Shown here: positions 1 through 64,000 of the stretch, one piece after another | How positions within the stretch are numbered: position 1 is the first letter of the stretch | How the letters are laid out: each line of letters starts with the position of its first letter | Source of the DNA: a virus | DNA: 64,000 nucleotides | Virus record (IMG/VR): IMGVR_UViG_3300010885_023630 | Span: 32,001-96,000 of that record | Strand: one strand, 5' to 3' | Made by a program: the position numbers and the translations under genes | The notes under the pieces: generated by a model | Told to the model about the DNA's origin: nothing | The model's input: only the letters and a program-made list of their open reading frames with translations | Databases searched by the model: none

Positions 1-299
1 GACAATGTAATCTGTACTAAAATTCCGTTTGTTTGTTGTTTAACTACCACTTGTCCGGCAGTTAATCTAGGATCGTAACCGATGATTCTATTAATATCTT
101 CTTGTATTGTTTGACGTATGTTGTCAGTTAATGGCTCAAACAGTAAACTCCAGATAATTGTTCCAAAGTTTGGCTGCATCAGCTTTTCGCCTTTGCGTAT
201 ATTAAAATAGTTAATTAAGTCTTGTTTAGCCAATTCAAAATCATTCAGAGTAAAATTCTTAGGTTTTGATATTGTACTAAATCCACGATATGTTATCAT
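1..299 (-). CDS. gp25: Baseplate wedge protein gp25-like (3' end runs off the window)
   Basis: Manual translation from ATG 299: MITYRGFSTISKPKNFTLNDFELAKQDLINYFNIRKGEKLMQPNFGTIIWSLLFEPL...YDPRL. Contains the gp25/GPW motif (GE..M.P.FG...LFEP). TAAATA lies 5 nt upstream. Confidence 0.85.
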   Translation of the reverse strand, partial: MITYRGFSTISKPKNFTLNDFELAKQDLINYFNIRKGEKLMQPNFGTIIWSLLFEPLTDNIRQTIQEDINRIIGYDPRLTAGQVVVKQQTNGILVQITL

Positions 300-307
300 A
301 ATAGTAT

Positions 308-964
308 TTATTGACTTAAAACCGCCACTGCGTAGCGGCCACTGTTATACTGATTAGCCGCATTTCCTACAGCAAAATTGCGCCAGGCCCAGGCACCTGT
401 GCCCATTCTATTGTCAGCAGTTGGAGTATTGCCAGCTCCTAATGCCCACCCCACATACAACATTCCAGCTACTATGTCATTTGTATCTGCGTCTGTGATT
501 GCTTGATTTTTAGTCATGTCTTGATACAAGTCGTACAAACGTTGGTATGCCAGATGTTCTTGTGAACTTTGCGAAATTAAAAAATTGCTGGCATTATGTA
601 TATTGTACAAAAACCCTGATTTTAATTTTGACGCAAAGGCTGTACCGGTCCAACAACTTACGTAATTAACACAGGAATTACCAAAATGACTGTTTGACCC
701 CGGTTGTAAGAAACCGTATTCTTCTAGTGTAACACTATCAAATTGATAGCGGCCTAATTCGTTGTTTGGCCCAACTTTTTTATAATCCCACTCACTTAAA
801 TCGTAAGCTATTTGTGCTTGGAGATTTTTTATTTCTGTGACAGTTAATCTATTAAAATTTGATGTTGAGGGAACCGATAAAGGGGCATCAGGTAGCCCTA
901 GCCAGCTCACTGGCAAGGGATTAGTTACCGGTGTGCCTGTTGTAGTTCTAAATCCTGCGTCCAT
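308..964 (-). CDS. Lysozyme/lytic-transglycosylase-like baseplate-associated protein
   Basis: Y..VG.NN.LGRYQF motif and later Q...A segment resemble lysozyme-fold proteins; located between gp5 and gp25. Confidence 0.5.
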   Translation of the reverse strand: MDAGFRTTTGTPVTNPLPVSWLGLPDAPLSVPSTSNFNRLTVTEIKNLQAQIAYDLSEWDYKKVGPNNELGRYQFDSVTLEEYGFLQPGSNSHFGNSCVNYVSCWTGTAFASKLKSGFLYNIHNASNFLISQSSQEHLAYQRLYDLYQDMTKNQAITDADTNDIVAGMLYVGWALGAGNTPTADNRMGTGAWAWRNFAVGNAANQYNSGRYAVAVLSQ

Positions 965-965
965 C

Positions 966-2414
966 TTAGAATCCTAACATATTTGCTGACGGGGGTATCT
1001 GATGATTTGGTCGTTTTCCGTCAGCTGTAGTCCAGGGTTCGTGCGCCGGAGCCACTGTACAAATTGATTCAAGAGCACCTTCTTGAACAACCCAGTTTTT
1101 TCCCGACAATCCTGTGTCCATTAAACTATTTTTCTTTGCTGGCGCCACCGGTAATATAGGCACAGCAATTCCGCAGTTTAACATAACTGTTGCGCCGTTG
1201 ACTCGTGCAATGCCCATGCTTCCAACGCTACATACTGCTCCGCCAAATATACTGGCCATTGTTACACTACCAAGACTCAGTGGGCCGTCGGAGTGGGCAG
1301 TTAACCCCATTAAAGATTTTAAAGATATAGCACCATCCGATGAGATTATAATTCCATTGGCGCCGGCTTTTTGTCCGCCACTGGCATTCATTTTAATAGC
1401 AGGCGCCTGCATACTAATAAGCGCATCACTGTGAAAATTCATAGGGCCTTTTGTTCTGACATTAAATCCAGCTTGAGCAAAAATATTCATTTGCCCGTTG
1501 TTACTAAACTCTATCCAATGTGCTCCGCTGGCGCTGGCAATATATAAGACATTTTCTGTGTCATTCATTAATATTTGATGCCCGTTGGTAGTACGCAATC
1601 TAATCAATTGGTCGGTGCCTTCGGGATCTTGACCGCCCGTGGCTGCACCATCGTCCATGACAAACTGATGCCCACCTTTTCTAAAAGCCACTACATCGCC
1701 GGAATCGGGACTGCCATTTGGTTTACGTCCCGGTGTACTAATTCCGTATACGTTACTAGGAACTTCTCGCATACTACTCGAACTAATTGCTCCGCGTATT
1801 GGATCTCTATCCAATCCTTGAGCAATTAAAACAGAAGCTTGATATAAATGAGCATTTCTAGGTGTTGTTGTTAATCCGTCGGAGTCAAACGCAGTTTTGG
1901 CTTTTGTACTATATTCTCCCACTGGCAATATAGAATTTGAAAATGTTTCTGCTGATAGTTGTTTAGGGACTGTTGTTTTATCTTTGCCACCAATGTTACG
2001 ACCGTTAGCAGGAACCATATGGTGACTCGGACTATCGTATATACAAGCAAACCAGAAACCTCTATCTCTGTCTCCGTTGACAAACACGCATAATACTTGA
2101 CTACCAACGTCAGGCGGTACCATCCACATGCCGTAACTTTGTCCTGCTGTTACTTCATTGTCTGGCAACTCTTGTGTGTCTGTTCCAAATGTTTTTCCGT
2201 AAAAAGGACTTGCGTAACTGACTGTTAAATACCGTTCTTCATTGTTAGGAGTAGATCCAAATTCTGGAATATAAACTTTAAGTTGTCCCATCCTGGTGCC
2301 CTTGACATGGGAAATTACCGTGCCAATATAAGGACCGGGGTCTTTTTGTATACCTTCTCGTTCGCCAGAATCAGTACTATCTCTACCGGCGCCTGATTTT
2401 ACATTATCTTCCAT
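966..2414 (-). CDS. gp5: Baseplate central spike, gp5/VgrG-like
   Basis: N-terminal OB-fold motif GMWMVPPDVGSQVLCVFVNGD..GFWFAC, GHQFVMDD / RTTNGHQILMND beta-helix repeats, C-terminal PAHEPW. Confidence 0.8.
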   Translation of the reverse strand: MEDNVKSGAGRDSTDSGEREGIQKDPGPYIGTVISHVKGTRMGQLKVYIPEFGSTPNNEERYLTVSYASPFYGKTFGTDTQELPDNEVTAGQSYGMWMVPPDVGSQVLCVFVNGDRDRGFWFACIYDSPSHHMVPANGRNIGGKDKTTVPKQLSAETFSNSILPVGEYSTKAKTAFDSDGLTTTPRNAHLYQASVLIAQGLDRDPIRGAISSSSMREVPSNVYGISTPGRKPNGSPDSGDVVAFRKGGHQFVMDDGAATGGQDPEGTDQLIRLRTTNGHQILMNDTENVLYIASASGAHWIEFSNNGQMNIFAQAGFNVRTKGPMNFHSDALISMQAPAIKMNASGGQKAGANGIIISSDGAISLKSLMGLTAHSDGPLSLGSVTMASIFGGAVCSVGSMGIARVNGATVMLNCGIAVPILPVAPAKKNSLMDTGLSGKNWVVQEGALESICTVAPAHEPWTTADGKRPNHQIPPSANMLGF

Positions 2415-2417
2415 TGA

Positions 2418-4541
2418 TTACTCTCTTGCATTGTTGACAATTAACGTTTGTGTTCCGCCCAATGTAACAACTCCGTTTTTAGTTGCTGTAGCACTTTGAT
2501 TTAATTTATTTAAATCAATTGACTGTTGTACCTGACTACGCAGGCCCGTTTTGGCTTTTTGATACTTGGCAATATAGTCTTGGTTTATATACCTAGTCAT
2601 ATTTAACTTTTGCGTAAACTGACCTTTTTCAAATGTACTGTCAACACTGACTATTTTGTACTGTCCAGAAAATACACTTGAGGACTGCGATATACTTGGA
2701 TCAGGAAACCCAAGTCCTTTATTTTGCCCTTCGTATTCTGTATCCATATCAAGTATGGTGTTTATGTTAAACAGTACCGGGATTTCTCCAGTATCCATAC
2801 GCATGTGGCCATATTTTGCCATAAACTGTGTTTGTGATTCCCATTTATTATAGCGTGTTGATTCTGTTGGGCTTGGTATATATAACCAATCGTCTTGTTT
2901 TAGTAAAGTAGGGTCTCCAACTATGGTTATATCAACACCAACCATATCACCATTGTTGCGGCTATATAATCCTCTGAGAACATCTATACCATCTTGTGCC
3001 GGTGGATTATTTAAGATACCAAAACCTCTTGTTGCTGAGGCAGATGCTGTGGTTGGTAAAATCTTCATTGGGGAAACTGTGGGCACAGCCCCAAGTTGTG
3101 TGTACAATCGAGAAAATAAATTAGGATTTAAAAAGATAGTACCTTGTTGATTTAAAATATTCCATTTTAGCGAATCCGGTGTTGCCGCTTGTGCCACAAC
3201 CACATCTTTAAAAGCATTAACCGGTGTAAAATAAGAATGTTTAAAATCCAATTTCATATTAATAATGTCAATATTTTGACCAGTATAGTAATAATCATAT
3301 TGCTTACAGTTGTAAGGTATACTATCCGAAAATAAAGGTAATTTTGGATGATTGCTGGTCCAGGTAGAGTATTGATGTATCTTATATTTTACTTTTCTAG
3401 CGTAGCACCCACGTTTAGGATCAAATGCCTGTGTGCCTACTTGTATGCCACCATTTTTATCTATTCCCTGGTACGTAACTGCCGCCACAGTTCTGAATGC
3501 GTTAAAGATGCCTTCTTGATTTCCGCTGGCGTCTGGGCTTTGTAGTTTTAACTGAGTTTGAATAATATACTCTGATGCGGCCAATATACGATTAATAATA
3601 TCAACAATGGGCGTATCTTTTTTTATATTAAATCTTCGTTTGTTGATATTCAATCCTGTTGTTTCAGCGGCGCCTTCCATTGTGGCAGCGTCTAATAGAG
3701 AACTATCATTTTTAAATGTAATTTTACTTTTTGCTATTGCCGGATTAATATCAAATTCGTACTGATCAGCAAGTCCGTAACCTTTACCAACTTGCTGTTT
3801 ATAGTAGTTGTTTAGTCTGGCTGTAAATGAATTAGGTTTATCTTTATTAAAAAAATCATCAACGGTTTCTGCTTCAATGCCGTCTATGTTTGTTTGAACT
3901 TTTCCGTGTTCGTTTCCCCAGGCCTTGGCGCCCCAATTGGTAAAATCAAATACATACTCTGTTCCCTTAGAAGAACTATGAGTGATAGCACTATTATTAA
4001 TTCTAATAGGAAAACGTTTTCTGTATAAATTTGTCAAGCTGTCTGGTATAGGATTACCAGCATCGTCCCATCCTTTGAAATTTAATTCTAGTAGCCACGG
4101 TCTGTCTACCCAGCTTTCAAATTGTTTTGACTGGACATTAAAACTTGCAGCAACCATAGCATCAATTAAACTAATGCCATAAGGTTCAACTATAGTAATT
4201 TTTCCTTCTATTTGATTAGAATGTCTATTTCTTTCGTTAAGTGCTAGTGTAGTAAGAAATTGTACTTTTTCAATATTAAAATTTAATCCAAACGTGCTCG
4301 GTAGCCGGCGGGTTGGATAAAGCCCAGCATCTTCGGCAATTACATAACTACTTGTACTTAATTCATATGCCAATGCTTGGTCAACATCCGGGGAAGTCAT
4401 TAAATTGTTGTAATCGTCTATGTCCAGCCACCACAATGTGAATGTGTAGGTAGAGCTTGCCCAATCGTGTAGCGGGTTTAATACTATATTACAAGGTGAT
4501 GGAGCACGAATATCAACCTGAGGTAAAACTGGGTTTGCCAT
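2418..4541 (-). CDS. Baseplate hub protein (gp27/late-control-D-like)
   Basis: 707 aa, upstream of gp5; C-terminal ITIVGDP...FSGQYKIVSVDSTFEKGQFTQKLNM is typical of hub proteins. Confidence 0.6.
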   Translation of the reverse strand: MANPVLPQVDIRAPSPCNIVLNPLHDWASSTYTFTLWWLDIDDYNNLMTSPDVDQALAYELSTSSYVIAEDAGLYPTRRLPSTFGLNFNIEKVQFLTTLALNERNRHSNQIEGKITIVEPYGISLIDAMVAASFNVQSKQFESWVDRPWLLELNFKGWDDAGNPIPDSLTNLYRKRFPIRINNSAITHSSSKGTEYVFDFTNWGAKAWGNEHGKVQTNIDGIEAETVDDFFNKDKPNSFTARLNNYYKQQVGKGYGLADQYEFDINPAIAKSKITFKNDSSLLDAATMEGAAETTGLNINKRRFNIKKDTPIVDIINRILAASEYIIQTQLKLQSPDASGNQEGIFNAFRTVAAVTYQGIDKNGGIQVGTQAFDPKRGCYARKVKYKIHQYSTWTSNHPKLPLFSDSIPYNCKQYDYYYTGQNIDIINMKLDFKHSYFTPVNAFKDVVVAQAATPDSLKWNILNQQGTIFLNPNLFSRLYTQLGAVPTVSPMKILPTTASASATRGFGILNNPPAQDGIDVLRGLYSRNNGDMVGVDITIVGDPTLLKQDDWLYIPSPTESTRYNKWESQTQFMAKYGHMRMDTGEIPVLFNINTILDMDTEYEGQNKGLGFPDPSISQSSSVFSGQYKIVSVDSTFEKGQFTQKLNMTRYINQDYIAKYQKAKTGLRSQVQQSIDLNKLNQSATATKNGVVTLGGTQTLIVNNARE

Positions 4542-4542
4542 A

Positions 4543-4842
4543 TTAAACTCCTAGGTTTTGTTTGACCACCGCTATAGTAGGAACATATATAATTGTTCCG
4601 GTAGTGAAGTTCATGAGTGGGTCTAATAGAATATCTGGATTGCGTACAGCAAATACCCACCATAGGTTACTGTCTTTATAAATGTCGTGCGCTAATAGAT
4701 CTGGCCGTAAATTGTATTGCGAGTCGATTTGATACACAGCGTCACTGACATCGGGTTCGATAGTTTTTCCGGGCCAAACATCTAAGAATTGCCCCCATAG
4801 TTGAGTGCCATAGTATGGACTTGCTTTGCTATAGGTAGACAT
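4543..4842 (-). CDS. Baseplate wedge LysM-like protein (gp53/tail X-like)
   Basis: RPDLLAHDIYKDSNLWWVFAVRNP...IYVP motif. Confidence 0.75.
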   Translation of the reverse strand: MSTYSKASPYYGTQLWGQFLDVWPGKTIEPDVSDAVYQIDSQYNLRPDLLAHDIYKDSNLWWVFAVRNPDILLDPLMNFTTGTIIYVPTIAVVKQNLGV

Positions 4843-5873
4843 TATAGGAATCCGCCCACTGGAGGGCTAGTTACGTTTTTAGCTTTCTGACTCACACCAA
4901 ATGCAGTTACTGGATTTCCACCGGCTACTCCTCTGCCACCGCCCTGAGCATTGACCAATGCCCCGCGAGCAAAATCTTCAAGACTATAGCCGCCACTCTG
5001 TGCCATGCGACTGTAGACCGGCTGTAATGATAAAGTTATTTTACTGGTAGTAGGCATTCGTGTGCTGTTCAACGCTAAACTTTGTGTCTGGTATCTAGGA
5101 TTGTAAGCTGTCTGTGTAACTTGAACTTCGGGAATATCCATGTAGTCAACGTCCGATGGCATAGTGTGAGCGAAACTTGTTACCACACAAGGAACGTTGG
5201 GCAAATAATATTGTCCATATCCGTTTAAGAACACCAATGGCGGAGGGTTACCTGCTTTGGGATCCATACCAAAAAACATTTTTGTTAATGCTCTAAAAAA
5301 GTAAATTGTGGCCATTAAGTATTGACCTTCGTCGACACTTTGTACAGTAAACTCAGTGTTGATAGTAATTGCTTCTACTTCTGAATTTTCATAAAAATAA
5401 CTAGTGTAGTTATTATGTGTAAGTTTTTGTGGGGTGTAATTTGCCTTGTGTGTTACTGTAATTTCAGGCGTGTAAGGAAATACCACGCCAATCCTGTTGG
5501 CAAATTGGGCACCAGCTGCACGTCCAATGGCGTTGGCAATGGCATTTGCCGCCCCAGAACTGGCCGGTTCTTTCCATAATGGTTGCATTACTAGATTTGA
5601 TTTGTCAGCATAAAAATAATCGGCGCCCCTGGGCAAACTAACACGCACCCGCCAGTCTGTACTAGCATCAGGGAAAATATACTGCGGCGTAGCCTGTGAT
5701 TGCGTTGTGCTGTACCTAAACATACCAGCTACGTTTAGTGGCTCGTGTCCCAAGGCTCCGCTTTGCCCAAGGCCACCCAAGGCGCTGGAAGTAACAGCGT
5801 TAATTATCGTGTCGCCGATGTTTTGTCCTTGTATAGAAGCGCCCGGTAGCACGGAGTTTGGTAATACTGGCAT
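4842..5873 (-). CDS. Baseplate tail-tube initiator/cap (gp48/gp54-like)
   Basis: FPYTPEI...GNPPPLVFLNGYG...VPCVVTSF motif. Start chosen at ATG 5873 (MPVLPN), below the late promoter at 5897-5902. Confidence 0.55.
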   Translation of the reverse strand: MPVLPNSVLPGASIQGQNIGDTIINAVTSSALGGLGQSGALGHEPLNVAGMFRYSTTQSQATPQYIFPDASTDWRVRVSLPRGADYFYADKSNLVMQPLWKEPASSGAANAIANAIGRAAGAQFANRIGVVFPYTPEITVTHKANYTPQKLTHNNYTSYFYENSEVEAITINTEFTVQSVDEGQYLMATIYFFRALTKMFFGMDPKAGNPPPLVFLNGYGQYYLPNVPCVVTSFAHTMPSDVDYMDIPEVQVTQTAYNPRYQTQSLALNSTRMPTTSKITLSLQPVYSRMAQSGGYSLEDFARGALVNAQGGGRGVAGGNPVTAFGVSQKAKNVTSPPVGGFL

Positions 5874-5896
5874 AATTGTTTCCAATGGTTATATTG

Positions 5897-5902
5897 TATT
5901 TA
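5897..5902 (-). promoter_or_regulatory. T4-type late promoter (TAAATA) for the baseplate operon
   Basis: GGTAAATACAA on the minus strand; the same hexamer precedes most structural transcription units. Confidence 0.65.
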
Positions 5903-5948
5903 CCGAAGCCATAAACGGCTAAGATAATGTTTTAGTTTTTTAAAGAGG

Positions 5949-5978
5949 TTGACCTTTTGATGATAATTATGTTAGTAT
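5949..5978 (+). promoter_or_regulatory. Sigma70-like early/middle promoter for gp55
   Basis: TTGACC-N18-TAGTAT with extended TG. Confidence 0.5.
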
Positions 5979-6002
5979 GTGCTAACTTTAAAGGATTCGA
6001 AG

Positions 6003-6887
6003 GTGCGCCATAATTATCTTAATAACAAAGACATTTTAAAAGAAATTCACAAGAGCAAAACAACCTACTGCTCATATATTAACAAAGTAGAAGATGCCGA
6101 TTATGACATTATTTTACCAGATGTTGATAAAATAAACAAAAAAAACATACTACAAGCCCGTAAAAATAGAGCAGAACGTCTTGCTAAACTAGCACACGAA
6201 GAAGCCACTAAAGACGGTGTTAAACGTAAACTCGACGAATTTGAAATTAAACTCAAAGACGTTGCTCAAACAGATGTGGTATTTCGCATCATGACATGGG
6301 ACCATATTCCAATTGATGATGTTAAAAGCCGAAAAGCCGCAGTTAAAGCAATGGAAGAAGAAGGCGGGCCAGTTCGTTCAGAATACGACGACGATGAGCT
6401 AGACCTAATCGGCAATACCAAATATGTCAAAGTAAATTTCCCGCCGTTTCAGCACTATCGTGTTGACACAGAAGGCGCACCTGTACTAGTGGGCAAAAGC
6501 CAATGGAAGGGTGATTTAACAACAGGTTCCTATAGCAGGGATCACGGAAACATGACGCCAAAATTGGCTCATATGTTTATTAAACTGTGTGAGCGTTATG
6601 CCACTCGCAGTAACTGGAGAGGATACACCTACAATGAAGAAATGCGCGGACAAGCCCTGTTACAACTCAGCCAAATTGGACTACAATTTGACGAATCAAA
6701 ATCGCAGAACCCTTTTGCGTATTATACTGCCGCTATCACTAATAGCTTTACTCGTGTCCTAAACATTGAAAAACGTAATCAGAACCTACGTGACGATATT
6801 TTAGAAATGAACAACCTAACCCCAAGTTACACACGTCAGGGAATGAAAATTAGTTCAGGTGGCGATGGTGGTGGCTACGACGATTGA
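6003..6887 (+). CDS. gp55: Late transcription sigma factor gp55-like
   Basis: N-terminal YLNNKDILKEI and C-terminal RSNWRGYTYNEEM...FDESKSQNPFAYYT motifs; adjacent to gp47/gp46. Likely GTG start at 6003 after AAGGA. Confidence 0.85.
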   Translation: MRHNYLNNKDILKEIHKSKTTYCSYINKVEDADYDIILPDVDKINKKNILQARKNRAERLAKLAHEEATKDGVKRKLDEFEIKLKDVAQTDVVFRIMTWDHIPIDDVKSRKAAVKAMEEEGGPVRSEYDDDELDLIGNTKYVKVNFPPFQHYRVDTEGAPVLVGKSQWKGDLTTGSYSRDHGNMTPKLAHMFIKLCERYATRSNWRGYTYNEEMRGQALLQLSQIGLQFDESKSQNPFAYYTAAITNSFTRVLNIEKRNQNLRDDILEMNNLTPSYTRQGMKISSGGDGGGYDD

Positions 6888-6898
6888 TAAAATTAGTG

Positions 6899-6927
6899 TT
6901 GACTAAGTCAACAAAGTAGTCTATACT
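6899..6927 (+). promoter_or_regulatory. Sigma70-like promoter, -35 embedded in a palindrome
   Basis: TTGACT-N17-TATACT; ATG follows 6 nt after the -10. Confidence 0.75.
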
Positions 6928-6933
6928 GTTTAA

Positions 6934-7953
6934 ATGACAAATCTATTCAAAAAAGCCGCTATCTTTACGGATATTCACTTTGGACTCAAATCAAACAGCA
7001 CACTACATAACGAAGATTGTTTAAATTTTGTTAAGTGGGCAACTGCTAAAGCCAAGGAGGAAGGTTGCGAAACTTGCCTCTTTCTTGGAGATTGGCACAA
7101 CAATAGAGCCAGCATCAACATTCTTACACTAGGCTACAGCCTACGTGCGCTGGAGCATATGAATGACAACTTTGACAATGTGTACTTTATTCCTGGTAAC
7201 CATGATCTTTATTATAGGGATAAGAGAGATGTCCAAAGTGTTGAATGGGCAAAACATTTACCTAACATCCATATTGTTAATGATTGGTTTGACAGTGGTA
7301 ACGTTACTATTGCCCCTTGGCTTGTGGCCGACGATCACAAGCGTCTTAAACGACTCAAAGGTAAATATATGTTTGGGCACTTCGAATTGCCTGGCTACTT
7401 AATGAATGCCATGGTTGCCATGCCCGATCACGGTGAAGTAGATCCTAAAAACGATTTAGCAGGTTTTGAGCACGTATTCTCAGGGCATTTCCACAAGCGT
7501 CAAACTAAAGGCAATATCACTTATGTAGGTAATTGCTTCCCGCACAACTATGCGGACGCCGGCGATGATGACCGTGGACTAATGATATTGGAGTGGGACA
7601 AAGAACCCGAGTATCATGCGTGGCCCGATCAACCTATATATCGTGTGTTCCAACTAAGCGATGTACTTAAACATACCGAAGTAATGCTTAAACCAAACAT
7701 GCACGTTCGTGTTAACTTAGACATTGATATCAGTTACGAAGAAGCCACCTTTATCAAAGAAACATTTATTGATACTTATAAGTTACGTGAAATTACCTTA
7801 ATACCGGCCAAGACAACAGATCTAACTGACTACGAAATTCAAGGTAACATAGAATTTGAAAGTGTCGACCAAATTGTGTTTAGTCAATTAAGCACAATCG
7901 ATAGTAATCAATACAACCCAAACCTACTGTTGGATATCTATAGAAATTTATAA
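6934..7953 (+). CDS. gp47: Recombination endonuclease subunit (Mre11/SbcD-like)
   Basis: Metallophosphoesterase motifs DIHFG, GDWH, GNHD, GHFH. Confidence 0.92.
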   Translation: MTNLFKKAAIFTDIHFGLKSNSTLHNEDCLNFVKWATAKAKEEGCETCLFLGDWHNNRASINILTLGYSLRALEHMNDNFDNVYFIPGNHDLYYRDKRDVQSVEWAKHLPNIHIVNDWFDSGNVTIAPWLVADDHKRLKRLKGKYMFGHFELPGYLMNAMVAMPDHGEVDPKNDLAGFEHVFSGHFHKRQTKGNITYVGNCFPHNYADAGDDDRGLMILEWDKEPEYHAWPDQPIYRVFQLSDVLKHTEVMLKPNMHVRVNLDIDISYEEATFIKETFIDTYKLREITLIPAKTTDLTDYEIQGNIEFESVDQIVFSQLSTIDSNQYNPNLLLDIYRNL

Positions 7954-9462
7954 ATGAATACCATTACCCGAGACTGTATTAACAGAGATATAAAGTTATT
8001 CCAGTTTAAAGAAGCCGAATTAGATCGTACATACAATTACGAAGAATTCTGTTGGCTCATTGACCGCTGGAAAATACTGCTAGTTGACAAATATAAAGCC
8101 GAGCGTGGGCAAACTTGTTTAATTGATTATACGTTTATTAGCCCCATGTACTTTGCCGCTATCTTTGCTGCAAGCGAACTAGGATTAATCTTAATTGTTG
8201 ATTTGCCGCATTGTTATAATGATCAAGATGTGTTAAGTTACAAAGTAAACATGCATGGTAAAATTGATTATATTATTACTCACGAAGTAAAATACAATCC
8301 TGATCATGTGTTTTATTTTGAATATGATCTTAAGCGTAATGCCCATATAGGGAAGAATGTAATATTTCAGCGGGAGTTACACGAGCACGTTTCCAGTAAT
8401 CCCGATTTAATCAACACCGTCAGCAAACTTATATGGTGTAGGCCCGAAGATACATTAGTCTATGCCTGTAGCAGTGGCACAACCGGTTTGCCTAAACGCA
8501 TACAAGATAATCACGAAAAAATCTATTTGATGGCAAAGCGTCTTGAAACAAACATGGGCTTTGAATCAACGGACAAGATTTTACATACTCGCAACATACA
8601 CCACGGAGCAAGTATGGTTTATCATTTCTTGCCTAGCTTTATGTGCGGTGGATCGCAATACACTCCAGGATTCACAGTAGACGATTTATCTGAAGCGGGA
8701 ATTAAACGAATAATTAAATTTGTTAAAGACTATCAAATTGATCATGTGTTTTTATATCGTCCAGAGTTTTTATATAACTTTTTAAACTACTGCGAAGCAT
8801 TGCCGTTTCCTTTTAAAATACAGACCTTATTCCAATTTGGAGAAGATGTATTAAAAATGGCACACGAAAAAAATGCTCGTTGGATTAGCGTTAGCTTTGG
8901 CGATACACACATTGGGCTAGGTTTGTTTACTAAAATTGTCGACACACGCCAATTGCCCAAGGATTACGTTCCTAATAACTTTGGACCAGCTAGAGATGAT
9001 TTTTACGAATACGAATTACGCGATCATAAACTCTATGTCAGAATACCTAGCATAGGTCAAGATTGGAAAACCAGTAACGATAAGTTTGATCTAGTCAATG
9101 GAGAATACATTTTCGAAGGACGTGCGGACCAATATCGTATTGGCGAGGAGTGGATAGACTTTGATGCGATGGATCGGGCAGTTAAAGAGATTTTTAAGGG
9201 AGCGGCTAGTTTTAGTCTGGACTTTGAAATGCAAAAGCTGTATTTGGCTGTATGGAAAGATAACCCTACAGCAGAAAAAGAGTTTGACGAATACTTAAAA
9301 ACAAACTACGAAGCCGTACGTGTTGCGTATGTACTAAGAGATCAAAACGTTAAAGAGTTTTTTAACGGAAGAAAAATTGATTTATCAAAAATTAGAGACT
9401 ACGGCCGAGCAGGACTAGGCATTCGATTAGAAGACACATTTTTAAAAGGAAATTTAAGGTGA
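7954..9462 (+). CDS. Adenylate-forming (ANL / acyl-CoA ligase-like) enzyme, copy 1
   Basis: SSGTTGLPK P-loop, HHGAS, SFGDT, TSND..GRAD and terminal RKID lysine. Confidence 0.8.
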   Translation: MNTITRDCINRDIKLFQFKEAELDRTYNYEEFCWLIDRWKILLVDKYKAERGQTCLIDYTFISPMYFAAIFAASELGLILIVDLPHCYNDQDVLSYKVNMHGKIDYIITHEVKYNPDHVFYFEYDLKRNAHIGKNVIFQRELHEHVSSNPDLINTVSKLIWCRPEDTLVYACSSGTTGLPKRIQDNHEKIYLMAKRLETNMGFESTDKILHTRNIHHGASMVYHFLPSFMCGGSQYTPGFTVDDLSEAGIKRIIKFVKDYQIDHVFLYRPEFLYNFLNYCEALPFPFKIQTLFQFGEDVLKMAHEKNARWISVSFGDTHIGLGLFTKIVDTRQLPKDYVPNNFGPARDDFYEYELRDHKLYVRIPSIGQDWKTSNDKFDLVNGEYIFEGRADQYRIGEEWIDFDAMDRAVKEIFKGAASFSLDFEMQKLYLAVWKDNPTAEKEFDEYLKTNYEAVRVAYVLRDQNVKEFFNGRKIDLSKIRDYGRAGLGIRLEDTFLKGNLR

Positions 9463-10403
9463 AAAAAGTATTAACTATATTATTAATGAGCCTGGCTACA
9501 CTAGCTGGCGCACAGACAACATTCCCTAACAAGCCAGTTAGATTTATTTTGTCGTTACCGGCCGGTTCCGGCCCCGACGTTGTGTCCAGAAAAGTAGCAG
9601 AGGTCTTATCGGAAAAATGGGGGAAGCCTGTTATTGTTGAAAACAAGCCTGGAGGCGGAGGTAGCATTGCTATCAATTATCTTGACAATGAACCCGGCGA
9701 CGGATATAATATTGGATTTTTTGACGCAGGTGCTATTGTGTCGTATCCTGTGTTGTATAACAAGCCAGAATTAATTGCCACCATTGAACCAATTCGTCCG
9801 TTATTTACAGCACACATGGCATTGATTACTTCCACAGACATTAAGAACTTTAACGAACTTAAACAATTAATGGCCAGTAATACTAATTACGGATCATGGG
9901 CAGTCGGGTCATCTGGGCACTTATCTGGTGCCGAGTTTGGCGCTCAAATTCGCACAGGTATGGATCATGTTGCTTATAAAGAGTACCCAGCGTGGTATAT
10001 TGATATTTCTAATAAGCAAATTGCGTACGGGTTTGGTAGTATCGGGTCGTCACGTGCTATGCGTGAGGCAGGACGTATTCACTACTTAGGTATTTCAGCT
10101 AGTAAGCGTGATCCAAACTGGCCCAACGTGCCCACTATTAAAGAACTAACAGGTGTAGAATTAAAGACTCCCCCAAGTTGGTTAGCATTTTATATTCGCA
10201 AGTCCGTGGACAAAAACATTAAAGTACAAATAGAAAAAGACATGCGAGAAGCCGCGCAAGATCCTCGCGTTAAAGAAGCTATTGCTAAATTAGATTATGT
10301 TGATTACGGTTCTATGTCGTTGCCAGAGTTTAATCGGTTGGTAGCACAAGATATTGTTAATTATGGAAATGTTGCTAGAAAGTTTAACATTAATGTACAA
10401 TAA
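9459..10403 (+). CDS. Bug/TctC tripartite tricarboxylate transporter substrate-binding protein
   Basis: Signal peptide, FPNKPVRFI..PAGSGPD..R, VIVENKPGGGG, GSSGHL, PNVPTIKE. Confidence 0.9.
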   Translation: MKKVLTILLMSLATLAGAQTTFPNKPVRFILSLPAGSGPDVVSRKVAEVLSEKWGKPVIVENKPGGGGSIAINYLDNEPGDGYNIGFFDAGAIVSYPVLYNKPELIATIEPIRPLFTAHMALITSTDIKNFNELKQLMASNTNYGSWAVGSSGHLSGAEFGAQIRTGMDHVAYKEYPAWYIDISNKQIAYGFGSIGSSRAMREAGRIHYLGISASKRDPNWPNVPTIKELTGVELKTPPSWLAFYIRKSVDKNIKVQIEKDMREAAQDPRVKEAIAKLDYVDYGSMSLPEFNRLVAQDIVNYGNVARKFNINVQ

Positions 10404-11865
10404 TAAAATCGTAACAAGACATTGCGTCAATCCAGACATAATCATACATCGTCATAATATCGACGGTACTCCTACACGCTCATGGAATTACCAAGAGTTT
10501 AGTGATATGGTTAATTTCTGGAAAGTAATGCTAGTAGAAAAATATGATCCTAAGCCCGGGCAAAAGGCGTTTGTGTATGGTACTCCAGGTATACACTATT
10601 ATACAGCACTATTTGCCGCAATAGAACTAGGACTTGTTATGATTATCGACTGGCCGCATTGTCGTAGCGAGGAAGACTTTAAGAGTTATAAAGTTAATAT
10701 GTTCGGTAAGTTGGATTTTGTTATTACTGAGCGTATAGATTTTTTACGACCCGAGAGTCCAGAGTATCAGCCATGGGAACATGCTCGCAATACACAATTA
10801 TCGAATACTCAAGTATATTTTGATGAGTTAGACACGTATACTATACAAGATAATTCCAGGTACGAAGAAATTTCTAATCGTATTGTTCCTAAACCCGACG
10901 ATATAATGCTTGAGTATTGTAGTAGCGGCACAACCGGTACTCCTAAAAAATTATACGAAACTCATAAAAAGATATATCGTATGGCTGAACGTTTAGGGAA
11001 ATACTTTGGATACAAGGCTGACGATAAATGCTTACACACTAACAACATACACCACGGTGCTAGTTTGTGTTACTACTGGTTACCTACATTTATGATTTGC
11101 CGCGAGCATTATAGTCAGGATCCTAGAGTATTGCTTTCATTGGACTGGATTAGAAAAGAAAAAATTAATCAAATGTTTTTATATCATCCGTCAATGTTGC
11201 TATCTTGGTTAGTAGGAACTAAACCAGTTGATCATGAAGTTAATATTGTTACACTATATCAGATTACCAAAGAAGTTGCTGGCTTAATGAAAGAAAAAAA
11301 TATTACTAGTGTACAAACTAGCTTTGGTGACACTAGTATTGGGTTAGGATTCTTTATTAAGAAAGTTACACAGGAAACTGATTTAGCATCGTATAATGTT
11401 ACTAATATGGGCCCACAGCTAGATGATAATTTTTTCCTACTAGAAGTCAGAGACGGTCTGTTGTATATTTCGTGTCCCGAAATGGGCGAAGGTTGGCGCA
11501 CTAGCGACGATGTGTTTGATTTAATCGATGGTGACTTTTATTTTAAAGGTCGCGCAAATTTATACAGAATCAATGACGAATGGATTTCATTGAATCAACT
11601 AATAGATAAAGTAAATCAGTTATTTGGGGAAAACAAAGCGGCAGTTGTAGTTGATGCTGACGCACAAAAATTATATTTAGGTGTGTGGGAAGAAAATCCC
11701 GAAGCCGAACAAAAGTTTAACGAGTACTTAGAATCGACGTGGCAATTACTTAGACTGTCTTATGTATTACGCGGTTACACCTACGATGACTTTTACAATA
11801 GTCGAAAAATTGATAACTCCAAAATTCGAGATTATTGTCGTACTCGATTAGGTTTATCTTCTTAA
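10393..11865 (+). CDS. Adenylate-forming (ANL) enzyme, copy 2 (paralog of 7954-9462)
   Basis: SSGTTGTPK, NIHHGAS, SFGDT, RTSDD..KGRAN, RKID. Co-linear with copy 1. Likely start ATG 10393. Confidence 0.8.
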   Translation: MYNNKIVTRHCVNPDIIIHRHNIDGTPTRSWNYQEFSDMVNFWKVMLVEKYDPKPGQKAFVYGTPGIHYYTALFAAIELGLVMIIDWPHCRSEEDFKSYKVNMFGKLDFVITERIDFLRPESPEYQPWEHARNTQLSNTQVYFDELDTYTIQDNSRYEEISNRIVPKPDDIMLEYCSSGTTGTPKKLYETHKKIYRMAERLGKYFGYKADDKCLHTNNIHHGASLCYYWLPTFMICREHYSQDPRVLLSLDWIRKEKINQMFLYHPSMLLSWLVGTKPVDHEVNIVTLYQITKEVAGLMKEKNITSVQTSFGDTSIGLGFFIKKVTQETDLASYNVTNMGPQLDDNFFLLEVRDGLLYISCPEMGEGWRTSDDVFDLIDGDFYFKGRANLYRINDEWISLNQLIDKVNQLFGENKAAVVVDADAQKLYLGVWEENPEAEQKFNEYLESTWQLLRLSYVLRGYTYDDFYNSRKIDNSKIRDYCRTRLGLSS

Positions 11866-11872
11866 CTTATTA

Positions 11873-11881
11873 TGTTATACT
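11873..11881 (+). promoter_or_regulatory. Extended -10 promoter for gp46
   Basis: TGtTATACT with ATG 6 nt downstream. Confidence 0.55.
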
Positions 11882-11887
11882 AACTCA

Positions 11888-13657
11888 ATGTTTAAAATAA
11901 AAACTCTAACGGTTAAAAACTTTATGAGTGTAGGCAATACTACACAAGCGGTTGATTTTGATCGACGTGACTTAACACTGGTTTTGGGCGAAAATTTAGA
12001 CTTAGGAGGAGACGACTCCGGCGCACGAAACGGTACAGGTAAAACAACTATTATCAACGCATTGAGCTATGCCCTGTACGGTAACGCCCTTACTAATATT
12101 AAAAAAGACAATTTGATCAATAAGACCAATACCAAAGGCATGATGGTTACTATTGATTTTGAAAAAGAAGGAGAATTATATCGTATTGAGCGTGGGCGTA
12201 AACCTAACATAATGAAATTTTGGGTCGGTGATAACGAAAAAGAAATCACTGATGACGCACAAGGTGACAGCAGAGAAACACAAGCAGACATTGAACGTAT
12301 GCTAGGCATGAGCCACGACATGTTCAAACATATTGTAGCTCTTAACACCTACACTGAACCTTTTCTTGCCCTTAAAGCAAACGATCAGCGTACCATCATT
12401 GAACAATTATTGGGCATTACACTACTAAGCGAAAAAGCCGATCGTCTTAAAGAACAAAACAAAGCAACTAAAGATGCTATTACACAAGAAGAGTTTCGTA
12501 TTAAAGCTGTTGGTGATGCCAACAAGCGTATTGAAGAACAAATCGAAGCACTTAAACGTAGACAAACAATGTGGATCAATAAACATGCTGAAGATACAGG
12601 GAAATTACAAACCGCTCTCAGTGAGCTACTCAAAATTGATATTGATGCGGAAATTGCGGCACACAAGGCTCTTGCTGAATATAAGTCAAAGAAGAAAGAT
12701 ATCACTGATTTATCATCCTATATTTCACGATGCGAACAGGACGAAGTACGTGAAAATCGGCTTATTGAAAAGCTCAGGAAAGACATTGCGGCACTCAAAG
12801 ACCATAAGTGTCACTCCTGCGGGCAAGATCTCCACGACGAAAAACACGAGTCTAATTTAACCAGCAAGAAAAAAGAGCTACAAGAAGCTGCATTACAAGC
12901 ACTATCTACAAACACGCAGTGGATGGAACTCACAGATGCGCTTAAAGAGCTAGGCGAGCTAGGCGTTAAACCAGAAACGTTTTACGACAAAGAAGAAGAT
13001 GCTATCCATCATCGTAGTACGTTAGCTAACTTACAGCAACAAATTGAAACCAAGTCCACAGAACAAGATCCGTACCAAGAACAAATTCAAGAAATGTCAG
13101 AACAGGCACTAGAGGAAATTAGCTTTGACCTTATTAATGAACTTACAAATGTCAAGGATCATCAAGAGTTCTTGTTAAAACTATTAACAAACAAGGATAG
13201 TTTTATCCGCAAACGAATTATTGATCAGAATTTAAGTTATTTAAATGCCCGCTTGGGACAATACCTGGACCGTATTGGCTTACCACACACAGTTAAGTTT
13301 AACAACGACTTGACTGTAGCCATTACAGAATTAGGTAGAGATCTAGACTTCGACAACTTGAGTCGTGGAGAACGTAACCGCTTGATTTTATCCTTGAGTT
13401 GGGCGTTCCGCGATGTTTGGGAAAGCCTATATCAACCCATTAACTTGTTGTTCATTGACGAGTTAGTAGACAGCGGTATGGATAGTTCCGGAGTTGAAAA
13501 CTCTTTAGCTATCCTAAAAAAGATGAGTCGTGAAGCTAACAAGTCAATTTGGTTAGTGTCACACAAGGATGAGCTAGCGGGTCGTGTCAACAATACACTA
13601 CACGTAGTTAAAGAAAATGGATTTACAAGTTACAACACCGACGTCGACATTGCTTAA
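11888..13657 (+). CDS. gp46: Recombination ATPase subunit (Rad50/SbcC-like)
   Basis: Walker A NGTGKTT, zinc hook CHSC, signature LSRGE, Walker B LLFIDE, SH loop. Confidence 0.93.
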   Translation: MFKIKTLTVKNFMSVGNTTQAVDFDRRDLTLVLGENLDLGGDDSGARNGTGKTTIINALSYALYGNALTNIKKDNLINKTNTKGMMVTIDFEKEGELYRIERGRKPNIMKFWVGDNEKEITDDAQGDSRETQADIERMLGMSHDMFKHIVALNTYTEPFLALKANDQRTIIEQLLGITLLSEKADRLKEQNKATKDAITQEEFRIKAVGDANKRIEEQIEALKRRQTMWINKHAEDTGKLQTALSELLKIDIDAEIAAHKALAEYKSKKKDITDLSSYISRCEQDEVRENRLIEKLRKDIAALKDHKCHSCGQDLHDEKHESNLTSKKKELQEAALQALSTNTQWMELTDALKELGELGVKPETFYDKEEDAIHHRSTLANLQQQIETKSTEQDPYQEQIQEMSEQALEEISFDLINELTNVKDHQEFLLKLLTNKDSFIRKRIIDQNLSYLNARLGQYLDRIGLPHTVKFNNDLTVAITELGRDLDFDNLSRGERNRLILSLSWAFRDVWESLYQPINLLFIDELVDSGMDSSGVENSLAILKKMSREANKSIWLVSHKDELAGRVNNTLHVVKENGFTSYNTDVDIA

Positions 13658-14609
13658 TTATCGACGCATTCATATTGAGTTGAGCAGTAAGTGTACATTA
13701 AAGTGTCCGCGCTGTCCGCGAACGGAGTTACAGCCCGAACAACTTAACAGAGAAATTAGTTTGTTTGAGTTTCAACGTGCGTTTAGTTCTGACATACTTA
13801 AAGACATACAGGAAATAACATTCTGTGGTGATGTAGGAGATCCTATATATGCTCGAGACTTTTTACGTATTGTAGAATATATCAAGAAGTCGCGTTTTAA
13901 TATCAGTTTGATTATTGTTACTAACGGTAGTTACAAATCTGAGCTGTGGTGGCAAGAGTTGGGTATGTACCTGCGTTACAATGATAAAGTTACGTTTAGT
14001 GTGGATGGGTGGGATCAAGTCAGCAACGAACAATATCGTGTCAATTCGGACTTTGATAGTATAGTTGCTGGCGCTCGTGCGTTGAGAAAAGTAACTCGAG
14101 CGCAGATGAATTGGTCTGCTATCTATTTTAAATTTAACGAAAGTAAAATGCACTGGATACAGGACCTCGCACGTGATTTGGGGTTCGATACCTTTGAGTC
14201 TGTGCTAAGTTCAAAAGTTGATGGTAGATATTTAATCAACGGAGTAGATCCACTAAAGCCATCCAATGGCTACGTTGCTGGTACTAGCCGGTACGAAGTT
14301 AAAACAGAAAAACTTAATGGCAAGGTACCTATTGTATTTTACGACAAGGTAGATCGTCATCCCTGGGCCAAATGTATGAACTGGGAAAAGGAAATGTTTA
14401 TTAATGTAGACGGATTGGTATTTCCTTGTCCCTGGTTTAATAGTGGCTACTTAGAAAACGATTTTGTAGATAAGCATAGAGATAAAATTAATATTAAAAC
14501 TAGAACACTAAAAGAAATCTTAGCAGATCCTCTGTGGGAAGAACTACACACACGATTTGCTGTGGGCCCATTAGAGATTTGTCGATTAAAATGCGAGAGC
14601 TGTCAATGA
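13650..14609 (+). CDS. Radical SAM enzyme with C-terminal SPASM/twitch domain
   Basis: CTLKCPRC motif; C-terminal C...INVDGLVFPC...CRLKC. Start uncertain (TTG 13650 or ATG 13617). Confidence 0.85.
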   Translation: MLNYRRIHIELSSKCTLKCPRCPRTELQPEQLNREISLFEFQRAFSSDILKDIQEITFCGDVGDPIYARDFLRIVEYIKKSRFNISLIIVTNGSYKSELWWQELGMYLRYNDKVTFSVDGWDQVSNEQYRVNSDFDSIVAGARALRKVTRAQMNWSAIYFKFNESKMHWIQDLARDLGFDTFESVLSSKVDGRYLINGVDPLKPSNGYVAGTSRYEVKTEKLNGKVPIVFYDKVDRHPWAKCMNWEKEMFINVDGLVFPCPWFNSGYLENDFVDKHRDKINIKTRTLKEILADPLWEELHTRFAVGPLEICRLKCESCQ

Positions 14610-15865
14610 GTAATGTATTTTGTAATATTCCTTGGGTAGAAGTCCATATCAATGCAGATGGGACTTACCATACCTGCGGCGCACAAACCAATCGTATCAG
14701 TGGCACAGAAGAAGCTAAACTGTACAATGTACACAACATGACTATTCCTGCGTGGATCAACAGCGAGCATCAGCGCAGGGCTAGGATTAATAAACTTAAT
14801 AACATACCTGAGTCTGCTTGTGCTATGTGTTATCACGAAGAAAGTTTAGGTAGTAGTAGTAAGCGAGTTAAAGAAAATTTAAAAAGCGGCATTACTGAAA
14901 ACAATTTTGAACTTACATTTATACACAGTAAAGACTATCCCTTGTTTGATTATTCGGCACGTAACAAAGGCTTAACTGATTTTGATCGTCCTACCAGCTA
15001 TCATTTAAGTTTAGGTAACGAATGTAATTTGGCCTGTAAAATGTGTGGGCCTACTGCTAGTAGTCGACTGGCTGTACAAATGATCAAAGAAGGTACATAT
15101 TCTGGCCCGGCACGTATGAACTGGACCGAAGACGAAACAGCGTGGAATCACGTAGTAGACTACATTTGCACTACCGAAAACCTAAAGTTTGTACACCTAA
15201 TAGGCGGGGAACCATTGATGAATCCTCGCTTCGAACAGTTGATAGATAGGCTTTTAGCAGCCAAAAAGACAGATATTTACTTAGGGTTTACTACCAACGG
15301 CACTATGTTTAACCACAATTTAATGACTAAATTATCGGCATTTAGGCACGTAGATGTAGGAGTTAGCATAGAGTGTTGGGGCGAATTAAACGACCTAGTA
15401 AGGCAAGGTTCTACTACACAAACCGTGCTAGATAACATAGATCAGTACTTGAAATACCGTCGACAGGCACACATTTACGTTACGCTACGGGCAGTACCTA
15501 GCGCACTTACAGTACACACGCTAGACGAATTGTATAAGTGGTGTATTACTCGCGAGCTAGATGTGGTAACTAATATATTGGTAGAACCCGAATATCAACA
15601 GATATCGCAACTACCAAAAGAAATTAAAGAACGGTTAATAGCACGTTATGAGCTATGGCAACATAGCGAGCCAGCACCTGCTGACAGTAATCCTAGAGAC
15701 CCAACTTGGTTTAAACAACATATCGATAACGAAATTATGGCAATCATCATGGCACTCAAACAAGAACCCGAACACAATTTAACTGATGAACTTTACGATA
15801 AACTTGAACTTTGGGGTTGGTTTGACCACCCAGAGGTGAAAAAATATTTCTTCATATGCGATTAA
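14606..15865 (+). CDS. Radical SAM enzyme with N-terminal twitch/SPASM domain
   Basis: N-terminal CNIPW...DG.YHTC...CAMC, then CNLACKMC, GGEP and TTNGT. ATGA overlap with the upstream gene. Confidence 0.85.
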   Translation: MSNVFCNIPWVEVHINADGTYHTCGAQTNRISGTEEAKLYNVHNMTIPAWINSEHQRRARINKLNNIPESACAMCYHEESLGSSSKRVKENLKSGITENNFELTFIHSKDYPLFDYSARNKGLTDFDRPTSYHLSLGNECNLACKMCGPTASSRLAVQMIKEGTYSGPARMNWTEDETAWNHVVDYICTTENLKFVHLIGGEPLMNPRFEQLIDRLLAAKKTDIYLGFTTNGTMFNHNLMTKLSAFRHVDVGVSIECWGELNDLVRQGSTTQTVLDNIDQYLKYRRQAHIYVTLRAVPSALTVHTLDELYKWCITRELDVVTNILVEPEYQQISQLPKEIKERLIARYELWQHSEPAPADSNPRDPTWFKQHIDNEIMAIIMALKQEPEHNLTDELYDKLELWGWFDHPEVKKYFFICD

Positions 15866-15879
15866 GATAACTAGTATGC

Positions 15880-16308
15880 ATGACTTGGCTTTACGAAACT
15901 TCCACTATAGAAACCTTACCAGAGGACTGTATCGGATTTGTTTATTTGATTACAAATAACATTTCTGGCAGGAAGTATATTGGAAAAAAATTAGCCAAGT
16001 TTAGTAAAACAACATACAAAGTAGTTAAATTAAAAAACGGCAAGAAGAAGCGTAAAAAAATCAAAGGCAAAATTGACTCTGATTGGCAAACCTATTACGG
16101 CTCAAATATTGAACTCAATCGAGACGTAACAGCATTAGGCGAGGAAAACTTTACAAGAGAAATATTATTCTACTGTAAAAGCAAAGCAGAATGTAGTTAC
16201 ATTGAAGCAAGAGAACAATTTTCACACAAAGTGTTAGAATCTGACGACTATTATAACGGACATATACAAGTCCGTGTACATGGCTCTCATATTAAAAACA
16301 AACTCTGA
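15880..16308 (+). CDS. Stand-alone GIY-YIG (Seg-like) nuclease with a Lys-rich insert
   Basis: GFVYLITN...KYIGKK, W..YYGS, IEARE and YYNG motifs; no C-terminal DNA-binding domain. Confidence 0.8.
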   Translation: MTWLYETSTIETLPEDCIGFVYLITNNISGRKYIGKKLAKFSKTTYKVVKLKNGKKKRKKIKGKIDSDWQTYYGSNIELNRDVTALGEENFTREILFYCKSKAECSYIEAREQFSHKVLESDDYYNGHIQVRVHGSHIKNKL

Positions 16309-16330
16309 CATAAAGTCATTTCCCATTATA

Positions 16331-16700
16331 CAGTAGTAGGCTAGCGCAGGCTAAACTTCATGCGCCTATGACAACAGGACCTCGGGTCGCTGGGACGGAA
16401 ATCTCTTTGCTGTAAAAGAGTGCTTAACCACTATCCTTAACAGGACGAGGATCGCTAATTGCCGCGGTTTGGTTATTTGAAGAAATGAATAAGGCTGAAA
16501 AGACGCTCAAGCGATTGAGCACGGTTAATGCGTATGTTAGCGTATATGTATTAATCCGCCGTTGTAAAGACACAACTCGAGGTACCGGACAACCGCCTCT
16601 GTAATGTTGTAACGCTAAGTGACTGTGCTACTCGGATAATGCTACAGAACAATCTTTGCCCTTGAGCGGGCAAAGTGTGACCAATTAATCTGGATAATAC
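16331..16700 (+). ncRNA. Candidate large structured non-coding RNA (unassigned family)
   Basis: ORF-free, with consecutive stems: 16344-48/16361-65, 16375-81/16385-92, 16403-08/16415-20, 16425-30/16470-75, 16505-10/16515-20 (GCGA loop), 16523-36/16543-56, 16579-82/16596-99, 16654-61/16668-75. Loop 16537-43 is complementary to 16612-18. Boundaries are approximate. Confidence 0.65.
16619..16698 (+). repeat. Duplicated bipartite motif GTGAC-N9-YGGATAAT (period 58 nt)
   Basis: GTGAC tgtgctact CGGATAAT (16619-16640) and GTGAC caattaatc TGGATAAT (16677-16698). Confidence 0.75.
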
Positions 16701-16732
16701 TAAAAAACAACAATATTAAATCAAAGAAAAAA

Positions 16733-16836
16733 TGTTGTGAGCGTAAGCGAAACAACAGACTTACGTAGTAAGTCTTAAATGAATCATACAATCACAGAGA
16801 TACTTAATATGTTCCTTGCGAACATATGATTCATTT
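16733..16836. other. Cluster of inverted repeats / hairpins at a convergent gene junction
   Basis: TGTTG..GC-GTAA-GC..CAACA (16733-57), AGACTTAC-GTA-GTAAGTCT (16757-75), and AAATGAATCA...TGATTCATTT enclosing or competing with ATATGTTC-N5-GAACATAT. Confidence 0.6.
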
Positions 16837-16854
16837 TCTTAGATAAACACTAGA

Positions 16855-17088
16855 TTATTTGTTTTTCCAGATGCCATATAGAACCCAAATTGCTACGAGT
16901 CCTACTAGTCCTTGACTACCAATTGCGGCAATGATTGAAGTAACATTTGCTGTTACGGATACTGCCGGGAAGAATGGTATTGCCATACCCTTGAATAAAA
17001 TTTCTAATACAATAGCTAGGGCTATAATGCTTACACCCACATCTGCTAATGTGTTAGACCATTTCTTAATTTGAGTTAAGATTTCCAT
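16855..17088 (-). CDS. Small two-TM membrane protein (late-expressed)
   Basis: Two hydrophobic segments; strong AAGGAG RBS; late promoter at 17130-17135. Confidence 0.75.
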   Translation of the reverse strand: MEILTQIKKWSNTLADVGVSIIALAIVLEILFKGMAIPFFPAVSVTANVTSIIAAIGSQGLVGLVAIWVLYGIWKNK

Positions 17089-17201
17089 TTTACGTCTCCT
17101 TTTAAAAACCAGTATTGCTACCGGTAAGTTATTTAGGTACCGGTTTGCAAAAATAGTAAGCTATTATTATACTTTTAACTAAGATGATACTTATTGTACC
17201 T

Positions 17202-17429
17202 CTAGAAAAATGGTAAACCTGACTCTTTAGTGGTTTCCATATTCTTTTTAATGATGTCTTTGATAAGGTCTCGTTCTTGATCGGACAACATTAACGCATC
17301 GTCATAGCTTAACCCGCCACGCATGTGCCAGCTAAAACTTAATGCTTCGTGTCTTATGGCTTTTGACTCTGAATCAAATTTATTTAGATACTCAACCACA
17401 CCCTCGCGGTCAAGAGTCAAAAGCCTCAT
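17202..17429 (-). CDS. gp51: Baseplate hub assembly protein gp51-like
   Basis: WHMRGGLSYDDALMLS..ER motif; ATGA-coupled to gp26. Confidence 0.55.
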   Translation of the reverse strand: MRLLTLDREGVVEYLNKFDSESKAIRHEALSFSWHMRGGLSYDDALMLSDQERDLIKDIIKKNMETTKESGLPFF

Positions 17430-18265
17430 GCGAAAAAACTTGCGTAATTAAAATCCAACGGAACATCGTATGCGTGTTCACATTTAGTACACTTTGCGTT
17501 AACAGGTTTAACACTAGCAGATTGGTTAATTACAGTTAAACGCTTTTGTATTTCTTTCATTACCTTGTAGTCAGACATATCAAAGTATTCTTTGATAAAC
17601 GCAGGGTCCGTAACAACTACACCTTCTTCTGTTGTGATTGAGCGTGTGCTACTGGCGCAAATTTCAATGTTTAAATCCACTAACTTTTTTAAGTATGCGT
17701 CGGATTTTGATTTCTTTTCTTCGTCTGGGATAGCGTCGTCGGTAACTGTGCGTAATATTTGCTGTTCTGTAAAAGCAATTTGATTTACGCGATTAACTTC
17801 AAAATATGGTTGTGGGCGTAGTACAATTTTTAAACCGTCGAACTCAACTGGGGTTTCATAATCGGGCATGGCAATTTGATCTACTAGACTGCTTAATGCT
17901 ACACCAAACCTGTTGTCTTCTTCACAAGCAGGACAAACACTATCAAATTCCATTTCAGCGCCGTAACTGGCGATGCGTATGTTTAGCAAAATAACGTCTA
18001 CGTCGATACTAGGCATTGACCACGCATCTTTAATGTTTGGGCAACAGCTTTGTATAACATCGACTACACCTTGTCCGTTCATTAGTGCGTCTGGTGTACG
18101 AATAGTAATTTCGTCACGAGCTGTCATTGGATACACAGGAATTTCCCCAGTAACTGGTAAGTCTAAACTACCCTCGGGCCAGAATCTGCCGTTTGATGGT
18201 AGTTTAATATAAGTTGCTGGCTGTCTAAAGTGTTTGAACAGCGGATTATTTGGTTTTTGTTCCAT
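17426..18265 (-). CDS. gp26: Baseplate hub assembly protein gp26-like
   Basis: PVYPMTARDE, DVDVILLNIRIASYG, two CxxC pairs, C-terminal SFFA. Confidence 0.8.
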   Translation of the reverse strand: MEQKPNNPLFKHFRQPATYIKLPSNGRFWPEGSLDLPVTGEIPVYPMTARDEITIRTPDALMNGQGVVDVIQSCCPNIKDAWSMPSIDVDVILLNIRIASYGAEMEFDSVCPACEEDNRFGVALSSLVDQIAMPDYETPVEFDGLKIVLRPQPYFEVNRVNQIAFTEQQILRTVTDDAIPDEEKKSKSDAYLKKLVDLNIEICASSTRSITTEEGVVVTDPAFIKEYFDMSDYKVMKEIQKRLTVINQSASVKPVNAKCTKCEHAYDVPLDFNYASFFA

Positions 18266-18277
18266 TTTTTTATCCCA

Positions 18278-18307
18278 TAAATATAATTGAAGGTTACTGT
18301 ATATTTA
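18278..18307. promoter_or_regulatory. Face-to-face late promoters for tape measure (+, 18278-83) and gp26 (-, 18302-07)
   Basis: TAAATA on both strands within a 55-nt intergenic gap; palindrome TTTACCGGTAAA at 18304-15. Confidence 0.6.
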
Positions 18308-18320
18308 CCGGTAAAAAACC

Positions 18321-20903
18321 ATGTCAGAAAATAACGAAGATCCACAAGACGCCGCTAGACGCAACGAAAATCTCAGAGACTATAACAAGCTCATGGGCGA
18401 TTTTATACGCGACCTAGAGGATCGCATGACGCTTGAGGAAAAACAAGCACGTCAACTTAAAAGTACACAAGAACGTTTTAAGGATTTAGATGCAGCCTTA
18501 AAGACAGGCCAACGTAAAACTATTGACCTTACAAAAGATTTTAGAAGTCTACAAGCGGCCATTAACCAGCTGGAAGACGGAGCTGAAAAACAAGCATTAC
18601 AACAAAAACTTGATGTAGATGCCGCCAAAGCTCGTAGAGCAGTAGTAACTAAAGCCGCTATAGATACAGCAGAAGCTGGAGCTAAAGCATTATACGGCGG
18701 AGCAGTTAATACAGCCAAGGCAGTATCACAAGCATACATGAGTAATGCTAGTGCGTTTACTACTGCTGGAGCAGTTATTAACGCAGGACTAGAAGCCAGT
18801 GCTCAAGCAGTTGGTGGTGCCACTGCTGCAATTGGTACCATGGCTGTTGGACTTGGCGCATTAGCTGGACCTGGTGGAGCAATTGCCGGAGCATTGGTTG
18901 CTGGTATATCTTCACTATTTGGATCAATTTATAAACAAAGTATTGACTTGGCAAAACAGGCCACTAGCTTGGCTGTGGCTGAAATGGAAAACACCATCAA
19001 GTCCTACACCACAGCCAGCAAGGCTGGAGCATTATTTGCCGACGGACTAACCGGATTGCGTAGAGCCGCCAAAGCCGCAGGATTAGATCAACAACAGTAT
19101 GCCAATGTGTTGGCACAAACAACTCCAATGTTGGCACAGTTTGGCGGAAGTGTTACACAGGGTGTAGCAAGATTTACTTCTATCAGCGGCATAATGAATA
19201 AACAGTTTGCCCCAGGGCTGTTAAAACTTGGATACAGCATAGATGAAATTGCTGCCGGTACTGCTGACTATTTGGGATTCTTGGGTCGTTACGATTTGGC
19301 CAAAGGAAAAACAGACGCTCAGTTAGCCACAGAGAGCGACAAGTATCTGACCAACTTAAAAGCTATTAGTGCGTACACAGGCGAGCAGGCAGGGCAGGCT
19401 AAAAAACGTGCCGAGGCAGAACTTGATCAGATGGCAGTGCAGGCCCGGTTACAAGACATAGCAAGAGCGTCCGGACAGAGTCTGTCAGAAGTCAACATAA
19501 AATACGAAAACTTATTAAAAACATTTGGTCCCGGTAGTGAAAAAATTGCCAGCCAGATGCTAACTCTAGGAACAACTACAGGTGATTTGGCTATAGTTAC
19601 AGCACAAGTTCCAGCATATATGGAGCTGATGCAAAAATCTCAAGAGTTACTGTCTAATAAAAATATTGATCAAAGTGCAGTAATAACAGAAATAACAAAA
19701 TTACAAAAACAATATGCTCCATTAATACAAGAACAAACAATAGCAACTGGTAGAAGCATTGGTATTGCCAATCAAGCAAACGCATCATACGGTGAAGTTA
19801 ATCGAACCATTGGCGGAATAAACAGAGATTCTAATAAATGGGGCAAAGCCACAGCTACCGCAATTGAGGATGCTAAGAAAACTAAAACTACTCAAGATAC
19901 GCTAACAAAGGAGTATGTTGAGGCTACCATTGAATTTCAAAAGATGCGTCTTGAAATTCAAGCTAAGTTAACCCCGGCTATTACAGGATTTGCAAAAGTA
20001 ACAAAAGATGTTATTATAGAATTAGAAAAAATAATAGCAAAAATGCCAGGCATGGCTGAAATGATGCTTCCGGAACCAGGTGCAGCAGTTGTGTCTGGTG
20101 ACGCAGTTATAGAAAAATACGACAAAGATAAAAATGCCCCGGGTAGACCCAAAGACTGGGATAAGATGAGCTCGGAAGATAAACGGCATATTGGGGAAGC
20201 TCACGCTGGCGTCGAAACACAGCAGAATGGTTTAGCACAAAAAAATCTACGACAAAAAGCTAGAGCTACTGCCAACCTGGCAAAAAGGGATAACACCGAT
20301 AAAGAAGGATTTATTTCTAAATTGCCGGGGCTGAACTACCCTGAAGATAAAGTTGGAAAAGGTATACAAGCATCACTGTATGATCTTTTATTAACACCTC
20401 CTTTATTTGGCAGACAACTTACTAGTTTATATCGAGCCGGGGATACTGGAGCACACGGACAAGGTAAAGGCGCAGATGTTTCTATTATGGGTCTTGACGG
20501 TCAACCTATGTCAGCAAAAGCTATTTCGGACTTGGTAATGCAAATTAAATCAGCAGGTGCTGTTAAAGTATTTGCGGAATCCAAACCAAATGATCAAGAA
20601 TGGTTGGATTCAATTTCCGCTGTCCCCGGGGGATTGGGAGCGTCTGGTATATTAGCTAACCCAGGCGCAACCGGTCGTCATATTCACTTAGAAGCCAAGA
20701 AATTTGGTGGACAAATGGGAGCCAATGACACTACCATTGTTGGCGAATCTGGTCCGGAGATTATTTCGGGTGCGGGTGTAGCAACATCTACAGCAAGTAC
20801 AAGTGCGGTGTTTGCTGAACTTAATCGAAATATGAAAGAATTGGTTGAGGTATCTAAAGATAATCGAGATTATTCGAAAAAGATCTTACAAGCTACCGCA
20901 TAA
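18321..20903 (+). CDS. Tape-measure-like protein with C-terminal M15/LAS-type peptidase motif
   Basis: Long Ala-rich helical protein with a hydrophobic Gly/Ala segment; C-terminal TSLYR..GAHGQGKGADV...RHIHLE; next to gp26/gp51. Confidence 0.65.
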   Translation: MSENNEDPQDAARRNENLRDYNKLMGDFIRDLEDRMTLEEKQARQLKSTQERFKDLDAALKTGQRKTIDLTKDFRSLQAAINQLEDGAEKQALQQKLDVDAAKARRAVVTKAAIDTAEAGAKALYGGAVNTAKAVSQAYMSNASAFTTAGAVINAGLEASAQAVGGATAAIGTMAVGLGALAGPGGAIAGALVAGISSLFGSIYKQSIDLAKQATSLAVAEMENTIKSYTTASKAGALFADGLTGLRRAAKAAGLDQQQYANVLAQTTPMLAQFGGSVTQGVARFTSISGIMNKQFAPGLLKLGYSIDEIAAGTADYLGFLGRYDLAKGKTDAQLATESDKYLTNLKAISAYTGEQAGQAKKRAEAELDQMAVQARLQDIARASGQSLSEVNIKYENLLKTFGPGSEKIASQMLTLGTTTGDLAIVTAQVPAYMELMQKSQELLSNKNIDQSAVITEITKLQKQYAPLIQEQTIATGRSIGIANQANASYGEVNRTIGGINRDSNKWGKATATAIEDAKKTKTTQDTLTKEYVEATIEFQKMRLEIQAKLTPAITGFAKVTKDVIIELEKIIAKMPGMAEMMLPEPGAAVVSGDAVIEKYDKDKNAPGRPKDWDKMSSEDKRHIGEAHAGVETQQNGLAQKNLRQKARATANLAKRDNTDKEGFISKLPGLNYPEDKVGKGIQASLYDLLLTPPLFGRQLTSLYRAGDTGAHGQGKGADVSIMGLDGQPMSAKAISDLVMQIKSAGAVKVFAESKPNDQEWLDSISAVPGGLGASGILANPGATGRHIHLEAKKFGGQMGANDTTIVGESGPEIISGAGVATSTASTSAVFAELNRNMKELVEVSKDNRDYSKKILQATA

Positions 20904-20936
20904 CATACGGTAAATATAGCATAACAGAGAACATCT

Positions 20937-22634
20937 ATGGCCGGTTGGAAAAAATACTTTAAAACTAGTAACTTACCTAGCAACATTAGTCCCCTAGGCG
21001 GCGGTCGTGCGCCTGATCCTGGATATCGCAATTATCAGAGTCAGTTGCCTGAAGTTTATACAGGGCAACCAAATCGTGTTGAGCGTTACAATCAATATGA
21101 ACAAATGGACATGGATTCAGAAGTAAATGCCGCATTAGATATTTTGGCAGAATTCTGTACTCAAAAGAATGTTGAAAATCACACAGCGTTTACTGTTAAG
21201 TTTAAAGACACACCAAGCGACAACGAAGTTAAGATTATTAAAGAACAGCTACAACAATGGGTAGCACTCAACGAATTTAACAAACGTATCTTTAAAATTG
21301 TACGTAATGTATTCAAATATGGTGATCAGGTGTTTATCCGTGACCCAGAAAACTTTAAACTATACTGGACAGAAATGTCTAAGGTTACCAAAGTTATTGT
21401 TAACGAAGGCGAAGGTAAAAAGCCCGAACAGTATTTGATCAAAGATTTAAACCCTAACTTTCAAAACTTAACAGTTACAGCAGTGGCTACAACAGACACT
21501 TATACGAATCACCCACAGGTTGGTGGTCCAAGTGGTAGCTATACACAACCACAAAGCCCGTTTGGTGGTGGTAGCCGTTTTAGCCATGCCAAGAACGAAG
21601 CGGCTATCAATGCCGAACACGTAATTCATGTATCGTTAACTGAAGGCCTAGATGTATATTGGCCATTTGGTAACTCAGTATTAGAAAACATCTTTAAAGT
21701 ATTCAAACAAAAAGAGCTGTTGGAAGATAGTATCATTATATATCGTGTACAACGTGCTCCGGAACGTCGTATCTTTAAGATTGATGTGGGCAACATGCCA
21801 AGTCATATGGCCATGGCATTTGTTGAACGCATTAAAAATGAAATTCACCAACGCCGTATTCCTACACAAACAGGTAACGGACAAGGCAATATGATGGATG
21901 CTACATACAATCCGTTAAGTACAAACGAAGATTACTTCTTCCCAACTACAGCAGACGGACGTGGAAGTAGCGTTGATGTGTTACCGGGTGGCGCTAACCT
22001 GGGTGAAATTACAGACTTGCGCTTCTTTACCAACAAGTTGTTCCGTGGTTTGCGTATTCCAAGTAGCTATTTGCCTACCACAGCAGAAGATGGCACAGCT
22101 GCCTATACAGACGGTCGTGTTGGTACAGCACTGATACAAGAATGGCGCTTTAATCAATATTGCCAACGTTTACAAAGTTTAATTGCTGACAAGTTAGACG
22201 CAGAGTTTAAATTGTTTATGCGTTGGAGAGGTTTCAACATTGATAGTAGTTTGTTTGAATTGTCATTCAATGAGCCACAAAACTTTGCCCAATATCGTCA
22301 AGCAGACATTGATGCCGCACGTATTGGTACATTTACACAGCTAGAACCATATGCGTTTTTAAGCAAACGTTTCTTAATGAAACGTTATTTGGGAATGACC
22401 GAGCAAGAAATTAGTGAAAATGAAACAATGTGGGCCGAAGAGCGTGGCGATAATGAATTATCACAACCCGGTGCTGCAAACCCACGTAGCGTGGGCATTA
22501 GCCCAGGCGGCATTGATGCTGACTTAGAAGGACTGGCTCCAGATGTAGGCGCTGAAGACGGTGGTGTAGGTGGTGCTCCGGAATCTGTTGCTCCGGGAGC
22601 CGCAGGTGCAGTTGGCGCAACGCCAGCACTTTAA
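20937..22634 (+). CDS. gp20: Portal vertex protein
   Basis: LLEDSIIIYRVQRAPERRIFKIDVGNMP, EDYFFP...GRGSSVDVLPGG, LRIPSSYL. Confidence 0.95.
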   Translation: MAGWKKYFKTSNLPSNISPLGGGRAPDPGYRNYQSQLPEVYTGQPNRVERYNQYEQMDMDSEVNAALDILAEFCTQKNVENHTAFTVKFKDTPSDNEVKIIKEQLQQWVALNEFNKRIFKIVRNVFKYGDQVFIRDPENFKLYWTEMSKVTKVIVNEGEGKKPEQYLIKDLNPNFQNLTVTAVATTDTYTNHPQVGGPSGSYTQPQSPFGGGSRFSHAKNEAAINAEHVIHVSLTEGLDVYWPFGNSVLENIFKVFKQKELLEDSIIIYRVQRAPERRIFKIDVGNMPSHMAMAFVERIKNEIHQRRIPTQTGNGQGNMMDATYNPLSTNEDYFFPTTADGRGSSVDVLPGGANLGEITDLRFFTNKLFRGLRIPSSYLPTTAEDGTAAYTDGRVGTALIQEWRFNQYCQRLQSLIADKLDAEFKLFMRWRGFNIDSSLFELSFNEPQNFAQYRQADIDAARIGTFTQLEPYAFLSKRFLMKRYLGMTEQEISENETMWAEERGDNELSQPGAANPRSVGISPGGIDADLEGLAPDVGAEDGGVGGAPESVAPGAAGAVGATPAL

Positions 22635-22657
22635 TTTAAAAAAGGTTAAATAGTACT

Positions 22658-22879
22658 ATGTTTATAGCAGAATTATTTAACCCAGCACCAAAAGGTTATC
22701 AGGATGAAAAAGCGGACCAAAGTACGCTTCGGATGTCTGACAGCCGTAAGACACGTTTGACTTTAGCACATTTAAATCAGCTTAGACAATCACATGATGT
22801 TCGTAAACTAGAACACGAAAAGAAATTAGAAGCAGTAGCAAAACAATACGCACCGGCCCCAGAAGCTGGTCCAATGTAA
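22658..22879 (+). CDS. Small head-module protein
   Basis: Between portal and protease; own TAAATA-N5-ATG. Confidence 0.65.
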   Translation: MFIAELFNPAPKGYQDEKADQSTLRMSDSRKTRLTLAHLNQLRQSHDVRKLEHEKKLEAVAKQYAPAPEAGPM

Positions 22880-22993
22880 AAACTAGTAAATCGCTAGTTA
22901 TTCCTTTAAAATCCTTCAAAATATACCCATTTAACCTTTATATACGTAGTTTTGTGTAAATAACATTACAAAGCCACTTTATAAGGAGTTCAT

Positions 22994-24022
22994 ATGAACA
23001 AGTTTGAGAAATTAATTGAATACATCATTAATGATGAAGATCAAAAAGCTCGTGAATTATTTCACGATATCGTAGTAGAAAAATCCCGCGACATTTATGA
23101 ATCTATCATGGACGAAGAGTCTATGGAAGAAACAGTACAAGGTCACGACAATGTTGAAAGCATGGTTGACGAAGTTCAAGCCGATGAAGAAGCAATGGGC
23201 GAAGAAGAAGATCAGCCAGAAGACGAATTTACTCTTGATGGCGATGACGATCAAGACGGCAACCCCGACGGTGCGTTCCCAGCAGATACAGGTACAGAAG
23301 ATGGCCCAGAACATGCTGAAATCGAAGACCAAGTAATGAATATTGATGCTAAGTTAGACGAGCTATTAGCTAAGTTTGACGAAATCATGGGCGAGCCAGC
23401 TGAAGAACCAGCACAAGAACCAGCACAAGAACCAGCACAAGATCCAGCAATGATGGAAGGCGAACAACCAGACTGGTTAAAAGCCAACAAAGGTAAAAAA
23501 GGTTCATCGGCTGAAGATGACAAAGAAGATGACGAAGAAGATGACAAGCCTAAAAAGACTGAAGAATCTCGTACTAACAGATCTACTTCTGAATTAATGC
23601 GCGAATATGTTGACCGCATTGGTGATATCTACGGTGGAGCAGGTGATGCTAATGAAGGCGACGCAGTTGGCGCAGCCGGTAAAAAGACTTCTGTAAACAC
23701 AAAGTACACAGGTAAGCAAGATGGTCCAGACTTTGGTGGTAACCCAGTTAAAACTGGTGGCCAAACAGCTAACCAAGATGGTACAAGTCCAACAAAAGCA
23801 AGTAACGAATACAACAAAGGCCAAGGCGAAATCAAATCTGGTAACGTAAATGTTCCAGGTGGTAAAGCTGGTACACCTAAGTCAACTGGTGACAGTTACG
23901 AAAAAGGTGGCGATAGCCAAGGTAACCCAACTGGTAAAATGACCGGTACAGGTGCTAAGAGCGAAAAGCAAGGCGAAAAAAATACTAAGAGTACGCTAGT
24001 ACCGAACTCTGGTAAGAAGTAA
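22994..24022 (+). CDS. Acidic, low-complexity prohead core/internal protein
   Basis: Strong RBS; Asp/Glu-rich N-half and Gly/Lys-rich C-half; occupies the position of T4 gp67/68. Confidence 0.6.
   Translation: MNKFEKLIEYIINDEDQKARELFHDIVVEKSRDIYESIMDEESMEETVQGHDNVESMVDEVQADEEAMGEEEDQPEDEFTLDGDDDQDGNPDGAFPADTGTEDGPEHAEIEDQVMNIDAKLDELLAKFDEIMGEPAEEPAQEPAQEPAQDPAMMEGEQPDWLKANKGKKGSSAEDDKEDDEEDDKPKKTEESRTNRSTSELMREYVDRIGDIYGGAGDANEGDAVGAAGKKTSVNTKYTGKQDGPDFGGNPVKTGGQTANQDGTSPTKASNEYNKGQGEIKSGNVNVPGGKAGTPKSTGDSYEKGGDSQGNPTGKMTGTGAKSEKQGEKNTKSTLVPNSGKK
23393..23449 (+). repeat. 12-bp tandem repeat encoding EPAQ
   Basis: GAACCAGCACAA x3 exact (23405-23440) plus degenerate flanking copies. Confidence 0.9.
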
Positions 24023-24040
24023 TAAGATAGGGAACATAAA

Positions 24041-24679
24041 ATGGCTTTGTACCTAGCTGAGAACCTAACATTTGACCGTGCGAACATCAAGGTTATTACC
24101 GAAGATAACGCAGCCGGAAATGGTAAGGATCTCTATATGGAAGGGATATTCATAGAGGGAGGCGTTAAAAACGCTAACCAACGTGTTTATCCCGTTCACG
24201 AAATTGAAAAGGCTGTTTCCTCTATCAACGAACAACTATCAGAGGGCTATAGCGTCTTAGGCGAAATAGATCACCCAGATGATTTAAAAATCAACTTAGA
24301 CCGTGTAAGTCACATGATTACTAAAATGTGGATGGACGGTCCTTGTGGTTACGGAAAATTAAAAGTATTACCTACCCCAATGGGCGAACTAGCAAAAGCT
24401 ATGATTACATCCGGCGTCAAGCTAGGTGTTAGCTCACGTGGATCAGGTGAAGTAAACGAAAGTAGTGGACATGTTAGTGGTTTTGAAATCATTACCGTGG
24501 ACATTGTGGCCCAACCCAGTGCCCCTCATGCTTATCCTAAAGCCATCTATGAAGGCTTGATGAATATGCGTGGTGGTGCTAAGGTATTTGAAACGGCAAG
24601 TGAAGCCGCTCAAGATCAAAAAGTACAGAAGTACCTGAAACAAGGCATTACAGCCTTAATCAAAGAATTAAAACTATAG
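24041..24679 (+). CDS. gp21: Prohead protease
   Basis: NANQRVYP, LGEIDHP, LGVSSRGSG, DIVAQPSAPHAYP. Confidence 0.95.
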   Translation: MALYLAENLTFDRANIKVITEDNAAGNGKDLYMEGIFIEGGVKNANQRVYPVHEIEKAVSSINEQLSEGYSVLGEIDHPDDLKINLDRVSHMITKMWMDGPCGYGKLKVLPTPMGELAKAMITSGVKLGVSSRGSGEVNESSGHVSGFEIITVDIVAQPSAPHAYPKAIYEGLMNMRGGAKVFETASEAAQDQKVQKYLKQGITALIKELKL

Positions 24680-24691
24680 GAGAAATATCCA

Positions 24692-25807
24692 ATGTTAGAT
24701 GCTATCAAACCATTGTTGGATAACGGAATTATTAACGAGGAAACTCGTACTGCTATTTCCGAAGCTTGGGAAGCTCGTCTTTCTGAAGCCAAGGAACAAG
24801 TACGTGCTGAACTACGTGAAGAATTTGCACAACGTTATTCACATGACAAACAAGTTATGGTTGAAGCTCTGGACAAAATGGTAACTGAGTCTCTCACTGT
24901 TGAACTACAAGAGTTCGCAGACGAAAAACAACAATTAGCTGAAGACCGTGTTAAGTTTAAAACACACATGGTTGAAAGCGCAGGCAAGTTCAACAATTTC
25001 ATGGTAACAAAATTATCAGAAGAAATTAAAGAACTACGTGCTGATCGTAAGACGTACGAGAATGCTATTAGCAAACTTGAACAGTTTACAATCCGCGCCT
25101 TAGCAGAAGAAATTAAAGAATTTGAAACCGACAAACGTGCTGTAGTGGAAACTAAAGTTCGTTTAGTTGCTGAAGGTAAAGCTAAACTAGCCGAACTACA
25201 AGCCAAATTTGTTAAACAGTCTGCTGAAGCTGTTAAAGAGGCCGTAACCAGTTCGTTAGAGTCAGAACTGACTCAACTAAAAGAAGATATCCAAATTGCT
25301 CGCGAGAACATGTTTGGTCGTCGTCTATTTGAAGCATTTGCTACCGAATTCGCTGGTACTCATTTAAATGAGAACAAGCAGATTCGCGAGTTACAAGCTA
25401 CTGTAGCTAAAGTAACTGATAAATTGTCTGAAGCAGTATCAGCAATTGAAGACAAGCAAGCTCTAGTTGAGACAAAAGAAAAAGAAATACGTATTATAAA
25501 GGAATCCGCAGAACGCAAAGATAAACTTAGCGAAATGTTAAAACCTTTGAATAAAGAGAAGTCAGCAATCATGCGTGACCTACTCGAATCAGTGCAGACA
25601 GATAAGTTACAATCTGCATATGAGAAGTATCTACCAGCCGTGTTGAACAATTCTTCTGTTGTTACAGTAGCTCCAAAAGCTACAGTATTAACAGAAAGTC
25701 GTACAACAGTAACTGGTGATAAAACTGCTAAAACTGCCGTTGAAGTTGCACAGACAGAAGAAGGTTCTAATGTCTATGAAATCAAACGTTTAGCAGGGCT
25801 TAAGTGA
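24692..25807 (+). CDS. gp22: Prohead scaffold protein
   Basis: Coiled-coil Glu/Lys-rich protein between protease and capsid; GRRLFEAFATE. Confidence 0.85.
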   Translation: MLDAIKPLLDNGIINEETRTAISEAWEARLSEAKEQVRAELREEFAQRYSHDKQVMVEALDKMVTESLTVELQEFADEKQQLAEDRVKFKTHMVESAGKFNNFMVTKLSEEIKELRADRKTYENAISKLEQFTIRALAEEIKEFETDKRAVVETKVRLVAEGKAKLAELQAKFVKQSAEAVKEAVTSSLESELTQLKEDIQIARENMFGRRLFEAFATEFAGTHLNENKQIRELQATVAKVTDKLSEAVSAIEDKQALVETKEKEIRIIKESAERKDKLSEMLKPLNKEKSAIMRDLLESVQTDKLQSAYEKYLPAVLNNSSVVTVAPKATVLTESRTTVTGDKTAKTAVEVAQTEEGSNVYEIKRLAGLK

Positions 25808-25831
25808 CTTAACCCTTAAAGGAAAAAGAAA

Positions 25832-27010
25832 ATGACACAAGCATTATTAGAAAGCCGTTGGGGCGAAACCAAAGACGCTCTGCTAGAAGGCTTACAAGGT
25901 TCGAAGAGAACTACAATGGGTGTAATCTTAGAAAACACTCGTAAAATGTTAGCTGAAAACGCAACAACAGGTTCAACACAAGCAGGTAACGTAGCAACAC
26001 TTAACCGTGTTATTCTACCAGTTATCCGTCGTGTTATGCCTACAGTTATCGCTAACGAAATCGTTGGTGTACAACCAATGACTGGCCCAGTTGCTCAAAT
26101 CCACACATTACGTGTACGTTATGCTGATTCTGTTACAGATTCAAGCTCATACTCTACAAGTACTGCCGCTGGTGATGAAGCACTAAGCCCGTTCAAGATT
26201 GCTGTTGCTTACTCAGGTAGCAACGCAACTGGTCAAGCTACTAGCACAGCCGCATTAGAAGGCGTAGCTGGTAACAAGATCAACGTTCAAATCTTGAAAC
26301 AAGTTGTTGAAGCTAAGACACGTAAGTTGTCAGCTCGTTGGACATTTGAAGCCGCTCAAGACGCACAGTCTATGCACGGTTTAGATGTTGAAGCTGAAAT
26401 TATGGCTGCTTTAGCACAAGAAATCACAGTTGAAATCGACCAAGAAATCCTAGGCTCTTTACGTGCCTTGGCTGCAACAGACTACACATTTGACCAGTCT
26501 GCTGTTTCTGGTACAGCTACATTCGTTGGTGATGAGCATGCCGCATTGGCAGTTCTAGTCAACCGTACTGCTAACTTGATCGCTCAGCGCACACGTCGTG
26601 GTGCTGGTAACTGGGCAGTTGTTAGTCCAGCTGCATTAACAGTACTACAAAGTGCTACAACTTCAGCATTTGCTCGTACAACAGAAGGTACTTTCGAAGC
26701 TCCTACAAACACTAAGTTTGTTGGTACATTGAACGGTGCTATGAAGATTTATGTTGACGGTTATGCTAACGACAGCCAAGCTGTTCTAGTTGGATACAAA
26801 GGTTCTAGCGAGGCAGATGCTGCAGCGTTCTATTGCCCATACATTCCATTGATGAGCTCTGGTGTTGTATTAGATCCACAAACATTTGAACCAGTCGTAT
26901 CATTTATGACACGTTATGGATATGTTGAGTTAACAAACACAGCATCATCTTTAGGTAACGCTGGTGACTATGTTGGTGAAATCGCAGTAGCTAACTTATC
27001 TTTCCAATAA
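25832..27010 (+). CDS. gp23: Major capsid protein
   Basis: IVGVQPMTGP, KTRKLSARWTFEAAQD, EITVEIDQEI, FYCPYIPL, FMTRYG. Confidence 0.97.
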   Translation: MTQALLESRWGETKDALLEGLQGSKRTTMGVILENTRKMLAENATTGSTQAGNVATLNRVILPVIRRVMPTVIANEIVGVQPMTGPVAQIHTLRVRYADSVTDSSSYSTSTAAGDEALSPFKIAVAYSGSNATGQATSTAALEGVAGNKINVQILKQVVEAKTRKLSARWTFEAAQDAQSMHGLDVEAEIMAALAQEITVEIDQEILGSLRALAATDYTFDQSAVSGTATFVGDEHAALAVLVNRTANLIAQRTRRGAGNWAVVSPAALTVLQSATTSAFARTTEGTFEAPTNTKFVGTLNGAMKIYVDGYANDSQAVLVGYKGSSEADAAAFYCPYIPLMSSGVVLDPQTFEPVVSFMTRYGYVELTNTASSLGNAGDYVGEIAVANLSFQ

Positions 27011-27067
27011 TCAAGACTGAACTTGATTTAACGAAAGTTAAAACACAACCCAGGGATGGGAAGGCAG

Positions 27068-27091
27068 AAAAGGACCGAAGGGTCCTTTTTT
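27068..27091 (+). terminator. Rho-independent terminator after the capsid gene
   Basis: AAAAGGACC-GAAG-GGTCCTTTTTT. Confidence 0.9.
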
Positions 27092-27131
27092 GTTGGCCGC
27101 AAATAAATACATAATAACAAGGAACCATAAT

Positions 27132-27422
27132 ATGGCCGCACCAGCACAAACAGCACAAAAAACAAAAGTATCAAGTACACCAACTACAGTCAAAGCCGGG
27201 CCAATGACAAAAGTAGCTAACCCTACACCAGCAACCAAAATTGGAACAGCAGTGACAACAGGCGGAGCCGCAGGACATGCCGGTGTTGGCGCAGTGGCCG
27301 GAAGAGCAGATTATACTGCTAGTAATTCTATAACTACACTACAAACAGCCAAACCTGCCAAAGTAACAACAACATCGCCCACAGTAGCAAAAACTACCAA
27401 CAGAGACAAAAGCTATCTATAA
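27132..27422 (+). CDS. Small Thr/Ala/Lys-rich late protein
   Basis: Late promoter 27104-09, AAGGA RBS, ATG 27132 and its own terminator. Confidence 0.7.
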   Translation: MAAPAQTAQKTKVSSTPTTVKAGPMTKVANPTPATKIGTAVTTGGAAGHAGVGAVAGRADYTASNSITTLQTAKPAKVTTTSPTVAKTTNRDKSYL

Positions 27423-27438
27423 TATATTTTTACGAAAT

Positions 27439-27463
27439 AAAAAGGCTCTTTGGAGCCTTTTTT
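27439..27463 (+). terminator. Rho-independent terminator
   Basis: AAAAAGGCTC-TTTG-GAGCCTTTTTT. Confidence 0.9.
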
Positions 27464-27480
27464 GTTGACTAAGTAAATGT

Positions 27481-28176
27481 ATGAAAACTCTAATAGTAGG
27501 GTTTGGTGATAGTTGGACTTTTGGATCTGAATTAGATCGCCCACAAGAACAAAGTTGGGTAGCACAACTAGCTTCCAAACTTGATTGTGAACACGTTAAT
27601 CAAAGTTGCCCAGCAAGTAGCATTGGGCATTTAACCGTACAACTATTTGATTTTATTAAAAAAGACTATACAGATTATAAAAAAATCTTTATGGTTGGAC
27701 TATCTGGATCAACACGATACTTAACCTACAATAATTCTCGTAACGAGTTTGCTAACATAACACCCGACACAGTTTATAGCACTAGCGATATATACCCAAA
27801 CGGACAACCTCCGCAAACATTAGATCATATGCGTGAGCTATTAAAACAAACGTATATGTATGTTGAGCATACAGAGTACAATAAATTTTTAGCAACGCAA
27901 ACAATATTCTTATTTCAACAATATTGTTATCAACACAATATTGATGTAGTCTTTTTTAGTTACTTTGATAAAATTAATTTTGATAAAGAATTAGTTAATA
28001 CAGATATAATATATCCTACCAGCATAACACAAGCATTAACTGGCAGTGAGTATTCGCAAGAAACAATGACACATGAGTATTTTTTGGGCAAATTGTTTCA
28101 TCCAAACATCGCAGGTCATGCTAAAATAGCAGAACTATTAAAAGATTATTATGACAGCAATTATCCAGGGAATTGA
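27481..28176 (+). CDS. SGNH/GDSL hydrolase-like protein, copy 1
   Basis: GFGDSWTFG block I and HPNIAGH block V. Confidence 0.75.
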   Translation: MKTLIVGFGDSWTFGSELDRPQEQSWVAQLASKLDCEHVNQSCPASSIGHLTVQLFDFIKKDYTDYKKIFMVGLSGSTRYLTYNNSRNEFANITPDTVYSTSDIYPNGQPPQTLDHMRELLKQTYMYVEHTEYNKFLATQTIFLFQQYCYQHNIDVVFFSYFDKINFDKELVNTDIIYPTSITQALTGSEYSQETMTHEYFLGKLFHPNIAGHAKIAELLKDYYDSNYPGN

Positions 28177-29125
28177 AGGCGACGACCTTTCTTTTCACAT
28201 TCGATTATTAGGCAACGACATTAATCGTCTACCCAACGATGTTTGGTTTTACCCATTAAATGATCATTACAATATACACAGCGCATCTTGGCACGATGCC
28301 CAGGTAGAACAGATTAATCGTGCTCGTACTGTGGTATTTTATGATTTGGTTAATACTGGCGACTACGAACACAGCAGGTTTGTGAAATTTGTTGAAGAAT
28401 TTGAACACCCTAACAAGTATTATCTAACAGTAAACCAAAGTAACATAGAAATACCTGACGTTAAAATAATACAGTGGGACTTTATGTGGAATAGAATAAA
28501 AGCATATTATACAGCATCTATACCCGAAGAATTACACTTACATCATTACAGTTACGGTAACTATAAGTTATTTGATTTAGACTTTAATAGTCTTAGAAAT
28601 AAAAAGTTTTTGTCAATGACAGGTAGAGAATATGGATATCGCACACACCTATACAACTTTGTAAAAGATTACGATGGTTATATATCTAATAGAAGTTTAG
28701 GGATTACATTAGAGAACACAGAAGTCATGGGTGCGTTTAATCCTGTACCTAATAATTTTTATCTAGACAGTTATTTTAGTTTTTATGTTGAAAGTAATTG
28801 TCAACAACAAAATTTAATACACATAACAGAAAAAACATTTGAGCCTTTGATTAAAGGACATTTTATATTGCCTGTGAGTAACCCTGGTACTATAAGACGC
28901 TTACGTGATTTAGGGTTTGCGTTTCCTAAATTTATTGATTATAGTTTTGATGAAGAACTAGATACAGTTCAACGTTTTGAGTTAATTAAGTTAGAATTTA
29001 AACGCCTATTAGATCTAGATTGGCACACGCTATATAAAGACAACCAAGACATATTAATACATAATCAACGCTGTATATTTTCTATACCATACGATCGCAG
29101 ACTACTGGAAATTTTTAATGTATAA
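28151..29125 (+). CDS. Glycosyltransferase-like protein (GT-B; GT10/exostosin-like C-terminus)
   Basis: FYVESN...ITEKTFEPLIKGHFI...LRDLGF..FIDYSFD pattern. Confidence 0.5.
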   Translation: MTAIIQGIEGDDLSFHIRLLGNDINRLPNDVWFYPLNDHYNIHSASWHDAQVEQINRARTVVFYDLVNTGDYEHSRFVKFVEEFEHPNKYYLTVNQSNIEIPDVKIIQWDFMWNRIKAYYTASIPEELHLHHYSYGNYKLFDLDFNSLRNKKFLSMTGREYGYRTHLYNFVKDYDGYISNRSLGITLENTEVMGAFNPVPNNFYLDSYFSFYVESNCQQQNLIHITEKTFEPLIKGHFILPVSNPGTIRRLRDLGFAFPKFIDYSFDEELDTVQRFELIKLEFKRLLDLDWHTLYKDNQDILIHNQRCIFSIPYDRRLLEIFNV

Positions 29126-30020
29126 ATTTTATAACAATTTGTCTTTTGAACAAGCAATAGACCATAAACAACAAAACTGGAACATTGATGATCCATACAG
29201 CTACAGATGCTGGTACGAAGAAGATGTAACAGAAAAAGAAATATTAGTAATTACTGTTGGTGATAGTTGGACCTGGGGAGACCATTTGGGTGTAATAGAC
29301 TGGGACAAAGCCAGCAATGACCCTTGTAGAATGGAAGAAATAGCAGGGCGAGTATTAAGTAATCGTATGAGAGCCGACTGGGTTAATATTGCTCGCCCTG
29401 GTTGTAGTAACTATTGGATGATAGAACAATTAATAAACATAGAAGATCACTTACATCGTGTGCGTAACAAATACAAACAAATTTATGTAGTTGTAACATT
29501 AACAGAAGACTTGCGAGAATCAACTTACGCCAGGCGTATTAATGTTGATAAACCTTATCAAGAGTTTTGGGATAACAGCAATAGTATTAAAGAATTTTTA
29601 GTAAAAGTTGAAGGTTACTTGTTTTATAACTTAGAAGAATTCTTTAAACGTGTGCCGTTTGTTAACGCAAAAGTTAGTCGAGCATTTACTGATGTTTGGC
29701 TAGAAAATACCAGCCCGTTGTTATTAGAAAAAACCTGGTGTGATGTAATACAAGATAATATACAGTTTGACCGCTATTGGAAACCAGTTCCGTTTGTGGG
29801 ACAAATGGCTATAGATCCATTGAATGAAAAGTTTATGTCGCAGTTGTCGGGGCAACGTGAATTAAGATATAAGGAAGAATTCTTAGATATAATGGATCGG
29901 GTAGGTCGTAGATGGAACTTTTTAGGAGCCAGTGACTACAACTTAAAAGGCAGTACGTATCACCCAAATGCCGCAGGGCACCGACTTTGGGGAGATTATC
30001 TTTATGTACATATTAGGTAA
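29118..30020 (+). CDS. SGNH/GDSL hydrolase-like protein, copy 2
   Basis: TVGDSWTWG, NIARPGCSN and HPNAAGH motifs. Confidence 0.75.
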   Translation: MYKFYNNLSFEQAIDHKQQNWNIDDPYSYRCWYEEDVTEKEILVITVGDSWTWGDHLGVIDWDKASNDPCRMEEIAGRVLSNRMRADWVNIARPGCSNYWMIEQLINIEDHLHRVRNKYKQIYVVVTLTEDLRESTYARRINVDKPYQEFWDNSNSIKEFLVKVEGYLFYNLEEFFKRVPFVNAKVSRAFTDVWLENTSPLLLEKTWCDVIQDNIQFDRYWKPVPFVGQMAIDPLNEKFMSQLSGQRELRYKEEFLDIMDRVGRRWNFLGASDYNLKGSTYHPNAAGHRLWGDYLYVHIR

Positions 30021-30105
30021 ATACTTTGTTCACTCAAAATGAGTAACTCTTGTCGGTACCAAACCGCGGGTAGCCTAGAACGCTAAAATTAAAGGAGAAA
30101 TTAAA

Positions 30106-30546
30106 ATGGCAAAATTAAAAATCGCATCTAAAGAATCAAACGGCACATTACATGATCAAGACTCACCGGGCGTGGGTGGCGGTACAGGTGGTGCTAGTCA
30201 AGCAATTACAACCACTGGTGTAAAAACAATCAAGGTTGCATATAACACCGCGGCAAATACTCAAATTGCCAATGGTTATATCACAGCACAAAAAGGTGCT
30301 CACAAGTTCCGCGTAGTTGATCAATCGGTAGCTAACGCTACCACAGTTACATTGGTAAACACAGCAGTAGCCAATTTAAGAACAGCCAATCAAGGCACCA
30401 TTACCGGTTACAACACAAGTAATGTAGCATTTAACGCAACTCGTATTACTAACAAATTTGTTTACGATTTTGCTGGTAACAAAATGCGTTATGTATTAAG
30501 CCCATTGGTAGCCGGTAACGGTTTCGCTAACGTAGCTTCATACTAA
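30106..30546 (+). CDS. Virion structural protein (monocistronic, probably abundant)
   Basis: Late promoter 30018-23, AAGGAG RBS, terminator immediately downstream. Confidence 0.65.
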   Translation: MAKLKIASKESNGTLHDQDSPGVGGGTGGASQAITTTGVKTIKVAYNTAANTQIANGYITAQKGAHKFRVVDQSVANATTVTLVNTAVANLRTANQGTITGYNTSNVAFNATRITNKFVYDFAGNKMRYVLSPLVAGNGFANVASY

Positions 30547-30568
30547 TCTAATTTAGATTTGGATAATT

Positions 30569-30590
30569 AAACCCGCTTCGGCGGGTTTTT
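30569..30590 (+). terminator. Rho-independent terminator with UUCG loop
   Basis: AAACCCGC-TTCG-GCGGGTTTTT. Confidence 0.92.
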
Positions 30591-30647
30591 CATTGATTTA
30601 AGCATAAGATTCAAACAGCATAAATACTACATAAACAGGATACTTAA

Positions 30648-31184
30648 ATGAGTACGACTAAGAGAATTTCCGGCGATTATAACTTACAAACGCTAAATCC
30701 AACTGATAAGATCAACATCACTAGTAGTGCTGTTACAATCAACGGCAATTTGTTTGTTACTGGTAATAGCCAAAGCGTAGTAACTACAAATAGTGCCATT
30801 AGTGATCACGTCATTGTGTTAAATCACGGGTTAAGCAACGATGCGGATCCAAATCCGCTAGGCGCCGCGATTGAAGTAGATCGTGGAACTCGAGCTAACG
30901 TACAAATTCGTTGGAACGAAGGGTTGACTCGTTGGGAGTTATCTAACGATGGATCAAGCTATAGTAAAATTATTACTAGCGGCTCGATGGAAAATGCCAA
31001 CGTAAATATCACTGGGTATACAATTTATGACGCAACTGCCAATGTGGCGTTGTACGCAAATACAGTAGCCGGCGGAGGGTCTGGATTATTTGTTAACACA
31101 GGTACAACTCAACCAAACGTTGCTACCAAACAAGAATTAATTACCAAGAGCCGAGCTCTTGCTTTCAGCCTTATTTTAGGATAG
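30648..31184 (+). CDS. Virion structural/fibre-associated protein
   Basis: INGNLFVTG...IEVDRG..RWNE motif; first gene of the fibre operon. Confidence 0.65.
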   Translation: MSTTKRISGDYNLQTLNPTDKINITSSAVTINGNLFVTGNSQSVVTTNSAISDHVIVLNHGLSNDADPNPLGAAIEVDRGTRANVQIRWNEGLTRWELSNDGSSYSKIITSGSMENANVNITGYTIYDATANVALYANTVAGGGSGLFVNTGTTQPNVATKQELITKSRALAFSLILG

Positions 31185-31194
31185 GATTATTTAA

Positions 31195-31509
31195 ATGGCA
31201 TTCACTAATACATCAGTAACTACAACAGCTGGTTCAATCTATACCGCATCTAGCGCAAGCGGAAGTATTATTACAACAATTCATTTGTGTAACTATACCA
31301 ACACACCTGTAACAGCAAATATCTACGCTGTACAGAACGGTGGAACACCAAATAACAGTTCTATCATTTATTCAAATGTCAGTATAACCGCATACAATAC
31401 ATTGATCATTAATACAGAAAAATTTATTTTAGAGGCAGGCGATAAGATTTATGCTAACGTAAGCGCAAACGCTAGTGTAACAGCAACAGTGAGCGCATAC
31501 GGAATTTAA
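31195..31509 (+). CDS. Small virion structural protein
   Basis: Beta-rich ORF (LCN...ILEAGDKI) with RBS, within the operon. Confidence 0.6.
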   Translation: MAFTNTSVTTTAGSIYTASSASGSIITTIHLCNYTNTPVTANIYAVQNGGTPNNSSIIYSNVSITAYNTLIINTEKFILEAGDKIYANVSANASVTATVSAYGI

Positions 31510-31511
31510 CG

Positions 31512-31937
31512 ATGGCACGATTTCTTAAGAACCCAGACCTAGCACCGGGTACCTTGGCGGCCAAACTTCCTATTGCTGGCAATGCCCTAGGCGATGCGCC
31601 AATTACTGGTCTAATCAGATTTAACCAGGACAATAATAGAATTGAATTTTATTACAACAATCAATGGAATCAAGTTGCCAAGATTGGCACAGTACAATTG
31701 GTTGTAGACGACCTAGTAGGTGATGGTACGCAACAAGTATTCCATATGGCACAGGCAGAATCGGATCCTAAAGCTATAGCAGTATTCATTGGTGGCGTTT
31801 ACCAACAACCTAATACCAATTATACGGTCAATGGAACTGAGTACATTACTTTTACTAGCCCGCCACCAGTACCATCTGGTATTAGTCCAAACAGAATTAC
31901 TATAATTCATAATATTAATAGTACCAACGCTACCTAG
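31512..31937 (+). CDS. Virion structural protein
   Basis: GLIRFN...EFY and VFIGGVYQQP...ITFTSPP modules shared with neighbouring fibre genes. Confidence 0.65.
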   Translation: MARFLKNPDLAPGTLAAKLPIAGNALGDAPITGLIRFNQDNNRIEFYYNNQWNQVAKIGTVQLVVDDLVGDGTQQVFHMAQAESDPKAIAVFIGGVYQQPNTNYTVNGTEYITFTSPPPVPSGISPNRITIIHNINSTNAT

Positions 31938-31945
31938 GAGCTCGA

Positions 31946-33913
31946 ATGGCAATCGGACGCATTACCGGACCAATGCTATACGGCAACCTGGAACGTCAGG
32001 GTGTTGATTTAGCGATAGACGGAAATTTAGTTTACGCTGACGTAACTAATCGCCGTGTTGGTATTAATACATCCTCTCCTCAGTACGCACTAGATGTCCT
32101 TGGAAACGCTCATATAGGTAATCTATATGTTCAAGGTAATCAATTAACTAGCGACACAGGGATAATCAACTTTGGATTACCTGCTAATATTTCGTTAGCT
32201 GGAGGAACCCCGTACGATGTGTTGTACACAGACGGAAATGGAAATTTAGCATTTGCCAACTTAAACGTAATTTCGGGATTAGATGCGTTTACCGGTAATA
32301 ATATTATCTTAGGATCTAATACAGCCGGTTATATGGTAAGTAATGCTGTAACACTTACTACTAATACAACAGTGACAGACGGATTAGCACAGATAAACTA
32401 TGTACTAGGTAAACTAGTACCACCAAGCCCTCCACCGTTCCCTGGAGCAAACACACTGGCATTAACAACTAGTACCACTTCGGCCTACATGACTAATTAT
32501 GTACAGCCAGATAATTCTGGATGGGGTAATTTAAGTATAGCCGCTGGTGCCGCAGTTAACGCGGTGCGTACAACCACATACGCAACAGGTACAACTATCA
32601 GCGCAGTTGGACCGGGTAACATGGGTACTGTAACAGCATATCTCAACGGCAGAGATGCCGGCAACGTAACCTTAACTGGAACCAGCAGTGGAACATATAG
32701 CAATTTAATTATAGCCAACAACCAAGATTACCACAATGTGGTCAGCACAGTTACGGCCGGTTTCTGGTATAGTTTTGATGCCAGGGCGGCAGGTAATGCG
32801 CCAACTGGTTGGAACAGAGTACACATCAGAGATTCGGGAACAGGTGGCAATACCAACGTAGTAACTTGGTTTTACGATTCGGCTGCTCCAGGAACACCAA
32901 CATTTAGTAATACCAGCATATCGTTAACAACAAATACAGTTACATATTCTAGCACTATACCAATGTTAACCAGTGGTGCTCAGGCAACGCTTAAAGGTAA
33001 TGTGGCGGTACTAAGCGGCAATACCTATCCACAATCAACAAACCTAACATCATCTACAGCTGCAGGTGGTGCGTTTCAAGCACCAACATCTGTAACGTAT
33101 GCCGCTGCCGGTATAACAACACCATTGGCACAAAATTTATATGTAAGCTCAGGTAGCGCATATTTCCAAACAACTTCTAGTATTATCGCATCTGGGTTTG
33201 GGTCAAGTCCCACAGGTCCTTCACTAACAGTTAATAACAGCTACAATACCGGCTCGGCAACATTTAGCCCTGGGGTAACAATACTATATAAAAATGGTAC
33301 TGGTAATAACATTGAAGAAACTAGTATTCCTGTAACCAGTGTGGGCACAGGATCTGGCAATGCTTACCGTATTGTAAATCCTGGTTCAAGCGACACTCCT
33401 GCGTATACAGGAAGCGAAGCGGCATTTAATAGTACAACAGGACCTTTCTACACATACGACGCAACCAACGTAGCCGCAACAATAAAATTTGATCAAACAA
33501 ATTATTCAACTGGGTATTGGCCCGTCGGCCCTAACTTGTCCGCACAAGCGGCCAGTCAGTACTTTACATTTAAGTTTGTGCGTACGGCTGTTAGTAAATT
33601 TAATATTTCCTGGACCGGCACTATTGCCGGCCTATGGGTGGCATTACCTGGACAAAGTAATACCTATTCTGGACTTAACGGATGGTATACTATGAGTAGT
33701 CCTTACGCAGGCTCTGGAATCCCGGGAACAGTTGGCGGTAACGGAAGCAACGGATGTAGTGTGGGCGGATTTAGTTTAACTGGCGGTAGCTACACAGCAA
33801 CATTTGGTACGCTAAGTTCCAGTAACGCAACCGGCAATGAAATTTATGTAAGAATTAAATTAACAAGTGGACAAAGTATTTCTGCTTTAAGCATAGTGGC
33901 GGCAACTAACTAA
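31946..33913 (+). CDS. Tail fibre/structural protein
   Basis: RVGINTSSPQYALDV fibre motif; Thr/Ser/Gly/Asn-rich. Confidence 0.7.
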   Translation: MAIGRITGPMLYGNLERQGVDLAIDGNLVYADVTNRRVGINTSSPQYALDVLGNAHIGNLYVQGNQLTSDTGIINFGLPANISLAGGTPYDVLYTDGNGNLAFANLNVISGLDAFTGNNIILGSNTAGYMVSNAVTLTTNTTVTDGLAQINYVLGKLVPPSPPPFPGANTLALTTSTTSAYMTNYVQPDNSGWGNLSIAAGAAVNAVRTTTYATGTTISAVGPGNMGTVTAYLNGRDAGNVTLTGTSSGTYSNLIIANNQDYHNVVSTVTAGFWYSFDARAAGNAPTGWNRVHIRDSGTGGNTNVVTWFYDSAAPGTPTFSNTSISLTTNTVTYSSTIPMLTSGAQATLKGNVAVLSGNTYPQSTNLTSSTAAGGAFQAPTSVTYAAAGITTPLAQNLYVSSGSAYFQTTSSIIASGFGSSPTGPSLTVNNSYNTGSATFSPGVTILYKNGTGNNIEETSIPVTSVGTGSGNAYRIVNPGSSDTPAYTGSEAAFNSTTGPFYTYDATNVAATIKFDQTNYSTGYWPVGPNLSAQAASQYFTFKFVRTAVSKFNISWTGTIAGLWVALPGQSNTYSGLNGWYTMSSPYAGSGIPGTVGGNGSNGCSVGGFSLTGGSYTATFGTLSSSNATGNEIYVRIKLTSGQSISALSIVAATN

Positions 33914-35589
33914 TGACTATATCACAAGCACAAACCGTTGACCTACTAAACAAGAAATTAGCTTCTTTAGCTAAGACTGACGTTTCTACGGCCAAAGGCC
34001 CAAGCAATGAAACAATCGCTAGTCCGCTACTGGTACCCGGCAGTACAATTTGGCAATTAGATTCTCAAATTGTTAGCACACCCACTTTGCCAACCAGTAA
34101 CTCAAGTGTAGTTACCGTATACAGAGACAGTTTAAGCACAACAATCCAATGTACCAGAGATGGGACTGCGTCGGGCACTAATCAGACCTGGTTAACAAAT
34201 CTAATAGATTGGGTACCGCCAAGTTTTGGCTCAGGTTACCAAATCCAATTATATGCAGCACCTGTGGGTTATTCTGCGAATGTAATGACATCGGGGGTAT
34301 CGTTGGCGCAGGCCGGCTCAGGTAATAATGATTCTTGGACATTTGATTATCAAGCCGGGGTTATTAACTTTGCCGATACAACGGTCCCAACATCGGTAAC
34401 ATGGAACGGCACAACAGGCAATGTGGTTTATGCAGTTGGCGCACGTTATACTGGCACCAAAGGTATTGGTAATTTTACAAACGGTATACAAGTTGGTAAC
34501 GTTAGTGTTATTGGTAACGTTATTTCCAGTACCGTTGGTAATTTAGTAATACCACAAGTGACAACAAGCAATATTGGCATTAGCGGTGGATATATTAGTA
34601 ATGTGGCAAACCTTTATGCTACCACAGGTAGTATAACTAATTTTAGTTCCAGTAACGTACAAATTACAGGCGGTAATTTAATTAATATGGCCTTGGAGAA
34701 TATTACTACGCTTCAGGCAACAAACTTTAGTACAGCCAATGCTCAGATCACAGGTGGTAATTTAATTAATATGACCTTGGAGAATGTCACAAGTCTTCAA
34801 GCAACAAACTTCAGTACAGCCAATGCTCAGATAACAGGTGGTAATGTAACAGCTGGTACTATTACAATATCTAATAGTAGTATTAGTAGTCCTGACGTAA
34901 TTACATTTTATTCTGCCGGCGGAGCAATTACTTTACCTGTGGGTGGGAATATTGCTAGACCCAATAGCCCAGTAGCTGGGGAAATTAGGTTTAACACTGA
35001 TTACCAGTCTGTTGAATTTTACAACGGCCAGGGTTGGATTAACATTATCAACAGCATTGATGGGCAAAACTTTTACGGTGATGGTGTTAATAACACATAT
35101 ATATTAAATCACTTTACTACCAGCTCCGGTGTTCTAGTAAGTATTAACGGTACAGTACAGCAACCAGGATTTGCTTATAACATTTCTGGTACACAGATTA
35201 CATTTACAGAAACACCGTTAGCGTCAGACCAAATTGATATACGTTATCTAGCGGCCAGTACGGCCAACGCCAACGATATTACTGTGATTGACACAGGCAA
35301 TGTCACAGTGGGAACAGGAGCAACAACCTTTGATGTATTTCCTACTAATATGTACAGAAGCGTAAAGTACACGTTAAGCAGTACTAATGGAGTTGACCAA
35401 CAAATATCAGACGTTTTAGTAATTCATAACGGAACTAATAGTTTTATAACTACCGTATCAAATTTAAGAACAGGGTCAAATTCCCTAACATTTACTACGT
35501 CTTTAGCTTTGGGCAATGTTACTGTACAAGCCACAGGAACCACAGGAAATAACAAAGTTAGAATACAACGTACATATTTCCAGGTGTAA
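33913..35589 (+). CDS. Tail fibre/structural protein with internal 28-aa duplication
   Basis: QITGGNLINMxLENxTxLQATNFSTANA x2 (~34660-34845); GEIRFN module; C-terminal YRSVKY domain. Confidence 0.7.
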   Translation: MTISQAQTVDLLNKKLASLAKTDVSTAKGPSNETIASPLLVPGSTIWQLDSQIVSTPTLPTSNSSVVTVYRDSLSTTIQCTRDGTASGTNQTWLTNLIDWVPPSFGSGYQIQLYAAPVGYSANVMTSGVSLAQAGSGNNDSWTFDYQAGVINFADTTVPTSVTWNGTTGNVVYAVGARYTGTKGIGNFTNGIQVGNVSVIGNVISSTVGNLVIPQVTTSNIGISGGYISNVANLYATTGSITNFSSSNVQITGGNLINMALENITTLQATNFSTANAQITGGNLINMTLENVTSLQATNFSTANAQITGGNVTAGTITISNSSISSPDVITFYSAGGAITLPVGGNIARPNSPVAGEIRFNTDYQSVEFYNGQGWINIINSIDGQNFYGDGVNNTYILNHFTTSSGVLVSINGTVQQPGFAYNISGTQITFTETPLASDQIDIRYLAASTANANDITVIDTGNVTVGTGATTFDVFPTNMYRSVKYTLSSTNGVDQQISDVLVIHNGTNSFITTVSNLRTGSNSLTFTTSLALGNVTVQATGTTGNNKVRIQRTYFQV

Positions 35590-35640
35590 CTTAAATGAAT
35601 ATGTTTTTGCTAAATACGTTATACCCAGGAGCTCTTTAGC

Positions 35641-38600
35641 ATGGCCAACTTAACAAGAATACAGAATAACCAGATTACCGATAGTACAATCCAGGCCAGC
35701 GCAAAATTGGCGTCCGGGTCAATTACCGGTAATTTACTAGCAAGTACAGTAACGTTTAACAGTAATATTACCATTCTTGGTAATTTAACAGTTGCAAATA
35801 ATTACGTACAATTAAACTCAATTAACACATATATCAATGATCCATTGGTTGTTTTTAACAACGGATACAACGGATCTCCCAGCTACGATATTGGTATTTT
35901 AGTTAATCGTAACTTACAAACACTAAGCGGATACGGTGGGGTTAATACAGCTTTTGTATGGAAAGAAGCAGATTCAGCATTTGAAGCAATTGCCACCACA
36001 GAAACAGGAACACTAGCTGGGTCAATTAATAATTCGGGTTGGGCAAACATTAAGACTGGTAATGCCACAATCAATGGAACAGCCACAATTACTAGCATTT
36101 TGGGAGTGACCGGAGATGCAACATTTACTACAGGTAATATTGCTGGCTTACAAGTTAAAGCTCTTGGTAATGTAACACCCGGGACTGGCGCATTTACAAC
36201 TGTAAGTACTACCGGCAACTTAACTGTTGGCGGCCTGATGTCGATTACCGGCAACATTGTACCAAGCGCAAACGTAACGTACAGTTTAGGTACACCAACT
36301 AACAGATTTAAAGATTTATGGTTAAGTGGAAGCACAATGTATCTAGGCGGCTTTGTGTTGTCTGAAGACGTTAACGGAAATATAAATCTTACAACAAATA
36401 ACGGCAATCGTCTAACAATAGTTGGTACGGTTGCAAACACAGTAATTACAACAGGCAATATTGTAGCACCATACCACTTGGGTAATATAGTAGGTGCTAT
36501 TGCTACTCATACAACCATTACCACTGCTGGACTACAAGCACAGGCAATTGGTAACGTAACAGCAGGAACTGGCGCATTCACAACAGTTACAGCTGGCGGA
36601 TTACAAGCACAGTCAATCGGTAATATAACACCCGGTACTTATGTATTCACAACTGGATCGGTAGCTGGACTACAAGCACAGTCAATTGGTAACGCAACAC
36701 CGGGAACTGGTGCGTTTACTACACTAACAGCAAGTGGCGTTACACAAGTAACAAATGCCACAGCATCTACAGCAACTAATAATGGCGCATTGGTAGTAAC
36801 CGGCGGTGTCGGTATTGGTGGCGATTTAAATGTTGGCGGCCAAACATTGTTAACTGGCAACGTAAGCATTGGTGGTAACTTAACAGTAACAGGTCAAAGC
36901 GTAAGCATTGGTTCTACTTCGTTAAGTATCAATGATCCAATTATTAATTTACATACACCAAGTGATCTAACACCATTAACAAGTAACGATGGTGCTGATA
37001 TTGGTATTAAATTCCATTACTACAACGGAGCCGATAAAGCGGCATTCCTTGGAATGGCCAATGACAGTAAGATGTTAGAATGGTACGACTCTGGTAGCGA
37101 TACTGGTAACGTTTTCTCTGGCACAAACTACGGTGGCATTAAAGCTGGTCGTTTAATATTATCTAATGCGTCGGTACTTGGCGGTGGCCTATCAGCCAAT
37201 ACCGGTACATTCCAAGTTTATGGCGATGGTAGTATCAATGGTAATTTATATGTTGGTGCGGCATTCCTAGCAGGCACAGCAAGTTTTGCCGCTATTAATA
37301 GCACCGTAATTGGTAATATAACACCTGCTGCCGGCACATTTACATACGTAACTGTTACTCAAGGGTTTAGCTCAGCCAACGCTCGCATTGTTGGCGCACA
37401 AAGTTATATTGGTGGTGGCACACAAATTGCTAACGTAAGTGCTCAATATGGTACATTCCCTAATTTATCAAGTACCAACGTATTAGTCAGTGGCGGTAGC
37501 TTAACTAATTTAACACAAGTAACAGCTACAAACGTTGATGCCGGCACAATCGTAACAACAAACCTTGGTTCAGGTAATGCCCGTATCGCTGGCGGTTACG
37601 CAGATAATTTTGCAATTGGTTCTAACACAGCGGCCACAGGTAGATTCACAACATTAACTTCAACTGGTGTAACAACAAGCTCTGGTAATTTGGTTGCTAA
37701 TAGTCAAGTTAACAGTACAAACAGCACAAGCGGAGCATTGACAGTGGTCGGTGGCGCAGGTATTGCCGCTAACGTATTTGTTGGTGGAGCAACAACATTT
37801 GGTTCTAATCAAACTGCTGGCTACGATCACATTGTTATGGGCAAGAATGATGCTACTCTAATGTGGGCACGTAGTGGCGTTGTATATGATCAAGTATTAA
37901 TTGGCAACACCGCAACAGTTTCTAACCTGGTACGTGGTGCTAAGTTGATTGTTAACAGCACAGACTCAATGATACTACCTGCTGGTACTAATGCTCAAAG
38001 ACCAAGCAGTACACTTGGTTCTGACACAGAAGGTATGTTCCGATATAACACAACGGCCCATGCTCCAGAATATTTTAATGGCACAACTTGGCAAAGTATT
38101 GTACCAAACTATACTGTTATTACAGACGAAACATTTACTGGTACTGGATCACAATACAACTTTACACTTGGAGCATCATCAACTACAGCTGGAACCATTG
38201 TAGCAATTAACGGTGTTATACAGTTCCCAACTTTTGCCTACTCGGTAACAGGAGCAACACTAACATTTACTGAAGCACCACTTACTACTGACGTCATTGA
38301 CGTTAGAAGATTAACTACAACAAGTCAAGTTACTACGTTAGCCAGTGTAAACGGATACATGACGATTAGCACTGATAATAACGGGGTATACATTAGCACA
38401 GGAACAGTTGCTCCGGTGGTAACAACGTCTTGGAATACCAGCGGCGCAGAAGTTAACTCCACCGGTAACGCAGTAGTAACCACAGCAAGTACACCAACAG
38501 TGGTTGATAGTTTTGATGCTACACTATACAGCTCGGCAGAATACACAATCACATCAACAATTCAAGGTACAAATGTACGTGAAATTGTCAAAGTATTGGC

Positions 38601-38772
38601 TGTACACAACGGTACATCAGCAAACATAACAAGTTTTAGTCGTTCGACAACATCGGGTAACACACTAACAACATTAACTGGCGCAGTTTCTGGCAGTAAT
38701 TTCCAGTTATCAGCAACAACGACAAACAACAATACTGTATTGAGAATTCGTAAAAATTATCAATCTTTATAA
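35641..38772 (+). CDS. Long tail fibre protein
   Basis: 1043 aa; IGN.T.GTGAFTT repeats, GALVVTGGVGI motif; late promoter 35611-16. Confidence 0.75.
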   Translation: MANLTRIQNNQITDSTIQASAKLASGSITGNLLASTVTFNSNITILGNLTVANNYVQLNSINTYINDPLVVFNNGYNGSPSYDIGILVNRNLQTLSGYGGVNTAFVWKEADSAFEAIATTETGTLAGSINNSGWANIKTGNATINGTATITSILGVTGDATFTTGNIAGLQVKALGNVTPGTGAFTTVSTTGNLTVGGLMSITGNIVPSANVTYSLGTPTNRFKDLWLSGSTMYLGGFVLSEDVNGNINLTTNNGNRLTIVGTVANTVITTGNIVAPYHLGNIVGAIATHTTITTAGLQAQAIGNVTAGTGAFTTVTAGGLQAQSIGNITPGTYVFTTGSVAGLQAQSIGNATPGTGAFTTLTASGVTQVTNATASTATNNGALVVTGGVGIGGDLNVGGQTLLTGNVSIGGNLTVTGQSVSIGSTSLSINDPIINLHTPSDLTPLTSNDGADIGIKFHYYNGADKAAFLGMANDSKMLEWYDSGSDTGNVFSGTNYGGIKAGRLILSNASVLGGGLSANTGTFQVYGDGSINGNLYVGAAFLAGTASFAAINSTVIGNITPAAGTFTYVTVTQGFSSANARIVGAQSYIGGGTQIANVSAQYGTFPNLSSTNVLVSGGSLTNLTQVTATNVDAGTIVTTNLGSGNARIAGGYADNFAIGSNTAATGRFTTLTSTGVTTSSGNLVANSQVNSTNSTSGALTVVGGAGIAANVFVGGATTFGSNQTAGYDHIVMGKNDATLMWARSGVVYDQVLIGNTATVSNLVRGAKLIVNSTDSMILPAGTNAQRPSSTLGSDTEGMFRYNTTAHAPEYFNGTTWQSIVPNYTVITDETFTGTGSQYNFTLGASSTTAGTIVAINGVIQFPTFAYSVTGATLTFTEAPLTTDVIDVRRLTTTSQVTTLASVNGYMTISTDNNGVYISTGTVAPVVTTSWNTSGAEVNSTGNAVVTTASTPTVVDSFDATLYSSAEYTITSTIQGTNVREIVKVLAVHNGTSANITSFSRSTTSGNTLTTLTGAVSGSNFQLSATTTNNNTVLRIRKNYQSL

Positions 38773-38804
38773 GTATATAATAGCCAACAGGGAGATATGG
38801 AACT

Positions 38805-39107
38805 ATGGCAAATAGCAACTTTGTAGTACACAACGGACTCACAGTAGGTCCGTTAACAATTGACGCCGCAACTGGTACAGTTAGCACAACCGGCGCTCTT
38901 GGCACAAATTATCTTAATTCATCGCAATCAACATTTCCGGGCAACACCGGTAACATCGATTACATGGTTAATGGTGGCGTTGAGTCTTATGTAGGCGCAA
39001 ACGTAGATCCCTTTGGTGCTTCTCTTAGTACGTTAACTTGGTATGATTGTATGAACCCAAATAACGTATTAGTTACACTAGAATTAGGGTCGAACTCGTC
39101 GATCTAA
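38805..39107 (+). CDS. Small fibre-associated protein
   Basis: TAAGTA promoter 38770-75, GGAG/GGAA RBS, MANSNFVVHNGL start. Confidence 0.6.
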   Translation: MANSNFVVHNGLTVGPLTIDAATGTVSTTGALGTNYLNSSQSTFPGNTGNIDYMVNGGVESYVGANVDPFGASLSTLTWYDCMNPNNVLVTLELGSNSSI

Positions 39108-39137
39108 GATAAATAACATTAATAAGGATAATTTAAA

Positions 39138-39806
39138 ATGCCAACACAAGTACAATTTAGACGTGGAACAGCTACCCAAAGTAACGCTTTTACAGGGGCG
39201 GCTGGTGAAATTACAATCGATACAACAGCTCAATCCATTCGTGTACACGATGGTTCAACAGCTGGTGGTAGCCAATTGCTGTCAGCAGGTGGTACACAAA
39301 CATTAACAAACAAAACAATTGGTGCCGCTACTATTTCTGGTAACTTAACACCAAGCTCCAACGTTGCGTTTAACGTTGGTAGCGTAAGTAGCTGGTTTAA
39401 CAACTTTTACGGTTCTGCTGTACACGCATTATACGCTGACTTGGCAGAAAACTACTTGGCCGATGCTTATTATCCAGCTGGTACAGTTGTAAAACTAGGC
39501 GGCTCTGCTGAGATTACTCAAGCTACTAACAATAGTACTGCTGTTTTAGGAGTTGTATCTGCTAACCCAGCATATTTGATGAATGGTGGTTTACAAGGTT
39601 CTTATGTAACACCAGTAGCGTTAGTTGGTCGCGTTATGGTTAACTGCCGTGGACCAGTAAACAAAGGTGACATAATGGTTGCTGGTGACGGTGGCTATGC
39701 TATCCCTAATAACAGCCCAGCAAACGGTGCTATGATTGGTAAAGCGGTTGGTTTTACATCAGCTCCAGGATTTAGCGAAGTTGAGGTTGTAATCGGTAAC
39801 GGTTAA
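39138..39806 (+). CDS. Fibre protein: Mtd-N-like N-terminus plus peptidase-G2/IMC-like C-terminal domain
   Basis: MPTQVQFRRGT...GEITIDT...VHDG and YADLAENY...GVVSANPAYLMN...VALVGRV. Confidence 0.7.
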   Translation: MPTQVQFRRGTATQSNAFTGAAGEITIDTTAQSIRVHDGSTAGGSQLLSAGGTQTLTNKTIGAATISGNLTPSSNVAFNVGSVSSWFNNFYGSAVHALYADLAENYLADAYYPAGTVVKLGGSAEITQATNNSTAVLGVVSANPAYLMNGGLQGSYVTPVALVGRVMVNCRGPVNKGDIMVAGDGGYAIPNNSPANGAMIGKAVGFTSAPGFSEVEVVIGNG

Positions 39807-39831
39807 TAACTTAACAAGTTTTAAACACAAT

Positions 39832-39860
39832 AAAGGGCGCACCATGCGCCCTTTTCTTTT
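39832..39860 (+). terminator. Rho-independent terminator
   Basis: AAAGGGCGCA-CCA-TGCGCCCTTTTCTTTT. Confidence 0.88.
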
Positions 39861-39895
39861 AGCGATAAATATATAAAAGATCACGGAAAAAGTAA

Positions 39896-41047
39896 ATGGC
39901 ATTAACCCGTCCCAATTATAACAACTTAAACACTACTATTGAAGTATTGTTAGATCCGATAACGGTCTTAAACGGCAATTCAAAAGCGGCCAATTTAGAC
40001 ATTGGTTTCATAATGAATCGCGACAGCGGTTTAACAGCATCAAATGTCGCATTGTACTGGTCAGAAACAACCCAAAGTTTTGTACACGCCTTTACATCAA
40101 ACTCAGGAATAACAAATACCCCAATTACCGCCAGCAGTTACGCACCTGTCACAGTTGGCGGAATTAATACCTCCGGTAATATATTAACAATTGGCGCAAC
40201 TTTATTACGTCTTGATCAAGACATAAAGTACCCTTACACATTTGATATTGGAACTTACGGTCACTATATAGGTGGCGAAGCTAATACTACAGTACATACC
40301 GGGGTAGTACGCAATCATAATAACGATACCTGGACATTTTTTGGCAATTTAGCAACTGAACCAGTTAACGGAGCAGTAGTTAATTGGAACGATACTACAA
40401 TTATCTATGACCCAATTAAAGCAGGTCAGTTAACTTTAGCAAATACCACAGTAAGTACAAGCTCAACAACAGGAGCATTAGTAGTCGGCGGCGGCGCAGG
40501 CATTGCTGGTAACTTATATGTTGGCGGAAACTTAACAGTAGCCGGCACAGTAACATTTACAAACAGCGTAATAGAAACTAGTACAGAAACTGTACTTGGA
40601 GTAGAAATTGTTGGCGGAAACTTAGTAGCAAATTCTGGAGTAGCAAGTACAAGTACTACAACAGGTGCCTTGGTTGTACAAGGTGGTGTTGGTATTAGCG
40701 GCAATTTAAACGTAGGCGGTACTATTGCTGGTGTCAGTAACGCTTACGTAGACCGAGGCGTCGACTTAAATGACTGGAATACGGTCACTACAATGGGCGT
40801 TTATTTGGTAAATAGAAGTAGTTGGTCTGGAACTAGCAATACACCGTTAAATTCGATGAATTTTTATGGTGCCTTGGAAGTTATAAACTCCGGAAACGTG
40901 AGTATAACTCAAAATTACAGACCTTACGATAGTAGTTCTACTAGCAGTAAAAACGTTTATTGGACTAGGAGCAAGTTCAATAGTACGTGGACCGGATGGG
41001 TAGAAATTATTAACGGAGCAGAAGCATTAGATGGCGGTAGTTTTTAA
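39896..41047 (+). CDS. Tail fibre protein with knob-like C-terminus
   Basis: STTTGALVV.GG.GI repeats; C-terminal DLNDW...GVY...WTRSKFNSTWTGW; ends DGGSF. Confidence 0.7.
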   Translation: MALTRPNYNNLNTTIEVLLDPITVLNGNSKAANLDIGFIMNRDSGLTASNVALYWSETTQSFVHAFTSNSGITNTPITASSYAPVTVGGINTSGNILTIGATLLRLDQDIKYPYTFDIGTYGHYIGGEANTTVHTGVVRNHNNDTWTFFGNLATEPVNGAVVNWNDTTIIYDPIKAGQLTLANTTVSTSSTTGALVVGGGAGIAGNLYVGGNLTVAGTVTFTNSVIETSTETVLGVEIVGGNLVANSGVASTSTTTGALVVQGGVGISGNLNVGGTIAGVSNAYVDRGVDLNDWNTVTTMGVYLVNRSSWSGTSNTPLNSMNFYGALEVINSGNVSITQNYRPYDSSSTSSKNVYWTRSKFNSTWTGWVEIINGAEALDGGSF

Positions 41048-41060
41048 AGGATAAGAAAAA

Positions 41061-42614
41061 GTGGCAAACACAATATTACATAAACGATCGAGTACGCAAG
41101 GTAAAGTACCGTTAACTGGTAACCTGTCGCTTGGTGAATTGAGCATTAACACCTTTGACGGTCGTTTATATACCTTAAAGAACGATGGCTCTGCTACTAT
41201 TGCCGACTTAAGCCAAAATGATAAAATTACCTTAAGCGGCGACGCAACAGGTACAAGTACCAACCCTGCCGCAGGTTCTAATTGGAGTAACTTAGCAGTA
41301 ACATTGGCAAGCACTGGCGTTGTTGCTGGTAACTATGGTAGCCCAACTTCTATTCCGACAGTTGTTGTTGACGCAAAAGGTCGTGTACTAAGCGTAACAA
41401 CAAACGCAATCAGCTCATCAATTACTTTGGGTGCCAGTTCTGGTGCCAATGGATCGGTATCTACTGGTGGTACATTAACACTATTAGGTGCCGGTGGTAT
41501 TACAACCACAGTGGCATCTGGCACATACACAATTACAGCAAGCGGTACATCGCCGACTGCTAACGTTAGCTTATACGATTCAATTAGTACTACTCCTGCG
41601 ACAAGTACTGTTTATTATCCACAGTTGTCAAGCACATTAAATGGCAATACACTAACACAGGCCAACGTTAATTTAGCATTTAACCCTGGCGTTGGCCAAG
41701 GTACGTTATATATTCCGCAAGTTGTTGCTACTACTGTAGTGGCGTCAACAATCGGTAATGCTACCAGTGCCATAATTGGTACAACTGCCGCAATCGGTAC
41801 AGTTAACGCTAACCAAATTAACGCGGCAACAATTGGTAATACTGGAGCAGTAATTACTGGTGCCACAGTTACTACAACAGGTAACGTTGTTGTTGGACAA
41901 AACTTAACAGTTACAGGTAACTTAACTGTACAGGGCCAAAATACTATTATTGGTTCTCAAGATTTAACAATCAATGACTCAGTAATTAATTTACATACCT
42001 TTGCTAACTTGGCACCATTGAGCGGTGACGATGGCAGAGATATTGGTTTAAAATTCCACTACTATAAAACCAGTGACAACCTGGCATTCCTGGGTTGGGC
42101 TAACGATACTGGCTATTTAGAATATTATGCCGCTGGATCGGAAAGCAACGCCAACGTTTTTGCTGCCGGCACATATGGTACAATTAAATCTGGCGAATTA
42201 GTTTTAGCCAATTCAACAGCAAGTACAAGTACAACAACCGGCGCATTGCGTGTTGCTGGTGGAGCAGGCATTGGCGGTGCGTTATATGCTACTCAAGTTT
42301 ATGATAATGGTAATCGTGTATTAACAACCGCAACTACACACGGTAACGCGGCAAGCGGAACAGATGTTACAGTAAGTGGAGCTTATAATAATTTAACGTT
42401 AACATTGGTTAACATAGCTTCAGCCGGAACATATGGTAATGCTACTTATAGTCCAGCTGTTACATTAAACACAAAAGGTTTAGTAACTAGTATTTTGCCA
42501 ACGTTAATTACACCAGCGTGGTCTAGTATTACAGCTACACCAACTACACTAAGTGGTTATGGTATTACAGATGCGTTAAGCACCAGCTCAACAGTTGATG
42601 GTGGTGTTTATTAA
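41061..42614 (+). CDS. Tail fibre protein
   Basis: KRS...P...LSLGELSINTFDGRLY N-terminus, VDAKGRV repeats, PTTLSGYGITDA; ends DGGVY. Confidence 0.75.
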   Translation: MANTILHKRSSTQGKVPLTGNLSLGELSINTFDGRLYTLKNDGSATIADLSQNDKITLSGDATGTSTNPAAGSNWSNLAVTLASTGVVAGNYGSPTSIPTVVVDAKGRVLSVTTNAISSSITLGASSGANGSVSTGGTLTLLGAGGITTTVASGTYTITASGTSPTANVSLYDSISTTPATSTVYYPQLSSTLNGNTLTQANVNLAFNPGVGQGTLYIPQVVATTVVASTIGNATSAIIGTTAAIGTVNANQINAATIGNTGAVITGATVTTTGNVVVGQNLTVTGNLTVQGQNTIIGSQDLTINDSVINLHTFANLAPLSGDDGRDIGLKFHYYKTSDNLAFLGWANDTGYLEYYAAGSESNANVFAAGTYGTIKSGELVLANSTASTSTTTGALRVAGGAGIGGALYATQVYDNGNRVLTTATTHGNAASGTDVTVSGAYNNLTLTLVNIASAGTYGNATYSPAVTLNTKGLVTSILPTLITPAWSSITATPTTLSGYGITDALSTSSTVDGGVY

Positions 42615-42690
42615 GATTTAAAGCCGGGAGATTTTTATCTCTTAGCCGTTGGTTTTTACCGACACATAACGGGCCTTATTAGGTTAGGAA

Positions 42691-43812
42691 ATGGCGAACA
42701 CAGTTTTATTAAAACGTAGTTCGGTGGCCGGTAAGGTCCCACAAACTACAGACTTATCGTATGGTGAACTCAGCATAAACTATGCTGATGGTGTTCTCTG
42801 GTATAAAAAATCCGATAATACAGTCAATCCTCTTAACTCCGTTGTCTACGGAGGAACAGTCAATGCCCTTACCTACACTAATGCGTCAAACGTATTAGTA
42901 AACTCGTCGGCATTAACATTTAACCCAAGCGGTAACATATTAACAGTCAGTGGCAACATAACAGCCGCTAACGTCTCTACGGCCGGATCTATTAGAGCCG
43001 CAGGCCCATTAGGGCAGTCAGCATTTATCAGTGCTGGTAATAACCAACTTGGAGGTGTTGGGTATCATGGCTTCTTAGAAGTTACTAACACGGCTGCAAC
43101 TAATCCTAACAAGTATTTCCGTTTAGATAGTGCTGGTACTATTCAAATTATCAATAGTGCCTATAGTCAAACTATATTCAATTTAACTGACGCAGGCGAT
43201 TTTACAGTTCCGGGTAAAATTACATCTGGTAACGTAATCAGTTCCGGTTACGGATCGTTTGCTGGAACATTTAATGAAAGCACAACCACAGCTGGTGTAT
43301 ATGCTGGTATTGCTGGATCACCACCAGCAAGTCCTCGCATTGGTTTGTTTAACGGTAATAGCGCACAAAATTGGCAAATAGATAACTACAACGGTTCATT
43401 CCGCTGGTTTACTCCTGGTGTGTCAAGAATGTCGTTAGATGGCAATACCGGCCAACTAAGTGTAACAGCTACAGTATCAGCAGACAAATTTACTACTACT
43501 AGTGGTATATTCTGGGCCAACGGAGCCGCATATTCAGCTGGTGGCGGCAGTAGCTTCACTGGTGGTATTATCGCCAGCGATATCTATCCCAATGCCAACG
43601 TAACTGTAAATTTAGGACAAGCGGCCTCGCGTTATTGGTCTAACGTATATACAAGTAATGTAATTGTTAGTAACGGCATATTTTGGGCCAACGGGACTAC
43701 ATTTAGTTCTGGGGCCGCAGATTCGCTAAATAGCTATATTGATGGTGGCGGCGCCACAACTGTATATTATGCAGCAACAGATGTAATACTAGATGCGGGA
43801 GCTTCACACTAA
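42691..43812 (+). CDS. Tail fibre protein
   Basis: Paralogous LKRSS...GELSINYADG N-terminus; GIFWANG repeats. Confidence 0.7.
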   Translation: MANTVLLKRSSVAGKVPQTTDLSYGELSINYADGVLWYKKSDNTVNPLNSVVYGGTVNALTYTNASNVLVNSSALTFNPSGNILTVSGNITAANVSTAGSIRAAGPLGQSAFISAGNNQLGGVGYHGFLEVTNTAATNPNKYFRLDSAGTIQIINSAYSQTIFNLTDAGDFTVPGKITSGNVISSGYGSFAGTFNESTTTAGVYAGIAGSPPASPRIGLFNGNSAQNWQIDNYNGSFRWFTPGVSRMSLDGNTGQLSVTATVSADKFTTTSGIFWANGAAYSAGGGSSFTGGIIASDIYPNANVTVNLGQAASRYWSNVYTSNVIVSNGIFWANGTTFSSGAADSLNSYIDGGGATTVYYAATDVILDAGASH

Positions 43813-46800
43813 TGGCAACAAGAATTCAGGTTAGACGCGATACACTTGCGAATTGGACATTATTTAATCCAATACTTGCCAACGGTGAAATCACCTATGT
43901 AACAGACACAGCTTTTATCAAAGTTGGTGATGGTACAACAGCATGGAATAGTTTACCGTATGCTACACAAATTGGTAACGTTTCCCTTGGCCCAACCGGC
44001 GCAGTTACTGGCGGATCTGCTACCTTTGTTGCCAACATCACTGGCGGTAACATTATTGCCAACACAGCAACATACAGCGCACAGTATAATTATGCCAACG
44101 GCGTTTCAATCTTAGCATCGTTTAACTCGTTTGCTTCTTATGCCAATGCTAACTTAGGCACAGCAACTACAAACATCTCAGCATTACAAGCCAACGTTGG
44201 CGCATACGAAATTTATGCCAATGCCAACTTAGGTACGGCCACTACAAACATTACTACGTTGTTTAGTAATGCCGCAAGTCAACAGACTACAATAAATTTA
44301 CATGATGCCAATTTAGGCACAGCAACTACAAACATTACTACATTGTTTAGTAATGCCGCGGCACAGGCAACTACCTTAAACATTCATGACGCTAACTTAG
44401 GTACTGCTACTACAAACATTCAAACTTTAAGTGCCAACATTGGCGCTTATGAGTTATATGCCAATACAAGCCTTTCAACACTAACTGCTAATGCCGGTAC
44501 ACAACAAGCATCTATTGACAGTTTAAGAACAACTGCCAATGCCAACACAGCCGCATACTTGGCCGCTGGTGTTGCTACTGTTAAAGTTACAAATAGTACA
44601 GAAGCAACTGGAGCTGCAACCGGAGCATTCCAAGTCACTGGCGGAGCCAGCATTGGTGCTAACTTATACATTGGCGGTAACTTAATTGTTTCTGGTAATA
44701 CATACGAATTACAAACAGAAATTATTAGTCAAAGCGTTGTTGTTGCCGCTAACGTAACTGCTGGCGCATACTTCTACGCAAACGGCACACCATTAAATTA
44801 TGGTAACGTACAAGCTGCCGCTTACTTGGCAAGTAATACTGATCCTACTATCAGTAACCTAAATGGCAATGCCGCGGCCCAGGCAGTATCTATTAACGCT
44901 ATCAATGCTAACTTAGGTACAGTAGTTGCTACAACGATTCCAGCAATCAACGCTAACATTGGTACAATAGTTGCTACTACTATACCTACTATCCAAGCTA
45001 ACCTTGGTGCGTATGAATTCTGGGCTAACACAAACTTTGCCTATGCGAATACAACATTCGCAACAGGCGCAAGCACATCGGCAATACAAGCCAACTTAGG
45101 TGCTTACCAAATTTATGCTAATGCCAATTTAGGCACAGCAACAACTAACATTACTACCCTGTTTAGTAATGCCGCAAGCCAACAAACATCAATTGACAGT
45201 TTAAGAACTGGTGCTAATGCCAATACCACAGCGTTCTTAACTACACTGGCATTTACAGCCCCAACTGCCAACGTCAGTTTGTACGATAGCGTAACTCCTA
45301 CAACTACTAACGCAATTTTCTATCCACAGTTAGTAGATAAAACTTCTGGTAACGTTGCTGGTTATACTGCTGGACTATCATATAATCCAAGTACTGGTTA
45401 CTTGTATGCTAATTATGGCACATTTAATAGTGTCTATGCCGCTGCCTTTGGCAACTTAAACTCAACCTTTACTGGCGCAAGTATTAGCACAACCAACGGT
45501 TACATTGGTACAATTAATGCCTCGACTATCAATGCCGCAACTATTGGTAACACTGGTGCTACACTAACTGGTACTCTATCAACTGCTACACAAAATAGTG
45601 TAACTACAATGACTGGATTGACCTTAATTGGTACAGCCAGTCAAACAACAACAGTAGCAGGCAATTTAACAATTGGCGGCAACTTATCAGTTACAGGTCA
45701 AAGTGTAAGTATTGGTTCAAGTACATTAAGTGTTGCTGATCCAATTATTAACTTACACACAGCTAGTGACTTAACTCCGTTACTAAGTAACGATGGCGCA
45801 GACATTGGTCTCAAGTTTCATTATTATGACACAGCGGATTCGGCAGCATTTGTTGGTCGTGCCAACGATACAGGATTTTTAGAGTGGTACAGTCGAGGTA
45901 GCGACACTGGTAACGTATTCACTGGAACTGCCTACGGCACAATTAAGACAGGCGCACTTTGGTTAGCTAACACAACTGCTAGTACTGGTACAACTTCGGC
46001 TACTGCTGGCGCATTATACGTAGCAGGCGGAGCCGGTATTGCTGGCGCATTAAACGTTGGCGGTACTATTACAGCCGCAGGTGTTAACTTAGTAGCAACA
46101 ATCAATTCCCAAGACGCTAACATCGGTACTATTGTTGCTACTACTATCCCGGCTATTAATGCCAACATCGGTACTATTGTTGCTACTACTATCCCGGCTA
46201 TTAATGCCAACTTGGGTGCGTATCAAACGTTTGCTAACGCCAATGCCGCAAGCCAGCAAACACAGATTAATAACATTGTCACAACTGCTAATGCTAACGT
46301 CGCGGCCAGCTTACAAAACTTTACAACTAATATTGTAAGCACAGCAAACGTTACAGCCAATAACTTTGTGGGCAATAATGCCACAATCAATGGCGCAAAC
46401 AATACTGCCATGACTATTGCTGACGGCGGTACTGGTATTGCAAACTGGACTCTAAAGCGTTACACTCAAGGTAATCCGTTATTCTCTACAGTTGAAGGTA
46501 ACGGTACTGGATTGTTCTTTAAACCTGATGGTACTGTTATGTATTTTTCAGGTCAGACCGGTGACCGTATAAGTGAATATGCGCTGTCAACTCCTTGGGA
46601 TATAACTACTGCTACTAACGTGGCTGCGTCTGGAACAAGTATTCTATCACAGGATACTAGCAATCGTGCTATATTCCTCAAGTCAGACGGTACTAAGATG
46701 TACATGCAAGGCAGTGGCACTCAACGTGTGTACGAATATACGTTGAGTACTGCCTGGTGGAGTAATACTGCCAGTAACGTAGGAGCATTTGTTGGTAACG

Positions 46801-49800
46801 CCTGGTACGGTACTACTCCAAACGGATTACAGTTCAATTCAACTGGTAGTCGGATGTATGTAGCAAACAGCGCAGGTAACATACAGGTATTTTCACTGTC
46901 AACTCCTTGGTCAGTAAACTCAGCCAGCTACAACAGCTATTTCTATGCTAACAACTCAGTAGAAAGCGCATATCAAGGATTTAGCTTCAACAGTTCTGGT
47001 AACAGTTTGGTTCTAGCAGGATCTACTGTCAGTAAAGGATTTGTACAGTATAATCTAGCCACACCGTATGATTTGACTACAGCGGTCTATGCTGGCAGAC
47101 AGTACTACAGAGATCCAGTTGGCGGCGATAATGGTGCTTCTGGTGTATATGGTATATATTATGCCGATTCAGTTAACAGCGTGTTTGCACTGGACCAGAC
47201 CAGTGACGTGGTATCACAATGGAGTACCAATACATCGGGTGTCAAGGTAACCAGCACTGGTACTACATTATTTGACGGTAACATAGTAAACTTAGCCAAC
47301 GTGGTAGTGGTCCAACCAGGTATATCAGCAGGCCAGCCAGGATACGTAAACATATTTGGTAACATCATCGCCAGTGGGGTCACACAAAACCATTACATTG
47401 GCGGCACGATAAATTTTAGTACGATCTCAGGCACATCAGTTTCGGTCACGAATATTACGGCAACTGGTAACAGCACGATCAACAGCGGCACTGGTACCAG
47501 TTTAACTAGCTTGGTTACAGGCGCAGTTGCATCTGGCAGTATAAAACTCGTTAATTTGGCCACCGGTGGTGTAGCAGGTTCTAACAGCAACGTTACAATT
47601 GGACCAACACTAGGTGTTGGTAATGTGTTCTTCCAAACAGCAACAACGGTTAATATTGCCAATGCTACGGCCTCAACAAGTACTACTTCAGGAGCATTTG
47701 TAGTAGCTGGCGGTGTTGGTATCGGTGGCGATGTGTTTAGTGGCGGTAATTATAATATTGGTTCATACAATCGTGCAGTACCAACAATTTATTACAGCAA
47801 TTCGGCAACAGGACAATATTCGGCACATTTAGTACAACGAGCAAACGTTGAGCTTTGGTTAGCTGGTGCTAACCCTTCAGAAAACTATGTTATTAGAAAT
47901 AATGCCACAACAGATTGGCTCACAGTAGCAAACGTCACTGGTAACGTTGTATTAAGTTCAACTACTACAAGCACAAACACAACAACTGGTGCATTGGTTG
48001 TTGGCGGCGGAGTTGGTATTACTGGTTCTCTTTACGCAAGCAGTCTAGGATCGTTTGCTGGTGGGGTTATAACCAACCAACTATCATCAAGTAGCGCATC
48101 GGCAAGACTATACACTGATGTTCAATCTAACGTTACAATTGGTGGAACTACAAGCAACGTTACTATTCTTGGTAACTTAATTGTTTCTGGCAACATCTAC
48201 GAACTACAAACAGAAATTATCAATCAAAGTGTCGTTGTTGCCTCTAACGTGTCAGCAACATTGTTTACCTATGCCAACGGCACTGATATTACAACACAAA
48301 TTAGTACTTTGCGTAGAGGTGCTGGTCTAAGTAACGTAAACATTGCCACAGGTAATGACGTAATTACATTTGGTGTTTACAACCCTTCTACAGGAACAGC
48401 GGCAAACTCATTTACGGTTTGTTCAAACATTGTTCACGTTAACACAAACTTACGTGTATTTAACAACTCACAGTTAGACGGAACTCTTGGCGTTGCTGGC
48501 AATGTTATTGTTAGTAACATTGCTGGTTCAAACTTTACATGGAGCAACGGTGTAAGTATTTTACAAGGAGTCGGCGGCACCTATACCAACTCTAACGTGG
48601 CCGCTTACTTGCCAACTCATACCGGTAACATAACTGGCGCAAACTTTATTGGTAATATTCGTTCACCTGGATTGACCAATATAGTCTACATAACCGGTAA
48701 CCTTATTCCAAGTCAAAGTAACGTATACAGTTTGGGTAGCGCAACCAATTGGTTTACTGGACTATACATCAGCGGTAACACAATTAACCTAGGTGGTCAA
48801 ACAATTAAATCCACATCAACTGGTTTTAGTTTCCAAACAGCAGGTGGTGGACGATTTGACTACGATGATACCTACGGTGGTTTCACAAACTTCTACTCAG
48901 CAGGCGGACAACAACCCGATCCTGCTCAGATGTACAATTTAAAACTGACCGGTGGATACGCTACTCAAAATGCCACAACTGGTGCGTTAGTAGTCAACGG
49001 CGGTATTGGCCTAAATGGCAATCTGTATAGTAGTCAAAACATATTTGGCGCAGATTTTATCTTAACTGGTACCGGGCAATCAATTTCTACCGTTTATGCC
49101 GGCAATACTTATGTTCAGAGTTTAGTCACTACAGCTAACACAGGTGTTGTAAATTATGTAAACACCAAAGTAAATGCTGTACAAGATGGATTAAATTTTG
49201 CCAATGCTTCTCTTACAGCCGCTAACTCAGCAATAATTGTTGCCAACACATCAATGCGTGGTTATGTAGATACTGCCAACACCAGTATGAAAGCGTATGT
49301 TGATGGACAAATTACTGCTCAAAGTACAGCAACAGTCTCGTACGTTGCTGGTGTAAACAATGCCATAACCACAGCAATTAACTCTAACATTACTACAGTT
49401 AACTCTGCTATTACAACTGCCAACGCTGGTGTAGTAAGTTATGTTGATGCTAAATTTGGTAGCTTATCAACTGGAGCTAATGCTAACACGGCCGCTTACC
49501 TGAGTAACTATTCAGGTAATGTTGTAGCTGGTAACATTCTGGCTACTGGATTTTACTTTGCCAATGGAACACCATTTATCAGCGCCAGCGGCGGTAGTGG
49601 AACATATAGCAATGCCAATGTAACAAGTTATCTACCAGTTTACTCTGGTAATATTAGTGCCACAAATGTTAATACTACATCTCTATACGCTACAAACATA
49701 TATTCTACATATAGTAATGCTACGCTAACACAATCGTATCAGCCATATATTACCACAGTTGGTAACTTAGCAAACTTAACAGTTGCTGGAAATATTACAG

Positions 49801-50900
49801 CCACTAATATTGTAGTAGGCACACCACTGCCATACACACAACGTGATGCGGCATTACGCATTGGGGCCAACACTAACAACCGTGCTCAGATTGCTATACA
49901 AAATACCAGCAACGGATACAACGCAACCACAAACTTTGTGGCCTACGCAGACAACGGCGACGACGGCAATGCTTATGTACAAACTGGTATTGTAAGTTCT
50001 GGTTATGTTGTAGGCGGCAATGAATTATTATACCCAGCTGATGCTTATGTAACAGCACGTGGTCCATTGATTCGTCCTGGTAACTTAATTACCCGGGGCG
50101 GTAACTTATTGATCAGCACAGCCACAGCTAGAGATATTATATTCTCTACAAACGGTGCTGGGGTTGCCAACCAAGTTGGTCGTTTTGTGAATACACAAGG
50201 TTTGGTAATTTACCCAACAACACAGTCTGCCAACGTATACACAGGTGCGTTGGTTGTACAAGGCGGCGCCGCAATACAAAAAGATGTTTACGTTGGCGGC
50301 AACTTATTTGTTGCTGGTAATACCACAACCATTAATACATACGTACAAACTGAATATGTAACAGGCAACGAAGTTGTTGCCGGTAACCTTATTGCCAACT
50401 CTGGTATAAGTAGCACAAGCACCACAAGCGGTGCTGTTCAAGTTCTTGGCGGTCTTGGTGTAACTGGTAACGTGTATGCGGGCACAGTTAGAACTGGTTC
50501 AGTATACGCCACTGGATTATATTGGGCAGGCAACGGCAACGTTATTAGCACAGGCGGAACTTCTGGCAATATTACCTTACGCGGCAGTTTAACAGACGTT
50601 GTAATTCAAAATCCAGAGGCAAACGACATTTTAACATGGAATGGTGCCTACTGGGTTAACAATGCGCCGGGTGCGGCGTCTGTTGCCAGTACTATCTTTA
50701 TTCCACAGGCCACAAGCGATCTAGGTTTGGTTACAGACCTTGGAGTCTCGCACACAGAAGACAACGGCACAGTAACCGAAATTGCGGCATTTGCGTATGA
50801 CATGGGCGTTTTAAGATTAGACGGTGTTGTGTCACTAAATAACTTAGACCAATCTGTTAAGTCAGATTATTTAGGTTACTCAATTATTTTTGGATTTTAA
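43812..50900 (+). CDS. Giant (2362 aa) fibre protein with Mtd-N-like head, repeats and a beta-propeller insert
   Basis: RIQVRRDT..NW..NPILANGE...KVGDG..AWNSLPY, ANLGTATTNI repeats, F..DGT.MY...Y.LSTPW blades. Confidence 0.75.
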   Translation: MATRIQVRRDTLANWTLFNPILANGEITYVTDTAFIKVGDGTTAWNSLPYATQIGNVSLGPTGAVTGGSATFVANITGGNIIANTATYSAQYNYANGVSILASFNSFASYANANLGTATTNISALQANVGAYEIYANANLGTATTNITTLFSNAASQQTTINLHDANLGTATTNITTLFSNAAAQATTLNIHDANLGTATTNIQTLSANIGAYELYANTSLSTLTANAGTQQASIDSLRTTANANTAAYLAAGVATVKVTNSTEATGAATGAFQVTGGASIGANLYIGGNLIVSGNTYELQTEIISQSVVVAANVTAGAYFYANGTPLNYGNVQAAAYLASNTDPTISNLNGNAAAQAVSINAINANLGTVVATTIPAINANIGTIVATTIPTIQANLGAYEFWANTNFAYANTTFATGASTSAIQANLGAYQIYANANLGTATTNITTLFSNAASQQTSIDSLRTGANANTTAFLTTLAFTAPTANVSLYDSVTPTTTNAIFYPQLVDKTSGNVAGYTAGLSYNPSTGYLYANYGTFNSVYAAAFGNLNSTFTGASISTTNGYIGTINASTINAATIGNTGATLTGTLSTATQNSVTTMTGLTLIGTASQTTTVAGNLTIGGNLSVTGQSVSIGSSTLSVADPIINLHTASDLTPLLSNDGADIGLKFHYYDTADSAAFVGRANDTGFLEWYSRGSDTGNVFTGTAYGTIKTGALWLANTTASTGTTSATAGALYVAGGAGIAGALNVGGTITAAGVNLVATINSQDANIGTIVATTIPAINANIGTIVATTIPAINANLGAYQTFANANAASQQTQINNIVTTANANVAASLQNFTTNIVSTANVTANNFVGNNATINGANNTAMTIADGGTGIANWTLKRYTQGNPLFSTVEGNGTGLFFKPDGTVMYFSGQTGDRISEYALSTPWDITTATNVAASGTSILSQDTSNRAIFLKSDGTKMYMQGSGTQRVYEYTLSTAWWSNTASNVGAFVGNAWYGTTPNGLQFNSTGSRMYVANSAGNIQVFSLSTPWSVNSASYNSYFYANNSVESAYQGFSFNSSGNSLVLAGSTVSKGFVQYNLATPYDLTTAVYAGRQYYRDPVGGDNGASGVYGIYYADSVNSVFALDQTSDVVSQWSTNTSGVKVTSTGTTLFDGNIVNLANVVVVQPGISAGQPGYVNIFGNIIASGVTQNHYIGGTINFSTISGTSVSVTNITATGNSTINSGTGTSLTSLVTGAVASGSIKLVNLATGGVAGSNSNVTIGPTLGVGNVFFQTATTVNIANATASTSTTSGAFVVAGGVGIGGDVFSGGNYNIGSYNRAVPTIYYSNSATGQYSAHLVQRANVELWLAGANPSENYVIRNNATTDWLTVANVTGNVVLSSTTTSTNTTTGALVVGGGVGITGSLYASSLGSFAGGVITNQLSSSSASARLYTDVQSNVTIGGTTSNVTILGNLIVSGNIYELQTEIINQSVVVASNVSATLFTYANGTDITTQISTLRRGAGLSNVNIATGNDVITFGVYNPSTGTAANSFTVCSNIVHVNTNLRVFNNSQLDGTLGVAGNVIVSNIAGSNFTWSNGVSILQGVGGTYTNSNVAAYLPTHTGNITGANFIGNIRSPGLTNIVYITGNLIPSQSNVYSLGSATNWFTGLYISGNTINLGGQTIKSTSTGFSFQTAGGGRFDYDDTYGGFTNFYSAGGQQPDPAQMYNLKLTGGYATQNATTGALVVNGGIGLNGNLYSSQNIFGADFILTGTGQSISTVYAGNTYVQSLVTTANTGVVNYVNTKVNAVQDGLNFANASLTAANSAIIVANTSMRGYVDTANTSMKAYVDGQITAQSTATVSYVAGVNNAITTAINSNITTVNSAITTANAGVVSYVDAKFGSLSTGANANTAAYLSNYSGNVVAGNILATGFYFANGTPFISASGGSGTYSNANVTSYLPVYSGNISATNVNTTSLYATNIYSTYSNATLTQSYQPYITTVGNLANLTVAGNITATNIVVGTPLPYTQRDAALRIGANTNNRAQIAIQNTSNGYNATTNFVAYADNGDDGNAYVQTGIVSSGYVVGGNELLYPADAYVTARGPLIRPGNLITRGGNLLISTATARDIIFSTNGAGVANQVGRFVNTQGLVIYPTTQSANVYTGALVVQGGAAIQKDVYVGGNLFVAGNTTTINTYVQTEYVTGNEVVAGNLIANSGISSTSTTSGAVQVLGGLGVTGNVYAGTVRTGSVYATGLYWAGNGNVISTGGTSGNITLRGSLTDVVIQNPEANDILTWNGAYWVNNAPGAASVASTIFIPQATSDLGLVTDLGVSHTEDNGTVTEIAAFAYDMGVLRLDGVVSLNNLDQSVKSDYLGYSIIFGF
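46119..46208 (+). repeat. Exact 45-bp tandem duplication (NIGTIVATTIPAINA x2)
   Basis: AACATCGGTACTATTGTTGCTACTACTATCCCGGCTATTAATGCC repeated identically. Confidence 0.92.
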
Positions 50901-50909
50901 AGGAAAAAA

Positions 50910-53810
50910 ATGGCACGCCAGCTTATTGAAAAATACGTTTTTACACCCGGAGCAGCCGGTTATGGAACGTTAAAGTTCCCAGGTAAAGTTGACTTAACTC
51001 AACTATTGATTATTGCGAATAAAACAGCGCAGACAAACATCTACGCTATCGGTGATGCCACTCGTAACGGCTCAATCAGTTACGACCCATTTGATACCAG
51101 CTTTACTTCCTATCCAAGTGGACAAAATTATACATTTAATCCGGTTACTAGTGAACTAGCTGGTGTCAGTACTGTAGTATTTGCCGCTGACACTTCTACT
51201 ATGTTGTCAACGGATAAAATTGCGATTTATACTGATGCTCCAAAACACTTAGGCAACATTATTCGTCCGTATGCGTTTGGTGTTGATGCTATTGAGCGTA
51301 TGCGTGTAGCGCAACCACAGTCATTGATCGACGCTGACTTTGAGTACGGTCTACAGCCCACTAAGTGGCAGAACTATTCAGATATTCGAAACATTCCGGG
51401 TATTTACGAAAAGCCGGGCTTGGACTTGTTCGTAACAGCTATCCAAACAGACGGCGGTAACCCAAGTATTATTACAGTTGATTGTAGTCAAGGTCACGGT
51501 TTAAACGTAGGCGATGCTGTTATCATGTTCGGTCTTGGTAATGCTACAGCTTATGCTCGCGCTGAAGGTGCGTTCGTTATTGCTGCCGTACCAAGCTCAA
51601 CACGTTTTCAATTCTATGCCAAAGGTATTGTTGGAACATTAGGACAATCACTATTTGCTGGATCAAGCTACGCACGTCGTGGCGGTTTTTATGCCGGATC
51701 TAACTTGCCTATTACAAACTATTATAGCGATGGCGGCAGTCCAAGTAAAATTACAGTTGTTTGCGGAGCGAACCATGGTTTAGTTCCTGGTGCCCCTGTT
51801 GTTACCGTATTAACATCCTCTGGTACTAACCATGGCTTAGCGGCCGGTAACTTCTTTGCTGAAACAGTTCCGTTTGGTAACACATTTACCTATACAGCTC
51901 GAGTTGGCGGCGCAGTATCTAACACATCAATCGCAGGAAATACATTTACACGCTCAGATGCTTATGTTCAACACAGACCGTTTGACGGTGGCGTTAACTT
52001 GGGTACATTCCTACCAAGTCACGGTGCGTCTATTAGTCGTCAAACTAAAAAATATATGCGTTACCAATCTGGTAAAGGCATTTTGTGGACATCGGGTGTG
52101 CTGTTTAACCCTGTTCTTAACCTAGACCAAATTAGCGCAAGTGGTACCGGCGTCGGCGCAACTATTACAGTTATCACTGAAGTTGACCACGGTATGCAGG
52201 CAGGTGCTATTGTTGAAATTGCCGGTGTTATTACCTCAGGCTACAATGGTACATACGGCGTCCAATCTGTTACCAGTGAAAATACATTTACTGTTACAGC
52301 ATCAAATACATTGGGAAGTGCCAATGCGATTCTTACAACATTGCCTCGTGTTACAGTTAAAGGTTGGCACGGAGCAACCACACGATGCGGGCCATTTGAT
52401 GATCAAAACGGATTGTTCTGGGAATACGACGGCCGAGAACTTGCAGTAGTTAAACGGTCGGCAACATATCAGTTGTCGGGTGTTATTGCTGTTACTCCCG
52501 GAAGCCAAACTGTCGTTGGTACCAACTGCCGTTTTACACAACAGTTAAAGCAAGGCGATCGTATTGTTATTCGTGGCATGACCTATATGGTTGGTACCAT
52601 CGCAGATGATAACAGTTTAACAATCAACCCAGAATATCGTGGGGTTAACGCATCTAGTCAAATTAAGTATACACTAGTAATTGACCAACGCATTCCACAA
52701 AGTCAGTTTAACATTGATAAACTTGATGGCACTGGTATTAGCGGCTATAATTTATATGTTTATAAGATGCAGATGTTGGGTATCAGCTTCAGCTGGTATG
52801 GCGCGGGCTTTATTGACTTTATGTGTCGTGGACCAGACGGTAATATGATTATGGCACACCGCATGAAGCAAAACAACATCAACGACGAAGCGTACATGCG
52901 TACAGGTAACAGTGCAGTGCGTTATCAAGCTATCAACGAATCTGTTAAGGATCGTTTGGCCGTTGCGTTAACAGACTCTGCTACTAGCGTGACCTTATAT
53001 GATGCTAGTCGTTTCCCAGTAACTGGCGGTACAATCTTAGTTGAAAACGAGTTAATTAATTACACAGGTGTTTCGGGTAATACCTTATCTGGATGTACTC
53101 GTGGCGCCAGCTTCAGTATGTTTATCGGTGGATCTAATAAAACTTTTACTGGCGGAGCCGCAAGAGCACACGCAGTGGGCAACGGATACACCGGTGTCAC
53201 CTTAATCAGTTGTACAGCGGCCCCAATTGTTAACCATTGGGGTAGTAGTTATATCATGGACGGTAACTTTGATGAAGATCGCGGTTACTACTTTAACTAT
53301 GCGGCAGTTGGTAATACACTAACTGCTCAACAAAGTAAGTCGGTATTCTTCTTGCGTTTATCCCCATCGGTTAGTAACTCTATTGCGGGTGCGTTCGGGG
53401 ATCGAGACCTTATTAATCGCGCACAGTTGTTGCTACAAAAATTACAGGTACAGTCAGACCAGTCGGTTCAGGTTTATGGTATTTTAAACCCGAGCAATAT
53501 TGACGCTAGCCAATTAACATGGACAAACGTAAATACTACCGGCCTGGGATCACAACCATCATTTGCCCAAATTTCTACTACAGTTAATACAACAGCCCAA
53601 CCGGGCGAACAGAACTTTAGTACACTTGGACAACCGTCGGGATTTAGTGAAATTGACTTGTCAAGTCTTAAAGAATTAACAAATTCCGCTATTGGCGGGT
53701 ACAGTAACTATCCAGACGGACCGGACGTTTTAGCAGTTGTTGTTAAAAATCTGTCAAATAGCACAGTAAACGTAAACGTCAACCTGTTCTGGTCCGAGGC
53801 ACAAGCATAA
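50910..53810 (+). CDS. Large virion structural protein
   Basis: LIDADFEYGLQPTKW, YMRYQSGKG, SWYGAG; repeated H(G)L..G..V beta-barrel units. Confidence 0.7.
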   Translation: MARQLIEKYVFTPGAAGYGTLKFPGKVDLTQLLIIANKTAQTNIYAIGDATRNGSISYDPFDTSFTSYPSGQNYTFNPVTSELAGVSTVVFAADTSTMLSTDKIAIYTDAPKHLGNIIRPYAFGVDAIERMRVAQPQSLIDADFEYGLQPTKWQNYSDIRNIPGIYEKPGLDLFVTAIQTDGGNPSIITVDCSQGHGLNVGDAVIMFGLGNATAYARAEGAFVIAAVPSSTRFQFYAKGIVGTLGQSLFAGSSYARRGGFYAGSNLPITNYYSDGGSPSKITVVCGANHGLVPGAPVVTVLTSSGTNHGLAAGNFFAETVPFGNTFTYTARVGGAVSNTSIAGNTFTRSDAYVQHRPFDGGVNLGTFLPSHGASISRQTKKYMRYQSGKGILWTSGVLFNPVLNLDQISASGTGVGATITVITEVDHGMQAGAIVEIAGVITSGYNGTYGVQSVTSENTFTVTASNTLGSANAILTTLPRVTVKGWHGATTRCGPFDDQNGLFWEYDGRELAVVKRSATYQLSGVIAVTPGSQTVVGTNCRFTQQLKQGDRIVIRGMTYMVGTIADDNSLTINPEYRGVNASSQIKYTLVIDQRIPQSQFNIDKLDGTGISGYNLYVYKMQMLGISFSWYGAGFIDFMCRGPDGNMIMAHRMKQNNINDEAYMRTGNSAVRYQAINESVKDRLAVALTDSATSVTLYDASRFPVTGGTILVENELINYTGVSGNTLSGCTRGASFSMFIGGSNKTFTGGAARAHAVGNGYTGVTLISCTAAPIVNHWGSSYIMDGNFDEDRGYYFNYAAVGNTLTAQQSKSVFFLRLSPSVSNSIAGAFGDRDLINRAQLLLQKLQVQSDQSVQVYGILNPSNIDASQLTWTNVNTTGLGSQPSFAQISTTVNTTAQPGEQNFSTLGQPSGFSEIDLSSLKELTNSAIGGYSNYPDGPDVLAVVVKNLSNSTVNVNVNLFWSEAQA

Positions 53811-53835
53811 ATACGTATTATAGGGAAGAAGATAA

Positions 53836-54822
53836 ATGTCAACACAAGTACAATTTAGACGAGGAACAACGACACAGAACAACGCATTTACCGGTGCGGT
53901 CGGTGAACTTACAGTTGATACGGATCTAAAAACCCTACGTTTACACGATGGTTCAACTGCTGGCGGCGGCGCAATTATTGTTAACACTGCAGCGGCACAG
54001 CAATTATTAAACAAAACTATGGCCAGCGGTTCTGTATGGAACGGTACTGCTGTACCTTTGGCATACGGTGGTACTGGTAGCTCGCTAACTGCCACAGCTG
54101 GTGCGTTGATGTATTCAACATCAAGCGGTGCTGGACTTACACTTGCTGGCTTAACTGGTCAGATTTTAGTTTCTGGTGGTACCGGTGCTCCTACTTGGGT
54201 TAACGGTTCTACGTTAACAATTGGTACAGCCCAAACTGCTGTTACTGCTCAAAACATTGCTGGTGGTAGTGCTGGTCAGTTGATGATTCAGTCTGATACC
54301 GGTGTAACATCGTTTATTACTGCTGGCGCAACTGGTACGTTCTTACAGTCCACTGGTGCTGGTTATGCTCCAAGTTGGGCGGCTGGTACAGTTACATACG
54401 GTAATACAACTGTAGCACTTGGCGCCAACAGCCAAGTATTCTACGGAACACAAATTATTCAAACTGGTAACGTATATGCAGCCAACGTTATTCAAGACGG
54501 TGGCGCAATTATTGCCAACAACGCAAACGTCGCTGTCAGTAGCGCAAATACATTAACTGTTTTCGATACATTCTCAACATCACAATACCGTAGCGCAAGA
54601 TATTGGATACAGGCTTCGTATAGTGGTACATATCAAGCTATGGAAGTAATGTTGGTACAAGACGGCACAACACCTGTAGTTAGTACGTTTGGTGTAACGC
54701 GAACAAGTGGTAACTTAGGTACAGTTGCAGCAAATATTGCTAGTGGTAATACTACAATAAGTTTTATTGCCGCTAATGCTAATACTACTGTTCGTGTAAT
54801 GAAAAATTACTTCTCAGTATAA
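53836..54822 (+). CDS. Fibre protein with Mtd-N-like N-terminus
   Basis: MSTQVQFRRGTT (paralog of 39138); C-terminal YRSARY domain. Confidence 0.7.
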   Translation: MSTQVQFRRGTTTQNNAFTGAVGELTVDTDLKTLRLHDGSTAGGGAIIVNTAAAQQLLNKTMASGSVWNGTAVPLAYGGTGSSLTATAGALMYSTSSGAGLTLAGLTGQILVSGGTGAPTWVNGSTLTIGTAQTAVTAQNIAGGSAGQLMIQSDTGVTSFITAGATGTFLQSTGAGYAPSWAAGTVTYGNTTVALGANSQVFYGTQIIQTGNVYAANVIQDGGAIIANNANVAVSSANTLTVFDTFSTSQYRSARYWIQASYSGTYQAMEVMLVQDGTTPVVSTFGVTRTSGNLGTVAANIASGNTTISFIAANANTTVRVMKNYFSV

Positions 54823-55562
54823 TGCAAAAATTAAAAAAACTTTATCGCTCAAATTATGTTAGCGAAAACGTCATCACCGAACTAAGATATGAAAACGGTG
54901 AATGGACACCTTCAGTTGAAGCAGTACCAAATCAAGTTTTTAATACACATACTACTAGTCAGGCCATTGCTATCGGCAACGGCGAAAGTAGATTACAGTT
55001 TGATCTCGCACATATAGCAAGACACAAGGGCGGACTGTTCGGAGCCGATAGATTACAAAGTTACGGATGTAATGCCCTATACAGAGATTTTACACCAGAT
55101 TTCTTAGTAGCAGTGGGTGATACTATTGTAGAAGAGATTGCCAATTCTGGATTTTGCGATGATCATATTGTTTATGCTCACGGTCAACATTTATCACAAT
55201 ATTCAGAAAAATTTTATTTAATACCGCAAAATGTTAGTTATGATGCCGGCTCTCTTGCTGTGTATCTTGCTTGTTTTGATGGCCACAAGAAAGTGTTTCT
55301 ACTTGGATACGACGGATATGATATGCCGGGCCCGGTCAACAATGTCTATAAAGATACCAACGGCTATCCTGCCGGCACAGAAATACACTCAGAAAACTTT
55401 TGGAATTTATCTTTACTTTCAGTGATTCAAACTTATCAAGACGTTGATTTTGTCAGCGTAATGCCAACACCCAATTGGTATGTTCCAACTGAAATTGCCA
55501 AACAAACAAACTTTAGACAAGTTGATTTTAGAAATTTTGTATTAGAAGCCGATATTAATTAA
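54822..55562 (+). CDS. Maf/DUF115 (MptE-like, sialyltransferase-like fold) protein
   Basis: IGNGESR, GCNALYRDFTPDFLVAV, GSLAVYLA...KVFLLGYD. Confidence 0.55.
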   Translation: MQKLKKLYRSNYVSENVITELRYENGEWTPSVEAVPNQVFNTHTTSQAIAIGNGESRLQFDLAHIARHKGGLFGADRLQSYGCNALYRDFTPDFLVAVGDTIVEEIANSGFCDDHIVYAHGQHLSQYSEKFYLIPQNVSYDAGSLAVYLACFDGHKKVFLLGYDGYDMPGPVNNVYKDTNGYPAGTEIHSENFWNLSLLSVIQTYQDVDFVSVMPTPNWYVPTEIAKQTNFRQVDFRNFVLEADIN

Positions 55563-55990
55563 TTTAATATTGATTCTAAAACTTTAATTTTTTTCTTTAC
55601 AATATCAAAATTAAAACTACGCCATAGCCCAGGATGTAACGGTCTTGGATGATCGTTTATCTCAACCCAACAATATCCTCTATGTTCATCGTTAAGTACA
55701 GGTACAAACTCGCTGTCTACGTTAACTAAGAATGTATAATATACAAACTTTCTATTATCGGCTGTAAAAGTTTCCAATGGAATAAATTTTTGTTTAGAAA
55801 AATCTTGTCCAATTTCTTCTTGGATTTCTCTAGTCAAGGCTTGTGTTACTGTTTCTTTGGGTTCAATTTTACCACCAACAATGCCCCAAGACCCTGCGTG
55901 TTTACTTTTATTTCTTAGTAAGAAAAGATATCGATTAGTAGCGCGAGCATATACCAATGCCCCTACCCCTTCAGTATGTGTTTCGCCCAT
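55559..55990 (-). CDS. Nudix hydrolase
   Basis: Nudix box GGKIEPKETVTQALTREIQEEIG. Confidence 0.9.
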   Translation of the reverse strand: MGETHTEGVGALVYARATNRYLFLLRNKSKHAGSWGIVGGKIEPKETVTQALTREIQEEIGQDFSKQKFIPLETFTADNRKFVYYTFLVNVDSEFVPVLNDEHRGYCWVEINDHPRPLHPGLWRSFNFDIVKKKIKVLESILN

Positions 55991-57370
55991 TTAGATAATT
56001 AAACTCCAACGTCCAGCTGGATATAATCCTTCGTAGCTCTTGACCCACGACTCCCCAGTCCATCGATATTGAACGGTTGTTTTTAAATTTGAAATGTACT
56101 GGGAATTGGCTTCACGACGGCTGTCAAACGCCACAGTCCAGTAACTACCATTCCACTCAATGATGTCGTTTGCGTTGGCAAGCAATTCTGTGCCCGGTGT
56201 ACCGGCCCATGCTAATGCGCTTTCACTACCAACAGCACCAATTGGGTTTAAAATTAGATAACGTGTACCTGTTGCTGGATTTAAAATATTACTGTCCACA
56301 GTTACATTTTTTGGGTCAATGATAGCATTAACAGGAGGTAACGTATTTGCTGGTAATGTCTCTGGAAAAGCAGTAAACAATAATTGCGTATGATCTGTTG
56401 GGTTATAAGCAACTGTGCCTGCTATTTCGTGTGTACCGTCTGGGTAATCAAATGTTAATCTAATCTGGCTAATACCATTTGTCAACGACCCAAATATGTT
56501 TACAGCATCGGCCCAACTTGCTAGATCACCGTGAATTTGACCATCAACTACACTAGCCCTCTTATATAAAGTTAGTGTATTGCCAACATATACAATTTCA
56601 TAATCAAGCGGAGTAACTCTTTGTCTGCTCATTAAGCCACCTAGTTTTGCAATCAACTCTGGATCTAAGTCACCGTTGGCATCGTACACACTGGCAATAA
56701 TTTGAGCAACAACTCCCATCTTCTTGACCTTGGCAGGCAAGGTTAACCAAATTGGTAATTCAAAACTTAATGTGGCAATGTCGATGCTCTCGTCACCGCC
56801 CATTGGAACAGCACGACTTGTATAGTTTACACCTGTTAATAGCACTACACTTAGACTTGTCCAGTCTACAAAATTATCTGTGCTTTGTATTTCTAATCCG
56901 GGATTAAACAGCGGCAGTATCTGTTCAATCAACTGATGTTTCTGTTCTGTATTACTGGTCCAAATATCAACTTTCATTGACAGTTTGTATGGAGCCGGCA
57001 TCATTCTTTCAACTGTATATAATCCGTCTTGAGTATTTGTGTAATCTTGAGTAGCGTGATCGTATTTGCGTTCGCGCACACGAAGAGAACCTTCAAAGTA
57101 AGGATTTTGTACACGATCTCTTTCGTAGTCCAATGCCGAGATGTAGACAGCCATTGCTGGTACAGAGTTTAATGTGTTTTCGCTGTTACCGCGCAGTATC
57201 ATTGCCGCCTGGCGACTAATATCGCCATAGTACACAGGCACAGTTTGTAAAGCACGTTGGGTACCGTTGGTATTATTACCAAACTCTACTTGAAAGTTTG
57301 ATAGCATACGAATAAATTGTATAACGAATCGGCGAATTTGCTTATCGTATGAAAACTGTACAGGCGCCAT
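55991..57370 (-). CDS. gp15: Tail sheath stabiliser/terminator gp15-like with C-terminal extension
   Basis: YDKQIRRF..QF, VPVYYG, PAPYKL..DIWT...EQILPLFNP. Confidence 0.8.
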   Translation of the reverse strand: MAPVQFSYDKQIRRFVIQFIRMLSNFQVEFGNNTNGTQRALQTVPVYYGDISRQAAMILRGNSENTLNSVPAMAVYISALDYERDRVQNPYFEGSLRVRERKYDHATQDYTNTQDGLYTVERMMPAPYKLSMKVDIWTSNTEQKHQLIEQILPLFNPGLEIQSTDNFVDWTSLSVVLLTGVNYTSRAVPMGGDESIDIATLSFELPIWLTLPAKVKKMGVVAQIIASVYDANGDLDPELIAKLGGLMSRQRVTPLDYEIVYVGNTLTLYKRASVVDGQIHGDLASWADAVNIFGSLTNGISQIRLTFDYPDGTHEIAGTVAYNPTDHTQLLFTAFPETLPANTLPPVNAIIDPKNVTVDSNILNPATGTRYLILNPIGAVGSESALAWAGTPGTELLANANDIIEWNGSYWTVAFDSRREANSQYISNLKTTVQYRWTGESWVKSYEGLYPAGRWSLII

Positions 57371-58521
57371 TAATTATCTGCTTTCGGTCTTAGTGCTTGA
57401 CTCAACGGTTGACGTTCGTTAAATGTATTTCCGTTGTTGTCTACATATTGTCTAGTATTATTTACGTAACTCATACGTTGTGTCTTATTATCTGCGCCCG
57501 GAGTTAAGTTTGTACGAACGTTGTCTTCTATCTTGTTCCAACGCATACCATCAAATCTAAATAAACGATTTGGCAAATAGTCTAAGCGTAAGAAATAATC
57601 CCCTTCACCGGCATTGTTAGGAAAGCTAATACCTGACCCGGTAATAATTCCATTTGGCGCCTGTCCGTTGCCGGTTAGGTAACCTTCTACTTTTTGTGTT
57701 GGAGTTGGAGTCGCCTGAACACTAACTTCAAAGTCAACTGTTATATCTGTGTTGTCGGCTAAAATTGAATTGCCAACTTGTACATCTGTAACTGAGTCAT
57801 AATATGGCGTAGTATCGTAACCACTCTTAGGAACGTCTAGTTCTGCTTGCACAACAATAGAATCGTTAATATGTTGGTACGTACTCAGAGTACTTAAAAT
57901 GTCACTGGTTTTAGTACTAGCCGTACCAGCCACAATTTGATTAAGAATGTCTTTGTACTCCTGACTATCTACTAAGGGATTAAGTTTAACTCGCCATAAA
58001 TGTGGCCACCAAGTTGGACTAAAGCCCTCCGAAGCAAAACTAGCATCACCCACTACATAATAACGTTTTAGAGCAATGGGCACATCTTGGTCTAAGGCAT
58101 CGTAATCTTTTAAATGTTGTAACTCTAGTACGTCACCGGCAACTAGTTTACGACCAATTTGATCAACCATGTCACGTAAATGGAATACCATAAAGATAGT
58201 TCCGGTTTGTAAGAACAGGCCAAATTGGCTTAGGTCAAAGTCCTGATCGCCACGTTGATAGATGCCACGCATTTTATAAAGATTGTGGTCATACTTACGA
58301 TCGCGGTTTTCTACCCATAATAAATCTTGGATGTTTTTTTCGCTTTGATTAATGTAATCAGGTACAGTAGCATCTGTGCTACCGGTTTGTTCAACGGTTC
58401 CTAGGTACTTGTTTAAAAGTACACCAGTTCCACCAATGGTAAACATTTCGGATATGCGTCTATCCATAAACTTATAATCATTTGTGTGGGCACCGTCTTT
58501 CCAAAGACTTAAACGTGGCAT
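57370..58521 (-). CDS. gp14: Neck/head-closure protein gp14-like
   Basis: QDLLWVENRDRKY, LSQFGLFL, GDVLEL. Start at ATG 58521 (MPRLSLW), below the late promoter at 58541-46. Confidence 0.7.
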   Translation of the reverse strand: MPRLSLWKDGAHTNDYKFMDRRISEMFTIGGTGVLLNKYLGTVEQTGSTDATVPDYINQSEKNIQDLLWVENRDRKYDHNLYKMRGIYQRGDQDFDLSQFGLFLQTGTIFMVFHLRDMVDQIGRKLVAGDVLELQHLKDYDALDQDVPIALKRYYVVGDASFASEGFSPTWWPHLWRVKLNPLVDSQEYKDILNQIVAGTASTKTSDILSTLSTYQHINDSIVVQAELDVPKSGYDTTPYYDSVTDVQVGNSILADNTDITVDFEVSVQATPTPTQKVEGYLTGNGQAPNGIITGSGISFPNNAGEGDYFLRLDYLPNRLFRFDGMRWNKIEDNVRTNLTPGADNKTQRMSYVNNTRQYVDNNGNTFNERQPLSQALRPKADN

Positions 58522-58551
58522 AGCTAATCCTATATTGTAGTATTTATGGGT

Positions 58552-58580
58552 TTGACCCATTAAGGGTTTTAATGTATAAT
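58552..58580 (+). promoter_or_regulatory. Near-consensus sigma70 promoter
   Basis: TTGACC-N17-TATAAT; ATG 6 nt downstream. Confidence 0.8.
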
Positions 58581-58586
58581 ACCAGT

Positions 58587-58838
58587 ATGGAAGATACAAT
58601 TCGCCGTATAGACGAGCTATTTTTTAAGATTATTACTTGTAAACAAGAGCACCAGCGAGATCTTAAGCGTTTATGGCACCGCTGTAAAGACATAATTACC
58701 GAAATTAGTCGAGAAGATGTAATATGTCGTAGAAAAGGGCGGGACACAGTACGCAAGTTAGAATTGGTAGCGGAATTGGATGAGGCTATAAATACCCTGG
58801 AGCAATACCTTGTATTTGCTACACTTTTAGGCGGTTGA
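58587..58838 (+). CDS. Small hypothetical early protein
   Basis: Helical 83-aa ORF directly after the promoter. Confidence 0.65.
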   Translation: MEDTIRRIDELFFKIITCKQEHQRDLKRLWHRCKDIITEISREDVICRRKGRDTVRKLELVAELDEAINTLEQYLVFATLLGG

Positions 58839-58863
58839 CTAAATATTCCCAAAATGCTATACT
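58835..58863 (+). promoter_or_regulatory. Sigma70 promoter with extended -10
   Basis: TTGACT-N17-TATACT, preceded by TG. Confidence 0.8.
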
Positions 58864-58870
58864 ATAGATT

Positions 58871-59395
58871 ATGTTGATATTTTTAGATACAGAATTTACA
58901 GATTTTCCTGAGTCCGAGTGCGACTTGATCTCCATTGGATTAGTTGACGAAAACGGTAGGGAATTCTACGCAGAAAGCACACAGTACCGGCAAGAGGCCT
59001 GTAGCCAATTTGTGCGCGATGTGGTAATACCTTTATTGGGTAAACATCACAATCGTGTAGTGGATAACTATTTTGGCATTGCTAAAAAGTTAAATGAATG
59101 GTTAAAGTTTTACGACAATCCACACGATGTTGTTACTATCTGCTTTGACTACAATACAGATTGGGCATTAATGGCTCGTATGCTATTATTGCTACCTGAA
59201 GAAGAATTGTTTGACAACATCCAAGCAAAAAACATTTGGGGCGACTTAGACAAACAAGCCTTAGATTGGTTTTGGATGGAACGAGACACAATAGGCTGGC
59301 AACAGCACATGGCATTATATGACGCACATGGAAATAGATTTGCGTACAAGCCTTTAGTAAGAAATCGTCATAATGAACTTAACGGAGAACAGTAA
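58871..59395 (+). CDS. DEDDh 3'-5' exonuclease (Rv2179c/RNase AS-like)
   Basis: IFLDTEFT...LISIGLV, DW and HMALYDA motifs. Confidence 0.85.
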   Translation: MLIFLDTEFTDFPESECDLISIGLVDENGREFYAESTQYRQEACSQFVRDVVIPLLGKHHNRVVDNYFGIAKKLNEWLKFYDNPHDVVTICFDYNTDWALMARMLLLLPEEELFDNIQAKNIWGDLDKQALDWFWMERDTIGWQQHMALYDAHGNRFAYKPLVRNRHNELNGEQ

Positions 59396-60567
59396 TGGCA
59401 ACAGTAGCTGGTATTAAAATTAAATCCAAGGCAAAAACACAACGCAACCCATTGATGGTTGATGAAAAGTACACAGGCGGTGAGCCAGTCTGGGACACCG
59501 AACGTGCCACAGCATTTGATGATGCCACATTTGACCATTTTATGCGTCAAAGTTTTTACTACTACAATTACTATTACAGCCAAAAAGATTGTAAAAAGTA
59601 TGTGATAGAGTGGATGAAAACACCTGAGCTTAAATTTACAGCCGGGGATATTAAAACATTTCAGCGTAGCCCAGATAAAGCAATTGAAATGACAGCGTGT
59701 AGTCTTATTATGGCAAATCGCGTTGGTATGCCATTCCGTGGACGTCACGTTGAATACATTAAAGGTTGTATTGCTCGAGCAATTACTAGCACAGCCGATG
59801 AAGTTGAAGAAATAGTAGCAGACAAACCTAAAGCATACGTTCCTACTATTCAAGACCGCATGAACGAAAAGACAGCAGATACAATTGGCGAGCTTGAAGG
59901 TCATTATGATGAGTTTATAATGAATTCTAAGTATCAGTTTAAGTGTTATGATTTCTTAGTTGCCAACAACGTGCCGCAAAGTCAGCTTAGTAAATACGAA
60001 GCAGTTTATCAGGCACGATTTGACGAGCTCAAAGCCGCATACGAAAAACAAGATCCTCAATTGGTTGAAGGCTACAGCCACCTGAAGGCCGCAGACTTTA
60101 AACGGTTCTTTACTTTCCTTGATCAAATCTTAAACGACATACAACAATATCGTGGAGTCAAGAAAGCCACCAAAAAAGTACGTGCGCCCAAGTCTATTAG
60201 CAAGGAAAAAGTAGTTAGCAAACTCAAGTATGCCAAAGAAGATAAAATATTGCGTCTTGTAAGTGTGAACCCAGTTGATATCATTGGCGCCCAAGAGCTT
60301 TGGGTGTTTAATATTAAAACTCGTAAACTGGGCAAGTATGTTGCTGATAGTTTACAAGGACCATTGCGTATTAAAGGTACCAGTGTCGAAGGATTTGATC
60401 CTTTTAAATCTAACAGCAAAACATTGCGTAAGCCCGAAGAAAAGCTCAAGGAGTTTGCCAAGGCTACAAAAGTCCAATTACGCAAGTTCCTGGAAGATAT
60501 TAAAGCCACTGAAACTAAACTCAATGGGCGTATTAGCACAGATGTAGTGCTACTTAAAACGGCATAA
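59395..60567 (+). CDS. Hypothetical phage protein (basic C-terminus)
   Basis: 390-aa ORF with GGAG RBS, coupled to the exonuclease; no motif I can assign. Confidence 0.7.
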   Translation: MATVAGIKIKSKAKTQRNPLMVDEKYTGGEPVWDTERATAFDDATFDHFMRQSFYYYNYYYSQKDCKKYVIEWMKTPELKFTAGDIKTFQRSPDKAIEMTACSLIMANRVGMPFRGRHVEYIKGCIARAITSTADEVEEIVADKPKAYVPTIQDRMNEKTADTIGELEGHYDEFIMNSKYQFKCYDFLVANNVPQSQLSKYEAVYQARFDELKAAYEKQDPQLVEGYSHLKAADFKRFFTFLDQILNDIQQYRGVKKATKKVRAPKSISKEKVVSKLKYAKEDKILRLVSVNPVDIIGAQELWVFNIKTRKLGKYVADSLQGPLRIKGTSVEGFDPFKSNSKTLRKPEEKLKEFAKATKVQLRKFLEDIKATETKLNGRISTDVVLLKTA

Positions 60568-60568
60568 C

Positions 60569-60605
60569 GTTCTTGTGTACAGTAATAAATACTGTACATA
60601 GGAAC
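60569..60605 (+). promoter_or_regulatory. 16-bp hairpin holding the late promoter in its loop and sequestering the gp13 RBS
   Basis: GTTCTTGTGTACAGTA-ATAAA-TACTGTACATAGGAAC; TAAATA at 60586-91, AGGA at 60600-03. Confidence 0.8.
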
Positions 60606-60610
60606 TAATA

Positions 60611-61525
60611 ATGGCCACCCCATATCCAAACACACCAACTGCTGAACCCGGCTTTGATATACACAATAACTTCACAGCCAAGAGTTTATTTAACCCTGCC
60701 ACAGGTAGTCAAAGTGGCCCACATATCGCCTTTGATGGATCGGTTTTAAGCAGTAACGACGCCCAAAGAGCCGCAATTACAGACTACATACGTATGCGCT
60801 TAGGCGACGGCATCGTTGATGTTGAATTAGACAAAGAACACTATGAAATGGCAATCAATCAAGCACTGATTAAGTATCGCCAAAAAGGACAAAATTCTGT
60901 AGAAGAAAGTTACGCAAGTTTACAGCTTCTACCGGAAACACAAGAATACATACTGCCTAAAGAAGTACAAAACGTTAGAGCAATTTATCGCCGGGGTATC
61001 GGTAGCGTAACAGGAACAACAGCAAGTCAATTTGAACCGTTCAGTTCTGGCTACTTGAACACTTATATGTTAGTAGCCGGTCGTGTTGGCGGCCTGGTAA
61101 ACTACGAACTGTTTGTGGACTACCAGAAACTAGCGATGAAGATGTTTGGCGGTTATATGAACTTTACATTTAACCCAGTAACAAAGAAACTTACTATTAT
61201 ACGTAAGATGCCTTTCCAGGGTATAAACCCTCCCTTAGATCAGCAAGAGTCTGTATTGCTTTGGTTATACAACGTCAAACCAGATCAAATGATTTTCAAT
61301 GACACTTATGCGTTTCCTTGGATACAGGAATATGCTTACAGTTTTGCCAAACGCATTGTAGGTGAAGCACGTAGTAAATTTAGCAGTATTGCCGGCCCAC
61401 AGGGTGGCACTACAATGAATGGCGATGCTTTAAAGCAAGAAGCCACGGCCGAAATGGAAAAGCTAGAAGACGAATTAAAAACCTACATTGATGGCTCGGT
61501 TCCACTAACTTGGGTAACGGGATAA
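60611..61525 (+). CDS. gp13: Neck protein gp13-like
   Basis: RLGDGIVDVELD, WIQEYAYS..K..GEARSKF..IAGPQGG..NG. Confidence 0.85.
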   Translation: MATPYPNTPTAEPGFDIHNNFTAKSLFNPATGSQSGPHIAFDGSVLSSNDAQRAAITDYIRMRLGDGIVDVELDKEHYEMAINQALIKYRQKGQNSVEESYASLQLLPETQEYILPKEVQNVRAIYRRGIGSVTGTTASQFEPFSSGYLNTYMLVAGRVGGLVNYELFVDYQKLAMKMFGGYMNFTFNPVTKKLTIIRKMPFQGINPPLDQQESVLLWLYNVKPDQMIFNDTYAFPWIQEYAYSFAKRIVGEARSKFSSIAGPQGGTTMNGDALKQEATAEMEKLEDELKTYIDGSVPLTWVTG

Positions 61526-61533
61526 GTATTACT

Positions 61534-61902
61534 ATGAAAATTACAGAAATTATTGTTGAATCAAGATTGCCTTTGGACCAGGTTTCTGCAACCCCTGGTA
61601 TGAAAATTCATAAAGAGTTACAAAGTTCAGACCCGTATAATTCTTACAAGTTTGGTGTAAACTTAGCCGGCGCCCCGGAGTTCCACCACCCACCCGATTT
61701 AGAAGGTCCAGCTGGGCAGGCATTGGTTACAGTTGCCTACACAGATGCTTGCGAAGCCATCATTGATGCTACAGAAAAAGCCCACGGTGTATCGAGCAAA
61801 CGTATTAGCCCACGCGGAAGCCAAGAAGCCGCTGACGTACACAAGGTTAGTCCGCACCGTTCGGTTGGCCCGATTGCACTTAACCGTAAATCCAAAAAAT
61901 AA
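61534..61902 (+). CDS. Hypothetical late protein, possible internal head protein
   Basis: TAAGTA-N5-ATG; N-terminus MKITEIIVES. Confidence 0.6.
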   Translation: MKITEIIVESRLPLDQVSATPGMKIHKELQSSDPYNSYKFGVNLAGAPEFHHPPDLEGPAGQALVTVAYTDACEAIIDATEKAHGVSSKRISPRGSQEAADVHKVSPHRSVGPIALNRKSKK

Positions 61903-61929
61903 TTTGACTTAACCAGCAATTTATGTAAT

Positions 61930-61958
61930 AATGCTCTTACTAACTAAGGGCATTTTTT
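61930..61958 (+). terminator. Terminator-like hairpin overlapping the dNMP-kinase promoter and RBS
   Basis: AATGCTCTTA-CTAAC-TAAGGGCATT followed by TTTT and then ATG. Confidence 0.6.
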
Positions 61959-62573
61959 ATGATCATCGGTATCTGCGGATTTATTGGTAGCGGTAAAGAC
62001 ACTATAGCTGACTATTTGGTTAACTTCCACGAGTTTAGACGTGATAGTTATGCCGGAACTCTCAAAGATGCTGTAGCGGCTGTATTTAACTGGGATCGTG
62101 AGCTATTAGAAGGACGCACCAAACAAGCCCGCGAATGGCGAGAACAAGTAGATCCCTGGTGGGCCAACCGCTTGAACATGCCTACCCTAACCCCTAGACT
62201 AGTACTACAGCTCTGGGGAACGGAAGTGTGCCGTAAAGGGTTCCATGACGATATTTGGATTGCTAGTGTAGAGAACAAACTGCGTACCAGCCGGGATAAT
62301 ATTGTTATTAGCGATTGTCGTTTCCCTAACGAAATTAAAAGCATTAAACAGGCCGGCGGCAGAGTCATCTGGGTTAAACGAGGAGAATTGCCTAGCTGGT
62401 ATATTATGGCAGGCAAAGCCAATACAGGTGATATAGTAGCTCAGGCCAAACTCAAAGAGCTTGGTGTACACATCAGTGAAACTGCCTGGGTAGGCACAGA
62501 GTTTGATGCGGTCATTGACAACAACGGTAGTATTGATGATCTATATACAGCAGTTAAAAGTCTGGTACAATAG
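61959..62573 (+). CDS. gp1: Deoxynucleoside monophosphate kinase
   Basis: GFIGSGKDT P-loop, TPRLVLQLWGTE, ISDCRFPNE, HISE. Confidence 0.92.
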   Translation: MIIGICGFIGSGKDTIADYLVNFHEFRRDSYAGTLKDAVAAVFNWDRELLEGRTKQAREWREQVDPWWANRLNMPTLTPRLVLQLWGTEVCRKGFHDDIWIASVENKLRTSRDNIVISDCRFPNEIKSIKQAGGRVIWVKRGELPSWYIMAGKANTGDIVAQAKLKELGVHISETAWVGTEFDAVIDNNGSIDDLYTAVKSLVQ

Positions 62574-62904
62574 GGGCAGGTTTCCACGCAACCTTGGATT
62601 TATACAGCTCTTGCTGACAATTTAAACAAACAGTTTTATAGTTAATCCAATTGTTATTCTTTAAATTCCCATCGACATAAAACACATTAGACTGTGATGC
62701 TAACTTAAATTTAAAGTTACACAACTCACAACGATCCTTCTTTTTATAACCTGATTTAACCCATGCCGGTGCTTCGGGTTTATTTTTCCTGCCAGACCTA
62801 ATACAACCAGCACAACTATTTCGATAGTGTGTTATACCTTCGCGGATATAGTTAACAGCCACAGGGTTTTTGGTACATATAGGGCATAAATCACGTTTCA
62901 GCAT
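62554..62904 (-). CDS. Zn-binding HNH-like protein (degenerate)
   Basis: Four CxxC pairs and YVDGNLKNN...N.KTVCLNC. Start ATG 62904 after TAAATA-N5. Confidence 0.7.
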   Translation of the reverse strand: MLKRDLCPICTKNPVAVNYIREGITHYRNSCAGCIRSGRKNKPEAPAWVKSGYKKKDRCELCNFKFKLASQSNVFYVDGNLKNNNWINYKTVCLNCQQELYKSKVAWKPAPIVPDF

Positions 62905-63005
62905 ATAGCTATTTAAGTCAAACCTTCCCAAAGGCTCCTGTAAACGGCATCATTTTGAACCTTTAGAATAAATAACTTTAACATGTATTATAAAGGAAAA
63001 TAACC

Positions 63006-64000
63006 ATGGCACTAGTATCCCCAGGAATTCAAATTTCCGTAAACGATCAGAGTCAGTACGTTAACAGTAACGTAGGATCTGTACCATTAGTAGTACTAGC
63101 AACAGCTCAAGATAAGACCTATAACGGCCAAATGGCTACAGGAACTACTAAAGCAAATGCTGGAAAATTAATGAGCTTTACAAGTCAACGAGACTTAGTA
63201 ACAGCGATGGGAACACCTACTTTCCAACTTAGCGCCGCTGGCACACCATTACACGGTAACGAACTAAACGAATACGGTTTGTTAGCCGCTTACTCGGCAT
63301 TAGGCCTAACTAACCAGTTATATGCTATCCGCGCCGACATAGATTTAAATCAATTAACAGGTACAAGTAACCGCCCAATTGGTATGCCAATTGACGGACA
63401 GTATTGGTTAGATACTGCCAATAGCGAATTTGGTCTATACGAATTAGCAACTAACGCAACAACGTTAGCACAAGGATTTTCCCATATTGATCCTTTGGAA
63501 ATTACAGATTCAAAACAAGTATCAAACGACAATGCTTATGCTTATGCCGTTCCAACTCCTCTTGCTAGTGTGGGACAAGTTGGTAGCTATGCTTTAGTTC
63601 TAGTTAATACAGACGGAACAACAGCAACTACAATTCGTTTGTTTTACAAAGCAACATCAACATCGGTTGCTGGATTATCTAATTCTTGGGTACAAGTTGG
63701 TTCTACTGCTTGGCAAAAAACTCGCCCAGTGGCAACTGGTACTACTGCCAGCCCAACAATTCCGTTAGGAAGTATTTTAACTTTTGCTAACTACAGCCCA
63801 ATTACAACTACAAGTAACACAACAGTTTCTGGATTAGCAACAGACATTAACAACGCGGCTATTCCGGGTGTATTTGCCAACGTAGACAGCACAGGTCACT
63901 TGATGCTGTTTGTAACTAGTGCTGCAAAGAGCGCAGGTAATAGTGCTACAGCCGACGGTAAAATTACAATTACTTCATTCTTATCTAACACAGGTGCTAA
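63006..64000 (+). CDS. gp18: Tail sheath protein (5' part, runs off the window)
   Basis: Manual translation MALVSPGIQISVNDQSQY...TSQRDLV...GTP.F...HGNELNEYGLLAAYSALG; AAGGA RBS; late promoter 62969-74. Confidence 0.9.
   Translation, partial: MALVSPGIQISVNDQSQYVNSNVGSVPLVVLATAQDKTYNGQMATGTTKANAGKLMSFTSQRDLVTAMGTPTFQLSAAGTPLHGNELNEYGLLAAYSALGLTNQLYAIRADIDLNQLTGTSNRPIGMPIDGQYWLDTANSEFGLYELATNATTLAQGFSHIDPLEITDSKQVSNDNAYAYAVPTPLASVGQVGSYALVLVNTDGTTATTIRLFYKATSTSVAGLSNSWVQVGSTAWQKTRPVATGTTASPTIPLGSILTFANYSPITTTSNTTVSGLATDINNAAIPGVFANVDSTGHLMLFVTSAAKSAGNSATADGKITITSFLSNTGA

What the first reader, a model, noticed from the sequence alone, without database searches (positions are those of the whole stretch)
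15880..16854. Minimal GIY-YIG nuclease followed by a large, pseudoknotted candidate ncRNA
Seen: the largest ORF-free gap (~545 nt) in an otherwise tightly packed window starts at the nuclease stop. It is GC-richer than other spacers and is tiled by at least eight stems, including multibranch junctions and a GCTCAA-GCGA-TTGAGC GNRA hairpin. A 14-bp stem with four G-U pairs (16523-56) has a loop, TTAGCGT, that is perfectly complementary to ACGCTAA (16612-18), i.e. a long-range pseudoknot. The G-U pairs and GNRA loop work only on the + strand, the same strand as the nuclease, and no terminator separates gene and RNA. The 142-aa protein has only the catalytic domain plus a KLKNGKKKRKKIKGK insert. 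Known: Seg and I-TevI-type GIY-YIG homing enzymes normally carry a separate DNA-recognition domain, and IscB/TnpB nucleases use an adjacent structured RNA for targeting. Inference: this may be an undescribed nuclease-RNA ribonucleoprotein (RNA-guided or RNA-regulated), or a new large phage ncRNA/ribozyme class. I do not recognise it as tRNA, tmRNA, RNase P or a group I/II intron.
Basis: partly seen in the sequence, partly recalled or inferred. Interest (0 to 1): 0.9.

Follow-up and report, generated by a model that had tools for sequence, protein, structure and literature searches.

The report
Twin-box phage RNA beside small nuclease
The gene-free stretch behind a small DNA-cutting-enzyme gene of this uncultured freshwater T4-like phage encodes a real, knotted non-coding RNA of about 440 bases; its first third is a catalogued orphan motif, the rest carries one 7-letter word twice, and its job is still unknown.

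Summary
16309-16854 is the largest ORF-free gap in the window. It contains a + strand RNA of about 440 nt (16339 to about 16780).

- **Known part.** 16339-16478 is a full-length Rfam RF01718 Polynucleobacter-1 match (102.5 bits against a cut-off of 37). This motif is catalogued but has no known function.
- **Twin boxes.** Two heptamers 58 nt apart (16634-40 and 16692-98) are identical in 124 of 128 related sequences, across 11 different words and at least 55 inferred switches. I found no complementary partner nearby.
- **Linkage to the nuclease.** All 71 judgeable nuclease loci carry such an RNA downstream. Of 101 RNA loci, 94 have the nuclease upstream.
- **Limits of that linkage.** Some loci carry a PD-(D/E)XK nuclease instead. 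Cultured phages have the nuclease family without the RNA.

The most likely reading is an RNA gene in its own right. A nuclease-RNA complex is neither shown nor excluded. This scan had already found this "twin-box" RNA family on other DNA.

The parts
15880..16308 (+). Gene for a 142-aa GIY-YIG nuclease that has only the catalytic domain plus a long basic beta-hairpin insert (residues about 40-66)
   Evidence: PF19835 E 5.7e-32. GFVY, YIGK, R93, E109 and N126 are invariant in 29 relatives. AF2 pLDDT 93.1. The only meaningful Foldseek match is the I-TevI catalytic domain 1mk0 (prob 0.97, TMt 0.65). Single copy in the 127-kb record.
16305..16334 (+). Weak sigma-70-like promoter match (CTGACA, 18 nt, TACAGT) just before the RNA start; doubtful
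   Evidence: 4 promoter-like sites in the region against 5.2 expected, so not above chance. In many relatives the RNA starts within a few nt of the stop codon.
16339..16478 (+). 5' domain: full-length Rfam RF01718 Polynucleobacter-1 motif
   Evidence: 102.5 bits against a gathering score of 37, E 4.6e-23, model positions 1-141 of 141.
16505..16520 (+). GNRA-capped hairpin (GCTCAA GCGA TTGAGC)
   Evidence: 5 of 6 pairs change on both sides (helix 1).
16523..16556 (+). Long hairpin whose loop (16537-43) is the 5' strand of the pseudoknot
   Evidence: 12 of 13 pairs change on both sides, 86.5% of cells paired, and many G-U cells fix the strand as + (helix 2).
16572..16610 (+). Nested helices 16572-76/16606-10, 16579-82/16596-99 and 16586-88/16593-95 around the near-invariant GGTACCGGACAACCGCCTC (16581-99)
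   Evidence: Outer helix: 4 of 5 pairs change on both sides. Inner helices are nearly invariant (helices 4-6). The motif found 120+ viral contigs.
16612..16618 (+). 3' strand of the pseudoknot (ACGCTAA), pairing with 16537-43
   Evidence: 7 of 7 pairs change on both sides, 96.3% paired (helix 3). Alignment-free test: 6.66 against 5.66 bp.
16619..16646 (+). Twin-box unit 1: GTGAC, a variable 6-mer, ACTC, then box GGATAAT (16634-40) in a hairpin loop closed by 16624-29/16641-46
   Evidence: Flank complementarity within a sequence exceeds that between sequences, z 4.2.
16654..16675 (+). 8-bp hairpin between the two units (CTTTGCCC TTGAGC GGGCAAAG)
   Evidence: Conserved, with GCCC/GGGC in one subtype replaced by CACCG/CGGTG in the other.
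16677..16700 (+). Twin-box unit 2: GTGAC, a variable 6-mer, ATCT, then box GGATAAT (16692-98); apparently single-stranded
   Evidence: The box is identical to box 1 in 124 of 128 sequences. Position-by-position identity is 0.97-0.99 although those columns carry about 1 bit of entropy. No flank pairing.
16701..16732 (+). A-rich linker of variable length
16733..16757 (+). 3' hairpin 1: a co-varying stem around the conserved loop GAGCG-N-GCGAAA
   Evidence: High mutual-information Watson-Crick columns and alignments.
16758..16776 (+). 3' hairpin 2 (GACTTAC GTA GTAAGTC) followed by TTAAAT; probable 3' end or terminator shared with the convergent genes
   Evidence: The strongest Watson-Crick covariation in the whole alignment: 16760-64 with 16768-72. 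Scored as terminator-like on the - strand. Conservation ends near 16790.
16855..17088 (-). Convergent 77-aa gene (context only, not part of the RNA)
   Evidence: No Pfam or PHROG family.

Best explanation
16339 to about 16780 (+) is the gene for a long, multi-domain, pseudoknotted non-coding RNA of a family shared by hundreds of uncultured freshwater T4-like phages.

- Layout: a variable 5' domain (here the RF01718 type), a pseudoknotted core, a module that displays the same heptamer twice (once in a hairpin loop, once single-stranded), and two 3' hairpins.
- Expression (inferred): it is most likely transcribed with, or just behind, the upstream nuclease gene and ends at the last hairpin.
- Action (inferred): it works in trans as a scaffold or decoy. 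Its two boxes bind two copies, or two identical sites, of a sequence-specific reader that is not encoded next to it.
- The neighbour: the GIY-YIG gene is a conserved, probably dimeric, I-TevI-type catalytic-domain nuclease that shares the operon or locus but does not depend on the RNA.
- Status: the RNA, its fold, the twin boxes and the linkage are shown.
For: - The RNA is real: Rfam hit; covariation of five helices and the pseudoknot; alignment-free pseudoknot test; 3' hairpins; G-U cells and the Rfam hit fix the + strand.
- Twin boxes are under selection:
  - They are identical in 124 of 128 sequences, with 11 words.
  - On an RNA tree built without the boxes, the word changes at least 55 times (positions 1, 5 and 7 at least 26, 20 and 15 times).
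  - The adjacent CTC and TCT stay different in all 128 sequences, which argues against gene conversion.
- The module is the constant part:
  - RF01718 matched 3 of 3 subtype-A loci and L056, but 0 of 5 subtype-B, 0 of 6 subtype-C and 0 of 5 nuclease-less loci.
  - Subtypes B and C still carry the twin boxes.
- The RNA is independent of the GIY-YIG protein:
  - 7 of 101 judgeable RNA loci lack it. Five of the 7 have a PD-(D/E)XK ORF instead: four by clustering and one by eye, with Pfam PF24608 run on one member.
  - 17 of 101 have a 0.4-1.4 kb spacer between nuclease and RNA.
  - RNA subtype changes 13 times on the nuclease tree against 2 on the RNA tree.
  - No nuclease residue co-varies with the boxes above background.
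  - The protein family is in 463 deposited phage records. In 3 of 3 examined (Melnitz-3, P-HM1, phiN3), no RNA lies within 2.5 kb. The module model found no credible match in the whole records: one 22-bit hit lies in coding-like sequence.
- Contigs from RNA libraries hold the stretch across the gene-RNA border: X15 16220-16380 and X18 16257-16447. This is only weak evidence, because DNA can be present in such libraries.
Against: - A small nuclease gene lies at the RNA in 99 of 101 judgeable loci: 94 GIY-YIG plus 5 PD-(D/E)XK. No related locus shows the RNA directly after gp46 with an empty site. That is tighter than expected for mere neighbours in a region where other genes come and go.
- The nuclease is predicted to form a symmetric homodimer, which would fit two identical boxes.
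  - ipSAE 0.69 against a best control of 0.41.
  - The mark was reached by 20 of 30 proteins solved as pairs and 1 of 23 solved as single chains. These counts hold only roughly because my own alignment was used.
  - The runs agree in 100% of contacts and the partner pLDDT is 90.
- No reader of the boxes was found. There is no complement within -1500 to +1200. The word is not enriched in the 127-kb record: 6 and 10 occurrences against 9.4 and 11.7 expected.
- No discrete transcript has been shown.
- The tree comparisons rest on short sequences and are noisy.
- The cultured-phage test used a model built from freshwater sequences and could miss distant versions.
Confidence: 0.55

Rival explanations
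1. Nuclease-RNA partnership. The RNA and the small dimeric nuclease work together, with one box per protomer. The RNA could aim the nuclease, hold it inactive (as an RNA antitoxin does), or be processed by it. The nuclease module is exchangeable (GIY-YIG or PD-(D/E)XK).
For: - A nuclease gene is present at 99 of 101 judgeable RNA loci.
- The RNA or part of it lies downstream in 71 of 71 judgeable GIY-YIG loci: 63 with the core motif, 6 subtype C, L056, and a cut copy in L022.
- Gene and RNA share a strand with no terminator between them.
- The protein has no DNA-binding domain but has a conserved basic beta-hairpin.
- The homodimer prediction passed:
  - Score 0.69 against a best control of 0.41.
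  - The mark was reached by 20 of 30 proteins solved as pairs and 1 of 23 solved as single chains; these counts are rough because my own alignment was used.
  - Contacts agree 100% and pLDDT is 90.
- Hypervariable 6-8-nt segments sit between conserved boxes. RNA-guided Tas dimers that use dual-spacer guide RNAs are a precedent (abstracts in the listing).
Against: - No nuclease column co-varies with box positions above background: best mutual information 0.29-0.41, the same range as other RNA columns.
- RNA subtype switches 13 times on the nuclease tree.
- Two loci (L087, L145) have the RNA and no nuclease nearby.
- A spacer ORF separates gene and RNA in 17 of 101 loci.
- The protein family occurs without the RNA in the cultured phages examined.
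- Only positions 1, 5 and 7 of the box vary freely, so it is not a free guide.
- A later check of the same idea on other DNA in this scan put the bold reading at 2 in 100 (their figure, which I did not re-derive).
Confidence: 0.2
2. Selfish-nuclease hot spot. The RNA gene is a conserved phage gene. Free-standing homing-type nucleases (the SegE-type GIY-YIG, PD-(D/E)XK, and a GIY-YIG with NUMOD3) settle next to it because its invariant DNA makes a good homing target. The linkage is then genetic and not functional. This is compatible with the best explanation for the RNA itself.
For: - The protein matches homing-endonuclease families: PF19835, several PHROG and PADLOC homing-endonuclease models, and the I-TevI fold.
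- Different nuclease families occupy the same spot.
- A classical GIY-YIG with NUMOD3 (family F19) lies near the RNA in 4 loci.
- The region between gp46 and the RNA is a patchwork of optional genes.
- RNA subtype and flanking context are shuffled: subtype A 36/17 and subtype B 20/30 for the two downstream contexts.
Against: - Homing genes are usually sporadic. Here the site is occupied in 99 of 101 loci, and no empty site was seen in the gp46 context.
- The gene is intact and 71-85% identical over 80 loci, with all catalytic residues kept.
- It is single-copy in this record.
- It is a widespread conserved gene in cyanophage records.
- This reading does not explain the twin boxes.
Confidence: 0.15
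3. Cis element only. The stretch acts in cis as a 3' untranslated region, stabiliser or terminator block for the convergent transcription units, or as a DNA-level site, with no trans-acting RNA product.
For: - It lies between convergent genes and ends in hairpins that score as terminator-like on the - strand.
- Weinberg et al. 2010 marked Polynucleobacter-1 as possibly cis-regulatory (table passage seen).
Against: - About 440 nt with a pseudoknot, long invariant single-stranded blocks and co-evolving twin boxes is far more than a terminator needs.
- There is no downstream + strand gene to regulate.
- G-U covariation shows selection acts on the RNA and not on the DNA duplex.
Confidence: 0.07

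Closest known systems
Polynucleobacter-1 RNA motif (Rfam RF01718; Weinberg et al. 2010, Genome Biol 11:R31, PMC2864571; table passage seen)
   Same: 16339-16478 matches the whole 141-position model at 102.5 bits. The habitat is also fresh water (table entry 'Burkholderiales, fresh water/estuary'; the best DNA holders are freshwater metagenomes). Its function is unknown.
   Different: The Rfam family describes only 141 nt, whereas the transcript unit here is about 440 nt. The uncatalogued 300 nt hold the pseudoknot, the twin boxes and two 3' hairpins. Sister subtypes B and C share that 3' part but have 5' domains that RF01718 does not detect (0 of 11). The paper's tentative 'cis-regulatory' mark does not fit this locus, where no + strand gene follows.
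Large ornate bacterial and phage RNAs of unknown function, such as GOLLD and ROOL
   Same: Several hundred nucleotides, many helices and pseudoknots, phage-borne, no known function.
   Different: No Rfam match to any of them even at E <= 10 in 16250-16900. Twin co-evolving boxes and a fixed nuclease neighbour are not features I recall for them.
Seg and I-TevI type GIY-YIG homing endonucleases (Pfam PF19835; PDB 1mk0)
   Same: The GIY-YIG catalytic core with all signature residues and the I-TevI catalytic-domain fold. Free-standing gene in a T4-like phage.
   Different: - No linker or DNA-binding domain: 142 aa with one Pfam domain.
- A long basic beta-hairpin insert.
- Predicted homodimer.
- Near-universal and not sporadic.
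- The family is often labelled 'NAD synthetase' in records, which looks like a misannotation.
TIGR-Tas dual-spacer guide RNAs (abstracts in the listing, e.g. bioRxiv 10.64898/2026.08.11.744272)
   Same: An RNA unit that presents two short variable segments framed by conserved boxes to a protein dimer. Found in phages.
   Different: - No Nop-domain protein in the 127-kb record (the record is about 36% complete).
- No tandem array: the two units are embedded in one large RNA.
- The boxes co-vary with each other, and the neighbour is a GIY-YIG nuclease.
IscB/TnpB omega-RNAs and HEARO RNA
   Same: A structured RNA next to a compact nuclease gene.
   Different: No RuvC or HNH effector, no Rfam match, and no guide at an RNA end derived from a transposon border. 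The RNA persists with other nuclease families or with none.
Type III toxin-antitoxin RNAs (ToxI-like; recalled)
   Same: Direct repeats in an RNA next to a nuclease gene, so an RNA that holds a nuclease in check is conceivable.
   Different: Only 5 + 7 nt are shared between the two units, not whole repeats. The RNA lies downstream of the gene and not upstream. The protein is a DNA-type GIY-YIG nuclease and not a ToxN-type RNase.

Membership tests
Rfam RF01718 Polynucleobacter-1 | Covariance-model score at or above the curated gathering score | tested here: met
   102.5 bits against 37, E 4.6e-23.
Rfam RF01718 Polynucleobacter-1 | Whole model matched, with its helices | tested here: met
   Model positions 1-141 of 141, not truncated, with the alignment shown.
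Rfam RF01718 Polynucleobacter-1 | Position as a possible 5' leader of a downstream gene (tentative mark in Weinberg 2010) | tested here: not met
   The next gene is on the opposite strand. This was a tentative mark and not a defining rule.
SegE-type GIY-YIG nuclease (PF19835) | Pfam score above cut-off over the full domain | tested here: met
   111 bits against 25, profile positions 1-123 of 123.
SegE-type GIY-YIG nuclease (PF19835) | Catalytic signature GIY, YIG, Arg, Glu, Asn | tested here: met
   G19-F-V-Y22, Y33-I-G35-K, R93, E109 and N126 are invariant in 29 sequences. The assignment of roles is by recalled analogy with I-TevI.
Seg / I-TevI homing endonucleases | Separate C-terminal DNA-recognition domain (NUMOD, zinc finger or helix-turn-helix) | tested here: not met
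   142 aa with a single Pfam domain at residues 3-129. The model shows only the catalytic fold plus a beta-hairpin.
Seg / I-TevI homing endonucleases | Site-specific cutting of a nuclease-free allele and biased inheritance | not testable with these tools
   Needs enzyme and phage crosses.
TIGR-Tas | Tas protein with a Nop domain | tested here: not met
   PF01798 has 0 matches in the 126,980-base record, while controls ring in 4 archaea. The record is about 36% complete.
TIGR-Tas | Tandem array of short repeat-spacer units | tested here: not met
   There are only two units, inside one 440-nt RNA.
IscB/TnpB omega-RNA, HEARO | Match to the RNA family and an adjacent RuvC/HNH effector | tested here: not met
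   No Rfam hit. The neighbours are GIY-YIG and radical SAM genes.
Group I intron carrying a GIY-YIG ORF | Ribozyme core on both sides of the ORF, inside a host gene | tested here: not met
   No intron family appears at E <= 10. Only 14 nt separate the ORF start from the stop of the preceding gene.
tRNA / tmRNA | ARAGORN detection | tested here: not met
   0 genes in the window.
Box C/D or k-turn RNA | Paired UGA and GAU elements giving tandem G-A pairs plus U-U, and an L7Ae or Nop partner | tested here: inconclusive
   The columns that would form U-U, G-A and A-G hold those letters in 118, 124 and 103 of 128 sequences in unit 1. The G is C in some words without compensation. No L7Ae or Nop gene is present in the partial record.
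Template RNA for a reverse transcriptase (flanking direct repeats) | A reverse transcriptase gene | tested here: not met
   PF00078 has 0 matches in the record (partial record).

The most novel reading that the evidence does not exclude
The twin-box RNA is the specificity or control subunit of a two-fold symmetric ribonucleoprotein. Each protomer of a small homodimeric nuclease docks on one of the two identical boxes. The nuclease module can be a GIY-YIG catalytic domain or a PD-(D/E)XK domain. The RNA then either aims the dimer, through the hypervariable 6-8-nt segments beside the boxes, or keeps it silent until infection. This would be a new kind of RNA-dependent DNA nuclease in T4-like phages.
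Probability: 0.1. Interest if true: 0.9.

Novelty: new variant of a known kind. Interest (0 to 1): 0.62.

Why it matters
Large, intricately folded RNAs without a known job are rare, and each has so far pointed to new biochemistry.

- This RNA is abundant in uncultured freshwater T4-like phages. Contigs that hold it reach 346 kb.
- Only its first third is in Rfam.
- Two short words are kept identical through dozens of changes, which implies a bivalent, sequence-specific reader that nobody has identified.
- It almost always travels with a minimal nuclease. If the two work together, it would be a new type of RNA-dependent nuclease. If they do not, it is still a new phage RNA class with a clear and testable handle: the boxes.
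- Practical gains: the full-length family could be added to Rfam, and the neighbouring protein family deserves to lose its 'NAD synthetase' label in phage records.

Tried and rejected
1. Other RNA classes. No tRNA or tmRNA. The remaining Rfam matches in 16250-16900 are far below their cut-offs (U6 21.5 against 44; cow-rumen-2 19.1 against 66), so I rejected them.

2. A cis partner for the boxes.
   - No third copy or exact reverse complement sits at a consistent place within +/-4 kb.
   - No Watson-Crick partner column appears by mutual information.
   - A locus's own word is no more complementary than foreign words to any of 7 regions from -1500 to +1200.

3. Box 1 pairing with the sequence before box 2. 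RNAalifold proposed this. I rejected it because G-to-C changes at 16635 are not compensated.

4. Pairing between the flanks of the two units, or of the unit-2 flanks with each other: none (z from -1.6 to 0.2; tables).

5. Mini-ORF or ribosome-hopping reading of the units (RUG ... NNA-UAA/UGA). Rejected because the spacer in unit 1 varies from 4 to 8 nt, so the frame is not kept.

6. Genome-wide targets: the word is not enriched in the 127-kb record.

7. Protein-RNA co-variation: nothing above background.

8. Bacterial occurrences.
   - The other 45 are chance matches in GC-rich genomes.
   - So I could not verify earlier notes that the RNA lives in bacterial islands.

9. Cultured phages: blastn of 15880-16860 found no deposited phage. 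Sequence search of the PDB with the protein gave nothing meaningful.

10. Read data.
    - All four runs were assembled contigs, so they show no ends, strand or level.
    - None of the three RNA-library runs covers 16734-17100, while the DNA run does. This is no evidence on its own.
    - Shares of the RNA runs were small (0.05-0.09).

11. My MAFFT alignments misregister subtype A against subtype B in the 5' half and in the hairpins 16624-46 and 16654-75. The low paired percentages for those helices (41-79%) are therefore not evidence against them.

12. The module model R1 kept only 2 base pairs, so it is essentially a sequence profile.

13. Literature. 'Polynucleobacter-1' occurs in 1 paper of the library. 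'GIY-YIG' + 'structured RNA' + 'phage' gave 7 papers, none about this RNA by title or abstract. Supplements of Weinberg 2010, which list the motif's gene contexts, were not opened.
Full report
**What is in the window**

The window is bases 32001-96000 of a 126,980-base IMG/VR virus record that CheckV rates as about 36% complete. The genes around the finding are typical of a T4-like myovirus:
- an SbcC/gp46-like ATPase at 11888-13657;
- two radical-SAM/SPASM genes at 13617-15865;
- on the minus strand, a T4 baseplate-type protein at 17426-18265.

The ORF at 15880-16308 encodes 142 aa and matches the whole of Pfam PF19835 (SegE_GIY-YIG, E 5.7e-32). The next ORF of 60 aa or more starts at 16855 on the opposite strand. 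So 16309-16854 (546 nt) is the largest ORF-free gap in the window, and it lies between convergent genes.

**The observation**

- the GNRA hairpin at 16505-20;
- the 14-bp stem 16523-36/16543-56 with four G-U pairs;
- its loop TTAGCGT, which is complementary to ACGCTAA at 16612-18.

The structured part (16335-16700) has GC 0.459, against 0.406 for the window and 0.27-0.33 for ordinary spacers. Folding energy alone is only mildly unusual, with z -2.28 on the + strand and -1.42 on the - strand. The case therefore rests on comparison with relatives.

**A known piece**

Rfam finds one family above threshold in the whole window. RF01718, Polynucleobacter-1, matches at 16339-16478 on the + strand with 102.5 bits (cut-off 37), covering the entire model. 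Weinberg et al. 2010 list this motif as a likely RNA, possibly cis-regulatory, from Burkholderiales and fresh water or estuary. I saw only the table passage, and it is the only paper in the library that names the motif. No function is known. Nothing else in the gap reaches a family's threshold, and ARAGORN finds no tRNA or tmRNA.

**Relatives**

I collected related loci in two ways.
- Searching viral contigs with the nuclease protein gave 523 confirmed relatives. The best 80 (71-85% identical) were kept.

The two sets overlap: there are 35 groups of identical RNA sequence. Together they give 127 distinct RNA sequences besides the window's.

Conservation runs from about 16325 to 16790. Three subtypes share the 3' two-thirds.
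- **Subtype A** (like the window) has the RF01718 domain.
- **Subtypes B and C** have other 5' domains.

Rfam matched 3 of 3 subtype-A loci and L056, but 0 of 5 B, 0 of 6 C and 0 of 5 nuclease-less loci.

**Structure**

I tested a structure on 35 subtype-A sequences (alignment A2).
- 84.4% of cells pair, against 69.3% in shuffles (0 of 500 shuffles reach it) and 35-46% when partners are slid.
- The pseudoknot has 7 of 7 pairs changed on both sides and 96.3% of cells paired.
- The long hairpin has 12 of 13 pairs changed on both sides, the GNRA hairpin 5 of 6, and helix 16572-76/16606-10 has 4 of 5.

An alignment-free test on all 128 sequences gives a mean pseudoknot helix of 6.66 bp. With partners swapped between sequences the mean is 5.66 +/- 0.07.

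The two 3' hairpins (16733-57 and 16758-76) hold the strongest Watson-Crick covariation in the alignment. Many G-U cells, and the Rfam hit, fix the strand as +.

Two helices scored poorly (16624-46 and 16654-75). In both, my alignment is visibly out of register.

**The twin boxes**

The strongest non-Watson-Crick signal links two direct repeats 58 nt apart:
- unit 1, 16619-42: GTGAC, a 6-mer, ACTC, GGATAAT;
- unit 2, 16677-16700: GTGAC, a 6-mer, ATCT, GGATAAT.

The heptamers are identical in 124 of 128 sequences, although 11 different words occur: GGATAAT 27, AGATGAT 22, AGATAAT 19, GGATGAA 19, GGATGAT 15, AGATGAA 12 and five rarer ones.

On a tree built from the RNA without the boxes, the word changes at least 55 times. 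Positions 1, 5 and 7 change at least 26, 20 and 15 times. The tree is noisy, so these are rough minima. The three bases before each box stay CTC and TCT throughout, so gene conversion is an unlikely cause. Selection must keep the words equal.

Unit 1 sits in a hairpin loop, because its flank complementarity gives z 4.2. Unit 2's flanks pair with nothing I tested.

I found no reader:
- no complement within -1500 to +1200;
- no enrichment of the word in the 127-kb record;
- no nuclease residue that tracks the boxes above background.

Each unit also keeps UGA ... GAU, as a tandem G-A/U-U motif would. That remains only an idea.

**Linkage to the nuclease**

- From the nuclease side, 71 of the 80 loci have 450 nt or more downstream. 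Of these 71:
  - 63 hold the core motif;
  - six hold the subtype-C RNA with twin ACATGAA boxes;
  - L056 holds an RF01718 copy with twin boxes;
  - L022 holds a copy cut by the contig end.
- From the RNA side, 101 loci have enough upstream DNA to judge. Of these:
  - 77 have the gene directly upstream;
  - 17 have it behind a 0.4-1.4 kb spacer ORF;
  - 7 lack it.
- Five of those 7 have a 167-176-aa PD-(D/E)XK ORF instead. Four were assigned by clustering and one by eye, and Pfam PF24608 was confirmed on one member.
- Two loci (L087, L145) have no nuclease nearby.

The locus layout is:
- gp47, then gp46;
- a changing set of optional genes;
- the nuclease, sometimes followed by an extra ORF;
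- the RNA;
- one of two sets of convergent genes.

RNA subtype and downstream set are shuffled: subtype A 36/17 and subtype B 20/30.

**The protein**

- GFVY, YIGK, R93, E109 and N126 are invariant in 29 relatives.
- The AlphaFold model is confident (pLDDT 93.1).
- Its only meaningful structural match is the I-TevI catalytic domain (1mk0, prob 0.97, TMt 0.65).
- The lysine-rich insert forms a long beta-hairpin.
- A homodimer through residues 107-142 is predicted.
  - ipSAE is 0.69 against a best control of 0.41.
  - The mark was reached by 20 of 30 proteins solved as pairs and 1 of 23 solved as single chains. These counts are rough because my own alignment was used.
  - The runs agree in 100% of contacts and the partner pLDDT is 90.
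- The gene is single-copy in this record.

The family (phrog_447, oddly named 'NAD synthetase') is in 463 deposited phage records, mostly T4-like cyanophages. In Melnitz-3, P-HM1 and phiN3 no RNA lies within 2.5 kb of the gene. A model of the twin-box module finds nothing credible in those whole records. The one 22-bit hit lies in coding-like sequence, whereas the window's own copy scores 79 bits.

**Expression**

Only assembled contigs were available. Contigs from two RNA libraries span the gene-RNA border (X15 16220-16380; X18 16257-16447). This is compatible with co-transcription but proves nothing, since such libraries can contain DNA. A promoter-like match at 16305-34 is no better than chance.

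**Reading**

The RNA is real and is the main finding. I think it is most likely (0.55) a gene in its own right: a scaffold or decoy that offers two identical words to a bivalent reader encoded elsewhere or supplied by the host. On this reading the nuclease is a conserved neighbour.

A functional nuclease-RNA partnership (0.2) stays open, because the nuclease site is almost never empty and the enzyme looks dimeric. The following points count against it:
- another nuclease family takes the same place in some loci;
- no nuclease residue co-varies with the boxes;
- RNA subtype switches 13 times on the nuclease tree, against 2 on the RNA tree;
- the cultured phages examined have the nuclease but no RNA.

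A homing hot spot (0.15) explains the variety of nucleases but not their near-universal presence. A purely cis element (0.07) does not fit the complexity.

**Earlier notes of this scan**

I found the boxes before opening the notes. The notes report the same RNA family on many other genomes under the name 'twin-box', which I have adopted. They add that it occurs in bacterial islands without a nuclease. I could not confirm this: only 3 of 48 genome hits were real, and these look like phage contigs in MAGs.

Noticed in passing
window 62932-63349: This is the second-largest ORF-free gap in the window (418 nt, GC 0.40). No Rfam family reaches threshold there.
   Followed up: no
window 13617-15865: Two overlapping radical-SAM/SPASM genes (330 and 443 aa) sit between the gp46-like gene and the nuclease. 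Related loci carry 0-3 copies of this family at the same place (family F1).
   Followed up: partly
L012, L058, L069, L072, L075, L078 (about 300-480 nt after the nuclease stop; in L069 and L075 about 250 nt further): A third RNA subtype. Its 5' domains have no RF01718 match and lack the GGTACCGG core motif. It keeps the same twin-box module (ACATGAA twice, 54-56 nt apart) and the same 3' hairpins.
   Followed up: partly
L003, L006, L019 (between the equivalents of window 16604 and 16606): An AT-rich insertion of about 50-60 nt, full of TTATAG-like words, sits inside the RNA core between two helix strands.
   Followed up: no
window 15880-16308 and 463 phage records: This GIY-YIG family (phrog_447) is widely labelled 'NAD synthetase' in deposited phage genomes. 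Given the Pfam match, the conserved catalytic residues and the fold, that looks like a propagated misannotation.
   Followed up: partly
window 16620-22 with 16635-37, and 16678-80 with 16693-95: Each twin-box unit keeps UGA ... GAU, the letters needed for tandem G-A pairs plus a U-U pair, as in k-turn or box C/D motifs. No L7Ae or Nop gene is present in the partial record.
   Followed up: partly
L220 and L229 (contigs of 148 and 183 kb in one Haliscomenobacter MAG), L213: Full-length copies of the RNA lie on large contigs binned into a bacterial MAG (nhmmer E 1e-116 to 1e-123). These are probably phage contigs and not bacterial islands.
   Followed up: no
L181 (about 0.7-1.8 kb upstream of its RNA): A 357-aa ORF begins with a diverged GIY-YIG domain (31% identical) and is followed by a PD-(D/E)XK ORF, so both nuclease types sit in front of one RNA.
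   Followed up: no
L074, L052, L140, L148 (family F19): A classical GIY-YIG homing endonuclease of 214 aa with a weak NUMOD3 match (E 0.0015, 18.9 bits against a 20.4 cut-off) lies close to the RNA in four loci. It is a third kind of nuclease gene at this spot.
   Followed up: partly

Follow-up and report, generated by a model that had tools for sequence, protein, structure and literature searches.

A twin-box RNA of T4-like lake phages extends the Polynucleobacter-1 motif and carries one 7-nt word twice

Polynucleobacter-1 is the closest described relative of the RNA reported here. The motif came from Burkholderiales and from fresh water and was rated as a likely RNA that is likely cis-regulatory, with no function given in the table of the paper (Weinberg et al. 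2010, Genome Biol 11:R31, PMC2864571). A literature search found Polynucleobacter-1 in print only as this 2010 motif, and nothing further on the longer form, here termed the twin-box RNA. Other systems resemble it in architecture. In box C/D RNAs, box C (RUGAUGA) and box D (CUGA) form a kink-turn with tandem G-A pairs; the IS110 bridge RNA holds two loops in one molecule with a short matched core in common; and in ToxI, the antitoxin RNA of type III systems, the repeats match their protein in specificity.

The locus lies in a 64,000-nt stretch (the window) of a 127-kb viral record judged 36% complete. An initial annotation of the window had drawn attention to two copies of GTGAC-N9-YGGATAAT and had likened them to paired guides for a neighboring nuclease or, failing that, to tandem protein-binding sites. 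What was already known of the locus is the Polynucleobacter-1 motif: about two thirds of the RNA – the core, both units and the tail – is absent from Rfam.

A structured RNA of about 450 nt and its setting

The boxes sit in the 3′ part of one structured phage RNA of about 450 nt (16328-16775, ends approximate; this and all features below are on the + strand), which stands out as a conserved block in MAFFT alignments and has an MFE z-score of -3.31. Its 5′ domain (16339-16478) is Rfam RF01718, Polynucleobacter-1, which it matches over the complete model (positions 1-141 of 141) with 102.5 bits against a gathering score of 37. This is the sole Rfam family matched in the whole window; it spans the first third of the RNA and leaves the boxes 140 nt outside the model. 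Mutual information finds the Rfam helices again and adds others, and it pairs 16330 in the leader with 16413 (AT 26, GC 20).

Beyond the Rfam model lies a GNRA hairpin (GCUCAA-GCGA-UUGAGC, 16505-16520), evident from the sequence and from pair 16506-16519 (GC 40, CG 7, GT 4, TA 3, AA 1). It is followed by a long hairpin (16523-16556) with covarying stem pairs from 16526-16553 to 16533-16546, the loop of which (16537-16544) pairs with 16611-16618 to make a pseudoknot. Covariation at 16537-16618, 16541-16614 (CG 34, TA 21) and 16542-16613 (GC 37, AT 14, other 4, by mutual information) confirms the "pseudoknot strand" that the initial annotation had placed just 5′ of the first box. Between the two strands is a knotted core (16561-16610), in which helix 16561-65/16589-93 crosses helices 16572-76/16606-10 and 16579-82/16596-99. 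The three core helices are 96.7, 95.3 and 100% paired in relatives, with changes on both sides in nine of 14 pairs. When they are scored together with the hairpin at 16654-16675 (alignment A2), pairing is 93.6% vs. 82.1% in shuffles and 40-54% in slid controls, and 11 of 22 pairs have changed on both sides; RNAalifold, run on MAFFT alignment A1, returned two pairs only.

The 3′ tail consists of a hairpin with a GNRA loop and tandem G-A (GUUGU-GAGC(GUAA)GCGAA-ACAAC, 16734-16756), kept in relatives with GUAA, GAAA, GCAA or GUGA loops and covarying outer stems, and of a terminal hairpin (16757-16775), the stems of which covary in relatives and which is probably the 3′ end of the RNA. In many relatives a late promoter of the TATAAATA type and a new gene stand 3′ of the terminal hairpin.

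Several readings of the region as coding or signal sequence were considered and set aside. A 39-aa ORF at 16485-16604 is interrupted by stops in two relatives (L004 and L066) and is not conserved. Offsets between the two boxes fall in all three frames; mini-ORFs running from GUG to the UAA of the box are in frame in some lineages only (judged by eye); and a "sense codon plus stop" signal (GGA-UAA and the like, as in translational bypassing) finds no ORF entering the boxes, and three relatives (L118, L032 and L060) have no stop there. Both hairpins also prompt terminator-like calls on the minus strand, which relatives do not preserve (again by eye). RNA-library contigs (X16, X17 and X20) fall on 15836-16714 and none on 16740-17200, while a DNA run (X1) covers all; as these contigs belong to relatives and may be DNA, they are a weak hint of expression.

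Relatives were collected by a pattern search for the 5′ motif, which gave 119 viral contigs, and a profile of the region 3′ of the motif was applied to 120 loci. The RNA is present in 84 of the 120 (85 matches), and 55 distinct copies score at least 100 bits; 17 non-matching loci that were tested have no match to RF01718 and are chance matches to the pattern. Four targeted scans for rarer boxes gave a further 217 candidate contigs, of which 109 were confirmed as twin-box RNA. The relatives are metagenomic contigs only, and all alignments are MAFFT-based. Against 50,697 phage records, blastn of the RNA returned nothing real; RF01718 and our model of the RNA (R1) find no copy in 121Q, RaK2 or GAP32, the best R1 match, Melnitz included, having an E-value of 0.8. 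Among bacterial genomes, one of 18 pattern matches carries the RNA, and this is a 2.4-kb contig of an uncultured bin. The RNA is common in uncultured T4-like lake phages.

The record is itself that of a T4-like phage, with portal gp20, a baseplate hub protein and an SbcC-like gp46. The neighbors of the RNA are GIY-YIG, radical SAM, SbcC-like and baseplate genes; the boxes fall within the largest gene-free gap of the region (16309-16854), and the next + strand gene begins 1.5 kb past the RNA. Directly upstream is a 142-aa GIY-YIG gene of the SegE type (15880-16308; Pfam SegE_GIY-YIG, 5.7e-32), whose product is a minimal nuclease domain carrying a very basic insert. In 52 of 55 distinct loci a member of this family ends beside the start of the RNA; of the exceptions, L033 has it 1.8 kb upstream, and L003 and L078 have another ORF in its place. 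Because the loci are one syntenic region of related phages, this adjacency is ordinary synteny. A homologue of the protein is encoded in 511 records of cultured phages. In the three inspected (Melnitz, P-HM1 and phiM12) no more than 150 nt separate its gene from the next one, leaving no room for the RNA; Melnitz also has no match to RF01718 or to R1. The GIY-YIG gene is genomic context of the RNA and at most a candidate partner.

Two sister units and their variable segments

Both units lie where the initial annotation had placed them. In unit 1 (16619-16647) GTGAC occupies 16619-16623, the 9-nt segment TGTGCTACT 16624-16632 and CGGATAAT 16633-16640; the counterparts in unit 2 (16677-16699) are GTGAC at 16677-16681, CAATTAATC at 16682-16690 and TGGATAAT at 16691-16698, which gives an offset of 58 nt with the same internal spacing. 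Between them stands the perfect hairpin of 8 bp and a 6-nt loop that had also been described (CTTTGCCC 16654-16661, loop TTGAGC, GGGCAAAG 16668-16675; 16654-16675 in all), supported by sequence and by conservation. Relatives keep it (87.5% paired, two of eight pairs changed on both sides, in a MAFFT alignment with some rows shifted by one column) and carry variants such as CUUCGCCC/GGGCGAAG and CUUAACCC/GGGUUAAG.

Within the 64-kb window the exact two-box pattern occurs at these two places only. With up to two mismatches allowed there are four matches vs. 2.47 expected from shuffles, a difference that is not significant (23 of 100 shuffles reach four). Since the loose pattern is no rarer than chance, the reality of the pair rests on conservation: in relatives the twin units recur at a constant distance 3′ of the Polynucleobacter-1 motif. 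The duplication, absence of which from homologues had been named as evidence against the original proposal, is therefore present in them. Every full locus that was read has exactly two units, and one locus (L046) is a deletion form that has lost unit 1.

Each unit starts directly after a helix strand ending in AAG and follows one order: GUGAC, a variable segment, A-YYY, a 7-nt word and a purine, after which come a linker and a hairpin. In unit 1 these are A-CUC, the word and G; in unit 2 they are A-UCU, the word and A. The word, GGAUAAU in the window, occupies 16634-16640 (copy 1) and 16692-16698 (copy 2), and the units are alike from 6 nt 5′ of it to 3 nt 3′ of it. A small UUCG hairpin stands 3′ of unit 2 in many relatives, although the lineage of the window lacks it, and a GC-rich hairpin stands 3′ of unit 1; unit 1 plus its hairpin thus mirrors unit 2 plus the UUCG hairpin, which makes the layout an old tandem duplication.

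The initial annotation predicted fixed boxes around varying N9 segments, and this was borne out in part. The segments are indeed variable, unit 2 alone having 15 distinct 6-mers across 49 loci, but the 3′ box varies too, and each N9 ends in 3 nt that form part of the conserved A-CUC or A-UCU element. Furthermore, in the lineage of the window the C of GTGAC and the first four nucleotides of the first N9 (16623-27) pair with 16643-47 (CUGUG/UACAG). Equivalent stems are UGAC/GUCA in most relatives, UGAAC/GUUCA in L041, UGGCU/AGCUA in L094 and UGGA/UCCA in L040. Native partners score 4.56 vs. 4.13 for swapped partners, and four of 2,000 permutations score as high; the rows are related to one another, so this is support for the stem and not proof. 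With the GUGAC region paired to bases behind the word, unit 1 would form a hairpin in which the word lies in a large loop and part of the first N9 is stem. The two variable segments are also complementary to each other in 23 of 49 loci (UGUUCG/UGAACG type), the lineage of the window not being among them.

Two further pairings were rejected: an extended hairpin joining bases behind box 1 to the GUGAC of unit 2 (1,111 of 2,000 permutations score as high), and a hairpin closing unit 2 (500 of 2,000, no better than swapped controls).

These observations bear on the proposal that the N9 segments, or the words, act as guides that direct the neighboring GIY-YIG nuclease in a dual-guide-like manner, a proposal that we regard as highly improbable. 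It draws on the presence of a nuclease gene with a basic insert directly upstream in 52 of 55 loci, on the variability of the segments themselves (the 15 6-mers of unit 2), and on the fact that the same protein is found with different segments and words (L001 vs. L094), as reprogramming would allow. The adjacency, however, is synteny of a single phage lineage, the three inspected homologues among the 511 cultured-phage records have no such RNA, and the segments are partly stem in unit 1 and pair together in 23 of 49 loci. Nor was a target found: neither adjacent matches to the two 9-mers beyond chance nor a complement of the words or N9 segments that stands out is present in the 127-kb genome (36% complete), and no such complement stands out in the flanks. 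As the initial annotation had said for the window, there is no Nop-domain protein (PF01798, no match in the 127-kb, 36% complete record, with positive controls); the same record gives no match to L7Ae (PF01248) or to IS110 (PF01548). Guides between fixed boxes are thus at odds with a varying 3′ box, a partly paired first segment, and the lack of targets and of a Nop, L7Ae or IS110 gene; variability alone does not exclude a guide role, which is simply left without support. What stands of the original interpretation is a pair of sister units arranged around a conserved hairpin behind a pseudoknot strand, for which tandem binding sites are still a possible reading, whereas N9 guides for the nuclease are not upheld.

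One word, written twice

The word has the form x1-x2-A-U-x4-A-x5 (R-N-A-U-R-A-W), and ten forms of it are found in relatives. The first set of loci has eight (GGAUAAU, AGAUAAU, GCAUAAU, GAAUAAU, GGAUGAU, AGAUGAU, GGAUGAA and AGAUGAA), and the loci from the targeted scans add ACAUAAU and GAAUGAU. In all 49 scored loci the word is the same in both boxes, and it is also matched in all five distinct 12-mer unit pairs from the targeted scans. The 49 are drawn from the 55 distinct loci, six having missed the regular expression: four of these (L012, L035, L005 and L052) have A in place of Y before the word and read, by eye, AGGAUAAU in both units, and two (L091 and L038) show one box only and were left out. 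Mutual information between the two copies reflects the same rule, with GG 34 and AA 20 at 16634/16692; GG 42, CC 11 and AA 1 at 16635/16693; AA 45 and GG 9 at 16638/16696; and TT 50 and AA 4 at 16640/16698. Distant relatives conform (L118 has GGAAAAU twice, L083 AGAUGAA twice), and in two close pairs (L094/L078 and L020/L111) a G/A difference between the members is present in both boxes. In L060 and L032 the two words differ only by G/A at the first letter, and L049, with two unlike words, counts against the rule.

A tree of the 3′ domain from which the words were left out requires at least 13 word changes in each box, the two boxes giving the same count (six at x1, three at x2, four at x4 and two at x5); ten of the 42 inner branches are well supported, and two independent pairs lie on such branches (sign test, P = 0.5). 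Targeted scans for a pyrimidine at x1 or x4 gave two and six pattern matches, respectively, none confirmed as twin-box RNA, and among confirmed copies from these scans none has x3 other than U.

The flanks of the word behave differently. The triplet before the word is invariably CUC in unit 1 and UCU in unit 2, and in 35 of 36 distinct pairs the letter after it is G and A, respectively. Identity through simple gene conversion between units was rejected, as this would have erased these fixed differences. The differences are transitions, but "transitions only" is partly imposed, since the regular expression admitted no letters other than C/T at -3 to -1 and G/A at +8; the L012 type, L118 and L083 have transversions at flanking positions beside the word. 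Spacing between the words ranges from 47 to 58 nt, falls in all three classes modulo 3 and shows no helical phasing.

The most telling relative is the contig L094, a mosaic. Between 12127 and about 16616, a stretch that takes in the GIY-YIG gene and the RNA up to its first 295 nt, it has the same sequence as the window, and it departs from the window exactly at unit 1, where its word is AGAUGAA. This places the reader of the word outside the shared upstream stretch, and the nuclease has not co-evolved with the word. Selection holds the word letter-for-letter equal in both units while it differs between phages.

We propose, with a probability of about one half, that the two words are twin display or recognition sites for one shared outside reader. 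One partner, either present twice or binding alternately, would read both words, and it would be encoded outside the first 295 nt of the RNA and outside the 4.5 kb upstream. Identity at a fixed register, together with flank differences that are purine for purine and pyrimidine for pyrimidine, fits one partner that reads both sites alike; the same pattern fits contact of the words like with like and so does not separate the two ideas.

Under such contact the two words would touch inside the fold, for example as parallel-stranded homo-pairs (G-G, A-A, C-C, U-U), identity itself being selected and no outside reader being needed. It would account for identity in place of complementarity at constant register, for flanks that differ purine vs. 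purine or pyrimidine vs. pyrimidine, for the lack of a partner in the RNA, its flanks, the fetched loci or the 127-kb genome, and for the L094 mosaic, in which words and 3′ domain travel as a single block. We nevertheless consider it unlikely: it does not predict a fixed G vs. A at +8 beside strict identity at x1, L049 has unlike words, and we know of no natural RNA with a parallel like-with-like helix of this kind.

As to the shared reader, our tentative preference, held at well below even odds, is for a nucleic acid, a strand reading U-word′-GGG-U, that would base-pair with both units through G-C and G-U pairs, with two G-U pairs in each. The fixed flank differences between units are transitions, as a common complement that contains G/U would tolerate, and the G/A word differences of L060 and L032 are of the transition kind too. 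Purine-only x1 and x4, on the other hand, are not predicted by free evolution of guide and target and count against the proposal. A dimeric protein ranks second as the shared reader and is rather unlikely. We are equally doubtful of the view that the word is a freely re-writable address carried twice in identical form, whether to zip like with like or to pair with one outside strand.

Searches for a partner strand gave the following. Watson-Crick covariation with the word is absent from all columns of the RNA, and no recurrent complementary site occurs within 1.5 kb or across the fetched loci. In the 127-kb genome (36% complete) Y-ATTATCC-RRR-T, which fits both units, is found only as the antisense of the boxes themselves, and the word GGAUAAU is not enriched. 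Among the 17 tRNAs of the record there are short matches only, to the T-loop, which is invariant, so they cannot follow changes in the word. In a weak test, no column of the GIY-YIG protein, the gp46-like protein, a small minus-strand protein or the hub cleanly tracks the word.

Known signals were compared with the boxes using consensus sequences. Pairing of box 1 with box 2, or of a self-complementary AUCU-RGAU within unit 2, is broken by words beginning GCA or GAA with no compensation (checked by hand). The kink-turn, the 11-nt tetraloop receptor, the CsrA (GGA) site, the sigma-70 promoter, the T4 late promoter and the DnaA box each fail on word variants or on spacing. A scan of 16619-16698 finds no sigma-70 promoter and no + strand terminator; GTGACC and GATAAT lie 10 nt apart, vs. 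16-18 nt between promoter hexamers.

It is also conceivable, if quite unlikely, that the boxes act in DNA, as iteron-like or recombination-type sites, for example at an RNA-primed origin near baseplate genes. The overlap regions of site-specific recombination sites have a core that is free but matched, and the twin boxes, as direct repeats around a matched 7-bp core of free sequence, would resemble them. T4 origin E has iterons near baseplate genes, and unit 2 contains on its minus strand TTATCCAGA, which differs from a DnaA box by a single mismatch. Word variants break that match, however, and the spacing of 47 to 58 nt lacks helical phasing. Moreover, the units are set between helices with covariation of the RNA type, G-U pairs on one strand included, and the 127-kb record holds neither additional copies of the box nor an IS110-type recombinase.

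Covariation in RNA is normally a sign of complementarity. The two words, far apart in the molecule, instead stay identical through at least 13 changes, and a mechanism is needed that can compare two sequences or read them alike. If the reader of our preferred proposal is a nucleic acid, the locus would exemplify a new kind of short programmable recognition, and an RNA in which both words pair with an outside strand would be a natural two-site programmable binder. If the words pair together, a new structural principle of RNA would follow. Otherwise, it is a sizeable orphan phage RNA with an incomplete catalogue entry.

Comparison with known systems

Relative to Polynucleobacter-1, the 5′ 140 nt match the whole model and the fresh-water habitat is the same as that given for the motif (PMC2864571). 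The model ends at 16478, however, and leaves outside it the knotted core, the units and the tail (about 300 nt). The motif is also rated likely cis-regulatory in that paper, while the RNA of the window ends in a hairpin of its own with the next + strand gene 1.5 kb off.

Box C/D RNAs and TIGR-Tas guides share with the twin-box RNA two short units about one unit length apart, in which conserved flanks surround variable segments. Neither likeness extends to the proteins (no Nop or L7Ae gene in the 127-kb record). No Rfam C/D family is matched (at E-values up to 1, over positions 12000-22000), and the would-be box varies, GCAUAAU, ACAUAAU and GAAUAAU offering no G-A. TIGR-Tas arrays have many units with hypervariable spacer pairs, whereas here two units lie inside a 450-nt fold and the stretch between them is a conserved hairpin. 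The same holds against a CRISPR mini-array: the "spacer" would be the conserved hairpin, and the "repeats" differ in their variable segments and in CUC vs. UCU. The IS110 bridge RNA is alike in having two loops with a short matched core in one RNA; here the matched part is 7 nt, with no target or donor found, no IS110-type recombinase and no element ends.

Duplicated sRNA seeds and ToxI repeats resemble the twin words as one recognition sequence shown twice to one partner. They differ in that about 17 nt are alike per unit of 50-58 nt and a knotted 5′ domain of 295 nt is attached; no toxin gene stands beside the RNA, and no target mRNA was found. Finally, GOLLD and ROOL are, like the twin-box RNA, large, pseudoknotted and GNRA-rich phage RNAs of no known function, and they are reported to form homo-oligomers (10.1101/2024.12.08.627333). 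The twin-box RNA is smaller and matches neither in Rfam, and multimer contacts would give complementary covariation, whereas the twin words covary by identity.

A recombination joint within the RNA

Comparison of the window with L094, a related viral contig locus taken over its whole length, gave 4.6 kb at 99.2% identity (window 12127-16704). From 12127 up to about 16616 the two sequences are identical; beyond that point the 3' domain of the L094 RNA differs from that of the window, and the DNA downstream of it is unrelated. This switch is a recombination joint, and it lies inside the part of the RNA that is most conserved.

Another relative, L046, has a natural deletion form of the RNA (oriented segment, about 200-330): here the loop of the long hairpin is joined directly to unit 2, and neither the knotted core nor unit 1 nor the middle hairpin is present.

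Genes upstream and a distant tRNA cluster

The gene at 15880-16308 encodes a GIY-YIG protein in which the YIG motif is followed by a very basic insert, KLKNGKKKRKKIKGK. Homologues of this protein in cultured phages are widely annotated as 'NAD synthetase', a label that looks like a propagated misnomer. Between the GIY-YIG gene and a gp46-like gene lie two neighbouring genes of the radical SAM/SPASM type, encoding 330 and 443 aa (13617-15865), the second of which has a faint QueE-like PHROG match (E 0.0007). Outside the window, the viral record has a cluster of 17 tRNA genes at its end (G000:C1:120387-126533).

DNA behind the terminal hairpin

In the window, the interval that separates the RNA from the baseplate genes holds a 77-aa ORF on the minus strand (16855-17088), which has no match in Pfam or PHROG and is absent from most relatives. 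In L024, L075, L014, L043, L002, L019, L020, L111 and L031, a late-promoter word of the T4 type, either TATAAATA or a sequence close to it, stands 20-60 nt behind the terminal hairpin. Variable genes come after this word, and their products begin with M-K/R-I-x-Q/E-L/I-L/I-x-E. No gene of this type is present behind the RNA in the window. The shared start looks like the signal that targets the internal head proteins of T4 to the capsid.
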